DNA of 64,000 bases from Sphyrna mokarran (Eukaryota), in contig JAGIQG010000015.1 of NCBI GenBank assembly GCA_024679065.1, positions 28,210,001-28,274,000 of the forward strand, written 5' to 3'. Within the stretch, counting starts at the first letter, position 1, and the number at the start of each line of letters is the position of its first letter. A model generated the notes under the pieces. The model worked only from the letters and a program-made list of their open reading frames with translations, was not told the origin of the DNA and searched no databases. Positions 1 through 64,000 of the stretch are shown here, one piece after another. The translations under genes and the position numbers were made by a program.

Positions 1-136
1 CTTGACAGTTTGGCGTGTGGGGCCCTGGAATTCGGACATGTCCCTAAAAGCGGTGGGTAGTTTTTCAGATTATCGATCCCAGCAGCAGGCACGTAGTCAG
101 ATTCACAGAGCGGGGGTAAGGATCAGCCTGAGGTAC

Positions 137-192
137 CTCTGCAGCTCCGACACGATGGCTCGGATATCGATGGTGTTGAAACGCGACTTCAT
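137..192 (-). CDS. NEMF: NEMF (ribosome quality control factor, Rqc2 homolog), first coding exon; gene continues off the left edge
   Basis: Minus strand reads ATG AAG TCG CGT TTC AAC ACC ATC GAT ATC CGA GCC ATC GTG TCG GAG CTG CAG AG|gtacct = MKSRFNTIDIRAIVSELQ, matching the vertebrate NEMF N-terminus (MKSRFSTIDLRAVLAEL). Phase-2 GT donor, CpG-rich context. Confidence 0.9.
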
Positions 193-300
193 CTTCAGCG
201 CCTGTTGGTGCCTCTAGCGCCGTCTGCGCACGCGCCAAACTCCTACGGCGAAGGAGTGAATCAAACACTCTGGACCGCGATCGCTTAACTCAAAATATTC
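193..300 (-). promoter_or_regulatory. CpG-rich 5'UTR/promoter of NEMF
   Basis: High CpG density (gcgccgtctgcgcacgcgcc, ccgcgatcgc) directly upstream of the ATG, then an abrupt shift to AT-rich DNA. Confidence 0.65.
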
Positions 301-989
301 TAGGATCCTCCTAAACTATTCTATATCTAAACATTCACTGTTTCTATTGTAGATTATTTTTTAAAAATTGCCTTAATTGCACATGTAAGATATTTACATT
401 TTTCTTTCAATTACATTCTAAAGGGAGAAAAAAGAAGTGTCACAAGTGTATTCAACATCTTTCTCCTCAAAATAGCTCCAAAGGACCATTCTCACTTGGT
501 TACCAACAGAAGGCAAAATCCTATATTTTCTTCTTATTTTGCACTGCAACTCTTGGATTATAGTTCCCCCTCTCCCAACATTCATTTATTGGCTAGCTTT
601 TTTACATGCTGGTTGCCCTCCAGAAACATTAACCACAGTCAAGGGATCTCTCCACATCTGGTCACCACCACTTTTAACACCACAATCGCTTTTATTGTCA
701 GACTTCATCCAGATTCAAACCTTGGATATGCCAGAACTCATTCCGACTGAAAGCAAGCTGAACAGAGAATTTTTCAGCCCCTATCTTAACTTCACACTCT
801 GGCTGCTATGTGCCATCCTATTTCCCAGCTGTACAGCACCTTCATGCGTGAAAGTGGAACACTGAGCTAGAACAAACCATGACCTTGTAACAAAGGTGGC
901 TTAAAGGGCTCCCACTGATTCTATTTCATAGGGAACCTGAAGCAAGCAGTTCACATCTCTGTGCTTTGACCAAACAAGATCAAAAAGTA

Positions 990-1395
990 ATATTTGCATT
1001 TATTTCATACTTTTCATGACCAATGAATATTTCAAAGCATTTTACAGCCGATTAAGTACTTTTTGAAGTGTGGTCAGTGTTGTAAAGGAGGCAAAACAGC
1101 AGCTAATTCGCACTCTGCAAATTCTTACAAACGACAATATTTTATATGTCAGCTGAGGGATATATATTGACCAGGATAACAGGGTTAGCTCCCTGGTGTT
1201 CTTCTTTGAAATAGTGCCATCAGAATCTTTATTCCCAACTGAGTAGGCATATGGAACCTAAGTTTAACATGTGAGATAATGCCACTGATGGTAGAATGTT
1301 CCCCTTGAAGCAGTGAAGTGCCAGCATTGATTGCTGTGCTCAAGCTGTGGAGTGGGATTTGAAACTGACTACCAGCTGTTCTATGGCTGACACAA
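990..1395 (-). mobile_element. Old degraded SINE-like repeat
   Basis: Shares motifs with 19170-19370/20443-20550 (tattgaccaggata...ctcttctttgaaatagtgccat; gggatttgaa). Confidence 0.45.
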
Positions 1396-1506
1396 AATCT
1401 GAAATGAATGTCAAAACCCATACTGGATCACCAAAGTTATTTGCTTCCATCATCTGAAGCAAGTCTCACCACCACAGTACATCTCTACCTACTTTTGTAA
1501 CAACAG

Positions 1507-2383
1507 ACTTCCACAGTCACTTCAAGGGATAATTATTATGGAACTGATGTCACATTTAGATCAAAACAGGCAACCATGGCAGGTTTCCTTTCCTAAGCAA
1601 GTCAGTGAACCAGTTGAGTTTTGAGGACAATTCAACAAACTCATGGATATATTTACCAGCTTTTTCTTTGCTAGATTTATAAGGTGAGTTCAAGTTCTCA
1701 AATTGCCATAGTTGGATTTGAACTTGTGCTCTAATTGAGATTATGAATGCTAATCTCTGGATTACTGGTTATCACTACATTACTTTACACATTTGTACTT
1801 ATGGATGCGGAAAAGTTATAAATGTCCTCCTTGGTTCTGCTCTGCATTAAACTTATCAAAGATTCTATCAGCAGCTAACTGTACCACAGTAAGTTCTGTC
1901 TGTTTTTCATCCCTGTTCTCACTGATCCTCATGAACATCTTGTTTTCCAATATATTGAATTAAAAATTCTTATCCCATTTACAATTCCCTCATCTCCTTG
2001 CTTCACTTTATCTTTGAAACCACCTGCACACCTACATGTCAGTCCCTGTCCTTCATTCCTCCAATCCTGGTCTCCTTTCCCATATCCATAAGTACAAATG
2101 TGTAAAGTAATGTAATGGTAATCAGTAATCCAGAGATCAGCACTCATAATCTCAATTAGAGCATGAGTTCAAATCCAACTATGGCAATTTGAGAACTTGA
2201 ACTCACCTTATAAATCTAGCAAAGAAAACTCTGGTAAATATATCCATGAATTTCTTAAATTGTCCTCAAAATTCAACTGGCTTACTGACTTGCTTCGGAA
2301 AGGAAACCTGTCATGGTTACCTGTTTTGATATAAATGTGACATTAGTTCCACAATAATTATCCCCTGAAGTGACAGAGAAAGC
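1507..2383. repeat. Inverted duplication, arms ~1507-1810 and ~2079-2383, ~270-bp spacer; arms mostly an old tRNA-derived SINE
   Basis: ctttgctagatttataaggtgagttcaagttctcaaattgccatagttggatttgaact (~1665-1723) is the reverse complement of agttcaaatccaactatggcaatttgagaacttgaactcaccttataaatctagcaaag (~2166-2224); similarity runs the full arm length. Confidence 0.9.
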
Positions 2384-2859
2384 CTATTGTATCAAATCGC
2401 TACAAGGAATTCAAAAGATTCACTTCTTTATGCAATCATTGTTATTGTTGTTCTATTGTTAGACAATGGGTATGGGATTTCTTTCTTAGTCAGACTGAAG
2501 ACACATTACTAATCCATGGTTTCTGCTTAACACTTGTTTATTGTATTACATCTGAACAGGTTACAGATTAAGCATGTTGCTCTTGGGCATGATTCCAGCC
2601 TCTTTCTCTTGACTAACACATGACTGATTTCAGCAGCACATCATCATCTAAGTAACAAATTAGTGTATGCCGTCTGCTAACCCTTTATACTACACTTCCC
2701 CTGAAATATGCTATCCTACTTTTTAGCAACAACATGAAACTAAATCTTTAATTATTTACATTACATTTCTGTAACTCCCATTTTACAACAACAGATTTTA
2801 GCCAACTCCAACTCTTGCCCTTCCCCTTCCCATAGGAAAGATGCTTCAGAGGCACGAAA

Positions 2860-3600
2860 ATTTTCTTCAGCATCTGGTAGGACACAATCATATTGCAATG
2901 TAAGTGCACCACGATAGCTCCATCGACTACACCTTCCACCACTTTGGTAATGATCAGGACTTCATCTGCACCAGATCAGTGAGGCAGTCACTCATACGTA
3001 TATTGACATGGGCTGATCCATTTGTGACAGGTTGATAGGTAAGAGCAAGTCCTAGTAGTTTTTTCCCACTCTTGTTGATTTCATCATCACCTGTTGCAAA
3101 TCCAGTCTGGCAGTTCTGTCCTTAGCCAGTTTGACTTTCTGTGGTGTAACCAAGAGTACATTCTGTGCCCTTGCCATCCTCACTGCTTTCTCCACCTTTT
3201 GTTCAACAAGGAGGAATCCTGATTCATCAGTCAGATAGAGCAGTAGTTGATAATCAATAGGATGTTTCATTGCCCATCTTTGACCTGAATCCATGAGACT
3301 TTGTCGAATATGAAGACACCTTTGAGGAATTCCAGGGCAACTTCTTCCTGACTGTATACCAATGATACCATCTCTGTTAGATCTGTCCTTTTGGTGGGAC
3401 AGGGCATACCCAGGGATGATAATCATGATGTCTGGGATATCAGTTGTATTGTATAATTTGGTGAGAATGACTATGTCAGGCTGTTGCTTAAGTAATCTGT
3501 GAGGTAGTTCTTTCAATTGTTGGTACAAGCATTATATGGGTCTGAAGATATATGTAGGTCAGAACAGGTAAAGACAGCAGATTTCATTCCCCAAAGGACA
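2860..3600 (-). mobile_element. Old CR1/L2-like LINE, endonuclease-region remnant
   Basis: ORF 3052-3528 has QQPDIVILT...IPGYALSHQKDRSNRDG, resembling a LINE APE-endonuclease N-terminus; similar sequence at 61680-61860. Confidence 0.65.
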
Positions 3601-6600
3601 TTATAATAAAACTTGGCTCTGAATTTGTCACACTACTTGCACTAGAAAGTTGCACTATTCATCAGTGGGATAACATATAAGTTATCTGAATATGTTAATT
3701 AATACTTGAACAGGTGTAGATTCTAGCATAACTTACATGGAAAACATTTAAGCCACTGAAATTTGCTCCTGGATTGCTTCAGAGAGAATTGTAACCATTA
3801 ATTAACATAACAATATTTGATTGGATAGAAATGGTTGTCATTAGATATTCCACAATGACTAATCACTTACCTAAGTAATCACATAGTTACTAAATACAGT
3901 TCACAAGTGAAGAAGCCTAACTCACTCACAAGAAAATTATGAAGAAAATACTTCTGAGGGGTGAAATAAAAATCATATTCAACAATTTCTTTTGCAGTGT
4001 TCCTTTTACATATTTGGTCTTGTTTCATTTTATTGTATCACCAACTTCCACTAAACTCGCATTTTAGCAGTGAAGTTTTAATTCAATAAAGTGCACTATA
4101 TTATAAGGAATCAAATATTGTGAAATAGCAACTGTACTATATTATAATTGCTGAGTATTGGCCTCTGTCATAGTGAGAACGTGTGCCAAGATTACAATAA
4201 TTTTTTTTCTGTTTTGATGATTAGAAAATCATTACTAATGAAATTTGCTATGTTTTCTTTGTCTTTATTATTTTACTTGATGTCTTGAGCCCTCACATTA
4301 TCATACTATTTGCAGTTGTGAGATATTTCAGCATTGCTACATATTCTGTTAAATGAGATTTCAGTTTTGTATAGATATTTTAATATAAAGACATCCCATG
4401 GTCCAAGAATCTAAGTAAAGGTTAAAAACAGCTATGCCATTGTCATAAATCTCTGTAGCACAAATATGTTAAATATACAATATTGACATAAAGAAACCTC
4501 AACAATAGTTACTAGTTGCTGTTGCTATGGTTGCAGTGAACATTACTTTGTGGTGACAAGCACAGTTTGGTTTTATTTTGAACTGTCAATGGCTGTGCTT
4601 ATGGAAAAGTAGTTTATCCAGGCTATTTAAATTAATTTTGCATCCACTCATCTGATAGGAACCAAGCTACATTAGGTCACTGTTTGCTTTCAGACTTGGA
4701 ACATATCCTGTTCTGGTTGGGTCAATCCTAAACTCCAGAACAGCATTTCCTCTTTAATCCATTCAAAATATGTTTAGCATGATCTAAACATTTTAAATTA
4801 ATTCAAGGAGAAAATGAAAACAACAAAATGTACTGGAGTTAAATATATACAATATACTGAAATCATTATATTAAAAATCTCCTCGTATTTCATTGAAAAT
4901 TAGAAAGCAACTTGAGGTTACCCAATATGATTATATATATAAAATGGTTAGAATTTGCAGAAGGGTATCTGGAAGTGAGTGCTGTGCATAAGATTTCCTT
5001 TTTTATTCCTCAATTCAAATGAGTTTTGTGTTGCAAATTGATGGAAATGAAATTGAAAATAGGAGGGTGAACACACCAGGGAATCTGAGATCTTGTTGCA
5101 CTATTGACAAGTATTAGGGGGAACTGCAGTCAGATTTAAATACAGAAAGAAAATAATAAAGATTAGAAAAGATAGATATGGTTAAGATGGAAAAATTAAA
5201 CAGAATGGAAAAGAAAAAATAAAATTTAAATAGAAACTAACTTCTTTAGGAACAATTTACTACCTCCAGAAATGCAACATGATAGTTTCAGTTGTTCCCC
5301 TCCTGGGCATTAATGTTAAGAGGCACATCAGGATCATAATCCATCCTTTATAAGAATCAACAGTCCAAGTTCTCTACAGCCATCTTAATTTGTATTTATA
5401 ATGGCAATTTAAAATCTGTGGGTCAATGGTTTTGTCACTGGGTGATGGTATGTGTCACAATGGTATTGCCACTGATTAGCTTATTGTGAAGAGGCAGTTG
5501 AGTATCAGTACACAGTCTCTGCATCACCAAAATTCACTGTAGTCCCTCCCAACAATGACAAAGAACAACTAGGCACCCCACAGTCCGGGTTAAACTGCAG
5601 GGGGTCTTGGAAGAAGCTTGGTCCCCAAAGGTGTGATTTACAGGTGTGAACACACCCTGGCATCTATAAGCAGGTCCTAGTTAAGGGTAAAAATGGTACC
5701 CTCTGCTATGTGGGTCTGGCTCAGGAAGGTCTGGCTCCCATGAATGGGAGGCTATAGATGGCTCGTGATCCTTTTAAACAAACACTTTAATATGGTTTTG
5801 ACAACCTAATTACTTTATCTCCATTTTCTCACTTGCTGCTTCTGTTGATAGCATCCTTTTGTCCATAGTCCTGTCTATTTGTACTTCTCATTCCACATTT
5901 CTCTCACTTCCCCTTCACCTAATCTGTCTATTGTTGGCCATCACTTTTTGTCTATTATTTACACCCCTAAATAGTGTAAGTATATTGTCAGGGGATGAGG
6001 TCTCACACTCTGTTTTCTATAAAATTCTATATTTCATAATGGCTATTGTATAATTTTAAAAAACAAATAATTTAAAAAGACTGAAGTCATGACTGGCTAT
6101 GATTCAGACAAAAATAACTTTCTGGTATTCGGAGAATACCTCTGAAAACACGCCAATGACAAAATGAGGTGCAGAAGACCAACTTTCAAGGGAATTATAC
6201 AAAAGGCTATTCACATTTCTTAAATAAGGCCTGGCCAAAGGAGACTCCTAATCTGCTATGGCAATGGACCTTGAAACCCCAACTGAAATTCTTATTGACT
6301 GAAACATCAACTATCTCAAGTGTCAGACTAAGAAATATACATTATTTGTCAAAGACAAAATGGAGAAGTGGGAATCATTTTATATGACCATACCCCTCAA
6401 GTTGGAATAATCAGTTATACTCTCTTGCGGTACTGCCAATGAGTCTGCCATCTTCCATCAAGCATACAGTAGATCAAAAAAAGGGCTCTGTCCGAGGTAA
6501 AAGCCTGAATCTGACTATGCTGTTCTGTCTGAAACCTCTGTACCAGCGTCAAAACTAGTTTGCTTCCATGCACCTGTCTAGTTGTAGAAGTCATGTCTAA

Positions 6601-7801
6601 TTGAAAAGCGGATTATCCAGCATTAATATCAGTCTGCTGACCCCTGTAAAGGAATACACCATCGGATTTTTGATTCTACTTTCTGGTTTCTTGTGAAACA
6701 ATTATTTTCTGTGGTAATGAAATTTCTTTTCATTATCTCTGGTTTACTGTATGAATGCCAAAACAGAGAGGGTGCACCCCCCATTTTGAGTGCGTACAAA
6801 ATAAAGTAACCCTGTGATTTTACCCTATCTGCAGTTTGCTATAGGATCATTATATAAATTGAACCACACCAAAACCAAGGGGTTGGGAGAATACACCACT
6901 GCTTAAAAAGGGGGAAATAAAATCATAAACACCTTTCTGTTCACCGACGGTTGGTGCGATCAAAGCCCTCCTATCGGTAGCAATATAGAGAAAGAAATTG
7001 AACCATACTGTCACTTTGTCCTAATCTATTCTGGTATATAGGGTACGGCTACTGCTGTACTAAGAAAACAGCATATATACACCATTATACTTATATGCAT
7101 TTTAAGTAATCGCACTTGTATTATTGCATAGATAATTTTCGGTCATTTGACTGGGAAACCAGAGAAAAGCATAGAACTGGGTCTTGAATTACGCACTTGA
7201 ACGGATATCACACAAAGTCAAAACTGCAAGTTTTCTATGTTGAATCGCTGCCAAGTTTACTCGAGAAAATTAACTGAAATAATGCATGCCAGCACTTTCT
7301 TTAATTGAATAGTTTTAATCAACCCGATTACTCCATTGCATTCATTTGCTGAATGCCATTCCGTCTGGTGGTTCCACTCAGATGTTTTTGAAATCCACTC
7401 CAGGTTGCTTCGTGTTACATTTGTTTTGGCACAAAGCCATCTATCTGTAAAGCTAGCGACTGAAAAGTGTTGGAACAAATGACGTGATCAGTGTTTCTGA
7501 AGTTCAGAAAAAGCAACTGAAGCACTAACATATATTTGAAAGAGTAAGTCTATGAGCATTTCAACCATTATACATTCCCTCAATTTGAAACTTTATATTT
7601 GGAGACTAGTGCTTTAAATTGGAGGGGAAAAAAACTTGTGGTCAAAATCTCCTAGAAACCGAAGTAAACAAATTGCAGAATCGGCGGCAATCCCGCCTCC
7701 CGCACCTCTACCCCCCCCCCCCCCCCCCCACGTCCCCCAGCCACCACCACCACATTGGGGATTACGTGCGACCGATTTGGAGTACAATAATCATATTCGG
7801 G

Positions 7802-7910
7802 ATGACAAATATGTTAGACTTGTTGAACGATGAGACTCTTAGAGGAAAACCTCATTACAATCAAAAGATGCTAGTTCATTTCACATTCGGCGATCTACTC
7901 AGAGCTAAAG
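7802..7910 (+). other. Candidate first coding exon of an unidentified gene (MTNMLDLLNDETLRGKPHYNQKMLVHFTFGDLLRAK)
   Basis: ATG in a locally CpG-enriched non-repeat region; open frame ends at a strong donor AAG|gtaaga (phase 1). No homology recognised. Confidence 0.35.
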
Positions 7911-8194
7911 GTAAGACAGTATTTTCATTCTTACCGAATATTGTGAAAACAAAGATAATTGTAAATGATTTAAGACGATCGGCCGTCCCTTTCTTTCGCT
8001 TGTCTTTTTTTATGCTCATCCACTTTTGGATTTAAAAAAAACACGTACACAATGCGTGTCGAAAAACTATTTTTAATGACATTTATCTCAAACAGACGGA
8101 AATACAGAGGGAATATCAACCCTTAAGTTGAATAGAGCTTTGGTCAGACTCCAGAGAACTGCGTTTAGTTTTGGACAGGGGGCAGAAGGCAAGA

Positions 8195-8372
8195 CATAAA
8201 AGCGAAATACTGTGACCCCGCAAATCTGAAATAAAAACGAAGCGCTGGAAATACTCAGCTGGTCTGACAGGATCTGTATATTGAGTTATATTGGACTAAA
8301 ATGTTTACTCCGTTTCCTTCTCCAGACATGCTGTCGAACCTACTTTCCAGTGTTTCCGGCACTTTCTTTTTT
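8195..8372. mobile_element. Degenerate hairpin repeat, probably Penelope pseudo-LTR derived (family B)
   Basis: gctggaaatactcagctggtctgacaggatctg is followed by inverted-like cagacatgctgtcgaacctactttccagtgtttcc; related copies at 14420, 44560/45165 and 62912. Confidence 0.5.
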
Positions 8373-8590
8373 TACCTCAGCAAGGGCATGATGAACTTGC
8401 GGAGTGGGTACAGTACAAATTTACTAGAATGTTATCATGAGATAAAGGGTTAAATTTTGAGGACATTTTCCATAAAATTAGCTTTTACACCCTTGAGGTT
8501 AGCATATGTAGAGAAGATCCAACAGATGACAAAGGGATTTGATACAGTAGATATTTCTTTGCTGGGAGATCTCCAATAAAAGAGCATAAT

Positions 8591-9345
8591 TGTTGTGATG
8601 TTAGTGTACCTATAAGAGATTTTTTAAAAATCATGATCTTTGCAGCTTTCACGATCAGTGTTTCTCAATTCATACTTTAGCTGATGTCATTATGTTGCCA
8701 GGCTGGCTACAATGAGTCCTTTTATTGCTACTTAAATGGCTTAAATGGGGTTGTTTGTGTTGTTTGTGTGGGATTCATTTTATGATCCTGCATTATTAGG
8801 AGAATGGTCAGGTGTTTTTGAACCTTTTTTCAGTGAATTTAAGGTTTCATTTTTAGTTCTGACTGCAGGTTTTAGTTTCGGAAGGGACAGCAAGCTAAAA
8901 CGAAGTGTTTCCCTCTCTTCCTGGTGTTTTGAGAAGCTATTTTATATTCAAACTGTTCAAACTGAATTCAGAGAAATGCAGATTTCAACCAAAGGACTCA
9001 AATTCCCTTATCACATGAACAATAGGCTTCACTGTATTTAATTTGTTTAAAGGGTCTTGACTATGGCAGGGGTTTTGGTTTGACTAGAACACATCAGATA
9101 TCTTTGTTCAGGTTTATACATTATAGTAGTTATTTTGCTTCTTGTTTATAATTGATAGAAGTTCTTACTCATTTTCTTACCATACATGTTGACTATATTT
9201 TTAAATAAACTTTGTTTGATAAAAGCTCCCAAGTGGGAGCTTGAATCATACCTGAAGTGAAACATCCTAGCCAAATCAAGCTGCAAAACTTATTATTCAG
9301 GTGGACTTCATAAAAACTTTGGAGTTTCTGACCTGAACAATTACA
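8591..9345 (+). mobile_element. Possible solo LTR inside an old CR1 3' fragment
   Basis: Starts TGTTGTGA, ends TTACA, has an internal AATAAA; degraded CR1-like sequence on both sides. Confidence 0.3.
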
Positions 9346-9517
9346 TTATAATATTAAGCCAACTCAGAAAGCACACTTCCAAACAAAGGGTAGTGTAAAC
9401 ATAGAACTCCGTTCTCCAAAAACATTGTGGATGCTGAGTTAATTTAAATTTGCAGAACTGAAATCAGTATATTTTGTTAGGGAAGGATATGGTACAAAGT
9501 TGCTTAATGATTTTGAG

Positions 9518-9680
9518 TCCAAAGAGGTGCAAGTTAGGTGGATTGGCCATGCTAAATTCACCCTAATGTCAGGGGGATTAGCAGGGTAAACTCGTGGGGT
9601 TACAGATTTAGGGCCTGGGATTGTGTTCAGCATAGACTCAATGGGTTGAATAGCCGCTTTCTGTACAGTAGGGATTCTAC
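9518..9680 (+). mobile_element. HE1-like SINE, 3' part
   Basis: gtccaaagaggtgcaagttaggtggattggccatgctaaatt...ctgtacagtagggattcta, matching the other copies. Confidence 0.75.
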
Positions 9681-9769
9681 AGGTGGAGATCAGACATGAT
9701 CCAACTGAAAGCAGAACCAGCTGAAAGGGATGAGTGACTTAGGCTTGTTCTTATGATTGTTTTGGAATA

Positions 9770-11080
9770 ATAGAATGGTTACAGCACAGAAGAAGACCTT
9801 TAATCCTGTTGTGTCCATGCCAGTGCTCTGCCAATCCCACTCTCCACTCTTATCCCATAGCCCAGTACTTTTTCTATTCAGGTGCTTATCTAATTCCCCT
9901 TTGAAAGCCATGATTGAATCTGCATCCACCATGTTCACAGATAGTGCTTTCTAGGTTCTAATCATTCACTGAGTAAAAAGGTTCTTTCTCATGTTACTGT
10001 TGCTTTTTTTGCCAATCGTTTTAAATCAGTGTCCTTTGGTTCTTGATTCTTAAGCCAACAGTTTTTCCCTATCTGCTATGTCCAGACTCCTCATGATAAT
10101 TAACACACCTATCAAATCTCCTGTTAGACATCTATTCCAATCCATCCATGTAACAGAAGTTTCTCATCCCTGGAATCATTCTTGCTTATCTTTGCTGCTC
10201 TCTCTCTGAAACCTTCATATATTCCCTGAAGTGCAGTACCCAGAATTGGGCAATTAACCTATTTGAGGCCAGTGTTTTATAAAGCTTCATTATAACTTCC
10301 TTGCATTTGTAATCTCTGCCTCTTTTATAAAGCCCATATGTCTCTTTAATGACTTTCTCAACCTACTCTAGATTTATGCACAATTATCCAGGTCTTTCTG
10401 TTCCTGCATCCTTTAGAATTATACCTTTCATTTTATATTGTATCTCTGCATTATTTCTACCAAATGCAATACTTCATTTTGTCTGTATTAAACTTCATTA
10501 CCCAATCCAAGGCCTGTATACATCCTCCTGAAATCTATCACTATCTTCTCACAATTTACAATGTTTACAAGTTGTGCATAATCTGCAAATTTTGATGTAG
10601 TTCCTGTTACATCTGATGTAAATCAGGAAAAAGTAGTTCTAGTGCCTGAGGAAAACCTCTCGTATTATTTCCTCCTGTCTGTAAAACAGCTGTTCACCAC
10701 TATTGTGTTCCCTGTCACTCAATCAATTTCATATCCTGCTGCCATGTTCCTTTTTATTCCATGGCCTTCAACTTTGCTGGCATGCCCACTACATGGCTTA
10801 TTATTATTCATGTTTTCTTCAGACAGCTATGTAGATCATGTCAACTGCATTACCCTCATCAAACGTTTGTTACCTCACCAAAATATTCATATCAAGTTTG
10901 TTAAAGATGTTTTGCCTTTAATAAATCTATGTTGGCTTTCCTTAATTAAATCCATTCATCCAATTGATTGTTAGTTTTTTCTTGTATCATCTTTTCTCAA
11001 GGCTTTCCCACCACCAAAATCAAACTGGCAGACCTGTCTGTAATTACTGGATTTATTATTAAATAGCCTATTTGAACATG
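9770..11080 (-). mobile_element. Degraded CR1-like LINE (RT and 3' end)
   Basis: Minus-strand MVDADSIMAFKGELDKHL resembles the CR1 ORF2 C-terminus; decayed RT motifs follow. Confidence 0.7.
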
Positions 11081-11197
11081 TTATATTTTATTATTTCTAA
11101 GATACCTTGCATATTCCTCATTTTTAAACAATGTAGTTAAAATACAGAAACTGAAATAAAGCTGATTTAATTAATTTATTCATTTAAATTATTCACT

Positions 11198-11508
11198 GGG
11201 GTTAGCACTGCTGCCTCATAGCGCCAGGGTCTTGGGTTCGATTCCTGGCTTGAGTCACTGTCAGTTTGGAGGTTGCATATTTTCTCTATGTCTGCTTGTG
11301 TTTCCTCTGGGTGCTCTGGTTTCCTCCCATAGTCCAAAGATGTGCAGGTTAGGTGGATTGGCCATGTTAAATTGCCCCTTGGTGTCAGGGGGACTAGCTA
11401 GGATAAATGCATAGGGTTATGGGGATAGCACCTGGGTGGAATTTTGGTCAATGCAGACTCAATGGGCCAAATGGCTTCCTTCTGCACTGTAGGATTCTAT
11501 GATACTAT
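11198..11508 (+). mobile_element. HE1-like tRNA-derived V-SINE
   Basis: tRNA-like head ggttagcactgctgcctca...gggttcgattcc, V-domain-like core, and a LINE-like tail ending attctatga. Confidence 0.85.
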
Positions 11509-11564
11509 GAACATTTCAAATGAATTAGATTTAAAATGTGCAGCTTGAAATTATCTATAATTAC

Positions 11565-12216
11565 ATAGAACATAGAACATTACAGCGCAGAACAGGCCCT
11601 TCGGCCTTTGATGTTGTGCCGACCAATTAGGAAAAAGCAATGACCCTCTAACCTAAACCATTCTCTTTTCATCCATAAACTTATCTACTAACCTCTTAAA
11701 CGCCACCAAACTTGGCGCATCTACAACTGCAGCAGGCAGGGCATTCCATTCCCTTACCACCCTCTGGGTAAAGAACCTACCTCTGACATCTGTCCTATAA
11801 CTACCACCCCTTAATTTAAAGCTATGTCCCCTCGTGCTAGCTTTCTCCATCATAGGAAAAAGGCTATCACTGTCCACCCTATCTAAACCTCTAATCATCT
11901 TATATGTTTAAATAAGGTCTCCTCTTAGCTGCCTTCTTTCTAACGAAAACAACCTCAAATCCCTCAGCCTCTCTTCATAAGACCTGCCTTCCATACCAGG
12001 CAACATCCTGGTAAACCTCCTCTGTACCCTCTCCAATGCCTCTACATCTTTCTTATAATGTGGGGACCAGAACTGTACACAATACTCCAAGTGCAGCCGC
12101 ACTGGAGTTTTGTACAGTTGCAACATGACGTTGTGGCTCCGAAATTCAATCCCCCTACCAATAAAAGCTAAGACTGTGTATGCCTTCTTAACAACCTTAT
12201 CGACTTGATTGCCAAC
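11565..12216 (-). mobile_element. Young CR1/HER1-like LINE, 5'-truncated (subfamily A)
   Basis: LEYCVQFWSPHYKKDVEALERVQRRFTRM; (atgttct)n tail; near-identical to 33310-33985 and 52040-52685. Confidence 0.95.
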
Positions 12217-13183
12217 TAATTTTCATATTTGATCTCAGCTTTATAATTTGAGAGGTTATTTTCCAATAATTTTTCATTCTTTATATTGATTATAATGAAA
12301 TAAAAATAACAGCTTGACTTAAAATGTGTTTGACGTTCAACTGCCCCCAAGGGCAACTAAAGATGGACAATAAATGCCAGCCAGCAATGCCCATGTCATA
12401 GGAATGTATTTTTAAAAATATCTCAATGTTAACTTTATTATTTTCAAAAATTGAATGCTCAGTATATTATGTTTGCTGGATTTTCCTTACTTTAGGACTG
12501 TTTCTAATCATTTTATGGATCTCTAGATGCTGTATAATTGGATACATTTTGCCAGAAGCTATACTATTTATGGTCCAAATATTTCTCTTCCATCATGATA
12601 CCACAACAATGGTATGGTATCCAGGAGATAGTAATCCTAAATTGAAAAGGAAGTAACAGGTTAAAATTAGTCGTTATGTTTATTTGAAATGCTTTCAATG
12701 TTTTGATGTAAACTGTCAAATGGAAAGCACAAACAGCAAACACTTGGTAGTGCATCTGATGAATTTGAAGAGTGTTGGTGATTCAGATAATGTTGCTTAG
12801 TGACAAGCAAGAATGTAAACTTTTAATCCATGCATCAGGGCCATTTCTTTCTGACATGTAAGCAAAATCCCAGGTTTCACGTATTGAAAGACCAAGAAAA
12901 GTAGGAAAGGGCCGAGGGGCAGCTTGACCTAGAAAGGATAGAAAGGGTGATTGGCAACAGGTTGCTATGTTGCCTAAACAGAACAATTTTTGACGAGGTA
13001 GGAGTGAAGAAGCAGATACTGTGTTAAGTGTGGTTTCCAGCCTTCATGTCACTGACGATCTTTTCTCTGTACACCCTGATTTTATCTACTGCTTAGAGCT
13101 CCATCTCGCTGAGATCCTAGACATACGTTAGTACTCCAGTAGTTCTATTCTCTACCTTTATTGTGAACCATTTTTTCCTGTAG

Positions 13184-13198
13184 AAAGAGAGAAAGTTG
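13184..13198 (+). other. Candidate 15-nt microexon (phase 1-1)
   Basis: ttttttcctgtag|AAAGAGAGAAAGTTG|gtgagt: strong acceptor and donor, frame-preserving. Confidence 0.3.
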
Positions 13199-13432
13199 GT
13201 GAGTAGCTGTTGAAAAGATTGTGCAGATATGTGAAGCACATATAATGTGTAGAATTAGAAGCAGAAAAGGAACAGGTAATTTACAAGAAGATCGTAGTAC
13301 TGATGAGAAATAAGAAAGCAATCAGCAGAAGAGTGCAATGTTTAGCAATGTAAGAGCAAATGTAGCATAGCTTGGGATTAAAAGGCTAACAGAGCAAGGT
13401 AGATTAGACTGGAGCGAATAGATTATAGAGAA

Positions 13433-13750
13433 GTTAGCACTGCTGCCTCACAGCACCAGGGACCTAGGTTCAATTCCCAGCTTTGGTCACTGTCTGTGCG
13501 GCATTTGCACATTCTCCCTGTGTCTGTGTGGATTTCCTCTGGGCGTTCCAGTTTCCTCCCACAATCCAAAGATGTGCAGATTAAGTGCATTAGCCATGCT
13601 AAATTCTCTCTTAGTGTCCCAGAATGCATGGATTAGAGGGATTCACAGGGTAAATATGTGGAATTGTAGGGATAGGATCTAGGTAGGATTGTCATTGGTG
13701 CAGACTCAATAGGCCAAATGGCCTCCTTCTGCATTGTAGGAATTCTATAA
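13433..13750 (+). mobile_element. HE1-like SINE
   Basis: gttagcactgctgcctcacagcaccagggacctaggttcaattccc head, core and tail. Confidence 0.85.
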
Positions 13751-15054
13751 GTTAATATAACCACTGTTGAAGAATTTAGGCATGTATTTTTGAAAACATA
13801 TTCTGTATTAAAAGCATGTACCTTGGTTAATATCAGAACGCTGTAAGGCATGATGGGACATAGTTAAGTAAAAAGAACCATATTCCTCTGAACAATGCAG
13901 CTACAGAATCTCAGTACCTCTTGACAGTTCTAATGAATAGGACGTTCACTAACCAAGGATATACCAGGGGTCCCAGACAATTTGAATGAATATATATTAC
14001 ACCAGTTGAGAGGGTCTGTGAAGTGACTGTGAGAAAGATTTTCAAAGTTCACAAATTGGTCACGTTGTCCCGTGATGACAGATATTGGCCAAGTTAAATC
14101 ATCTATATTTATAATGATTGGCTCATACCTAGCTGGGGTGAGCAAGAGATAGATAAATAACTTTCAAAAATTGTATAATTGTAATATTGAAAGTGATGTA
14201 ATCTGAGTAGAATTGCAACTGCCCCAAATCTTTCTCCCTTATACATTGATCAAGTTTGAAAAATAAAGAATTTTTTTTACTAGAATACAGTCTCCATGAG
14301 TCTTTGTGTTAGCTGAGCTATAACTAAGAAAGGGAATCCCTCATGTAAAAGCCAGCTTAATACATAGTTTTGAAAACTTTCTTACAACCAGTCTGTTACC
14401 AGGTAAAAAAAGGATGCTAAGGTAAAAGCAAATTACTGTAGATGCTGGAATCTTAAACAAAAACAAAAAATTGAAAAATCTCAGCAGGTCTGACAGAGTC
14501 TGTGGAGAGAGAATAGAGCTAATGTTTCAAGCCTAGAATACTCGTAGTCAGAACTCTCCATTTTGTTAAAAACAGAATCTTGTTTGTGCCTGTTGCAAAG
14601 ACAGCCAGCAACATGGGTGTTTCATTTAAATTAATAGAGTTGGTATATTCTGCATATTTGAATGGAAGGGAGGGAAGTAAAGGAAATATTCTATGTGCAA
14701 TGTGGGGGCAGAGTGGGGACATGGGGATACGGAGGCAAGGTTTGTCTAGAATTGCTCCAGCTGAGTGTCACATGGAAAAATAGAGCTCAAAGAATCTCAG
14801 GCCCAATCTTGCTGCTCTGATCAGATTTTCAAAGGGCATACAGCCTTGAATCCACATTCTTTACGTGAATCTTGGATATGGATACATATAGTTAAATAAA
14901 TGGGTAAAAAATTGGCAGATGTGAGAAAATCTGAGGTTATAAACTTTGGCATGAAGAATAAAAAAGCAGAGTATTATTTAAATTGAGAGGTTGTACAAAA
15001 CAGAATCAGAAGGATATGGGTGCCACTATACATGAATCGCCAAAACGTTAGCTG

Positions 15055-15730
15055 TGTTCTAATCCTTGGCCACATCCTAAGACATGTAGCAAGATCTGAT
15101 TAGGGACAAATTTAGTTTAAAGTAGAGAAAGATGGAGATTTTGGAAAAATCCACAAGATTCATGGGTTTTGAAAAATTAAAATAAACTTTATTATACAAG
15201 TTCAGAAAGATAAAACAATTTACAATATGTATCTTATACTCTGACATTCAGGCTAAGTATGAGGTATGTGTGAATTAACTGATGAACTGTGGCCAGATAA
15301 ACCACACTACAGAGGACAGGATTTTCTCACCCTTCTGGAATCTTCTGGTCCAACCAAAGTCGACACCGTGTGGCAGGTTACCTGGTGGCAGGACAGCCAA
15401 GGCCTGCAAAGGTCCAGAAACTTTCACAAGACTGGAAGATCCTGCCTGTGGCCAATAGCTGGTTGGATCCACCAAGAGAAAACCCACTCAGGTGGGTGAA
15501 GTGGGGTGGTCAATCTCACCACTTAGAAGGTGCTGGTGGCATTACTATTCTGTCACAATAGGTAGCCAACTATGTACCAATAGTTGGCTACCTACCCCTT
15601 CTTGGCAGGTACCTTTTGCTGTTCAGACCCTGTCTTCAGCAGGTTCACAAGAGGCAAACTGCATCAGACATGCAACCCAAACTCCCCCTTTGCCTTCAAA
15701 ACCATGGCTTTGAAAAAATTCTGCACGTCA
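15055..15730 (-). mobile_element. LTR-like interspersed repeat
   Basis: tgttctaatccttggccacatcc and ccacaagattcatgggttttgaa match the reverse complement of 27790-27925. Confidence 0.45.
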
Positions 15731-16232
15731 TCTGTGATATTATAGAAAAAATACATAATTTAACAGCAATTTGACGATAATTATATCAATGGTCAAGGTA
15801 ATGTTAATGTCGTATCATCTTGGTAGATTTGACATTGGATATTTTTTATGCCTTATTGGTGGAAAATATATCCTGATCACTGTGGCTTGTACTGTTGAAA
15901 GATGATGTAATAATAAACTGATATGACCTCATGGACTGAAGTTGAAAGGTCTGATGTGGATAAATTTAACAGATTTCCCTACTGAGAGATATTAAAAAGT
16001 TATAACTTTACACAAAAGTGAAGTCAAAAGGGTCCACCTGAGAACTGAGAATGGACAGAGGTAGATTTTAATACAGTGAGGAATAAGAATGAGAGGTTTC
16101 TGCAATTCAAAATATCTTGGCTTTTACAAAGCTTTTGTAAATGGATTTTTTTTAATTACAAGCGAATCAAAACATTTTATGGAATACCTCTTTAACAATA
16201 ACTACTTTATATTTATCATCTTTTAAATTTAG

Positions 16233-16265
16233 AGGACCAAAACACCAGGAAACGTTGCTTTCTAC
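16233..16265 (+). other. Candidate 33-nt exon (phase 1-1, EDQNTRKRCFL)
   Basis: catcttttaaatttag|AGGACC...TTCTAC|gtaagt: consensus donor, frame-preserving. Confidence 0.4.
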
Positions 16266-16744
16266 GTAAGTACATACATAAGCTTGCTTACAGAATAGAT
16301 AGTGTTGTGATATTGGGCACATTTATTTATTGTTAACTCGCTGCCTTTCTGTGAATTTCTAATAGTTAAATGTCAAAGGAATGAACACTACTACACTGCG
16401 CTTAGACAAATAAACATGATACAAGTAGTATTTAAGCAAATTGGAAACACAAAAGGTAATTCTTAAAGACCTAAATGTATTGGGTCAGATTATGTGGTCA
16501 GTAGCAAAGCAATGATACTTGTTGCTGACCTCCAACTAAAGTGCCCACTTAGTGCAATGATGCAGTGATGGCAGGGATGACAATTTCACCTGGAAGTCAG
16601 AAAGAACTCCTCACAATCTTGGCTATGCTAAAGCTCTGCAGTGTTCTGTCATGAACTGGAGCTGAGCAGTAAAAGATAAATAACATGATGTAGAGAATAG
16701 AAGACGTGCTCACAGAACCTGTCAGAATTAAGTTACTGTCAGTG

Positions 16745-16885
16745 AGAGAATCGTGTTAAAAAATTATTTAAATTTAATGACTTAACCATCAGACAACTAC
16801 TAGAATCATGTTAAAAGTCATTAAAATTTAATAATTTTTTACAAGTCAGATAAATTATATCAGAATCATGTTAAAAGATTAGATT
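16745..16885 (+). repeat. Degenerate tandem repeat, ~55-60-bp unit x3
   Basis: agaatc(g/a)tgttaaaa recurs at ~16747, 16802 and 16862. Confidence 0.6.
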
Positions 16886-17189
16886 GAATCATTTAAAAAG
16901 TCCCAGATTCAGAATGCTTCCAACTGCCATTTTGAAAGTTGAAAATTCCCATTAGTATCAGTGTCTCACTGGCTCAGATTTTTTAAAATTCATTTTTGGG
17001 ATGTACTTATCACTGGCAAGACCAGCATTTTTTGCCTCTCCCTAATTACTCTTGCAAAGGTGGTGCCAAGTTGCCTTGTTGATTTGTTGTTGTTCATTGG
17101 GTATAGGTCCCTCCAGGTTGCTGTTAAGGAGGGAATTCCAAGAATTTGATCCAACAATAGTGAAGGAACAGCAATATAGTTCCAAATTA

Positions 17190-18968
17190 AGAACAAAGAA
17201 CAAAACAGAACGGGAAACAGGCCCTTCGGCCCAACGAGCCCGCATCACCATCCCGATGTTCCCACCTCTACCCGTGATCCCTGTCTATGTTTATAGATCT
17301 ATGGATTAAAACCAAATTTGAGACAATTTAGGGAGAATTTGTTTTGCCAATTAGCCTAAGAGCACATCTTTGGGATGTGGGAGGAAACCGGAGCTCCCGG
17401 AGAAAATCCACACAAGCACGGGGAGAATGCGCAAACTCCCACAGACACAGGCCCAAATCCATGTATCTGCACAGCACAGCGATAGTCACTGAGCTGTCGT
17501 GTTGCACATCAAATGGTCCAGGTCAAGCGTACACTAACGACGTGAAGCACTAGGATACTCTCAAAAAATCCAAGAGCAGCCCTCTCACAACCCATCACGT
17601 GTATGCCCCTCGTTAGACAACAAGGTGGACCAAAGCACCTGTAGGATAAAAACAAGTACATCAATATCATCATCTATTTACACACTTCCCAGGACTCCCA
17701 AGGCTCATGATCCCTATTTTAAATCAGTTTTCTATACCCCTCCATTCCCATTCTGTTCATGTGCCCATCTAAGTATTTCTTAAATAACTCCAGAGTACCT
17801 GCCTCCACCACTTTACTTGGCAGCGCATTCCATACCCCCACCACCCTCTGTGTGAAAAAATTCCCTCTAGCATCCAAATTATACCTTACCCCCCTCACCC
17901 TAAGCCCATGACCCCTCATGCTATTCGAGTCCATCCTAGGAAAAAGCTTAACCCTGTTTACTCTATCTATACCCCTCATAATCTTGTACACCTCTATTAG
18001 ATCTCCTCTAAGTCTACGTCTTCTAAGGAAAACAGCCCCAATTTGCCTAACCTCTCCTCGTAACTCAGACCTTCCATACCAGGCAGCATCCTGGTAAACC
18101 TCCTCTGCCCTGTCTCCAGTGTCTCCAAGTCCTTCCGGTAGTAAAGCGACCAGAACAGGACGCAGTATTCCAGATGAGGTCTAACCAAAGTTTTATACAA
18201 CTGCAACATTAAAGGCCACCTCTTGTACTCTATACCCCTTCCTATAAAGGCTAGCATACCATATGCTTTCTTCACAACCTTCTCCACTTGCTCTGCCACC
18301 TTCAGAGACCTGTACACCTGCTCCCCCAGTCCCTCTGCGTTTCTATACTCTTAATAGGTCTACCCTTTATCATATACCTCCCCCTACATTCTTTCTCCCA
18401 AAATGCATCACCTCGCATTTATCAGGATTAAATTCCATCTGCCATCTATCTGTCCAAGCTACCAGCCTATCTATGTCCTGCTGCATCGCCTGACAATGCT
18501 CCTCACTATCCGCAAGTCCAGCCATCTTTGTATTGTCTGCAAACTTGCTGATCACTCCACTTACTCCCTCTTCCAAGTCATTTATATATATTACAAATAG
18601 AAGAGGTCCCAGTACCGAGCCCTGTGGCACACCACTAATGACCGACTTCCAACTAGAAAAACACCCTTCCACTATTACTCTCTGTCTCCTATAACTAAGT
18701 CCTATAACTCCTATAACTCCTGTAACTAAGCCAGTTACTTATCCATCTAGCTACCTGTATAGCTCCAATATAGCCCCTTCTCTAGTCGGGCTAGCCACAT
18801 ACTGCTCCAACAATCCTTCCAGTACACATTTTACAAATTCCTGCCTGTCCAAACCCCCAGCTCTAGGTACCTTCCAATCCACCCTAGGGAGATTAAAATC
18901 TCCCACTATAACGACTCTGTTCTTTCGGCACCTATCCAAAATATCTTTACATATGCTTTCTTCAACTA
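17190..18968 (-). mobile_element. Young CR1-like LINE with an internal deletion and a long 3' region containing a V-SINE-like segment
   Basis: ORFs with VVIVGDFNLP (endonuclease), GVPQGSVLGP and KFADNTK (RT), HLEYCVLFWS; (tgttctt)n tail at 17190. Confidence 0.92.
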
Positions 18969-19377
18969 CCGGCGGGCTGTTGGGTGGAAGATGGCTTAGA
19001 AGGGAACCACAGGACATGGTGTTTCCAAGCATCTGTTGCCCTTGTCCCTCTGGGTGGTAGAGATTGCAGGTTTCAAAGGTACTGATGATAGACCCTTAGT
19101 GAGTTATTGCAGTGTATCTTATAGGTAATTCTCCTTCAACTGAGTCGGCATCACAAACTAATATCCATATTCCACCAACACTTTTTAAATTTTGAATGAG
19201 ATTAGCAATATAATAATGATCAGATAATCATCTTTGTGATATTGATTGAGGGCTAGATATTGGCAAGGATACTGGGGATAACACCTATGCTCTTTGAAGT
19301 AATTCCATGGGATTTTTTATTTCCATCTCAGTTTAAAATTGCATCCGAAAGATGTTATCTGTGATGATATAATCTCC

Positions 19378-20428
19378 GTAAGAATTTAGCAACACCAATT
19401 ATTAATCCAACCGATTTATTTGATAGTAAAAAAGCGAGCTTTCAACACTCTTGTGTCTTCCTCAGGCATGTGCAGTCTTCTGGTCTGCAATAGCACACAT
19501 CAGCACAGACAGTCAGAGATTGCTGATTAGAATGCGAATCCTTACATCTAACCTGCTATTCAAGTGTTAAAGTGGCTACCAATGTGTGTGAAGGGGATCC
19601 TGAGCATTGTTAGAGAATTGTGTATTTTCTCCAGACAGCACAGTAAGTGAGGTTTTTTGCTAACCCAGGCAAGTTACGGGGGTTACAGATAGTGTGTCAT
19701 GAAGCCAAGATCTCTGTTAAGACCGTCCTCATGTGTGTGGAGCTTGGCTATCAGTCTCTGTTCAGCGACTCTGCGCTGTCGTGTATCACGAAAGCCCCCT
19801 TGAAGAACATTTACACCGCAGGTCGGAGGCCGAATGCCCATGACTGCTGAAGTGTTCGCCCACAGGAAGGGAACAATCACCAGGCAAAACAGTTTCCCTT
19901 CCTGTGGGCGAACACTTCAGCAGTCATGGGCATTCGGCCTCCGACCTGCGGGTAATGTTCTTCAAGGGGGCTTTCGTGATACACGACAGCGCAGAGTCAC
20001 TGAACAGAGACTGATAGCCAAGCTCCACACACATGAGGACGGTCTTAACAGGGATCTTGGCTTCAACGACACTATCTGTAACCCCTGTAACTTGCCTGGG
20101 TTAGCAAAAAACCTCACTTACTGTGCTGTCTGGAGAAAATACACAATTCTCTAACAATGCTCAGGATCCCCTTCACACACATTGTTAGCCACTTTAACAC
20201 TTGAATAGCAGGTTAGATGTAAGGATTCGCATTCTAATCAGCAATCTCTGACTGTCTGTGCTGATGTGTGCTATTGCAGACCAGAACACTGCACTTGCCT
20301 GAGGAAGACACGGGAGTGTTGAAAGCTCGCTTTTTTACTATCAAATAAATCGGTTGGATTAATAATTGGTGTTGCTAAATTCTTACTGAGTTCTTACCAC
20401 CCCAATCCAACGCCGGCATCTTTACATC
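19378..20428. mobile_element. Penelope-like element: ~495-bp inverted arms with GIY-YIG C-terminus and pseudo-LTR, plus a 3' tail; 14-bp TSD
   Basis: Arms 19378-19873 and 19894-20386 are near-perfect reverse complements. They encode PVGEHFSSHGHSASDLRV / NVLQGGFRDTRQRRVAEQRLIAKLHTHEDGLNRDLGF. ATGATATAATCTCC occurs at 19364-19377 and 20429-20442. Confidence 0.9.
20297..20330 (+). ncRNA. Minimal hammerhead-ribozyme-like motif; mirror copy on the minus strand at ~19434-19467
   Basis: CTGAGGA-A-GACAC-GGGA-GTGTT-GAAA-GCTC: both core boxes, a 5-bp stem II and a palindromic AGCT stem-III region. Stem I is weak. Confidence 0.55.
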
Positions 20429-22004
20429 ATGATATAATCTCCCAGAGATCTGTACTGAAGTGTCAGCCTTGGTTTTTATGCATTCAAGGGGATTTGAACC
20501 CAGGATCTTGTGGTTCAGAGGTGATAGTGCTCCAACTGACCCACAGCTAACATAAATATTAGATGCTACTGTCACTATATGCCCATGGTGTAGGGGTTGA
20601 AAGTTTATGATGGTGGGTAAGATACTGATCAAGTGGATGGAGTTGAGCTTCTTGGATGTTTAAGTTGCACTCATCCAGTCAAGTGATGGGTATTCTATCG
20701 TACTCCTTACTTGTGCTTTATAGATGGTGAACAGGCTTTGGGAAGTCAGAAAGTGAGTTATGTACCAATCCCAGTCCCTTGACATACTATTGTGGCCACA
20801 GTATTTACATGGCTGGTCCACTTAAGTTCCTGGTCAATGTTAACCCTCCAAGTGGTTAATAGTGGAGGATGCAGCAATGTACTACTATTGAACGTCAAGG
20901 GGAAATGGTTAGATTATTTCTTATTCCTGACATGAATTTTATTTGCCACTTACCAGCCAAAGCCTCAATCACGCCCAGATCTTGCTGCTTAGGACATGGA
21001 CTGTTTCAGTATCTAAGCAGTTGTAAGTGGTACTAAACATTGTGCAACATGAACAAACTTCTCACTTCTAGCCTTATATTGGAGAGGAGTAATTGATGAA
21101 GCAAAGATGGTTACACCAAGGACAATATCTTGAGGAATTCCTACAGCAATGCCCTGGGGCTGGAATTTTTGGCTCCAACAATCACAAACGCCTTCTTTGG
21201 TGCTGGGTATAACTCCAACCAGAGGAGAGATTTTCCTCCTATTCTCATTGATTTCAATTTTGCTAGGGCTCCTTGATGCTACCCTCAGTCAGATACTGCC
21301 AAGATATCAAAGGAAGGTATTCTCACCCCCACCTCTGCAATTCAACTCTTTTGTCCATATTTCAGCCAGGACTATAATGAGGTCTGGACCTGAGTGGTCC
21401 TGGCTAAACTCAAACTGAGAATAGATGAGCTGTTTGTTATTGAGCAAGTGCTGCATGATAATACTGTTGGCAATACCTTCCATCACTTTGCTCATGATTG
21501 AGAATGGACTGTTGGGGAGGTAATTGGCTGGATTGGATTTGTCCTGCTTTTTAAGGACACAATAGATCTTTACACTTTCCATATTGTCAGGTACATATCC
21601 ATATTGTAACTGTACAGGAATAATTGGCTATAGGTGTAACTGGTTCTGCAGCACAAATCTTTCTTTGTACAGGTGTCAGGGCCCATAATACTTACTGTGG
21701 GTATCCAATGCCTTTAGCCTTCTTTAAATATCACAAGCACTGAATCAAACTGTCTAAAAATTAGCAGCTATGATTGTGGGGATCCCTAGAGAAGGCCAAA
21801 GTGGATCATCCTCTAAAAGTTTGTTGCAAATGTTTCAGCATTATCTTTTGCACCGATATGCTGGGCTCCCTCATTATTGAGGATAAGGATGTTTATGGAG
21901 CCTTTGGTTAGTTGTTTAACTGTCTACCACCATTTCACAGCTGGATATGGTAGGGTAGGATTACAGACCTTTAATCTGATCTGTTAATTGTGGGATTTTT
22001 GTTT

Positions 22005-23700
22005 GTAAAAACATATGTTATTCATAAAATATTTTTTAAAAATTACAAAGCATTTCAAAATTATCATTAGAGAAAATGAAATGACATTTTCTACCTAGAT
22101 CATGTTGCACTTTGAGATGCTTCAGTACAATTGTGATATATGTAATATTTACTATCTACATTCATGTGACTCATAGGGCCTGATTTTACCACTTTCATTC
22201 TAAGTGCTGAATCTGGGTGCAATTCAGATCTGACTTGGAAACCTATTTTCAAGTGTCCCCATTAGCACTTAGCCTGAAAAAATTTGTGAGTTTGAATCGT
22301 GCTATGGACAGAGCTTATCGCACCTGAAATGATTGGAGCTCTGAATTGCGCATGTGCGGTTGAAAAAAATGTGAAAAAGCATGCCCATGTCAGATTGCTC
22401 CTGGGCTGCAAAAAGTGGAACGAGTGGTTCGGGACCGAAAAGCAGGAGTGATGATCCCTATAGACATCATTGTCCCCCTTATTCACCCACACTCACGCTG
22501 CCCAAACCCCTTGTCCCTTTCCTCCCCGCTGATCGCCTGCAGACTGGCACTGGACCTCCCCCCACCAGAGATACATCTTACCTGCCTCTCTCCTCCACTC
22601 CCCACCCAGAGAACAAAGTGACCTCAATCCCCCACCCCACCCTCCCCGAGAATGATCTGGTCTCACTCCCCTTCCCCCCCAACCAGAAAATGATCTGACC
22701 TGCCCCTCCACCCTTCACCGATCTGAGTCAGAGAACCATTGGAAGGTCTGAACTCACCTCTTCAGCAGCTAGAGTGCCAGATTCACTTTTATTCAGAATG
22801 TTCATTTCGGCACGATTCCAGATCGGAGAACACGGTGGTAAAGAGGGAAATGTTGATAAAGTTGGGCGGCAGTTCATTAATTCAATTTAAATGCCTATTT
22901 CAGGCGCGAATTGGATCATGGCCATATTTGGTCTCATTCAAGTGGCCATCTGCTCAGATGTGGGCACAAATCGCATTTATGGTCTCATATCCGACTTTAC
23001 TACCCTGTGCAATGCTAAAACAGGGCCCAGCCAGACCAAAGAGTTCTATATAGTTTCCAGCCCCTTGGTGTACCATGACTGAAAGGCCTTACTAGAGTGA
23101 CTTAACCCCAAAGTGCCTTTGTGGTGGCTTCGCCAAGCTTTAATGCGTCCCTCAATATGTTATTCTGGACCTTGGAAGGTGCCAGTCTGGAACTCTCATT
23201 TGCAAACAACTCTTTACATTGAAGACCAGTATATTTTGGGCAGACCAAAGAATGTCTTTCACCAAGTTAATGATCTTCTAGCTACAGTTGCTGTTTGTCT
23301 CAGCGTGCTAGGAGTATGGTTCAAAGGGGCCGGAGCATTGCACTAGAAACTGGAAAGAGTTAATAGCTCTGTTAACAGGGAACAGTCCATGCAGTACAGA
23401 GTCATGCATCACAGAACTCTTCAGGATGATGAATCGTGACAAAAGTCACTGCATCTCTCACCAAACTCTCTTTGCAAGATCACATTTCAGGTGGAGGTGA
23501 ATATTGGTTGGGGATGAAATTCCAGGCGCATAGGAAAGATCTGACAAATAGAGCATTTTTCACCATTAGCCAAACCATGCCTTGGTGCTTGTTTGAAAGT
23601 TCTGGCAATGAAGCAGAATGAGTTTGACAGTTTGCTCAATGAGCCATTTAATAGGATCCATCATCTCCTTTTCCTACAGGCCTCTAGTTCATTACATGTA
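22005..23700 (-). mobile_element. Tx1/L1-like LINE 3' remnant, interrupted by a MITE-like element
   Basis: Minus-strand VKDILWSAQNILVF (~23220-23262) resembles the Tx1-type ORF2 C-terminus; AT-rich 3' end near 22010. Confidence 0.45.
22176..23028. mobile_element. MITE-like non-autonomous element with short imperfect terminal inverted repeats
   Basis: Starts gggcctgattttacca and ends tgctaaaacagggccc; GC-richer interior with ~35-45-bp C-rich tandem units at 22590-22720. Confidence 0.5.
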
Positions 23701-24242
23701 AATCACCGCCTGATGAACTTGTAGTCAAAGGTTTTCTCTGCATAAGGTTTTCCACAAGGAATAGGTGGCACAGTATGGTCTGTGGCAACGTGACCAGACC
23801 ATCCATTGCAACATGGGGAGAGGTGAAAACCTGAACACATAGTGACACTTGGAGTGACATTTTATAGCCACACTCGGCCCAAGATCGTAAAATCCTGCCC
23901 AAGGTCAATGCACTTTCCCATGGGAATTGTAGCCGGCAAAGGGCGGGCCATTGAAAGGTCTGTTGGTCTCAGTGGGATTTCAGGTTTTGGGGAGAGTGTA
24001 GTCAGAAAATCCTGCCCATAATGTCCACAGAATTTAAAGGGCTGAGGGAAATGTCTTGGTTAGAAATGTTCTGCCTGGATGTCCATGCAAGCAGTGAGGA
24101 ATGGATTGTTCTCTGTTGGAGAAAATTTTCCCATCCATTCCCCCTCATTGTTAGTCCTGGCTTCTCAGAATTTGGCACACTGATGCTTCACCACTCCCAG
24201 CTTCTTGTGGCTGAGGCACCCTAGCCTTTTCAGTGTCTCTAG

Positions 24243-24567
24243 TAGCATAGTGGTTCGTACTGCTGCTTTACAGCTCCAGGGACCTGAATTCAATTCCCGC
24301 CTTGGGTCACTGCCTGTGTGGAGTTTGCACATTCTCCTCGGTGGGTTTCCTCCAGATGCTCCAGTTTCCTCCCATAGTCCACAGATGTGTGGATTAGGTT
24401 GATTGGCCAAGCTAAAAAATTGCCCTTAGTATCCTGAGATGCGTAGGTTATAGGGGTTAGTGGGTAAATATGTAGGGATATGGGGGTAGGACCTGGGTGG
24501 GATTGTGATTGGTGCAGACTCAATGGGCTGACTGGACTCTTTCTGTACTGTAGGGTTTCTATGATTT
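24243..24567 (+). mobile_element. HE1-like SINE
   Basis: tRNA-like head, V-domain-like core and ttctatgattt tail. Confidence 0.85.
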
Positions 24568-24999
24568 CTTTGAACTCTGGTATCTTCTCCTCCAGCTCGC
24601 TAGAACTTTGTTGCTTCTACTGTAGCTGCCACCTTTGTGCTCTGAAATTTGAAGAACAGCAGCCCTGTCATCTGTATTGGATGGGATTTGTCTCTTGCTG
24701 CTTGTCTAGTAAGTGCTTCTTCCCTTTCTGGCCCCTTCTTCTTTTTGATCCTCCTACCAATTGTTAATCATCTGGCTCTCTGCTAGTTCTTCCTCCATTG
24801 ATTTGGTCTGTTGAGGTTCAGGAGGCAGTGTTGGTGTATGGTGCTCTGATGCCACATTCTTTTCCTTTCTCTTGTCTATCTCTGTGTCCTCCTTTGTCCC
24901 AATTTGTTCACTAGAGGTGTTACATACCCCTGGTTTGGGACCCCACATGTGGCATGCTTCACCTCTTAAGGATCCTTATGTTAGACAATGAAGCTAAGC

Positions 25000-25300
25000 T
25001 TTAAGTTTAAGCTTACTTATTTGTGTCACAAGTAGGCTTACGTTAATACTGCAATGAAGTTACTGTGTAAATCCCCTAGTCGCCACACTCGTGCCTGTTT
25101 GGGTACACCAAGGAAGAATTTAGCATGACAATGCACTTAACCAGCATATCTTTTGGACTGTGGGAGGAAACCGGAGCACCCAGAGAAAACTAATGCAGAC
25201 ACATGGAGAATTTGCAGACTCGCACAGACAGTGACCCAAGCCAGGAATTGAATCCAGATCTCTGGTGCTATGAGACAGCAGTGCTAATTACTGTTCCATG
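25000..25300 (-). mobile_element. HE1-related SINE with an alternative tail
   Basis: ggactgtgggaggaaaccggagcaccc core; tail shared with 30530, 32110 and 49760. Confidence 0.8.
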
Positions 25301-25959
25301 ATAGTGTCACAAGCCCACCATGGAAAACAAACAACCAAAAAAGACATTCCAATATAAAGGGGTAAAAAGCTGATGTTTTTGCTAAAACTCCCCAGAAAAA
25401 AAAATGAAATCCACAAAAAACACTAGCATATATCCAGGGTCAACCATGATCATGGTCTCTCCCCTGCCAGGTAAGTTGGTTTTGGGATCACAGCTCTGTC
25501 TTAGTGTGCTAACTGCATTCTGCAGCATGGATGTAGTTCTGTTATAGCTTCAACAGATTGCCACCTCATTTCTAGGTATGGCTGGCTCCTGGTATGTGCT
25601 CCTGCATTTGTCATGAAACCCATTAATGTACATGTCCCTGGGTTTTAACTTAGCAGTCTTTGGGAATTGTAACATTTAAGGTACAGGATGTTCCAATGCT
25701 TGTTACAACAAGTCCCACAGAAACAGGGATTGACAGAAGTCTCAGTTGAGTTAAAAAGTTAAGAGAATTGTTGGAGAAAATATATCTCTTTGGAGCAGTG
25801 GTGTCATAGATCTGAAAATGCGCTTGTGAAATCCAGGAAGAAGAAATTTTGGAAGACGAGACTGAAACCCTGTGAGGTTCACCATTGTTAAAAGCCATCT
25901 GAGTGGGAGTGACTTTTGAAGAGAATTCCAAAGAAAATCTTCAAAGATGGAGATTGAGT

Positions 25960-27245
25960 ACTTGATTCATGAAAAGGAAGTCGTACTTGATGAATTTACT
26001 GGATTTTTATGAAGATGTGACTGGTGCAGTAGACAGAGGGGAACCGGTGATTATGGTGTTTTTAGATTTCCAGAAGGTGTTCAATAAGGTGCCTCACAAA
26101 AGGTTGCTGCAGAAGGTTAGCTTATACAGAGTTGTGGGTAAAGTGCTAGTGTGGATTGGGGATTGGCTATCTAACAGGAAGCAGAGAGTTGGAATAAATA
26201 GGTGCTTTTCTGGTTGGCAGTTGGTGACTAGTAGAGTGCCGCAGGGATCACTGCTGGGGCCTCAACTGTTACCATATACATAAACGATCTGGAGGAGAGG
26301 GCTGAGTGTAGGATAACAAAATTTGCTGATGACACAAAGATGAGTGAAAAAGCGAACTGCATGGAGAACGTGGAAAGTCTGCAGAGAGATTTGGATAGGC
26401 TGAGTCATTGGGCGAGGACCTGGCAGATGGAGTATAACGTTAACAAAAATGAGGTTATCACTTTGGAAGAAATAATACTAGGATGGAATATTATTTAAAT
26501 GGTGAAAAGTTGCAGCATGCTACTGTGCAGAGGGATCTGGGTGTCCTTGTGCATGAATCGCAAAAACTCAGTCTGCAGGTGCAGCAGGTGATCAGCAAAT
26601 GGAATATTGGCCTTTATCACGTGTGGGATAGAATATAGAAGCAGGGAGGTCTTGCTGCAACTGTATAAGGCACTGATGAGGCCGCAACTGGAGTACTGTG
26701 CGCAGTTTTGGTCCCCTTATTTGCAAAAGGATATATTGGTCTTGGAGGGAGTACAGAGAAGGTTCAACAGGCTGATGCTGGAGATGAGGGGGATAGCTTA
26801 TGAGGAGAGATTGAATAGACTGGGCCTGTACTCGTTAGAGTTTAGAAGGCTGAAGGGAGATCTTATAGAGGCTTACAAGATAATGAAGAGGGTAAATAGA
26901 GTGGAGATAGATTCTTTCCACTTAAAAAAGAAACCAGAACTAAAGGGCATAGCCTCAAAATAAGGGGAGTGGGCAGTTTAGAACAGAATTGAGGAGGAAC
27001 TTCTTCTCTCAGAGAGTGGTGAATCTCTGGAATTCTCTGCCTGTTGAAGTGGTGGAGGCTACCTCGTTGAATATGTTTAAGTCACGGGTAAATAGATTTC
27101 TGATCGATAAGGGAATTCAGGGTTATGGGGAGCAGGCGGGTAAGTGGGACTGATCCACTTCAGATTAGCCATGATCTTATTGAATGGCGGGGCAGGCTGT
27201 AAGGTCTAGATAGCCTATTCCTCCTATTTCTTATGTTCTTATGTA
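25960..27245 (+). mobile_element. CR1-like LINE (RT to 3' end), frameshifted
   Basis: LDFQKVFNKVPH, VPQGSLLGP, KFADDTK, LEYCAQFWSP; ttcttatgttcttatg tail. Confidence 0.92.
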
Positions 27246-27335
27246 CTCTTATATGACGCAATTTTGATGAGATTAATTAACTCACAGTGGGACTAATACA
27301 TGAGTGATTTGTTGAAAGGTCCATGGAATCTGTTG

Positions 27336-27645
27336 TAAGAACATAAGAAATAGGAGCAGGAGTAGACCATCTAGCCCTTCGAGCCTGCCCTGCTATCTAA
27401 CAAGATCATGGCTGATTTGAAGTGGATCAGGTCCACTTTCCTGCTTTTTCCCCAGAACCCTTAACTCCCTTGTCTATCAGAAACTTATCTACCCATGACT
27501 TAAATATATTCAGTGAGGTAGCCTCCACTACTTCAATGGGCAGAAAATTCCAGAGACTCACCACCCTTTGAGTGAAGAAGTTCCTCCTCAACTCCGATTT
27601 AAACTGTCCCCTCCTTATTTTGAGACTGTGCCCTCTAGTTCTGCT
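27336..27645 (-). mobile_element. CR1-like LINE 3' fragment, same subfamily as 25960-27245
   Basis: RTRGHSLKIRRGQFKSELRRNFFTQRVV; taagaacataagaa tail. Confidence 0.9.
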
Positions 27646-29461
27646 TTTGGTTGCACCTGTCATTTAACTCTGTAGTGTGATGTTTATTACTGCAGTTCAT
27701 CTGTTGATTCACATGTACATTAAACTTAACCTGAATGTTAGAAATATCAGGTTTACGTACTGTAAATTGTTTTAACTTTTTGCTTGTTCAAAACCCATGG
27801 AATCTTGTGGCTTTATTCCCTGAGTAGGTGTCTTAATTCTCAACCTTTATCTACGTTAAACAAAATGTTATTGGTTCCTAACCATATCTCCCCCCATATC
27901 CTTGATGTGACCAAGGCTCATAACAAACTTCTCATTAAACTAAGGTTGGTCTACTAGTTTGGTGATAATGTAAAGTATATGGTGAACCATTAATTGTCAA
28001 CCAAAGGGAAATTAACTCTGTGAATTTAACTTGGAGCCAAAAATGCAATGCACACAATCAGGAACCAATCTATATCATTGGACACTGACACATAATGTGC
28101 AACCATTGCACGTACATAATGTGATACAATGCAGATTGGGAAACCAATTTAGTACTGAAGACCGACAGACCATGACTATGGGAACAAAAATTATATTACA
28201 GGTTGGATTTCCAAAATCTGGCTGTTTGAAATCCAAAAACCGGACATTTTTAAAAAATATTCCATTTGATATTCAGTTAAATTAAATTTTGATAAATTTG
28301 GGGCAATTTGGCTAGGCTATAGTTTTAGTGGTGTCCTGGACTAGTTATTGGATTTTCTGTTTTGTTCAGTGGTAGACCAGTCTAGTTCTTGTGCTCCAAA
28401 TCAACGCAAATGACTCTCAACTCCACCTGACTTGGCTGTCTGAAATCAGAGAAAATTTTAAATTCAGCATGGCCTTAATTCAGTGGGATTTTGATGTCCA
28501 ACCTACATTTATATATTGCACTTGTACACTGTGTAAATGAACATTAGAAGGCCCCTGATGAAAGCAAGCATATTGCACCAATGATATCCCAGGCTGTCCA
28601 CTCGTAGGGTTGATGCCTGGAAATAATTCGGAGCCTTAAATAAAATCAGCCGTGACATTATTGCACCACCTTGATTTGCTGGCAGCAGAGTATATGGTAA
28701 AGTTGTTGTAGAACTGAATATTCCCAAAACTAGAGAAGTAACTTTTGTTTCAATTCAATAAATAAAGGATTATGAAATATTTGATAATTTTTATGCAGTT
28801 AAAGGGATTGTGTGCAGTTTGATGACTTCCAGTCTCCATTGAGAAAACTCACACATTTCTTTGTAAAAAAACTTCCAAGATGTGTGCATTTTTCTTTTTT
28901 AAGTTGTTACTTTGCATTCATCCTTCAACTTGTAATTTTTAAAATGTTGAACTATATTCAACCTTGTTGAATATTTTTCATTAATTTAGGCAAGTAAAGG
29001 TTGTGCACCACACCAACCTTCATTTTTGTTGCTTCATACAATTTGTCTAGTTGTCCCAAAGAGTGGCCATTAAACAAGTTGCACTATATAGTTTTAAAAT
29101 GGAAGCGAATAAATGTTTGAAGGTAAAAAGACAAGGAAGGATATGAGGAAAGAGCAAAGAAATTAGACAAAACAAACAACTCTTTCAGGGAACTGCTGAT
29201 GGTGGTGCCAAGAATTGAATGACCTTTTCTGTATTGTAAAATTCTATGATTTCCAGTTTTGGAGCATTGATTTTTTTCTTTTTTTCCACTCCTTCCCCAG
29301 CAAAAGAATGCTTGGAGGCAGGACTATGCCAGCATTAATGCAAGTATCACACTCTGTTAAACTTCTAGGGTATACAGTTTTAACAGAGTGCTTTCACTTA
29401 CATCATACCATCTGGAATAATCCCACCTTCCCATTCTGCTGCTTTCTCACTCTCCATGCAG

Positions 29462-29604
29462 GCAGAGGAAGCAAGAGATACATGATACATGTGCCCACAA
29501 ATCCCATGGAAGAGCAGACTTTGAAGAAAGCTGATAAAAAGAGACAGAGAAAGCAAGGTAGAGAAAATGAGGAAATAAGAAAATACAGAATAGAAAGCAC
29601 TTGA
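29462..29604 (+). other. Candidate terminal coding exon (phase 1) followed by AATAAA
   Basis: Long pyrimidine tract ending catgcag|; purine-rich open frame RGSKRYMIHVPTNPMEEQTLKKADKKRQRKQGRENEEIRKYRIEST*; AATAAA at 29608-29613. Confidence 0.3.
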
Positions 29605-30529
29605 AAAAATAAATTAATGCCATTTTACACTTTGATCTGAAGGTTGCAGCTTATGTCAATTTATAGAAATCATAGAAAATTTATAACACAGGAGGCCATT
29701 TAGCCCAGCATATCCATGCTGATGACAAAGAGCTATCCAACCTTACTCGCACTGATTTCTACCGGTCACAGAAGTTTAAGTAGATATTTAAGCACATTTT
29801 AAATATGCTGAAAGTTTCTGCCTCTGACATCTTTTTTCGAGTGCCAAGTCCCTATCAAATCATTGGGGAAGCATTTTCCCAAAATAGCTCACTAGAGTAT
29901 TTTTTAAAGTGTTAAAAGCTTTTTTTGTGAGCCATCATACCAACATGATTTTCGACAGCAATTGATGCCCACCCAACTGGGTGTGAAATCATTTCAATGT
30001 ATGATTCATATAAGACATTTGTCTGAAAGAAGCAATTATTCCATCAGTATTAGGAGACTCAGTCTTTCCAATAATAGATAAAGTGTCTGTCAGATCAAGC
30101 CCAAGATGGGGTGCAATGCCTTATCTTGTGAACTTGAATTTTGTTTAGACTTCCGAATGGGAATCTTGAATTGGATTCAATTTGAATTTAGTTTCTGGAG
30201 CAAGCGAAGAATGGTTTGGGTTTGCCTGATTCATTCTGAGCTTTGGCTTTGTAATTTTAAAGATGGGGTTAAAAAAAAATAACTGGATGGTGGAATCAGT
30301 GACTGGACCCTGAACATCAAATTGTGATATCAGGAGAAATTTCTTCACCTCGAGGGAGGTAAATGTATGGAAATTGCTATCACAGAAAGTTAATGAGGCC
30401 AAAACATTGTCTGATTTCAAGAAGAAAATAGATTGGGGGGAAGGGCAGATCAGGATATTGGATTTGATGAATGCTGGAGCAGGCTTGAAGAGCCAAATGG
30501 CGTACTCCTGCTTCTTGTTTCTCTAAAGT

Positions 30530-30757
30530 TTATTTATAAGTCACAAATAAGGCTACGTTAGCTCTGCAATAGTTACTACTGTGAAATTCTCCTAGTCACC
30601 ACACTCCAGCACCTATTTGCGTCAGTGCACCTAACTAGCATGTCTTTCAGACTCGGAGCACTCAAAGGAAACCCACGTAGACAATGACCCAAGTTGGGAA
30701 TCAAACCCAAGTCCCTGGTGCTGTGAGGCAGCAGTGCTAACCACTGTACCACCCACG
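30530..30757 (-). mobile_element. HE1-related SINE, internally deleted
   Basis: ctgtgaggcagcagtgctaaccact is the reverse complement of the tRNA-like head. Confidence 0.75.
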
Positions 30758-31504
30758 GTTATTACATGCAAACTGGGATGAAATCAGATGGGCTGCAAAA
30801 GCCAAGGTCTCCCTCACCCACTGACAGCTGCTTTAAGCTGTGTTTATGCTCTTGGTCTACACACCTCTTCCCAGTGCCGGATTTAGGCATAAGTTAAACA
30901 TGCTACAGCTTAGGGCCTCACAGTCTGCAGAGGCCTCACAAAATTTCAAAAGGTTTACAATGAAGAGAACATTTAACAGGGGTTACCAGAAAAGAAAAAG
31001 AAAGCACCAACTTGAAGCTCTATGAGAGAGATCAAAACAGCTAATTGATAAATATGTAATCAGTAAATGCATTCATTTGAAAATAATTTGTATTTTTCAC
31101 TTTAAATACCTTGTTATTAAATAATTAAAATGCATAATTATGTTTTCAATCTTTCCGTGGCTACCCAAGGTCCTGTTTTGGTACGCACCTTTGTGAGACC
31201 TTTTGCTGTAACTTTTTAACAAGGGGCCTCCAAGCTTTATATGGCTTAGGACCTCACCAAGTCTAAATCCGACACTGCCTTCCCTCGCCAACGCCCCCCC
31301 ACCCTTTTAAATGTGGATCATTTCTTTAAAAAATACGTACAATCGAATGGTTTTAAAAAGCCTAGCGTCAAATACGAGGAATAAAACAAAACAAAACGTT
31401 GATTGACGAAGGATGAGATCAGAGATTGCACTCACACCAGGGAAGGCAGAGCGGCAGGTGCCCTGAACACACCTGGCCACCCGCTCGGGCCCAGGCAGTG
31501 CCCG

Positions 31505-31518
31505 GTTTCCAGGGCAAC
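31505..31518 (+). promoter_or_regulatory. RFX X-box in the GC-rich MOK promoter (~31420-31660)
   Basis: GTTTCCAGGGCAAC fits the palindromic X-box (GTTNCCATGGNAAC-like) ~140 bp upstream of the ATG; RFX factors regulate ciliary genes. Confidence 0.7.
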
Positions 31519-31658
31519 GGCGATGTGAGATGGCGGCTTGTCTCTCCCCTTCCCCCAGCCGCTTGTCAGTTCTCGAGTGTTGCTGAGTGGAGGGTGGGGG
31601 GGGAGGAAATGAAGGCTCGAATCACGGATATGCATTTAGACTTTAAACCCACCAACCG

Positions 31659-31668
31659 ATGATGAATC
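31659..31668 (+). CDS. MOK: MOK coding exon 1
   Basis: ATG ATG AAT C|gtaaga; a very short phase-1 exon in frame with exon 2. The start could be the second ATG (31662). Confidence 0.75.
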
Positions 31669-31918
31669 GTAAGAACTATATATATATATATATATTTAAC
31701 CGAATAGAGCAGAGGTCGGACATTTGCTCCTCGGAGATCACTCTGCCATCTTGTGCACACCTGAGTATCTGCTGTGAGTGCCAAGCGAAAATGAGTGTTA
31801 CCTGCTGCTGGAAAAGGGCATAGAAATCCATCAATGTTAAAAATAAAACAGAGCCGTTCGGGTTTGTTGTAAACCAGCGTTGCTTTGTTTAACTAAATGT
31901 TGATTTCTTTTTGAAAAG

Positions 31919-32033
31919 AATATCGACTAATAGCTAAAATCGGCGAAGGGACATTTTCAGAGGTCTGGAAAGCGCAAAGCTTAAAGGATGGGACCTACTA
32001 TGCATGTAAAAAAATGAAACAGCATATTGAAAG
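31919..32033 (+). CDS. MOK: MOK exon 2 (Gly-rich loop, catalytic Lys)
   Basis: ag|AA TAT CGA... YRLIAKIGEGTFSEVWKAQSLKDGTYYACKKMKQHIES |gtaaat, 115 nt. Confidence 0.95.
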
Positions 32034-32109
32034 GTAAATTCAAATTATGTTCGCACTGTGAATCAACTTATTCACCACGGTTTAATATGTTGTGCAATCG
32101 CTTTTTAAG

Positions 32110-32380
32110 TTAAGTTTAAATTTATTTATTAGTGTAACAAGTAAGCTTACATTAACACTGCAGTGAAGTTATACTGTGAAGGTCTCTTAGTAGCCACGCT
32201 CTGGCCCTGTTTGGATACACTGAAGGAGAATTTAGTATGGCCAATGCAACTAATCAGCGCGTCTTTCGGAATGTGGGAGGAAACTCAGACGTGGGGAGAA
32301 CTCAGCACAAACAGTGACCCAAACTGGGAATGGAATCTGGGTCCCTAGTGTTGTGAGGCAGCAGTGCTAACCATCACCAC
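32110..32380 (-). mobile_element. HE1-related SINE
   Basis: tgtgaggcagcagtgctaacca head; same tail as the 25000 copy. Confidence 0.8.
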
Positions 32381-32448
32381 CCTATTGATATCATTTTGGA
32401 GTTTATGTTGGAGAGCTAGGATTCTCTGGATTACCCTAGATTACCCTA

Positions 32449-33985
32449 GTATTCTCTGGGAGGCAAGAGAGGCAATTGCAGAGCCTCTGGCTCTGATCTT
32501 CAGGTCGTCGTTACGGGTATAGTGCCGGAAGACTGGAGGATAGCGAATGTGGTCCCATTGTTCAAGAAGGGGAAGAGAGACTTTCCGGGGCATTATAGGC
32601 CGGTGAATCTTACTTCTATTGTGGGCAAAGTATTGGAGAGAATTATTAGGGATAGGATTTATAGTTATTTAGAGAGAAATGAATTGATTGGGGATAGTCA
32701 GCATGGTTTTGTGAAGGGTAGGTCGTGCCTTACTAACCTTATTGAGTTTTTTGAAAAAGTGACCAAAGAGCTGGATGGGGGTAAGGCAGTTGATGTGGTA
32801 TATATCGACTTTAGTAAGGCGTTCGATAAGGAGGCCCTTGGAAGGCTTCTGCAGAAAATGCAGATGTATGGGATTGAGGGTGATTTAGCTAATTGGATTA
32901 GGAATTGGCTAGCAGATAGAAGACAGAGGGTAGTGGTTGATGGAAGATATTCATCGTGGAGTTCGGTTACTAGTGGAGTACCTCAGGGATCTGTTTTGGG
33001 GCCCCTGCTGTTTGTAATTTTTATAAATGATCTGGATGAGGGTATTGAAGGATGGATTAGTAAATTTGCGGATGACACCAAAGTCGGAGGAGTGGTAGAT
33101 AGTGAAGAGGGGTGTTATAGTTTGCAGAGAGACTTGGACAAGTTGCAGAGCTGGGCCCAGAGGTGGCAAATGGAGTTTAATGTGGAAAAGTGTGAGGTAA
33201 TTCACTTTGGCAGGAATAACAAATGTGTAGAGTATAGGGCTAATGGTAGGACTCTCAATGGTGTTGATGAACAGAGGGATCTTAGTGTATATGTTAATAG
33301 ATCCCTGAAAGTTGGCAATCAAGTCGATAAGGTTGTTAAGAAGGCATATGGAGTCTTAGCTTTTATTGGTAGGGGGATTGAATTTCGGAGCCGCAACGTC
33401 ATGTTGCAACTGTACAAAACTCTAGTGCAGCCACACTTGGAGTATTGTGTGCAGTTCTGGTCCCCACATTATAAGAAAGATGTGGAGGCATTGGAGAGGG
33501 TACAGAGGAGGTTTACCAGGATGTTGCCTGGTATGGAGGGCAGATCTTATGAAGAGAGGCTGAGGGATTTGAGGTTGTTTTCATTAGAAAGGAGGCGGCT
33601 AAGAGGGGACCTTATTGAAACATATAAGATGATTAGAGGTTTAGATAGGGTGGACAGTGATAGCCTTTTTCCTAGGATGGAGAAAGCTAGCACGAGGGGA
33701 CATAGCTTTAAATTAAGGGGTGGTGGTTATAGGACAGATGTCAGACGTAGGGTTCTTTACCCAGAGGGTGGTAAGGGTATGGAATGGTAAGGGTATGGAA
33801 TGCCCTGTCTGCGTCAGTTGTAGATGCGCCAAGTTTGGTGGCGTTTAAGAGGTTAGTAGATAAGTTTATGGACGAAAAGGGAATGGTTTAGGTTAGAGGG
33901 TCATTGCTTTTTCCTAATTGGTCGGTGCAACATCGAAGGCCAAAGGGCCTGTTCTGCGCTGTAATGTTCTATGTTCTATGTTCTA
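32449..33985 (+). mobile_element. Young CR1/HER1-like LINE (subfamily A) with a long uninterrupted RT frame
   Basis: 422-codon ORF with YRPVNLTS, QHGF, DFSKAFDK, GVPQGSVLGP and FADDTK; (atgttct)n tail. Confidence 0.97.
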
Positions 33986-34039
33986 GCTGTCTGTTTATTT
34001 TGGAGAACTATTTGTGTGGTCTGTAAATTTCCAACTTGT

Positions 34040-34960
34040 GTCCTCCATGTTCAAGTCCAAATTATTAACATATAAGACAAACATCAGGGGTCCCAACACT
34101 GAGTCTGTGGAATACCACTTGAAACAGCTTTCCATTCATAAGGGCAGCCATTGACCATTATTACTATTGACCTGTTACTAAACCAAATTTGGATCCAGTT
34201 CACCATTCTACCCTGTATCCCACGAGCTTTAACTTTTTTGACCAGTCTGCCATGTGAGACCTTGTCAAATGCCTTATTAAAATTCAGGTAAATAACATCC
34301 ATTGCATTATCCTCATCGATGCTCCTTGTCATTTCCTCAAAGAATTCAATCAAATTTGTAAGGCATGACGTTTCCTAACAAAACCATGCTGGCTATCGCT
34401 CCCTGTTTCATGTCTTTCTAAGTGGCAGTTAATCTGATCTTTCTGTATTGATTCTAACAATTTGCCCAACCTCAAAGTAAGGTAACTGGTTGATAGATTG
34501 TTTAGCAATTCCTTCATACCCTTTTTATACGATAGAACCAAATTTACATTCCTTCAGTCCTCTGGTACCTCACTTTGTCTCATGAACATTTGAAAATAAT
34601 CTCAAAATAAATGCTATTTTGTCCCTGACCCCCTTCAATGTCCTAGGATACAATCCATCCAGCTCTGGTGACTTTTCCACTTTCATGGATTCTTTACCAC
34701 TTCCTCTCTCATTACGATTATTTCATCTAACATTTCACACTGCTCCTCTTGAATTACTGTATCCACATCATCCCTTTCCTTTGTGAATACGGACACAAAA
34801 AATTCATTTAGAACTCTTACCATTATCTTCTATGTCATCACACAAGTTCCCTTCTTCATCTCTGATAGGTCCCATGTTTTCCTTAAGTATCCTTTTGTTC
34901 TTTGTGTCCGGATAAAACATCTTTGGGTTTTCCTTAATTTTGCTTGCTGATATTAATGTG
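34040..34960 (-). mobile_element. Degraded CR1-like LINE RT fragment
   Basis: LNFNKAFDKVSH, SQHGFV, IKENPKMFY. Confidence 0.85.
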
Positions 34961-36337
34961 TTGGGAAGGAGGGCTGGAGTATTGGTGGAGCATTTGAGCA
35001 GAATTTTATAAGATTTTTTTCTAGATATCAGGCACATTGCTGGTGCTCATGGTCCAAGATGCACCTCCTGCCGACCTCTCCAGATCAGTCGTGTGCAGAG
35101 TGGCAAAAGGCCCCCTTCCACTCCCCCAGAGGCCCTGACCCTATTGACCTGTCTGGTGTCAGGGTAGCACTACCAGTTTGCCATTGCTCTAGGGGCACCC
35201 CCATTTTGCTCTTAACCTCCCTAGGGGGCTTTGATAGTCTCTGGTTCCATTGGCGAGGCCAACATGACTGTTCCCCATTCATTGGGAGCAGGTGTTTTCC
35301 TCGTTGGATAGAATCTCTCCTGGTGAGGCCATAAAGACAAGCAAGCAGAGACAATTAGCACTCAGCTCAATAAATACATGTTAATAAAGATTTAAATAAA
35401 CTTAACTACATTAACCAGCCTCTTGCCCATTTCCAGTGAGAGGTTGACTGCTTCAGCTGCTGTAAAATTCTGCTCTTTATGTCTACTCCATCAATTTACA
35501 ATTTCCACACTGAGGGTTAAGGTCCTTGAAACAGCCAAAATAGAGTCTGTTTGAACTCAGCATCATGTTCAAATTTTCTTCCTGAGTTCAGATTTCCCTC
35601 CTGTGTGAATCACACCCTGTCCCGTCTTCTAACTTGCAAAAATTGGATTTGTCTGAGATGGTAATGGGACGTACACATTCAGGTCTTCCTGACCTTGTGA
35701 AAATACAGTTCTTAGTTCTATTTTATGATGTTCCTGGTTGTTTTGTGCAGTCTTAATATGCAGCAATGATTTGCAACAGGCAATTTTTCATTTGCATTCT
35801 GTTTTTAAAATTTCTTCTCTAGGTCAGGTTCAAAACTTTTTCTAGTTTCCAATTCCCAGCCTTTTGCTCATGACTCCCTTGCTATAGCAGAGCCTGTACC
35901 CAGTTCTTGACATACACCATCCCTTTCTGCCACCCTGTCACGATTACATTTTTTGTATGACAGTTCTCAGCCAAAACTGATTACAAATAACTTATCATTT
36001 ACCTCACTTCCATTCACTTACTGTTTTCTGCAAAGTGAATGACAGCAGGAAGAAATAACAATTCTGGCCCAGCTGTGCTGTGGCGAGTCAACAAATTTGG
36101 ACTTGAACAGCTGACTTCTCCCCATCTGTCACACCTATCTTTTGATCCCTTCACTGGGAGCGGGCTGATGGATTTATTTAGTCTTCATGCTCTGTATAGC
36201 TCAGTTATTAACCAGATAAATTCACTGAAAATCATGTTTAGTTTTAAACTTTGTAGTTTCATGCTCTTGAATTAGATCTAATGCTAGAAAGCTCCCAGAT
36301 AACCAGCCGTTGTTCTCGATTCAAATTTTGTAATTAG

Positions 36338-36427
36338 CATGGAGCAAGTGAACAATCTACGTGAAATTCAAGCCATGCGCAGACTGTGTTTACATCCTAA
36401 TATTCTTCAGTTACATGAAGTGGCCTA
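36338..36427 (+). CDS. MOK: MOK exon 3
   Basis: ag|C ATG GAG... MEQVNNLREIQAMRRLCLHPNILQLHEVA TA|gtaagt, 90 nt. Confidence 0.95.
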
Positions 36428-36959
36428 GTAAGTACTGCTTCATTGATATATGTTGTAATTAAATATGTGTATAAATAACATTTATAGATCTGATTGTTTT
36501 ATACTTGCTTCTGATTTGAATTTTGTCTGCTAAGCAAAATGTCTGAATCTGAAAAGTGATTTGCATTTTCATGAAACATGATGCCAATACTCAGTACTCA
36601 CCAACAATGTATATATAACCTCCATTTAATACTGTAAAGTATTTTGAATATTTTTATACTCTTAATTCTGCAGCATATAGAATGGTATTCTAACAAATAA
36701 CATCTCACCTAATTTTTTAATAAACTATTATCGTAGAAAATCTTAAAAATGCTAAATACATAAGGGATTTAATTACTGCTTCCACAATGCAATTAATCAT
36801 AATAAATATTTCTATTCATGGCCACTTTTTTCCCCTTGCTGATTTTTCTTCCCTCTCTTCTCATGAAGGCATTCATTGCTTGCTGATATTAATTGCCTTT
36901 AGCCATTATCTATTTTCAGCTTTAACAAGCAGGATGTTTGTCTACCAAAGAGAGAATTA

Positions 36960-39240
36960 GTTGAGAAGAGATAACACACAATTAGAACTGCATTGCATTA
37001 AGATAGCAGGTGGTCAGATGTTCTCCAAGTTGGACATAAATCACATCTATCTTTAGCTTGAATTGAATGAGTCTTCCCAGAAATATGTGATGAACAACAC
37101 ACACCAGGGGTTACACAGATATATTCGATTGCTTTTCAGGGTCTTGTCAGCTTGCACCATATTCCAAATCATCACTTCAAGGGCTACCCAGTGTGACAGT
37201 GTACTTACATTGTGTTCTTGTCATGGCGGCTTCGGAACAAGAACACCGGCAAATTTAGATGAAGGTTTGCAGTGATTCTCAAGAGCTGGAGTACATTTGA
37301 AGAGGAAAGAATGTGCCTTTCAAGCAGCTGAAGTGACCAATTTAGGCTATTGTGTAGATGGAAAAGGGTTACACTCAATTGAGAAAAAATAAAAACTGTC
37401 AAAGAAGCACCAACTCCAAGCAGCACTATGTAGTTATCCTTCTCGAAATAGTAACTTATATAGAAAATTTATCCCAAATTTGGCTTCTATACTGGCCTTT
37501 TGCAAACCCTATTATGAAAATACCAAAAGTGTTCTTGGGATCGTCCACAAGCAGAGGCTTTTGACAAAATTAAATGTCAGCTATTGCCATCTAACTTATT
37601 GGCCCATTTTGATCCCAAGAAAGAACTCATGCTGTCATGTGATGTTTCACCATACAGTGTTGGGGCAATACTTGCACATCACTGGAAAGACAGGACCGAA
37701 AAGCATATCGCATATGCACCCACCACCCTTTCAGATTCAAAACAAAGGGATTCTCAAATCGGGGCCATTTTATTTGATGTAAAAGAAATTCTATTAATAT
37801 GTCTATAGCAGATGTTTCATAGTTACTGGCCACAAGCCCTTACTGTGACTATTTAAAGAAGACAAGGTAAGCCCACTCCCACCCCATTCCCTCCTACGGG
37901 ATACAACTTTGGGCCTTATTACTTGCAGTCTATGAGTATCTTCTAGGGCACTGCCCTGGAAAACAGATAGCTAACTGTAGGATCATATACCTTAGTTTAG
38001 ACAAGATTGGGTCTTTTTGGGTGCACTGAGCTGCCTCCTGTTGCCAAAAGCCTGGCTCCTCTACTGCATTAGAACAGGACCCTAATTTTTTTTTTGGAAA
38101 CTCTGCCAGTATCCACAAGGCAGGTTAAGACCTGGACCCAAAAAGATCCAATTTTGTCTAAAATAAGGTATATGATCCTACGCGGTGAATTTGGATGATG
38201 GCCCTCTGAAGAATCGAAACCGTGGCTGGAATTCTGCAACTTCACTTGCAGCTGAGATTCTCTGTCCTGTTGCAGTGAATGAACTGAATTCTCCATTCTC
38301 ACTGGCAGTGATAACAGGATGTGTGACATTGGAGAATCTCGACGCCTACCTAGATAAAACAGATGAGCTTAGTGTCAAAGATGGGAGCATTCTCTGGGGA
38401 TCCCACCCACAGTGCAATATTTGACATTAGCAGAACTATATGATAGCCACCCTTGAGTATCAAAGATGAAAATGCTAGCTAGTAGTTACGTCTAGTGATC
38501 TAACCTCTACTCAGATATTATGGATTTGGTAAGTGGTGCGATTCAAGAGAATCAAAACTCTCTCCCTACATCCTTGGGAATGGCCTGGCAGATTGTGGGT
38601 ATGTGTACATGTGGACTTTGCAGACTGCTTCATGGGTTCCATGTTTTTAATCATGATAGGTGCATACTCCCAAGTAGTTGGAGGTGCATCGCATGGGTTC
38701 CACAAGCTCTCATGCTACAATCGAGAAATTATGATAAAGTTTCTGCATGCATGGAATACCAGAAATACAGATTTCTGATGATGACGCAGCCTTTAACAGC
38801 AGTGATTTCCAGAACTTTTTTGGGTCCAGAACTTTGTGCTCTCCAATAGTATCTGACACATTCAAACAGCATCTTATCCCCAGTTGTCAAATGCAGTGGT
38901 GGAATGGGAGATGCAAATTTTCCAAATTGGCATGAAAAAGCAACCGGTGGCATCCATGGAGACCAAATTGGCATAATGTTTGTTTGCCTAGAGGAGCACA
39001 GCTCACACAACAACAGAAATTGGTCCAATGGAACAACTAATGGGCTGGCAGCTTATACACGACTGAGCCCACTATTTCCAAATCTGACAGGAGGATAGAG
39101 TCCCAGCAAGAAAACCAGAAAATAAATCCCAATTCTGCAAGAGCAGAAAGAACATTTATTTCGGATGATCTGATTCACATGAGAAACTTTGGAGATGGTC
39201 CCTGGGATCATTTTGGAGAAAACAAGACCAGTGCCTTATA
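36960..39240 (+). mobile_element. Decayed Gypsy/Ty3-like LTR retrotransposon pol (RT, RNase H, integrase)
   Basis: GGQMFSKLD, NTHQGLHRYIRLLF, LLAHFDPKKELMLSCDVSPYSVGAILAH and LHPWEWPGRLWVCVHVDFA in Gypsy domain order, with many stops and frameshifts. Confidence 0.85.
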
Positions 39241-41150
39241 GAGTCATAGAGATTTACAGCATGGAAACAGGTTCCTTAGCCCAACTTGTCCATGCCACCC
39301 CTTTTTTCCTAAACCTCTAAGCTAGTCCCAATTGCCCGCATTTGGCTCATATCTCTCTATACCCATCTTACCCATGTAACTGATTAAACGCTTTTTAAAA
39401 GTCAAAATTAAACCAGCCTCTACTACTACCCTGAGCAACTTGTTCCAGACACTCAACACTGTCTGAGTGAAAATATTTTCCCTCTGGACTCTTTTGTATC
39501 TCTCTCCTCTGACCTTAAACCTGTGTATGCCCTCTAGTTTTAGACTCCCTACCTTTGAGAAAAGATATTGACTTTTTAGCTGATCTATGCCCCTCACTTT
39601 TTATAGACCTCTATAAGATCACCCTCAGCCTTCTATGCTCTACAGAAACAAGTCCCAGTCTATCCAGCCTTTCCTTATAACTTAAACCATAAGTCCTGGT
39701 AGCATCCAAATAAATCTGTTCTGCATTCTTTCTAGTTTAATAATATTCTTTCTAATATTAGGGTGACCATAAATGTACACAAAATTCCGAGTGTGGTCTT
39801 GTGCAACTCCAACAAGACATCCTGTATTCAATGTTCTGGCCAATGAAACCAAGCATGTTGAGTGTCTTCTTCATCATTCTGTCACCTGTGACTCCACTTT
39901 CAAGAAGCTACGAACATCTCTTTATTCTGTAACTCTCCCCAGTGCCCTACCATTAACTGAGTAAATCTTGCCCTGATTCAATCTACCAAAATGCATCACC
40001 TCGCATTTATCTAAATTAAACTCTATCTGCCATCCTTCAGCCCACTGGCCCAATTGATCAAGGTCCCATTGCAATCTGAGATAACTTTCTTCACTGTCCC
40101 CTATGCCATCAATCTTCACGTCATCTGCAAACTTACTAACCATGTCTCCTATATTCTCATCCAAATCATTAATATAAATGACAAATAACAGTGGACCAGC
40201 ACCGAACCTTGAGGCATACCGTTAGTCACAGGTCTCCAGTTTAAAAAACAGCCCTCTACATCCGCCCTCTGGCTTTGTCATCAAGTCAATTTTGTATCCA
40301 TTTAGCTGCATCACCCTGGATCCCATGAGATTTAATCTTATGCAATAATCTACCGTGCAGTAGCTTGTCAAAGGCCTTGCTAAAGTCCAATGTAGACAAC
40401 ATCAGCTGCACTGTCCTCATCTATCTTCTTCATTACCCCTTCAAAAAACTCAACCAAATTTGTGAGATATGATTTTCCACTCACAAAGCCGTGCTGACTG
40501 TCCCTAATCACTCCTTGCATCACTAAATGCCTATAGATCTGGTCTCTCAGAACATCTTCTAACAACTTACTCACCACAAATGTGAGGCTCACTGACTTGT
40601 AGTTGCCAAGCTTTTCCCTGCACCCCTTTTTAAACAAAGGCACAACATTTGCCAGTCTCCAATCTTAGGCACATCACCTGTCACTATCAATGATTCAAAT
40701 ATTTCGGCTAGGGGACCCCAATTTCCTCCCTAGCTTCTCACAATGCGCTATGATACGCTTCGTTATGTCCGGGGATTTATCTGCCTTGATGTGCTTTAAG
40801 GCTTTTGGCACCTCCTTTTCTGTAATATGTACACTCCTGAAGACATTCATGCTTTTCTCAACAGTAAATACTGATGAGAAATATTCATTTAGGATCTCAC
40901 CTATCTCTTGTGGATCCACACATAGAATGACTTTGTTGATCCTTAAGAGGCCCTACTCTGTCCCTAGTTATTCTTTTGACCCTTATGTATATTTGTAAAG
41001 CTCTTTAGATTCTCCTTTGCCTTATCTGCCAGAACAATCTTCTGTTCCCTTTTTGCCCTCTTGATTTCTCTCTTAACTCTATTCCTACACACGCTATACT
41101 CTTCAAGGGATTTATTTGATCCCAGCTGCCTGTGCTTGTCATGTGCCTCT
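39240..41150 (-). mobile_element. CR1-like LINE, degraded
   Basis: PLFKKGCREKLGNYKSVSLT, SQHGF, SKFADDVK, DPQEIGEILNEYFSSVF. Confidence 0.92.
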
Positions 41151-41357
41151 TCTAAGGCTAAAGTCCAGAGTATGATCGTAAAGGAACATTTGGACCATCT
41201 TGGACAAGGCATCCACTCCTGAGCAGATTTCATATTGGCCGTGGAGATGGTCGCCTCCAGTGTTTGCCTACATCTAAAGCTGACTCTGTGTAAGTCCCTT
41301 TGAATAACAAGGACATTGACAGGAAGCAGGCATCCTGGCTGAAACTGAAACTGAAGA

Positions 41358-41492
41358 GGAATTTGGTTTTTAATCCATAGATCTATAAACATGGACAGGG
41401 ATCGCGTGTAGAGGTGGGAACACTGGGGTGGCGGCACGGGCTCGTTGGGCCAAAGGGCCTGTTTCCCGTGCTGTTTTGTTCTTTGTTCTTTG
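41358..41492 (+). mobile_element. Short 3'-end copy of the element at 17190
   Basis: Reverse complement of 17190-17318; (tgttctt)n tail; GAATTTG present at both junctions. Confidence 0.8.
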
Positions 41493-44117
41493 AATTTGCA
41501 TTGGTAACCCTGTGATATTCCCTACGAAAGGGAAGTCTTCCTTTCAGTTCATGCTACCTAATCTAAACCTTTGAACCTCAGGCCCACTGCGAAGCAGCGG
41601 AAAAGACCTTCTCTCAATGGGTGTTTTGAGGGAGAAATGGTCCTGAGTGGGGAGGGATGTTGTAATGACCACAAAAGGCACAGGGATCATTGCTAGATCC
41701 TGTAGACTTTGTGGAATATGAATATCCTTATTGAGCAAAAGGAGGTTCACCAAATGGGGAGTGAGCAGTAGGGGGATTAAAATATGTTGCTTCAACCAGG
41801 ACCGTTGTTGTAGGACTCTGGGTACAAACTCCATGACATAAGCCATGGGTGTGATCCTTCCCTTTTGTTATCAATAAAGGGATTTTTGGACTAGTCTGAA
41901 GCAGAATTATTACATAATCTAAAACCTTCTGAAAATCCAGATTATGTACTCTGCTAGTTACATCCTCAGAACAGGTTTGTCAAACAATTTCCTTTTGATA
42001 ATTCTGTCTGTGGTCTTGCACTTTCAACATTAGCAATCATAATGAGATGATTTTTTTCCTGCCTAACTTAATTAAAGCATTAGCTGAATTAGCAGAGTTC
42101 ATTCCCATCTGCATTTTCTCATATTATGCATCTGAACTTCCTGAAAATCCATATATATTCCATCTATGCAGTTACTGGCCCAATTATAAAATTGGCTAAC
42201 ATTTTTGTAACAGTTATTTTTGTCTTCTGATGCAATTTTTTGCTATAAGAACAAAACTCAGGAATCTCATGATGTATATAGTGTTAACTTGCTCCTATGT
42301 TCCTATAGTATGTGCATGCACAGGATCAGTATTTTGTTCATGTATTTACATGCATTATGGCACTTCAATTTTTGGAGAAAACCAGAACAAATACTACCCA
42401 CGTCTATCTCTGTTAACATGAGGATAACTTATCTTTTATCTCTTCCTGTGCCTAGTGGTGTATGAGGCAGACAAAGCACATGCTTAAGTCTGTTTCAATG
42501 GCTAGTTTTTCCTAGAACAGGTCACTAGCCTGCCACCAGAGGCTAGCTTGGGGGAAGGTGCCACTCTGCATCACACATTGCTGACCTGGAGACTCTCTTG
42601 CTCTCACTACCTGCCATAGATATATTGGAAGGATTTATAGGCTATCAATCTACCTGTTTAGTCACTTTATGAATGCACCTTCAGTAAACGAGGACTTGAA
42701 CTTGTAGCTGTGACTCAGGGCTACAGATGCTGCCCTCTACACCGCAATACCTCCTCAGAAAGCCTCTCTAGAACTTAGTAGTAAAAGCTAACAAGTATTT
42801 TTTAAAAAATGATTTACTGATGATTGTCTCAAATACTGTGGTTGCTGTAAGCATTCAACTTCAAGTGTAACTAATGAAGCCACTGCAGAGAGTGACAATT
42901 CCTGGTAAATCTATCATTTTATTGCTTCCTTTTGTGAATTTTTTAACGTCTTTACCTTGTGTGAAGTTTGAGCTTGAGGCCCTGATTCCATCAGTCCTGG
43001 TACTGTTCAATACCCAGCTAGTTTTCATGTATAAACTAAACAGTGAGCATTGACAGAGTATTTCACTATTAGAGGCAATGAGAAAAAAGGGCTGTTTTTG
43101 TCTTTATTTCATATAGTGTTTAAGTTGGAGTTGAAATTGAAACTTTCTTTGCCAAATTGAAAACAGAGACTGGAAAATGCATTGTCTATAAGACTAGACT
43201 GGATAGAGTAATCTGGAAATTATTCAGGATACAATTGCTCCTGGATACTTTAGATATGTGAGCAGCAAGTCATTTGTATGATGTACAATATCTTCTATTG
43301 AAGATCTGAAAAATACTTTTATCCAAATGTCCTGTTGTTTATCAAATTCTGCAAGATATGTGTCCTTAAAATTTTCTATTGTTAACTGACCATGTTACCA
43401 TCATGAAGCTTTACACGCTCAGTTTCATGCTGTCTTAATGTTTCTATGGACGAATAAATCTAAATTAACTTGTTTGAGCCTATGTGTCTTAGTCTGCATG
43501 AAAGAGATCTAAGTGATCTCCACAATTAGAGAAAATTATTCATCCTGAGTTCACTTTCCTGTTGATTACAAATTTTATTTACGGTAACTATCTTTTTGGT
43601 TATGATCAGAAGAATAAAATGCTGGGAGAAAGTCCACACTCTGGCAACAGTATTGTAGTATCCTTATTTATGCTATACAATAGAGGTTGTTGAAAATCAA
43701 TGTTAAGCCAGAAGCCTGAACAACTTCCTCTCATTAACCCTTAAGTACTGAAATCAACTGCAGTGCATCAGTTGTCACAAGCGGAAGTTGCTAACTCAGC
43801 ACAGCTCAAATTTGGAATATGAGAATTTACAAGATTGTTTGCTGTTCACTATTTTGCTTCTATTGGGGGAGCAAATCCATTAATCCAAATCCATCAAAAG
43901 GGTTAGAACCAGCTTTCAATGTGTTTGCATCGTTTTTGCAGGGCGCAATCCTGCATCCACATCACATCCATATTAAAATTCCCTCCATCTTTTCTGTCTG
44001 CAGTAATAGAGTTATTTTGTTTTACATTTCATCTTCAAGAGTGCAGTATAACACATTTAATCACTGACTCATCTTGCCATTTGGGATGTGCAGTTAAGGA
44101 TTTTACCTCATGGCATC

Positions 44118-44300
44118 TGTACAGTACAAAAGGAAGCCATTTGGCCCATCAGGTCTCTGAAAGAACATCTTACCCGGGTCTACTGTCCTATCCCTGTAAA
44201 CTTGCGCATGTACCATGGGTAATCCATCTAACTTGTAAATCTTTGGACCCCAAGGGGCATTTTAGCATGCCCCATCCTCCTAACCTGCACATCTTTCACA
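44118..44300 (-). mobile_element. HE1-like SINE, 3' part
   Basis: tttagcatgccccatcctcctaacctgcacatcttt; gaagccatttggcccatc tail. Confidence 0.65.
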
Positions 44301-45591
44301 TCTAATCTATACATTTCTCTTGTCTCTTATTAATACATGTAGTAAATACATTTATTAAAATAGCTGTTCCTCCTTTGCATGTCATTTCCTGCACATACAT
44401 AATTTATTGCAATGGGACAGATGGATAATTTTGACTGTTATGACCAGAAAAAGGTGACTAAGAGTAGGCTCACTGATACTTCTGAGCCAGTCACTAGGGA
44501 GTGCTCACCAAAGAGTTTCTTCTTTTCTCCTTGCATTAAAAAAATACAGTACTCATGTTCTCAAAACTTTAAAAGCTAGAAATACTCAGGATGTCAAGCA
44601 ACATATTTGGAAAAACAAAAATTATTTCTTGTTTCAGGTCTTAAAACCCTTCCTCAATAGGTATTGCCGATGAACAGAAGGTAGAAAGGAAGTGCTTAAA
44701 TGACAGATCTAACTATGTTAAAAAGAGGACTAATGAGTGAAATCAGAGACATGTGTGCTACAACAGAATGTGTGAATAGTTGAAATGGGATAGCTAGAAA
44801 ATGAAACATAAATATTAGCAAGGGTTCACCAGGATTGCACCAATAGTGCTCTGATGGGATGGTCTGCACCCTTGATGTTTACTTTTTCTTCAGCCAAGTA
44901 CCCAGAGCACTATAACCTGTACTCATTGCTGATTTTTAATGCTTCCTTTCCGAAGTATCTCATTTTAAGTATTTACACACTTTTTAGTATTTATCTTTAT
45001 TTCTTTATCTGTTATTATGTTTGCCTTTGTCTCCTGCTAATTTCAAATTTGCCACTTAACCCTCTCTTGTTCTTCACTCAAGAATTTCACCGATTACTCT
45101 ATTTCTTTACTCTTTCCCATATCAATAGTCCATTTCTTTTTAAATTCTGTTCATCTAAATTTCAGCCCTAAGAAAGGGTCTTGAGATGCCTTCTGCCTTT
45201 CAACTGATGGTGGCCAAGCTGCTGATTATTTCCAGCTCTTATCATATTTGTTCTTTTTTTCTCTAGTGATACCTTTAGTCTTTCTTCTGGATACCTGGAT
45301 ATATTTGTCAAACATTTTATTTTTAACTGTGCACCAGTTTCTCAATCAAATTACTGCTGTTGTGAGAATTGATATTCAATGAAGGTCTGTGAATCTTTAA
45401 ACACTCAGTCACAATCTAACATAAATTGCACTTATAACTCATATAAAATTAAAATTAAAACCTAAATGGAACATTTGAGGAAAAACACATTGTAAAATTA
45501 ACTCCATAACATTTAATAAAAATGTTAACATTCTCTAAGTAGATATAACTAACTAACTGGTTTTGTTTCTCTTTGGGTTGTTTCTTTCCAG

Positions 45592-45662
45592 TGACAAAAG
45601 GTCTGGGTCTCTTGCTCTAATATGTGAATTAATGGACATGAATATCTATGAGCTTATACGAG
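45592..45662 (+). CDS. MOK: MOK exon 4
   Basis: cag|T GAC... DKRSGSLALICELMDMNIYELIR G|gtcagt, 71 nt. Confidence 0.95.
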
Positions 45663-45911
45663 GTCAGTATTGTTTTGTTGACAGACTTTTAATAAATTGT
45701 TTATTGCTTACATTTTGTTCAATATTAGAAGAATAATATCCAAGTTATTTTCTGTTCCACAATTGTTTCTAAATGATTCCTGGCATGTGGACATCACTGA
45801 CAACGCTAGAATTTATTGCGCATCATGATTGTAGCCAACAGACTGCAGGTATAGTTATTGAATAAGAGTACAGTTGAATTTAGTGAGATTTACAAAACAC
45901 TCTATTTACAG

Positions 45912-45990
45912 GGCGGAGGAACCCATTACCTGAAGGTAAAATAAAGAATTACATGTATCAACTATGTAAGTCCCTTGATTACATGCACAG
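45912..45990 (+). CDS. MOK: MOK exon 5
   Basis: cag|GG CGG... RRNPLPEGKIKNYMYQLCKSLDYMH AG|gtaagg, 79 nt. Confidence 0.95.
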
Positions 45991-46340
45991 GTAAGGAAAG
46001 TATCAGCAGTGAGAATAGGCATCATAAATATTTTTCAGAAAATATTAAGTTGAGTTAATTTACAAATAATTTAATATGTATAATTTATTTAATTTGGATT
46101 ATTTTAGCTGATTGTAGTGCCTGTAATTTATTTGAAGTTGCAGATGCAAGTAAAAAAGAATCTCCATTAATAACAGAAAATTGTTGCATATTCAGGAGTT
46201 TTATTTGATACTTGCAGGAAAAAGAAGCATTTAAAAAAAACTTGTCACCAATATCACAGTGATAAAATTGGTTAGAAAATTTATTAAGATAGTCATGGCT
46301 CAGCTTATTTGTTTACACGTGCTTCTTATGTTTGCCACAG

Positions 46341-46389
46341 AAATGGGATTTTTCACCGCGATGTAAAGCCTGAAAATATTTTAATTAAG
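46341..46389 (+). CDS. MOK: MOK exon 6 (catalytic loop)
   Basis: cag|A AAT... NGIFHRDVKPENILIK|gtaatt, 49 nt. Confidence 0.96.
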
Positions 46390-49300
46390 GTAATTATTCT
46401 TCTGTAGTCATTCAGCAATCAGTAGTTTGGAGTAATAGGGAGGATGCTATCTTATACCTGCACCTGTATGTTTAACCACTCCCAGCTGTTGTCAGAAGAA
46501 AGTGCTTGGCTATAGACTGAGAAGTGGGAAGTTCCCATTGAATTGAATGGATTAATTTCTGAAATTAAAACAGAATGGAGGAAATTTGCTCTCTATCTAA
46601 GTGTACATGACCAAGAATTGCTTGCCATTAACATGAGGTGGCGAAAATGCTAAATGTTCCATTTGACATCTTGTCATCTTCATAAGCACAAACAACAAAA
46701 CCACAAAATGCCATTGAAAAATTGAAAAGATATGCATGCAAAATGTAAAAAAAAAATTCAAGATTCACAATCTTTGACTAATTTGGCTTTGCATAAAATT
46801 GTAGGAAGGGTGTAGGCTTACTATGCTTTAATACAAGTTGAGACCTGAAGAACAAAAGGTGCAAAGTTATTTTGTTTCACCCCTGCTGTAAATTGATGGA
46901 AAGGCAAAATGAACAATTGGGTGCAGGTGATGGATGAAAAACTATACCAAAACTTTTAAGTGCAGGGATTGTAGGCTTGCATTAGGAATTCTGTGATGCA
47001 TTTTGGTACTGAAGCCTCTATTCACCCCAAAAATGACAGTGCCATAAGAAATGAGCTCACACTCTTAGTGTGACTAAGTTCATAAGATATTAAATGAAGC
47101 CAGGAGTATCATGTCAACCAGGGGCAGAAAGTACCGAAGTGTTCAAGAAGGGTGGAATTCTCTCAAGCCCCTCCAGCTGCTTCAGTGGCAGGAGGAGAGA
47201 AAAGGAGTGGCAGGGGACAAGGTGGGGGTGGGGGTGGGGGAGGTGGCAGCAGAAGGCCTAGAAATTGGTTTCAAGTTGACATGAATTTGCAGTGGGATTT
47301 TGCTGGTATCTGCCTCGGTGGGTCAGAAAACTTGCCAGAGACCAGCATGAGCTTTTTTTTGCTTCCTGCTAATTGGATGCAGATAAAGGCCTGACCCCCC
47401 ATTCCAGATTCACCACAATGCCAGTGGAGAAAACACCTGCTTGAAACATGTTTACAGCAATTTAGTGTGCCAATGTTGGGACTCAACAATGCGTGTTCAG
47501 GATGGAGGCAGTGCACAACCCTGGATTTGGAACATCACAGCAGTTGATTGGGGGAGCCTTTGCAGATGGTCCATCTAGATTTGATGCCCTGGAGAAGATC
47601 AGTCTTCCAGCTTCAGAAAGTTCCTTCAGATCCATCTTAATTCTCAGGAGATCCATCTTCTGGTCTCAAGAGTGCTCCTGAGATCTGTGTTCATTTCAGG
47701 CAGTCAGTCCATCTTCTCTATAGTGGATTAGTGAGATGTTGAGTGCCTTTTCAATATGGCATCTGGACACAAGATGGACTATGCATCATCGAGGCCTACC
47801 CTCACCACTGTAAAACATCTAGGTGCATAACTAATGAGGTCGGGGCTGGAAGATTTGGCGTGTTTACTGTCTGCTTCCGCAGAGGGAAACATTCCACGTT
47901 TCTGCCCTGTCATGGCACTTGGTTTCAAAATGGAAGAATTCCACCTGTCATTTTAAAAAAATGTTTTGTAAATGTGGCAGTTCTATTTCAGTGGGCCCCA
48001 TGGCACCATTTCTAATTTATTTCCAGATTCTTTACAATGGCAGACAATCTAGATGCAGGTGTCTGTCATTGCAATGTAGAGTACAGAGCTTCTCTAATTG
48101 GAAAGTCGATGGCAATGAATAGTAGAGATTTATAATGAATTAATCTCTCCCCATTGTCAGGATGTTCCATTTTGCAGACTCCCATGACCCTTGTGTTTTT
48201 GTTCCACCAGGTGACACAATAAATATAAATATTATTATATAGTTCCTGTATTTTTAAAAACTCTTTGTAGTTTTATTCACAAAATACTCCACATACGTTA
48301 CCCTGTTTTCTGTAGATTTCATTCCCTTTAACAGTCTGGAAAGCCAATAGAGCATTTATACAGCTCTAGCAGCATATTAGTACTACAGTAAATGTAGTGC
48401 ATCATCATTAGTTTATTTGCTGTTTATGGCATTGTGTTAAACAGAAATTGGCTGCAATGTTTGCCTATGTAGCAATACCAACTGCACATCAGAAAGTAAA
48501 TTTATTGCCAGTGAAACAATTTGATCTGTCTTGAGAAAAATTGCTGTAAAATTTGTTCAATCATTTCTATTAAAGGTTATTCAGTGACCTGGATACCAGA
48601 GACTCTATGTTGGGCCCTCTAGTTATTGCTGACCATTGCTACCCTACCATTGTTAATAATTATTTCAGACATTTAGAAATACAAGTACAGTATGTATCTT
48701 CCATACTTGTGTTCCAGATTGAGCTTTTGGCTGAGCTTATTATTTATACAGTGGGAGCTTCCAAATGGAATGCATCAAGAGCTGAGAGCTCCCTTTTTGG
48801 TATTTGAAATTTTTAGTGCTGCTGCAGCCATGTAAAAGGAAGATTACACTTAAAGACCATTGTGAAGGACAGAGAAATTTTGGTTCCTAAAATTGGGGAT
48901 ACTAAGAAAGGACAATTCACTGTGATGTTTAATGAAAATAATTGTAGAAGTGAGGAAAAAGAGTCTCCAATTAAATGACAATGCATTCAACCTCCTCATT
49001 TGATGGAAAGTGAAGAGTAAATTTTGCTGAATGAGAAGAGGAATGTAGCATACTTGCCAGGAAATGAATGTCAGTATTGTGAGTATATCTCTGCTAAGTT
49101 TCGAAATTTCAGCAGAGACTCCATCTGTTCCAGAGACCTTGTTATTTTTAAGCTTTCAAATGGCTTTTTCAAACTTGTTATAGACAGGGGTATGGCTGAG
49201 ACCAAGCTGGATGGAGCATTGAGGACATTCAAGTTGAAGATGGTCTTGGTTAAGAAGTTCTCTCATTCCAGCACTGATTGCCTCCCTGTCCTTGATGAAT

Positions 49301-49604
49301 TTCCATTGATGCTTAGCTGCCAGTAGAGTGGGGCCTTGAGTGCCTGGGCCATTGATCATTTTGATATGTCATTGGAATCTTGAATTGTTTGATTTCTGGG
49401 CTCTTTCCACTCATCACTGAGACAAGTTCATTTTTGTTTCAAAGTCCACCCTACAAAAGCTTTGTTCCTTTCTTGGAAGGCCTGTCCAGAAACTGTAATA
49501 CTTGTTGTCTTATTCCTTCAGTTGGCCATCCCCTGCATGTTATGTCATCTTAGGGTGGCAATGCCAAGCCACTGGAGTTCCTCAGCTTTGGAGCAGCACG
49601 ATAT

Positions 49605-49815
49605 CATGTCTGTTTGGAGTCTGCACGTTCTCCCTGTGTCTGCGTGGGTTTCCTCCGGGTGCTCCTGTTTCCTCCCATGGTCTGAAGGATGTGCTGGCTA
49701 CATGCATGGCATTGTTAAATTCTCCCCCAGTGTACCTGTCAGATGCTGGAGTGTGGCAACTAGGGGATTTTCACAGTAATTTCATTGCAGTGTTAATGTG
49801 ACAGTAATAAAACTT
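49605..49815 (+). mobile_element. HE1-related SINE, 5'-truncated
   Basis: ggagtctgcacgttctccctgtgtctgcgtgggtttcctccgggtgctcc V-domain-like core. Confidence 0.8.
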
Positions 49816-50229
49816 CAGTGGTGCGGCACTGAGGATTGGAATTGACCATGAATCCTGACATTTCATTTTGCCACACGATCTCAGCAGAACAGGATCTTGA
49901 TCTGATGGCAAGGATTTTACAAGATGACTAGAAGACTGATTCTGTGCATGGTCATATGCAGATGCATATATAATTATGGCCAGGAAGAGACTGAAGCTGG
50001 AAAAGCAGTTGTGCAAATAGCCAAACACAAGTTCAATAGGAGACTAAAGTCTTTCAATTATTGCAGTGGTAAGAGAAGGACAATAGATTGAGGCAAGATA
50101 CTTTAAATGTTGCAGGGGATCAGCAAAATTTAGGTTTTACAGATAACCAGTGTTACTAAAGCAGAAAGCATGACCTTGAAATTTTCCTGCACCAACTTTC
50201 TTCTCCATGTTTTCCAATGCTACACTGTA

Positions 50230-51030
50230 GAACTTTAGTGACCTTAAGCTAAAATCACTTCAAACTCAATCATGGACTTCAGTATGCAAATGATGCTTGT
50301 GTATATTCTCACTCAGAAACTGAGTTCAGGGTCATTGTTGATGATGATTCCTCCTAAGCATGTGAGAAAATGAACCTTTCATTAAATGCCCTGGGAAAAC
50401 TAAGATCTACTTCTAACCAGTTCTACAGCATAACACCTCCACATGTTGATTAAAATCTGTAGCCAGATCGTGAAAAATTGGATCATCATCCTGGATCTTA
50501 GGAGCCTCCTCATGACGAAGGCAGACATAAGTGACAAAATTCATCTTGCGTTTAATGTGCCAGCTCAGCCTTTGGCCAACTGAGGAAAGAGTATTTGAGG
50601 ATCAGAATCTCCAACTTGAGACTAAGATTATTAAGTAGCAGTGATGTCTGTGCCATATGATTCATAGACTTGGAGAACCTACAGCAGGCACTCAAAGTAC
50701 TGGAGAAGTACCATCAGTGGTGCCTTTACAAAATCCTCCAAATCTAGTAGCAAGAGAGGCAATCCAACAGCAATGTCCTCTTCCAAGCCAACTTCCCAGC
50801 ATCAAGGAATTAATCATTCAAAACTAGCCCTGCTGGGTAGAACATATAATTCCTATGCCTGACAGACACTTTAGGCTACTGCTCTACTCAGAACTCTATT
50901 ATGGCAGGAGACTCCCAGGAGTTCAGTAGAAATGTTTTGGGGATGTCTTCAAAGGATTCCTGAAGTCAAACATACCTACTGACTCATGAAAGCCCCTGGT
51001 TTGTGACTGACCTAAATGGAGAAAGTGTGT
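50230..51030 (+). mobile_element. RTE-like LINE remnant
   Basis: LQYANDAC (YADD-like), LRSLLMTKADISDKIH and CASSAFGQLRK resemble the RTE-clade ORF C-terminal half. Confidence 0.65.
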
Positions 51031-52039
51031 AGTGACAGAATTGAAGTATCAGTGGGAATATGCAAACCTCCAATCTATCTATGCAACCTTACAGGCACCA
51101 CATGTCCACAGGAATGCTCGAGAGAGAAACTGGGGTCAATATTATTTCCTGCATCTTCTATTCTGCTGTGAGAATACATACAAGTGAAAATATTGATCTT
51201 CAGGAAACTATTAAGTAACTTGACCCAAAGATACCATGCAGATGACTCATCTAAGCATATTTACTGCTGGTTCTTGCCAAGCCCTTGGACAATCTTGCAT
51301 CTTTCATTACTTACATGCATGCCCATACTCCAAAAACAACATAGAATTGAAACAATTGGCAGACTAATATCTTAGAAAGATTTCATGTACAAATTATTAT
51401 GCATCATGCAGATAGGTTTTGTTGCAATCAGTTACTGACTCAAAAGATGAACTTCTGGTTTGTTGCATTTTTCACAGTACGTGCTTATTCACTTTATGGC
51501 ATCTCATGACCACTTCTTTGCTTGCAAAAGCAAATATGCTTAATTCAGTAAACAGGCCTGAACTTGAGGAAGATCAGAAACTTCAAGCACTGAGGTTTCT
51601 TCAAGTACCTTATCTACGAGAGCTTATAGGAAGTAAGGACGGTGAAGCGAGAGATCTGATCATATATGATGCTATCTATTCCCGATAGGCATGAATTGCT
51701 TGAATGCTCAGAATATTTTTTAAAAAATGGACGCGTTAAAATAAATGTCCTTGAAGTAGTCCCTGCAATTTTCTTTCATTGGATTAAATGGAAAATTATA
51801 TTTTGCACATCAAGTTGCTGTCATTTGGAATGTACTGAAAGGACACGGGAAGCAGATTCAATAATAATTTTCAAAAGGGGAAATGAATATAAATTTGAAA
51901 AAGAAAGATTTATGGACTACTATGGATGAAGCAGGTGGGAGTTGAGCTGATTGGAAATCTCTTTCGAAGAGCTGACACAGGCACAATGGACTGAATGGTT
52001 CCTTTCTGTGCTGATTGATTACACAACTACCTTGACTAG

Positions 52040-52686
52040 GCAGTCAAGTCGAGAAGGTTGTTAAGAAGGCATATGGAGTCTTGGCTTTTATTGGTAGGGG
52101 GATTGAATTTCGGAGCCGCAACGTCATGTTGCAACTGTACAAAACTCTAGTGCGGCCGCACTTGGAGTATTGTGTGCAGTTCTGGTCCCCACATTATAAG
52201 AAAGATGTGGAGGCATTGGAGAGGGTACAGAGGAGGTTTACCAGGATGTTGCCTGGTATGGAGGGCAGGTCTTATGAAGAGAGGCTGAGGGATTTGAGGT
52301 TGTTTTCGTTAGAAAGGAGGCGGCTAAGAGGGGACCTAATCGAAACATATAAGATGATTAGAGGTTTAGATAGGGTGGACAGTGATAGCCTTTTTCCTAG
52401 GATGGAGAAAGCTAGCACGAGGGGACACAGCTTTAAATTAAGGGGTGATAGTTATAGGACGGATATCAGAGGTAGGTTCTTTACCCAAAGGGTGGTTCGG
52501 GAGTGGAATGCCCTGCCTGCAGCAGTTGTAGATGCGCCAAGTTTGGTGGCGTTTAAGAGGTTAGTTGATAAGTATATGGAAGAGAAGGGAATGGTTTAGT
52601 TTGGAGGGGCATTGCTTTTTATATTGGTCGGCGCAACATCGAAGGCCGAAGGGCCTGTTCTGTGCTGTAATGTTCTATGTTCTATT
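52040..52686 (+). mobile_element. Young CR1/HER1-like LINE, 5'-truncated (subfamily A)
   Basis: 172-aa ORF nearly identical to the C-terminus encoded by 32449-33985; (atgttct)n tail. Confidence 0.95.
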
Positions 52687-53502
52687 CCCTGTGATAAAGC
52701 ACTCTTTCACTCTTGTCATTGACTCCAAATGGAGCAAATGGTCTTCTCTACTCCCTCTGAACAAATCCTTTTTATATATTTTTTTAGAAGCTGTATCTTA
52801 GCTCACCTCTCAGCTTCTCTACTTGAGTGGAAGTAGTTCACTCAACTGTCTCTTTATCAGTATAATTTCTAATCCTTAAAGTTGCCCTTGTTACATTTCT
52901 CTTTATTTAATTCTAATCATCAGTCATCTGATTCTTTTCATCTTGTGTGTGAACTGTTGTTTGAGTATGAAGGATTGTTTGCTGTCTAGAAATCAAGCTT
53001 ATCTATTTATTGTTGGTCATATTTGAGGAATCATGAATAAAAGTTGTACATGGAAATTATTATCTTATTCTGAGACAAATAACCATTTTAAGTGATTATT
53101 GAGGGCTGTATAATTGAGATTTACATGAAAATAAAATTTTAAGACTGAATTCAAATGGTTATAGCTTTATTTTGTTTAGTGAGTTTGATTACGAATAGGG
53201 AAACTTATATGAAAGAGAAGCTGACTATGTATTGGATTAAAATGCCATAACTTAATGACCTATGTTAAATTAATGACCTGTATTTATTAATTTTAACTTG
53301 TTAGTTTAGCTTACTTCTTTCAGCTCATCCCTGTGATGTTGCCAATTTGATATCTGAACAAGTATCTTCAAATTGGAAACTGAAATGAACAAATTAAGTG
53401 CATACTTTTCTCCGTAACTGATTGTTAGAACAGTTTATTAATATAGAAAGATAATATGGATAATTACAATTTTTTAAAAATATGCTGGGTTTACCGTTGC
53501 AG

Positions 53503-53681
53503 CAAAACTTACTGAAGTTGGCAGATTTTGGTTCCTGTAGGAGTGTCTTCTCAAAGCAGCCATATACAGAATATATTTCCACTCGATGGTATCGAGCCCC
53601 AGAATGCCTTCTTACAGATGGGTACTACAGTTTCAAAATGGACATCTGGAGCATGGGTTGTGTATTTTATGAAATAACAAG
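53503..53681 (+). CDS. MOK: MOK exon 7 (DFG, TEY activation loop, APE)
   Basis: cag|[61 protein letters not shown]|gtgaag, 179 nt. No later exon found in the window. Confidence 0.97.
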
Positions 53682-53984
53682 GTGAAGTTCAAACTCTACT
53701 ATCACAGAAACATTATTTGCTGTCATTGAAAAATGTCCATCTCTTTGAACTATTTATCCGACAGCTGAAAATTGTACATTTAGTTAATCCAAATAATAGC
53801 TTAGGGGATCCCTAATTATGAATTTTTAATTCATGGTTTTAACAATTTTCAAGTTTGCCTATTTAACCTGTTATTAACATTACTTAAAAATCATAAACTA
53901 CAGTGCCACCTTCAGGTCAGTGCAACATGTAGACATGCTTGTTTAGTGGCTATGAAAGTTATTTAGCTTTTGGGAAATGCAATT

Positions 53985-54890
53985 CAAACAAAGGACAAAA
54001 GTAGTACAGCACAGGAACCGCCACTTTGGCTCACCAAGCCTGCACTGACGTACAAAGCCTTTCTAAAATGAAGACCATTAGCCTCTATTTGGCCCATATC
54101 CCTGTATTCCTCCCTATTCGTGTAACTGTCAGGATGCTTCTTAAACATTCCCATTGTATCTGCTTCTACCACATTCTCTAGGAGCATATTCTCAGGCATT
54201 TATTAGCCTTCCCCCCTTTTACCTTAAATTATGTTCCCTAATAATTGATAATTCTACCTTCGGGGGTGGGGGGAGGCTCTGAGTATCTATTCTATCCAAG
54301 CCTCTCATAATTTTGTAGACTTCTTTCAGGTTGCCTCTCAGTCTCTGATGTTCAGGTGCAAATAAACGAAGTTTGTCCAATCTCTCCTTGTAGCTATACC
54401 CTCCAAACCAGGCAATATCCTGGCAAACCTTTTCTGTACCCTTTCTAAAACTTCCACATCCTTCTGGTAGTATGGCGACCAGAACTGTATGCAATATTCC
54501 AAATGTGGAGTAACCAAAGTCCTGTACAGCTCCAACATGATTTGCCAATTTTTATACTCTGTGCCCTGACTGATGAAGGCCTTCTTATTCACCTTATCCA
54601 TTTGTGTTACGACTTTCAGGGAATTATAGATCCATGTGCCAGGAACCCTCTGTATTTAATGCTTCTAAGGGTTTGCTTACTATATACTTCCCTCCTGCAT
54701 TTGTGTTTGCACCTTGTGTTTGTTCAGATTAAATTCCATCTGCCACTTTTCTGCCCAAGTCTCCAACATATCTTTATTTTGCTCTGTCTTCTGACAATCC
54801 TCCTCACTACCTGCAGCTTCCTCAATCTTTGTATCATTTGCAAACTTACTAACAGACCACCTACATTCTCCTCAAAATCATTTACATGTG
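53985..54890 (-). mobile_element. CR1-like LINE 3' part, degraded
   Basis: HLEYCIQFWSPYYQKDVEVLERVQKRF. Confidence 0.9.
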
Positions 54891-55155
54891 GCCTCCTTCA
54901 GCAGCCTCCTCCAGCCTTGTAAACCATTCCCTCCCAAACTGCATGTTCATCTGACCTTTTGTAATCCCCTACCTTTCTTTGACCCACCACTCATAGTCAT
55001 GTCTTCAGTTGGGCTCCATGCACTGAAATTCTCTCCCTAAACTTCTCCACTTCTTAACCTCCATGTCTTCCTTTTAAGACCCTCCTTGACTTATTGCAAT
55101 TTTTAAGGATGGTCATCATATTAGTCTGTTTCAAAACTGCTGGTACTTTCTGTAT

Positions 55156-55345
55156 GTGGAAATGCCGGTATTGGACTGCGGTAAACATAGTAAGAAGTAT
55201 CACAACAGCAGGTTAAAGCCCAACAGGTTTATTTGGTAGCAAAAGCCACTAGCTTTTGGGCTGAAGGGTCAGAGCCTGAAAGCTAGTGGCTTTTGCTACT
55301 GAATAAACCTGATGGATTTTAACCTGGTATTGTGAAACTTCTTAC
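55156..55345. mobile_element. Miniature Penelope-derived hairpin element with a one-sided tail and 14-bp TSD
   Basis: GGTACTTTCTGTAT at 55142-55155 and 55346-55359; inverted arms ~55190-55262 and ~55273-55345; tail 55156-55189 homologous to 20387-20428. Confidence 0.85.
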
Positions 55346-55724
55346 GGTACTTTCTGTATCCATTGACTAGATAATGATTGTCAACACCTCATAAATTTCC
55401 TCCTTAGTGTCTCTTAGCTTTCTTTGATAAATATGTTCCATCCAAGGGGATTAATTGGTTTTCAAATCTTTTAAACCTAATTTAGGACTTTTATCTTTTT
55501 TATTTAAAGATCATTCATTTTGCCCTGCGCTGTGTGTGTATGAAAGAGGTGGCCTTGTGAATACTTGGAGAAAGAAATTATTCAGAATATTAAATTTCCT
55601 CAGTTTCAGGTTCATTTGTTCAAATACTGTAAATATCTTTTACTGTTATGATTTGTCTCTGCAGCAATTCTTCTTTCTAGGCTTCTGTTGCCTCCTTTGA
55701 TTATTGTTAACATATTGCTGCATA

Positions 55725-56150
55725 GAATCATTGAATAATGTAGCATAGAAGAAGACCATCTGGCCCATCATGCCTATGTTAACTCTCTGAAAGAACTAAC
55801 TAATTCCTCCAATTTCTTTACTATTTCCCCATACCATTGCAAATTTTCATCTTGAAGAATTTATACAATTCCCTTTTGAAAGTTATTATTGAATCTTGCA
55901 CAAGATTTCAGACGGTACATTCCAGATCACGATAACTCTGTAGGAAAAATTGTTTTCCTTCTTGCCTGTTGTTCTTTTGCCAATTACCTTTAAATCTGTG
56001 TCCTCTATTTATTGACTTTTCTACAACTGGAAACAATTTCTCCTTACTTAATCCATCAAAATGTTTCAAGATTTGAACATCACTATCAAATCTTCCTTTG
56101 GCATTTGCTCTAAGGAGGACAATCCCAGTTTCTCTAGCTTTTCATATGTT
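55725..56150 (-). mobile_element. Degraded CR1 3' end
   Basis: Similar to 9770-10150 and 57960-58350. Confidence 0.6.
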
Positions 56151-56429
56151 CCTCATAACAAATTTCTTTCCTTTTGTTGCATAATTTGTAGATGTTATTT
56201 TTCCTTTGTGTTCCTCTTTTAATTTATTGGTTTATCTGTTTAGGATCTTGCTTGTTAGTTTGTGCTCACTTGTCTAATTGTATTATTATCTTGCATGTTC
56301 AGCATTATGCTTTTAAAGATGTTCTATATACCCTCCATTGGAATGATCTTGAATGACACTGCAATCCACTTTCTCCAGTTGTTTATTCATTTTTTGGAAG
56401 TTAACTCTTTTTAAAAGTAATATTAGAAG

Positions 56430-57080
56430 TTAGGCTGTTTGCTGACGATTGCATGTTATTCTGTTCCACTCATAACTCCTCAGAAAATGAAGCAGTCAAT
56501 GCTCAATTGCGGCAAGATCTAGAAACAAAGTTGAATTGAAAACTGGCAAGTAATATTCACACTATACAAGTACCAGGCAATAATCATCTCAACAAGAGAA
56601 TCTAATCACTTTCCCTCGGTATCCCTTGTTGAATCCCACACCATTAACTTTCAGAAACTTAATTGGATCAGCCGTGTACATACTGTGACTGCCACAGCAG
56701 ACCAGAAGTTGGATACTCTTTGCCGAGTGAATAAACGCCTTCCTAACAACTACAAGATAGAAGACAAGAGTGTGTATGAATATCCCCCACTTGCCTGATT
56801 GAGTGCAGTTCCTTGGCCCGCAGGGAAGCTTGACACCATCCAAGTCAAAATATTCCTTCTTGATTTGTTCCCTATTACTTTAAATATTCACTTCCTTCAC
56901 CACCAGCACATTGTGGCTGCAGTGTTAACCATCCAAAATGCTCTATAGCAACTCACCAAGGCTGCTGGCACACCAGCTTACAAATCCATTCAGCGTAACT
57001 CCTACATCTAGCTTGCTAGTGGCAGTGAATGTATGGAAACATGATCACCTGCAATTTGCCCTCCAAGTTAACACTGTCCC
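56430..57080 (+). mobile_element. Old CR1/L2-like LINE 3' part
   Basis: EVRLFADDCMLF RT motif; antisense counterpart of 60100-60700. Confidence 0.65.
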
Positions 57081-57959
57081 TTAGTGTTAAGATTTCTACT
57101 TGTTGTAGTTGTTCAGGTCATTTATGAATATCAGGTCAGTATGAGCATTGCCTCTTGTTGCTGTTTTATGGTACTGAGTCTTATATTAGATGTGCATTAT
57201 GCTAACCACCTTTGGCCCTCAATAATTTGGATTCTCCCAATTTATATTTGGTGATAAATTACACTGAAAAGTAGTGCTTATTTTTAAGAAAGCAAAATTT
57301 ATGATTCAAAATTTATGAGTAATATGTCACCAATCTACTTAAATCTGTATTTAGATGCGATCAATAAAAATACATTGTATTTTAAATTTGTATGAATGAA
57401 ATTTTAAATAATATTTTACTGAACATGTATATCCATATATATCTGAATGCAATAAACATATAACTTAATGCCATAATCTCCTATTTCCATAAATCCTGTT
57501 CAGCTATTTTATTCCACTTTTTCCTGACTCAACAGGAGAAAATTGCACAGCCTAGAAATTCTATTTCAAGGTTGTATTGAATGTGGATGTGTGCCAGAGA
57601 ACTGAAGAGTGGTCAATGCAGCACCCGTTATTTAAAAAGGCAATGGAGTTAATCTGGGTAATTACAGGCAGGTTAGCTTCTGCAATTGAGGAAATTTCAG
57701 AGATTTTAGTGAAACATGTCCACCTGTTGAGAGGAGAATGGGAAACTGAATTCAAATTGGTCAGACAAGGGAAAACTGAGCAGAATTAGGAACAGTTTTC
57801 ATTGTGGTTGAAAAAGGGTCTCCCACAGGGTGTTCTCTTAATCAAGCTAATCAGTGATTTGGTGTAGCTGTACAGACAGTGGTGTCAAAATTTGCAGCTT
57901 ACTACAAAATAGGTATAGTTCATTATTTTAAAAATAACATATAAAGTTACAAAGGGATA

Positions 57960-60900
57960 TTCATAGAGTGATGACAGCACAGAAGGAAGCTATCGTGTTG
58001 TGCTTGCTCTTGTATGAGCAATGACCCAGTCCCACTCTCCTGCCTTTTCCCTATAGTCCTGCATTTTTTTTATCTTTTTACAATTATCTAATTATTTCTG
58101 AAAACCACAATTGAATTTGCCTCCATCTCCCTCTCAGACAATGCACTCCAGATTCCTGCCATTTGCCACTCACCTATAATCCATGCCCTCTTGGGTCTTC
58201 AATGAACAGGAACAGTTTCTCCCCACCTTTTCTGTACAGACTTGTCATGATTTTGAACCCTTTCTTTCAAATTTCCTCTTCCTTAAGGAAAACAATCCTT
58301 CTCTCTGGAACCATTCTTGTAACTCTTTCTTGTGCCCTATCCAATACTTCCACATCCCCTTCTTAAAGTGTGTGCCTAGAACAAGACTCACTAGTTTTTA
58401 TCCAAGTTTATAATGACTTCCTTGCTTTCATACTGTATGACCTAGATATAAAGTTCGGTTTTCTGTATGCTTTATTAACTGCTTTAGCAGATGCTTTGCC
58501 ACTTTCACTGATTTGTGCACCTAATTCCCCAATTCCCTCTACTCCTTATTTTCTATTGCTTTTCCATTCTTTCTACCGAAATAAATTATTTACACTTTGC
58601 TGCATTAAATTTTATCTGTCATATGTTCTTGCATTCTACTTGCCTGTTTATATCCTCTTGACATTTTTCACAATCCTTCGTGCAGTTTATAATACTGCCA
58701 GGTTTGTGTGACTTGCAAATTTTAAGATTGCGTCCTGTACATTCAAGACTAGATCAGTAATAATTAGGAGATCTTAGGGTCTTAACTCTCTAGTGATAAC
58801 GTACACCTTCCTAAACTCCAAAAAACAACCATTCACCACTACTCTCAGTTTCCTGTCACGTACCCATGTTGCTATTTCATAAAATTAGCTTAGCTGACAA
58901 GCAGGTTATGTAACACTTCAATAACTATCTTTTTGGAAGTCCATGTACATCACATCAGCAACATTATCCATATCAATCTTCTCTGTTACTTCATCAAAAA
59001 AACTCAATTTGATTAAATATTATTTTCTCTTAGCAAATCCATGCTGGCTTTCCATAATTAATCTAAATATGTCCAAGTGATTGTTAGTGGTGGAAACAAT
59101 AATTTAGAACAAAACTGAGGTTAAACTGACTGGCACCATAGTGTGGGCTCATCATCTTGGACAACATACTTGTATCTAAGGAGAAATGGATGATGATAGC
59201 CAGTGCCTCCAGAATTTCCACCCTTACATCCCTCAGTATCTTTCCTTTGATGCATCTCACCTGATTCTGATGACTCACCAACTTTAAGTACAGTCAGCCA
59301 AGCTAGCGCTGCTTTACCATTCTTTAATTCATCCAATGTTTCAATTGCCTCTCAATTGACTTGGACAGCATCATTTTCCTTGGTAAAGATACAATACAAA
59401 GTACTCATTTAATACTTTAATCATGCCCCCTGCCTGCCTCCATGTGTAAGTCCCCATTTAGGCCCATAATCAGCCTCACTTCTCCTTTTTAACACCCTTT
59501 TACTATTTATATGCCAACAAAAGACTTTGGATTCCCCCTTATGTTAGTTGCCAGTCCATTCTCATGCTCTCTCTTTGCCTCTGTCATTTATTTTGTCACT
59601 TCCTCTCTGATCCTTCTGTATTTAGCCTGGTTCTTACTTGTATTACCCATCTGACATGTTTCATATGCACTTTTTTCACCCTCTATCTCTTGCATCTTTC
59701 AGGGTGTTCTAGATGTGTTGCCCTATCTTTTTCCCCTTGTGGAAATGTATCTTGACCCTATCCAAGTATTGCCTCTTTAAAAGTATCCCATTGTTTTACT
59801 TCTCAATCTTTTGATGCCAATTTACCTGTATTTTCATTCCACTGAAGTTGATCCTCCCCAATTAATTATTTTTACCATGGATTGAAGTGTAGCTTTTCCA
59901 TAGCCAGTTTCTTAATGTTCATTCATGGTATATGGGTGTCACTGGCTAGGCCAGCATTTATTACCCATCCCTAGTTGCCCCTTGAGAAGTGGTGGTGAGT
60001 TGTCTTTTGAACCATTGCAGCCCATTTGGTACATCCATAGTGCTGTTAGGATGTTTAAAGCTTTTGATGTGATGACAATGAAGGAAAAAAGTCAGGATAG
60101 TGTATGGTTTAGGTGTGACCTTGCAGATGGTGGTGTCCCATGTGTTTCCTGCCCTTATTCTTGTAGATAATAGCGGTCTTAGGTTTAGAAGATGCCATCT
60201 GCGAAGTCTTGGTGAGTTCCTGCAGTGCATCTTGGTGGGGTGCCAATCAATGCTTTGTCATTGGCATTGAACGTTTTGAGTGTTGTTAGAACTGCATTCA
60301 CCTCAGTAAGTAGAGAGTATTCCATCTGTGTCTTTTTCGATGGTGCACAGACTTTGTGGAGTTAGGATTCCTAGTCTCTAACCTACTCTAGTAGCCACAG
60401 TATTTACATGGGTTGGCTGGTTCAGTTTTTCATCAGTGGTAACGCCATTGAATATCATGGGGTGATGGTTAGATTCTCACTGCTTCACTGTCTGGTATTT
60501 GTGTGTCACCAAATGTTACTTGCCACTTCTCAGCCCAATCCTTGATATTGTCCAGGTCCTAATGCATTTGGACATTGACTGCTTCAGTAACTGTGGAGTT
60601 GCAAATGGTGCGAATTGTTTTTGTTATTAAGGAGTTGCAAATGGTGCTGAACATTGTGCAATTATCAGCGAACATGCCCACTTCTGACCTTATGATGAAA
60701 GGAAGATCATTGATGAAGCAGCTGAAAATGGCTAGGATACTATCCTGAGGAACCTCTGCGGCAATGTCCTGAATTGATATGCTTGACCTCCAAAAACCAC
60801 AACTTTCTTCCTCAGTGCTAGGTATAACTCCAACCAGCAGAGAGGTTTCCCTACGATTCTCAATGACTCCAGTTCTGCCATACTCAATCAAATGCTGTCT

Positions 60901-62900
60901 TGATGTCAAGGGCAGTCACTCTCACTTCATCTCTGGAGTTCAGCTCTATTATTCATGTTTGGACCAAGGCTATAATGAGGTCAGGAGCTAAATGACCTGG
61001 CAAAATCCAAACTGCATGTTAGTGAGCAGGTTACTGCTTAAAAAGTGCTGCTTGATAGATAACCCCTTCCATCACTTAGTAGATAGATAGGGTGGTATGT
61101 GACCAGGTTGGGTTTTCCTATTCTTTGTGTACAGGACATACCTGCGCAACTTTTCACAATGCTGGGCCAGTGCCAGTGTTATAACTGCATTAGAACAACT
61201 TGGCTAAGGACACAGTTAGTTCTAGAGCACAAGTCTTCAGTACTATTGCTCGAATATTGTCTGAGCCCATAGCCTTTTCAGGGTTCAGTCACGTGAAGTG
61301 AGCTCATATCACATGAAGTGAGTTCATATCACGTGAAGTGAGCTCATATCACGTGAAGTGAATCAATTTGGCTGAACACTGGCATCGGTGTTGCTAGGGA
61401 CTTCTGGAGGAGGCCAAGATGGACCAACCACTTGGCATTTCTGGCTGAAAATGGTTGCAAATGCTTCATTAGAACTTTATCAGTTCATTCAGTAGTGTTG
61501 CTATCAAGAAGCTCTTGGTGATGGACAACTTACCATCAAGTGCTGTTGACCATGGAAGAGCACTGATTCATCAAGCGAGGGAGAGGGTGGTGCATGATAA
61601 TCAGCAGGAGGGTACCTTACCCATGTTTGTTCTGACAAAACTTAATAGGGTCTAAAGTCGATGTAGAGGGCTCCCAGGGCAATTTGCTCCCAACTGTATA
61701 CCATTCTGCCACCAACTCTGCTGAATCTATCCTGCTGGTGGGACAGGATATACCTAGCATAGATTATGCCGTCTGGACATATTCTATAAGACATGATTCC
61801 ATCAATATAACTGTCAGGTTGTTGCCTAACTCATCTGTCAGACAGCTCTCCCAAAGTAAGGTGGACTTTTGAGTTTGCTGTTGCTGAGTAGTCCATTGGT
61901 TTCATTCTTTTTAGTTTCTTAGCCATTTGATTGTGGCATGGCTTGCCAAGGCTTTTTCAGAGAACATTTAAGAATCAAGCACATTGCTGTGATTCAGGAA
62001 TCACCTGTAGGCTAGAGCAGGTAAGGACAGCAAATTTGCTTCCCTAAAGGGCATCAGTGAACCAAATTGATTTTTACAAGAGCTGACAATGGTTTCATGG
62101 ACATCATTAGACTTTTAATTCCAGATTTTGTACTCAATTCAAATTTCACTTTCTGCTATGTTGGGATTCAAACCTGGGTTCCCTGAGCGTTACTTTGGGT
62201 CTCTGGATTACTGGTCCAGTGACAATACCGCTTTGCGACATGCTACCATCTCCCCACCTGAACCTTTTGATACTATTATTGCTATTCCCTAAATGTTCTG
62301 CTACTAACACTTTATTAATTTGACTCATCTCATTCCATAGAACCAGATCCAACAAAGTCTCCTTTATCATTGTTCTATCTCAGTTTGTTTCTGGTCCATC
62401 CTTGTGAACACATTCTTGGAATTCCTGCCCCTCTCTGTCTTTTATACAATTGATATCTTAGTTTTTATAAGGGATAATTAAAGCCTCTCCCTCCCCCATT
62501 CTGACTACTCTGTAGTTATTGCACTTTCCTGTAATTTTCTTGCAAATTTATTCCTCTATTGTTAGTCTTTAGAATACATCCAGCAATATAATGCTAACAC
62601 TATCGTTTCTCAGCTACAACGAAAAAAATTCGGGCCTTGACATTTCTAGGACATCCTGTCTCTTTAGTGTTGCACTGTTCTTCTTCATCAATACTGCTAC
62701 CCTTCATTTCTTTCCTTCCCTATATTTTGTGGAAAACTTGTTTCCAGGAATAGTTAGTACTTGGATTTTTTTTTTAAACCAGGTCTCTGATATCACCACG
62801 TCATTTCCATATGGCTATCTGCACTGGCAGCTCACCAGCCTTACCTGTCACACCCTTCCTACATTCACATACATGCATAGGAAACCTAATTTAGACAATA
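57960..62900 (-). mobile_element. Degraded CR1-like LINE (57960-59900, 62250-62900) split by an old LINE (59925-61860) and a SINE (61960-62240)
   Basis: Remnants VEILEALAII, EVGMFADNCTMF and LLDLVLWNE; tRNA-like head gggattcaaacctgggttcc near 62165. Confidence 0.7.
61289..61360 (+). repeat. 20-bp tandem repeat x~3.5 (TCACGTGAAGTGAGCTCATA)
   Basis: Directly visible; three copies retain CACGTG. Confidence 0.9.
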
Positions 62901-62911
62901 TTACATTCCCT

Positions 62912-63090
62912 CTATGGGGAGAGAATAGAGCTGACATTTTGAATCAGGATAACCTTTTGTCAGGGCTGAGCATCCTTGTTCAAAATTTAAGCTCTATTTG
63001 CTCCCCACAATGCTGTCAGACCTGCTAAGATTTTCCAGCATTCCCTGTTTTTGTTTCCCATTCTACATCTGCAGTATTTTGCTTCTATGT
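62912..63090. mobile_element. Family-B Penelope-like hairpin with a tail
   Basis: tatggggagagaatagagct...ttttgaa pairs with ttcaaaa...agctctatttgctccccaca, followed by ...catctgcagtattttgctt. Confidence 0.55.
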
Positions 63091-63309
63091 AATTACATTC
63101 CCTCTTATTCTGACTGCATATACTTTAATATTTCCTGCCCCAGTGTTATCTGATTTTCCCAATTCCCTGAACAGCTTGGCTTTCCTCTCTAGAATTTCCT
63201 GTCTAGGATGCCACCTGGTTCCCACACTGTGCCATGTTACTTTAAATCCTTTCTAGTACTACTAACAAATTGACTCGCAAGCACACTGTGCAACCTATCC
63301 AACCTTCAC

Positions 63310-63930
63310 ACGCATTCTAAGTATCATTGTGCACTTTAAACTAGCATTCAATAGTACAAGAATAAAGAATTCTTGCTGCAATTGTTCATGTTCAGGGCTT
63401 TGATGCAATTACATTTGGAGTAAGGTGGGTAGTTTTGATCTTGCATTGAAAGCATTACAACAAAAGTTATTGTAGATTGGTCCTGGAATAAGAGAGTTGT
63501 CCTATGATGAGAAGCTGAGTAAATTGGCTCTATGTTCTCTGGAGTTCAGAAGAGTGAGAGATGATCTCATTGAAACATGTAAAATTCTCAAGGGCTTGAC
63601 AGAGTAGACACTGAGAAGATGTTTCCACTGGTGGGGGAATCTAGAATATGGGGGCACAGACTTAGGATAACAAGTTGGTCATTTAGAACTGAGATGAGGA
63701 GAAACTTCTTAATTCAGAGTTGTGAATCTTTGAAATTCTTCATCCCAGAGAGTTGATCATTTACTATATTTAAAGATTGGGTAAATAGATTTTTGGTCTC
63801 TCAGGAAATCAAAGGATGTGGAAACTTGGCAGGAAAACAATGTTGAAGCTCAAGATAAGCAATGATCGCATTGAATGGCCCAGCATGCTCTATATAACCA
63901 TATTGTTTACTCCTGCTTCTCTCCTTCCTG
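63310..63930 (+). mobile_element. Degraded CR1 3' part
   Basis: gatctcattgaaacatgtaaaattct, gagatgaggagaaacttctt and the 3' motif actcctgcttct. Confidence 0.8.
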
Positions 63931-64000
63931 TTCTGGTATAAAGCACCTTATTTTTCCTCATGTCTGAATAATGGATACTTCCCAAGTTTGTACTCAGAGT

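Follow-up and report, generated by a model that had tools for sequence, protein, structure and literature searches.

The window, by which we mean the whole 64,000-nt stretch of Sphyrna mokarran DNA that was analysed, carries between positions 19364 and 20442 what is almost certainly the product of a single integration event: a 5'-truncated, head-to-head insertion of a Penelope-like element (PLE). This identification follows from the alignment of the two arms, the target site duplication (TSD), the tail, the homology of the coding remnants to known proteins, and the hammerhead matches. As an overall explanation, we consider it very probable that the locus is a dead, non-autonomous head-to-head dimer of the last ~500 nt of the element, for which a fold-back origin is slightly preferred, and still more probable that the insertion has no selected function. 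The features on which the following account draws are these:

19364-19377, plus strand: left copy of the TSD, 14 bp, adjoining the tail-less end; an exact direct repeat of 20429-20442
19378-19874, minus strand: left arm, the 5'-truncated 3' end of a PLE, reading leftwards and without a tail; placed by alignment to the right arm
19686-19872, minus strand: left C-terminal remnant of GIY-YIG, split between two frames (19872-19816 and 19814-19686), with the stop at 19685-19683; placed by homology to P0002 and P0018
19378-19682, minus strand: left-arm 3' UTR or pseudo-LTR (pLTR), 305 nt, with AATAAA at 19420-19415; placed by position
19436-19465, minus strand: left minimal hammerhead-like motif; found by core pattern and descriptor
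19872-19893, plus strand: inversion junction, an element-derived loop of ~17-20 nt; translates as in P0002
19873-20064, plus strand: right GIY-YIG C-terminal remnant, broken near 19894, 19953, and 20065-20068; placed by alignment and translation
19894-20386, plus strand: right arm, a 3' end of the same element that is 5'-truncated and oriented rightwards; placed by alignment
20299-20328, plus strand: right minimal hammerhead-like motif, at a distance of 88 nt to the end of the arm and followed by AATAAA at 20344-20349
20387-20428, plus strand: one-sided PLE tail, 42 nt, unmatched on the left side; the sister insertion has a homologous tail of 34 nt
20429-20442, plus strand: right copy of the TSD, 14 bp, an exact repeat of the left copy
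55142-55359, no strand assigned: sister insertion, older and of a related family, with a mirrored layout; found by self-comparison of the window

Global alignment of the left arm (19378-19873) with the reverse complement of the right arm (19894-20386) gave 484 matches against 8 mismatches and 5 gap columns; its perfect runs measure 101, 98, 73, 56, 52, and 43 bp. The basic alignment leaves a 20-nt loop (19874-19893) between the arms; with one extra T at ~19894 the arms continue to 19874/19892, and the loop is reduced to ~17 nt. The arms are two 5'-truncated 3' ends placed head to head. Each retains only the last ~62-65 codons of the coding region, frameshifted at different positions in the two arms and lacking the GIY and YIG motifs themselves, which were removed by truncation. 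The label of pLTR was assigned by position, with the definition used in PMC2377424 and PMC8557442. The tail is confined to the right side, and ATGATATAATCTCC is present at both 19364-19377 and 20429-20442 as an exact direct repeat, forming the 14-bp TSD. Such a 14-mer would be expected by chance with a probability of 1e-8 per site, or ~2.5e-5 when 50x50 nt of boundary slack is allowed, and the palindrome has unique flanks on both sides. These observations agree with an earlier sequence-only reading of the locus, which had described a near-perfect palindrome with a ~20-nt loop, a 42-nt tail on the right only, a 14-bp TSD, and pLTR 3' ends pointing outward (as the orientation of the arms supports). 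Its attribution of the whole to a single integration event is likewise supported.

The differences between the arms are of two kinds. Three of the 8 mismatches are CpG-type, while CpG columns make up 5.9% of the alignment (P=0.009), an excess that is expected from ageing in methylated genomic DNA. Set against the 8 mismatches, the 5 gap runs represent a high proportion of indels, most of which lie in the right arm; under a fold-back origin, this excess is attributable only to later change or sequencing error. An in silico empty-site search for paralogues spanning the rejoined flanks, conducted within the window, returned none that crossed either junction.

The identity of the element was read from a clean 43-aa piece of the left arm (19814-19686, minus strand), which matched 5 proteins among 12 candidates, as well as 36 proteins at E<=0.001 among 1.84 billion representatives. 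P0002 is 91% identical to this piece and, a little upstream of the stretch that matched, contains a Pfam GIY-YIG domain (PF01541, E 2.3e-5, above cut-off). P0018, an 881-aa protein with both RT and EN, is 64% identical to it over residues 839-880, at its C-terminus, and contains RVT_1 (E 3.8e-10) with DKG and GLNF motifs. Among 12 longer homologues scanned (E<=0.05), RVT_1 was found in 2 and GIY-YIG in 2, with the curated cut-off passed by the RVT_1 of P0018 alone. The Penelope-like origin and GIY-YIG C-terminal remnant proposed from the sequence are borne out by the matches to P0002 and to the C-terminus of P0018. A match of the peptide to GIY-YIG profiles, also anticipated there, was obtained for the homologue P0002 and not for the window's own coding pieces, which matched nothing in Pfam (0/2 and again 0/2). 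A 116-aa mixed-frame query matched 0 of 72 candidates at E<=0.01.

The copy is truncated at a point 3' of any RT, which is known from the relative P0018, and it lacks the RT-EN linker region, the clade motif (CX2-5CxxC) being read in relatives only. A CX4CxxC linker motif is present in P0018, P0009, and P0015 and is garbled in P0007 and P0030; Penelope and Poseidon elements are without it in the account of PMC8557442. By the criteria given in that source, the element would be an EN+ PLE of the Neptune/Nematis type rather than of the Penelope/Poseidon type. Both family and clade assignments rest on the relatives, because the copy has no RT and its own pieces have no Pfam match.

Self-comparison of the window identified a second palindrome (55190-55345), ~35 kb away. 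The TSD of this sister insertion is again 14 bp (55142-55155 and 55346-55359), its 34-nt tail (55156-55189) lies on the left side only, its arms (~55190-55261 and 55272-55345) enclose a loop of ~10 nt, and its tail-less boundary reads TTCTTAC as in the main element. Over its 3' end and tail, the sister can be aligned to the main element; 10 of 72 columns (14%) differ between its two arms, as compared to 8 of 493 (1.6%) there. These comparisons indicate that the sister is older and derived from a related family. None of its 10 arm mismatches is CpG-type, and no CpG is left in either arm. Within the window, an nhmmer profile of the four 3' ends recovered those four ends alone at meaningful E-values. 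Read from the tail side onward, both TSDs start with AT and end with CC (GG beside the tail-less TTCTTAC), a post hoc observation with n=2. The rarity that had been implied for the arrangement does not hold, as the layout is typical in print and the window itself contains another case.

The inversion junction preserves a record of how the two copies meet. The loop (19873-19893, plus strand) encodes TITRQNS, which is found ahead of SLPVGEHF in P0002, and because it reads as P0002 does, the right copy can be taken as ~20 nt longer at its 5' end than the left, with no foreign spacer. The copies overlap by 2 nt of microhomology at 19873-19874, or by 3 nt if 19872 matches the source, a call that depends on the protein sequence of one homologue (P0002).

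We hypothesize that integration began with the GIY-YIG endonuclease cutting both target strands with a 14-nt stagger, after which reverse transcription, with one 3'-OH as its primer, would have begun at the distal start site, at the tail end. The cDNA would have stopped after ~560 nt; its 3' end may then have folded back over a loop of ~17 nt, pairing at the 2-3 nt of microhomology, and been extended on itself, giving rise to the inverted copy. Joining of the other target end at the proximal site, where the stem-loop of the tail has the ...TTCTTAC boundary in its loop, would explain why the tail is found on one side only; repair of the staggered ends would then have produced the TSD, with neutral decay since insertion. 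Self-priming has been suggested for head-to-head Penelope junction palindromes (PMC3846280). For the fold-back step specifically our preference is slight: it is favoured over two independent cDNAs because the arms are nearly equal in 2/2 insertions (with loops of ~17-20 and ~10 nt), which independent truncation does not predict.

Those two cDNAs are the substance of a second explanation, double-ended target-primed reverse transcription, in which a dimeric RT-EN would copy two RNA templates, one from the distal start with the tail and one from the proximal start without it, and the products would be joined by microhomology. The protein of Anolis Poseidon has been described to cleave and extend both strands, to start at two sites between which the tail is located, and to be a predicted dimer (PMC11167929), and this route would account for both the precise tail-less end in the two insertions and the arm-specific indels. 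We nonetheless regard it as unlikely, since independent cDNAs would rarely end within 10-20 nt of each other, yet 2/2 do, and since cDNAs of the same polarity would anneal only at tiny palindromes. Less likely again is a palindrome formed prior to integration by self-priming on an antisense transcript, with a hairpin intermediate resolved asymmetrically by the endonuclease to leave a one-sided tail. This version was put forward for head-to-head Penelope junctions (PMC3846280), the tail has been attributed to EN-mediated resolution (PMC8557442), and short loops are predicted here as well. The in vitro work on Poseidon, however, used a sense template of the pLTR-ORF junction and mapped the starts to the tail boundaries (PMC11167929), and no sequence feature of our locus requires an antisense template.

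The tail is predicted to pair back on 20350-20373, leaving the arm end in the loop. This stem-loop is common to the families of both insertions, with 12 pairs of which 2 are changed on both sides in a comparison of two sequences only; when sequences were folded singly, it did not reach significance (z of -1.19, -1.37, +0.20, and -0.28). Counted from where stem II of the hammerhead begins, the end of the tail is 123 nt away. In Poseidon of Anolis carolinensis (PAc; Frangieh et al. 2024, PMC11167929), the ORF is described to begin at stem II, with reverse transcription starting 111-118 nt into it, and the tail is similarly bounded by two sites in a stem-loop that is AC-rich and lies 3' of the hammerhead. 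An AT-rich target is also held in common. Conversely, PAc belongs to a different clade without the linker Zn-finger, and inverted products are not described in the available part of that source.

This layout has been published, with an inverted truncated copy, a one-sided 30-40-bp tail, a TSD, and opposite-strand hammerheads (PMC8557442, PMC3846280, and PMC4209133). EN+ PLEs of the Neptune/Nematis type, as described by Craig et al. 2021 (PMC8557442), resemble the element in their C-terminal GIY-YIG, 5' truncation, inverted truncated 5' copy, often one-ended tail, and hammerhead near the 3' end. Unlike the elements in that account, the insertion here has no full-length or tandem copy between its inverted ends, such that the palindrome is the whole insert, and its 42-nt tail is slightly above their 30-40 bp. 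Pen2a/Pen2 of Adineta vaga (Arkhipova et al. 2013, PMC3846280) are alike in their inverted pLTRs, head-to-head palindromic junctions, 31-bp tail on one inverted pLTR, TSD, and inferred self-priming. Their TSDs are reported as 8-10 bp, in contrast to 14 bp in both insertions here, and their copies keep a long ORF whereas the present copy does not. PLEs are stated not to be found in birds or mammals (bioRxiv 10.64898/2026.07.22.740005), and the literature searched, in a survey that was not exhaustive, contained no account from cartilaginous fish of PLE insertions that are pure palindromes with 14-bp TSDs. The novel aspects are modest, namely the lack of a full-length copy in the middle and the 14-bp TSDs; the layout itself is already known.

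Other classes of element were considered and rejected. Non-LTR retrozymes (PMC7229834; bioRxiv 10.64898/2026.07.22.740005) share a PLE pLTR origin, a type I hammerhead, and non-autonomy with the locus, but as described they are head-to-tail units with at least 2 sense hammerheads, whereas the arrangement here is inverted, with one hammerhead motif per strand and a coding remnant. A MITE or foldback DNA transposon is at odds with a right arm that ends 42 nt from the TSD and with arms that are the ends of a PLE ORF. As for a miRNA precursor, the Rfam miRNA and sRNA matches reflect the hairpin tip, and all are below the gathering score.

It is possible, although we put it forward tentatively, that Neptune-type elements in this genome routinely leave pure fold-back palindromes whose geometry is fixed (a 14-bp TSD, a target reading AT...CC from the tail side, a one-sided tail, and a loop <~20 nt). 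This geometry is common to both insertions in the window, which belong to two families of differing age. If it were to hold genome-wide, two per 64 kb would correspond to tens of thousands of copies, and these would constitute a large natural record of Penelope integration, in which the cut would be of fixed stagger and probably dimeric and the priming would follow a defined order. Counting such copies could then decide between fold-back, double priming, and an antisense template, and the divergence of the arms would date each copy as LTR pairs do. The PLE transposition cycle is described as unsettled, with its later steps unvalidated (PMC11167929). The single locus is of little weight as a decayed transposon insertion of published layout, but it is a clean specimen in which the TSD, the tail, the two boundary sites, and the junction microhomology of one integration are all readable. 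If palindromes of this kind are common, they may be a source of dsRNA in introns, and would be a nuisance for assembly and for MITE and miRNA predictors.

We also identified the hammerhead-like motif that had been noted in each arm. A loose hammerhead core pattern matched 6 sites in the 64-kb window, while a stricter minimal-hammerhead descriptor matched 2, one per arm and nowhere else, against an expectation of 0.005 per window (200 Markov simulations). The cores (20299-20328 on the plus strand and 19465-19436 on the minus strand) are spaced 834 nt apart, and the motif has an intact core (CUGANGA / GAAA / UH), a bulged base before stem II, a 5-bp stem II, and a palindromic AGCT. Stem I is 2 bp only, with 0 matches if 4 bp are demanded, and the first pair of stem II is G-U; judged by its sequence, the motif is hammerhead-like and degenerate. 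The dual minimal hammerheads described by Cervera and de la Pena 2014 (PMC4209133) are similar in forming a close opposite-strand pair with a bulged base and palindromic 15.2-16.2. The pairs already observed there are ~100-700 bp apart, in Schistosoma, with a first stem II pair that is usually G-C (G10.1-C11.1) and a stem I of 4-5 bp, as opposed to 834 nt, G-U, and 2 bp here; a 2-bp stem I is on record in the same source for a D. virilis variant. Rfam searches of 19200-20600 at E<=10 gave 5 matches, all below the gathering score and none to a hammerhead, and RNAfold of the hammerhead as a monomer gave z values of +0.44 and +1.09.

A read-through transcript is predicted to form a hairpin of ~490 bp (MFE -968 kcal/mol), consistent with the ~500-bp hairpin proposed from the sequence alone. 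The proposal that this RNA is self-processing fares less well. Folding predictions suggest that self-cleavage is unlikely, because in transcripts of either direction the core is paired long-range, the sense hammerhead with its antisense copy, and the probability of stem II is 0.0; the duplex is valued at -66.9 kcal/mol versus about -6 kcal/mol for the hammerhead fold. Each transcript would contain one sense copy only. Minimal hammerheads reportedly depend on the presence of another sense copy, and a lone motif showed no in vitro cleavage (PMC4209133).

The predicted energy and the long perfect runs, together with an AATAAA at the end of the distal arm whichever direction is transcribed, are what could be expected of a working hairpin-RNA locus, in which a ~490-bp dsRNA would be diced or edited to help silence the family and would possibly be trimmed by the hammerhead. 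siRNAs matching Penelope inverted repeats have also been reported in transgenic Drosophila (PMC3681739). A pLTR promoter such as that of Drosophila Penelope (PMC2377424) would, however, presumably fire outward and not through the hairpin. Moreover, the hammerhead is buried, single, and restricted to a 2-bp stem I, no host coding exon was found around the element (250-31450), and the flanking genes are directed away from it, such that we consider a role of this kind very improbable. Long palindromes are prone to read and assembly fold-back artefacts, and the high share of indels between the arms would suit one, but an artefact is scarcely credible given the unique flanks, the direct 14-mer repeat, the one-sided tail, the in-frame loop, the CpG-enriched mismatches, and the older sister with the same layout.

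The element is flanked by a NEMF-like gene ~19 kb away on one side and by a kinase gene ~11 kb away on the other, the two being divergent. A minus-strand exon at ~192 matches the N-terminus of NEMF (E 0.009), and a plus-strand protein kinase gene, which we take to be MOK, begins near a CpG-rich region at 31.0-32.0 kb, with exons at ~31.9, 36.4, 45.6, 46.4, and 53.5 kb. The insertion had been placed inside a putative intron, a claim that we found unsupported: among 328 stop-to-stop frames of at least 36 aa from 250-31450 (those more than half in self-repeats having been dropped), 3 matched Pfam, all of them to LINE domains, and no host coding exon was found. The kinase-exon controls matched Pfam in the same search (2/2). 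For a candidate exon at 7741-7910, no match of use was obtained from the Atlas; the CpG-rich region at 7.0-8.5 kb includes a donor of high strength (7910), and on the minus strand candidate exons lie at 31582-31436 and 29530-29402. Non-coding exons around the element are possible.

In addition to the main element, the Penelope-like palindrome at 19364-20442, a second insertion of this kind is present in the window, together with further inverted repeats, a hairpin and LINE copies:

55142-55359, second palindrome of Penelope-like type, older than the first, with a TSD of 14 bp, a 34-nt tail on the left and arms of ~72 bp
26931-27647, inverted pair, 77% identity, two LINE-like 3' ends lying tail to tail with ~90 nt between
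1494-1815 and 2075-2396, 322-bp inverted repeat, 90% identity, spacer of ~260 nt
37977-38181, short MITE-like element with terminal inverted repeats of ~49 bp at 92%
16757-16841, imperfect AT-rich hairpin with a short direct repeat close by
11563-12217, 32450-33981 and 52036-52685, three LINE copies

The truncation point of the older, sister insertion falls within the hammerhead. Its target-site duplication (TSD; 55142-55155) has the same length as that of the main element (19364-19377), and both, when read from the tail side, have AT at the start and CC at the end. Moreover, tail bases of the main element align with the first two TSD bases of the sister insertion, an alignment that, judging from the sequence, could reflect priming microhomology. 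The sister insertion is probably intronic, since it lies downstream of the kinase exon at 53.5 kb. In the homologous protein P0001, the endonuclease C-terminus is present twice in direct tandem, which is what partial-tandem Penelope-like copies would give.

The inverted pair at 26931-27647 is not Penelope-like. The 322-bp inverted repeat is probably either a foldback element or a short repeat present in two copies. The family to which the three LINE copies belong is young, as they are 92-93% identical and the one at 32450-33790 still has an open frame of 446 aa.

Host genes and exon candidates were located as follows:

121-192, minus, NEMF-like gene, its first coding exon, within a CpG-rich region
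~31.9, 36.4, 45.6, 46.4 and 53.5 kb (range 31.9-53.6 kb), plus, CMGC-type protein kinase exons
7000-8500, CpG-rich region holding an open exon candidate with a strong donor (7741-7910, plus)
31582-31436 and 29530-29402, minus, candidate exons whose splice signals are good

The kinase resembles MOK. Searches of Pfam and the Atlas returned no match for the candidate at 7741-7910, which may be a non-coding or upstream exon. The minus-strand candidates head away from the kinase promoter and might belong to a divergent non-coding transcript, one that could reach the main element.

Follow-up and report, generated by a model that had tools for sequence, protein, structure and literature searches.

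The hairpin at 55142-55359 of the window (the stretch of 64,000 nucleotides of Sphyrna mokarran DNA analysed here) is almost certainly an insertion, dead and of stump size, of a Penelope-like element (PLE) with an endonuclease, in the form of an inverted 5'-truncated copy plus tail. It is composed of two 5'-truncated 3' ends of a high-copy PLE family placed head to head, and the whole insert is a hairpin of about 190 nt in which both copies are only about 75-85 nt long. As judged from sequence, its assignment to the PLEs runs via a 68% likeness to a larger element of the same window and via its hammerhead-plus-tail layout. Taken as a whole, a PLE stump that was integrated through two cDNAs is the explanation we consider best, and we hold it to be probable. 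The parts of this small element, which sits downstream of a kinase exon, are as follows.

53503..53681, + strand: exon of the MOK kinase that precedes the small element, limits approximate (translation with DFGS...TRWYR)
55142..55155, unstranded: left target-site duplication (TSD), 14 bp, exact and unique in the window
55156..55189, - strand: PLE tail, 34 nt, on one side of the element only (alignment to the tail of the large element and to family contigs)
55190..55262, - strand: tailed arm, 73 nt, a 5'-truncated family 3' end that stops in hammerhead helix II (highest family depth)
55263..55272, + strand: unpaired loop, 10 nt, additional sequence on the 5' side of the tailless arm (last part of the catalytic box and 5' strand of helix II)
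55263..55289, + strand: broken minimal hammerhead with no complete CUGANGA box (cut predicted to follow 55285 and, in mirror image, to lie between 55250 and 55249)
55273..55345, + strand: inverted arm without tail, 73 nt or, counting the loop, 83, terminus TTCTTAC (self-alignment of the arms)
55346..55359, unstranded: right TSD, 14 bp, exact match to the left copy

The host gene is presumably MOK, a name that we take from the initial annotation and from MOK motifs. The designation of the site as intron 7 in that annotation is based on the human exon numbering; neither exon 1 nor the exon after the small element was found here.

The two 14-bp direct repeats are identical and have no other occurrence on either strand of the whole window; in a control of 20,000 random position pairs with the same spacing and a slack of +/-5 nt, from which the small element itself was excluded, none carried an exact repeat of 12 nt or more. 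The last 2 nt of the left duplication also match the end of the family's tail, so that there is a short microhomology at the tail junction. The arms, 10 nt apart, are identical at 63 of 73 positions (86%), and the 156-nt hairpin that they form has a folding energy of -103.2 kcal/mol (z -16), a stability that was reached in 0 of 200 shuffles. The initial annotation had described a hairpin of ~155 nt with GTAAGAA/TTCTTAC termini, exact 14-bp duplications around it and a homologous tail on one side, and all three descriptions hold, the tail being the 34 nt that align with the tail of the large element. By eye, five of the ten arm mismatches would be G-U pairs in the RNA of the + strand, that of the MOK pre-mRNA, versus two in the minus strand; both TG/CA double differences between the arms read TG on the + strand, and these are too few for a bias to be claimed.

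The larger element, about 1 kb in length and 19.4 kb into the window, served for comparison and has the following parts.

19364..19377, unstranded: left TSD, 14 bp, exact match to 20429-20442
19378..19873, - strand: tailless arm, 496 nt; it holds an endonuclease C-terminus (GIY-YIG type, 19686-19817) and, at 19465, an intact hammerhead core
19874..19893, + strand: loop, 20 nt, additional coding sequence on the 5' side of the tailed arm (endonuclease frame compared with protein P0002)
19894..20386, + strand: tailed arm, with the endonuclease end and an intact hammerhead core at 20299
20387..20428, + strand: tail, 42 nt including a second TTCTTAC (sequence comparison)
20429..20442, unstranded: right TSD, 14 bp, exact match to the left copy

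Its arms form an almost perfect palindrome, with 8 mismatches (8/492) and 5 gap positions between them; TTCTTAC is repeated at the boundary of arm and tail (20387-20397), and the tail thereby reaches its 42 nt. A 44-aa piece of its endonuclease matched 11 proteins among 17 candidates, while a Pfam search with a 38-aa piece gave no match, and a protein atlas gave unnamed clusters at 0.92 and one GIY-YIG cluster at 0.81, no more than a lead. One of the 11 is a shark protein of 643 aa, 77% identical, which combines a reverse transcriptase (RT), the motif DKG and a linker of the form CX4CX2C with a GIY-YIG domain that has two cysteines inside it; a CX2-5CxxC linker between RT and endonuclease is present in P0005, the close relative of the large element. 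Because such a linker is the mark of the Neptune and Nematis clades in PMC8557442, the large element is probably to be classed as a Neptune- or Nematis-type PLE by the definitions set out there. Two annotated shark proteins, P0006 and P0009, carry the PLE endonuclease end fused to a pyrin domain or an XRCC5 isoform, either as an annotation artefact or through exonisation.

Both elements have the same layout of parts, in the order hammerhead, arm and tail, and each is flanked by an exact 14-bp duplication, the small one being devoid of coding sequence. Their similarity is detectable by blastn (68% over 96 nt, E 0.011) and by nhmmer (E 3.4e-5). Since they are only 68% alike and their arms differ at 10/73 versus 8/492 positions, they belong to separate families and were inserted at separate times. 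The initial annotation had seen in the small element a miniature of the large Penelope palindrome: its Penelope-like nature and the common layout stand, but its origin as a miniature of the large element was rejected on account of the low likeness. The related proposals, namely that two independent insertions share one architecture and that a MITE-looking hairpin arose by retrotransposition, are borne out. The 14-bp stagger rests on these two elements only. In tail orientation both duplications (55142-55155 and 20429-20442) read AT-N10-CC, and GG follows the tailless end in both, a possible target preference with n=2.

No third copy of either family was found in the window with nhmmer and fuzzy motif scans, nor was an autonomous partner, with an ORF for RT and GIY-YIG, found for the small element's own family. 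A degenerate motif of the arm had 0 loci in viral contigs; its 2 metagenome loci were discarded as unrelated high-GC, coding-like DNA in which no arm, tail or hammerhead adjoined the motif. Other inverted repeats of the window had no flanking repeat that would fit a TSD. Among them, the one at 1494-2396 has 322-nt arms (90%) separated by 259 nt, bears no likeness to either PLE family and lies between flanks in which no repeat of at least 7 nt was found; at 26931-27647 lie two inverted LINE-like 3' ends, ~77% alike, around which no flanking repeat was found; and a pair of 49-nt arms at 92% (37977-38181), an AT-rich palindrome of 85 nt (16757-16841) and a 36-nt hairpin (15559-15594) have no convincing TSD.

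The family to which the small element belongs was followed in contigs of four runs aligned to a 961-nt stretch (54780-55740). The contigs aligned there numbered 29,439 (X1), 18,818, 15,454 and 10,700, part of them on a second high-copy repeat at about 54790-54890, upstream of the small element, which gives a depth peak in all four runs. In X1 the summed depth, which is not a copy number, was 4.7 million in the arm versus 18.5 in the unique flank. Each of the four runs has a pile of contig ends at 55189 (584, 447, 373 and 234 contigs), and a second pile is found at 55154 in X1, up to which 255 family contigs align; these are two preferred 3' termini, 35 nt apart. On the other side, 308 contigs of X1 run past 55345 into the same tail. 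At the inner end of the arm, 840 contigs of X1 leave at 55256 and 545 at 55259 and enter a native minimal hammerhead with helix II and catalytic box, so that 1,385 of the 29,439 contigs show this read-through, which likewise occurs in the other three runs (24 rows listed, 1,153 more). The consensus of these read-through copies has the core, helix II and GAAA, of which the small element keeps a remnant only. Head-to-head joints were also met in other copies: among the 15 listed of 62, the left-arm ends range from 55198 to 55256 with no two alike and the arm lengths differ by 0 to ~40 nt, it being noted that copies with longer arms are invisible on this reference, that assemblers break at palindromes and that alignments stop where subfamilies differ.

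These data bear on two readings in which the hairpin would be a mobile unit in itself. A MITE derived from a DNA transposon would be short, palindromic, non-coding and enclosed by direct repeats, as the small element is, but the inverted repeat does not adjoin the left duplication, from which it is separated by the 34-nt tail, the copies of the family are mostly not palindromic and run into the hammerhead, their internal structure is not uniform and their joints are scattered, and the large element, its homologue, has coding sequence for a PLE endonuclease. A TSD length of 14 bp is not known for the common DDE superfamilies. A DNA transposon with terminal inverted repeats was therefore rejected, by reason of the interrupted left terminus, the scattered joints and the endonuclease of the relative, and we regard this origin as extremely improbable. 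The second reading is a non-autonomous palindromic unit, similar to a retrozyme or a SINE, that is transcribed and mobilised whole. In X1 the summed depth across the loop is ~1,100, compared with 18.5 in the flank, so some other contigs do cover the centre, and a few cross it with small deletions, as this reading would predict. They are however a tiny share when set against the 4.7 million of the arm, and the read-through of 840 and 545 X1 contigs into the native hammerhead, the diversity of the 15 listed joints (of 62) and the lack of a whole catalytic core on either arm argue against it; we consider such a unit very unlikely. The head-to-tail tandem with intact hammerheads that distinguishes retrozymes was not found either, and membership in that group was set aside.

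With the small element identified as a PLE stump, the age of the insertion can be approached through orthologous sites. Contigs of X2 and X6, whose right flank has 27-28 differences in 421 nt, continue into the tail and the right arm before they break inside the repeat; since they enter tail and right arm, the insertion is common to both organisms. The copy is old, because its arms differ at 10 of 73 positions. In X9 one contig of 1,158 nt (54975-55739) spans the site unbroken: its left flank has single-copy depth, its alignment breaks at 55089, and it then has 522 letters where the window has 261 (261 extra) before the match resumes from 55351 rightwards, with no arm shown beside it and its joint row not among the rows listed. 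This suggests that the site is empty in X9, and probably that an unrelated insertion lies next to the empty site.

The centre of the small hairpin falls in a hammerhead remnant, as the initial annotation had proposed for the fold-back point. A motif scan found no intact hammerhead core in the small element, neither arm keeping the whole catalytic core, and an Rfam scan of the window gave 0 matches at the gathering score. The predicted cut was placed by means of the usual hammerhead numbering. For the position of the cut site, that numbering was combined with the layout of minimal hammerheads given in PMC4209133. Both arms reach beyond the predicted cut on its upstream side, by 13 and 23 nt, and the template RNA of the small copy was therefore uncut. 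For the same distance of 13-23 nt we rejected the idea that cleavage by the ribozyme had set the centre of the small copy, and the further idea that the centre is simply the loop of helix II was rejected because the loop of the element carries extra catalytic-box sequence; this extra sequence also makes the head-to-head join asymmetric. Thus the suggestion that the ribozyme region defines the turnaround point of the small copy found no support, the centre being off the cut site and other copies being scattered or read through; likewise the comparison of symmetry centres across copies, which had been proposed as a check, gave scattered positions, the 15 joints listed (of 62) being all different. 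The loop matches the family read-through consensus in + orientation (by eye) and aligns to the hammerhead of the large element in + orientation only. It belongs to the tailless arm in the small element versus the tailed arm in the large one.

We infer that integration proceeded through the synthesis of two cDNAs, that these were joined and that one RNA served both arms, and we give a mechanism with two nicks and two cDNAs about an even chance. In this mechanism the GIY-YIG endonuclease would nick both target strands 14 nt apart, and each nicked 3' end would prime reverse transcription on uncut RNA of the element, the tailed arm starting at an outer site and the tailless arm at an inner site ~34 nt upstream. 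Both cDNAs would reach about the same 5' limit, in the small element within the hammerhead, and they would be joined via a microhomology of 1-2 nt and then filled in. By eye, the microhomology at the junction measures 1 nt in the small element and 2 nt or more in the large one, and in the small element the distance from the start of helix II to the end of the tail is 113 nt. Two nicks would account for the one-sided tail and for both loop polarities. The near equality of the arms (73/83 and 496/513 nt) needs an added assumption, either one RNA for both or cDNAs that run together; also to be counted against the two-cDNA mechanism, the in vitro data come from the Poseidon clade. The hairpin would then be a by-product of integration.

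The initial annotation had proposed a stereotyped fold-back mechanism. In the form considered here, a cDNA started in the tail would snap back, or self-prime on an antisense template, and the endonuclease would trim the second arm at TTCTTAC. Near-equal arms follow directly from it, the large element with its loop on the tailed arm suits it, and a 4-bp CTGA/TCAG stem surrounds the centre in the minus-strand fold. Moreover, self-priming on an antisense template is favoured in PMC3846280, where a sense template is not excluded, and resolution of the tail by the endonuclease is proposed in PMC8557442. In the small element, however, the loop is on the tailless arm, and the tail cannot be copied from a first strand that lacks it unless the template is switched once more; in addition, the arms of the listed joints in other copies differ by 0 to ~40 nt. 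Loops on opposite arms argue for two nicks that each primed a cDNA and against a simple snap-back, so that fold-back is not supported as a stereotyped mechanism, and we consider it possible but rather unlikely.

Central deletions of palindromes are common, and the polarity of the loop, which speaks for two cDNAs, could also come from a later loss of the middle of a longer head-to-head insert through palindrome instability, in which case the centre would say nothing about integration. The small copy is old enough for this, with its arms differing at 10/73, and the scattered joints of other copies could likewise be deletions. Nevertheless the young 1-kb element keeps its almost perfect palindrome with a 20-nt loop, and no longer orthologue was seen, the contigs of X2 and X6 ending inside the repeat; we therefore find a later deletion improbable.

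The layout of the small element is one already published for PLEs, here at the smallest size. Arkhipova et al. 2013 (PMC3846280) give an inverted pLTR, a tail of 31 bp and TSDs of 8-10 bp as typical Penelope structure, Craig et al. 2021 (PMC8557442) describe an inverted 5'-truncated copy and a tail of 30-40 bp as common to PLEs, and both inverted copy and tail are among the PLE curation features of PMC8969392. With the endonuclease-bearing (EN+) insertions of the first two papers the small element shares the head-to-head inverted 5'-truncated copy, a short TSD, a tail at one end (34 nt here, 30-40 bp there) and a hammerhead in the terminal repeat. It differs in its TSD, 14 bp as compared with 8, 9 and 10 bp in rotifer PLEs, and in its copies cut to ~75-85 nt, unlike the EN+ insertions described there.

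In the green anole element Poseidon_Ac (Frangieh et al. 2024, PMC11167929), the protein, for which a dimer is predicted, both cuts and extends the two strands; reverse transcription starts at two sites with the tail between them, mainly at the one 111-118 nt past the start of the ORF at stem II, and uncut RNA is the template, the RNA-seq reported there having no reads that end at the ribozyme cut. The small element is similar in its two termini a tail apart, the outer one ~113 nt from stem II, and in its uncut template, whereas Poseidon_Ac is of the Poseidon clade and studied in vitro and the large element here is probably of Neptune/Nematis type. Minimal hammerheads of metazoan PLEs have no helix III and a palindromic 15.2-16.2 pair (Cervera and De la Pena 2014, PMC4209133), and in Schistosoma the same paper reports pairs of hammerhead motifs 100-700 bp apart on opposite strands; this is the layout of our large element, while in the small one the ribozyme is broken by the junction. 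The non-LTR retrozymes of bioRxiv 10.64898/2026.07.22.740005 are, like the small element, non-coding, PLE-related and hammerhead-bearing, but they are head-to-tail tandems and it is head-to-head with a broken ribozyme. Searches of openly available papers gave none that deals with palindromic PLE inserts of stump size in sharks, with how long the TSD is in this clade, or with copies ending at the cut of the ribozyme.

Although the centre of the small copy lies off the predicted cut, some other copies come close to it: 6 of the 19 distinct joints listed (of 62 plus 53 rows) end at 55248-55251, at most 2 nt from the predicted position. Compared with a uniform background, P ranges from 0.002 to 0.26 according to the rows and the span used, and from the first joint table alone it is 0.12 (3 of 14 listed); the joint rows listed were selected for display, and two of the six near the cut possibly represent alleles of a single locus and need not be joined head to head. 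A subset of copies that end at the ribozyme cut is thus a lead and not a result. We venture, as a doubtful proposal, that a measurable share of shark PLE inserts derives from RNA cleaved by the ribozyme, with the arm ending at the cut, together with a fixed endonuclease stagger of 14 nt. Cleavage by a hammerhead in vivo during PLE retrotransposition was not shown by the in vitro work and RNA-seq of PMC11167929.

As a single locus, the small element is of little weight, being an old intronic insert of known type. PLE stumps nonetheless look like MITEs or pre-miRNAs, and caution is therefore advisable in annotation. Copies of the small family are very numerous in shark genomes, and their TSD length, the polarity of their loops and the position of their arm ends relative to the cut could separate the models for the inverted copy of PLEs and bear on hammerhead activity in vivo. 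If the proposal of cleaved templates and a fixed stagger were true, tens of thousands of family stumps would record the cleavage of a minimal hammerhead in vivo during retrotransposition, and also the geometry of an integration with two nicks and two cDNAs.
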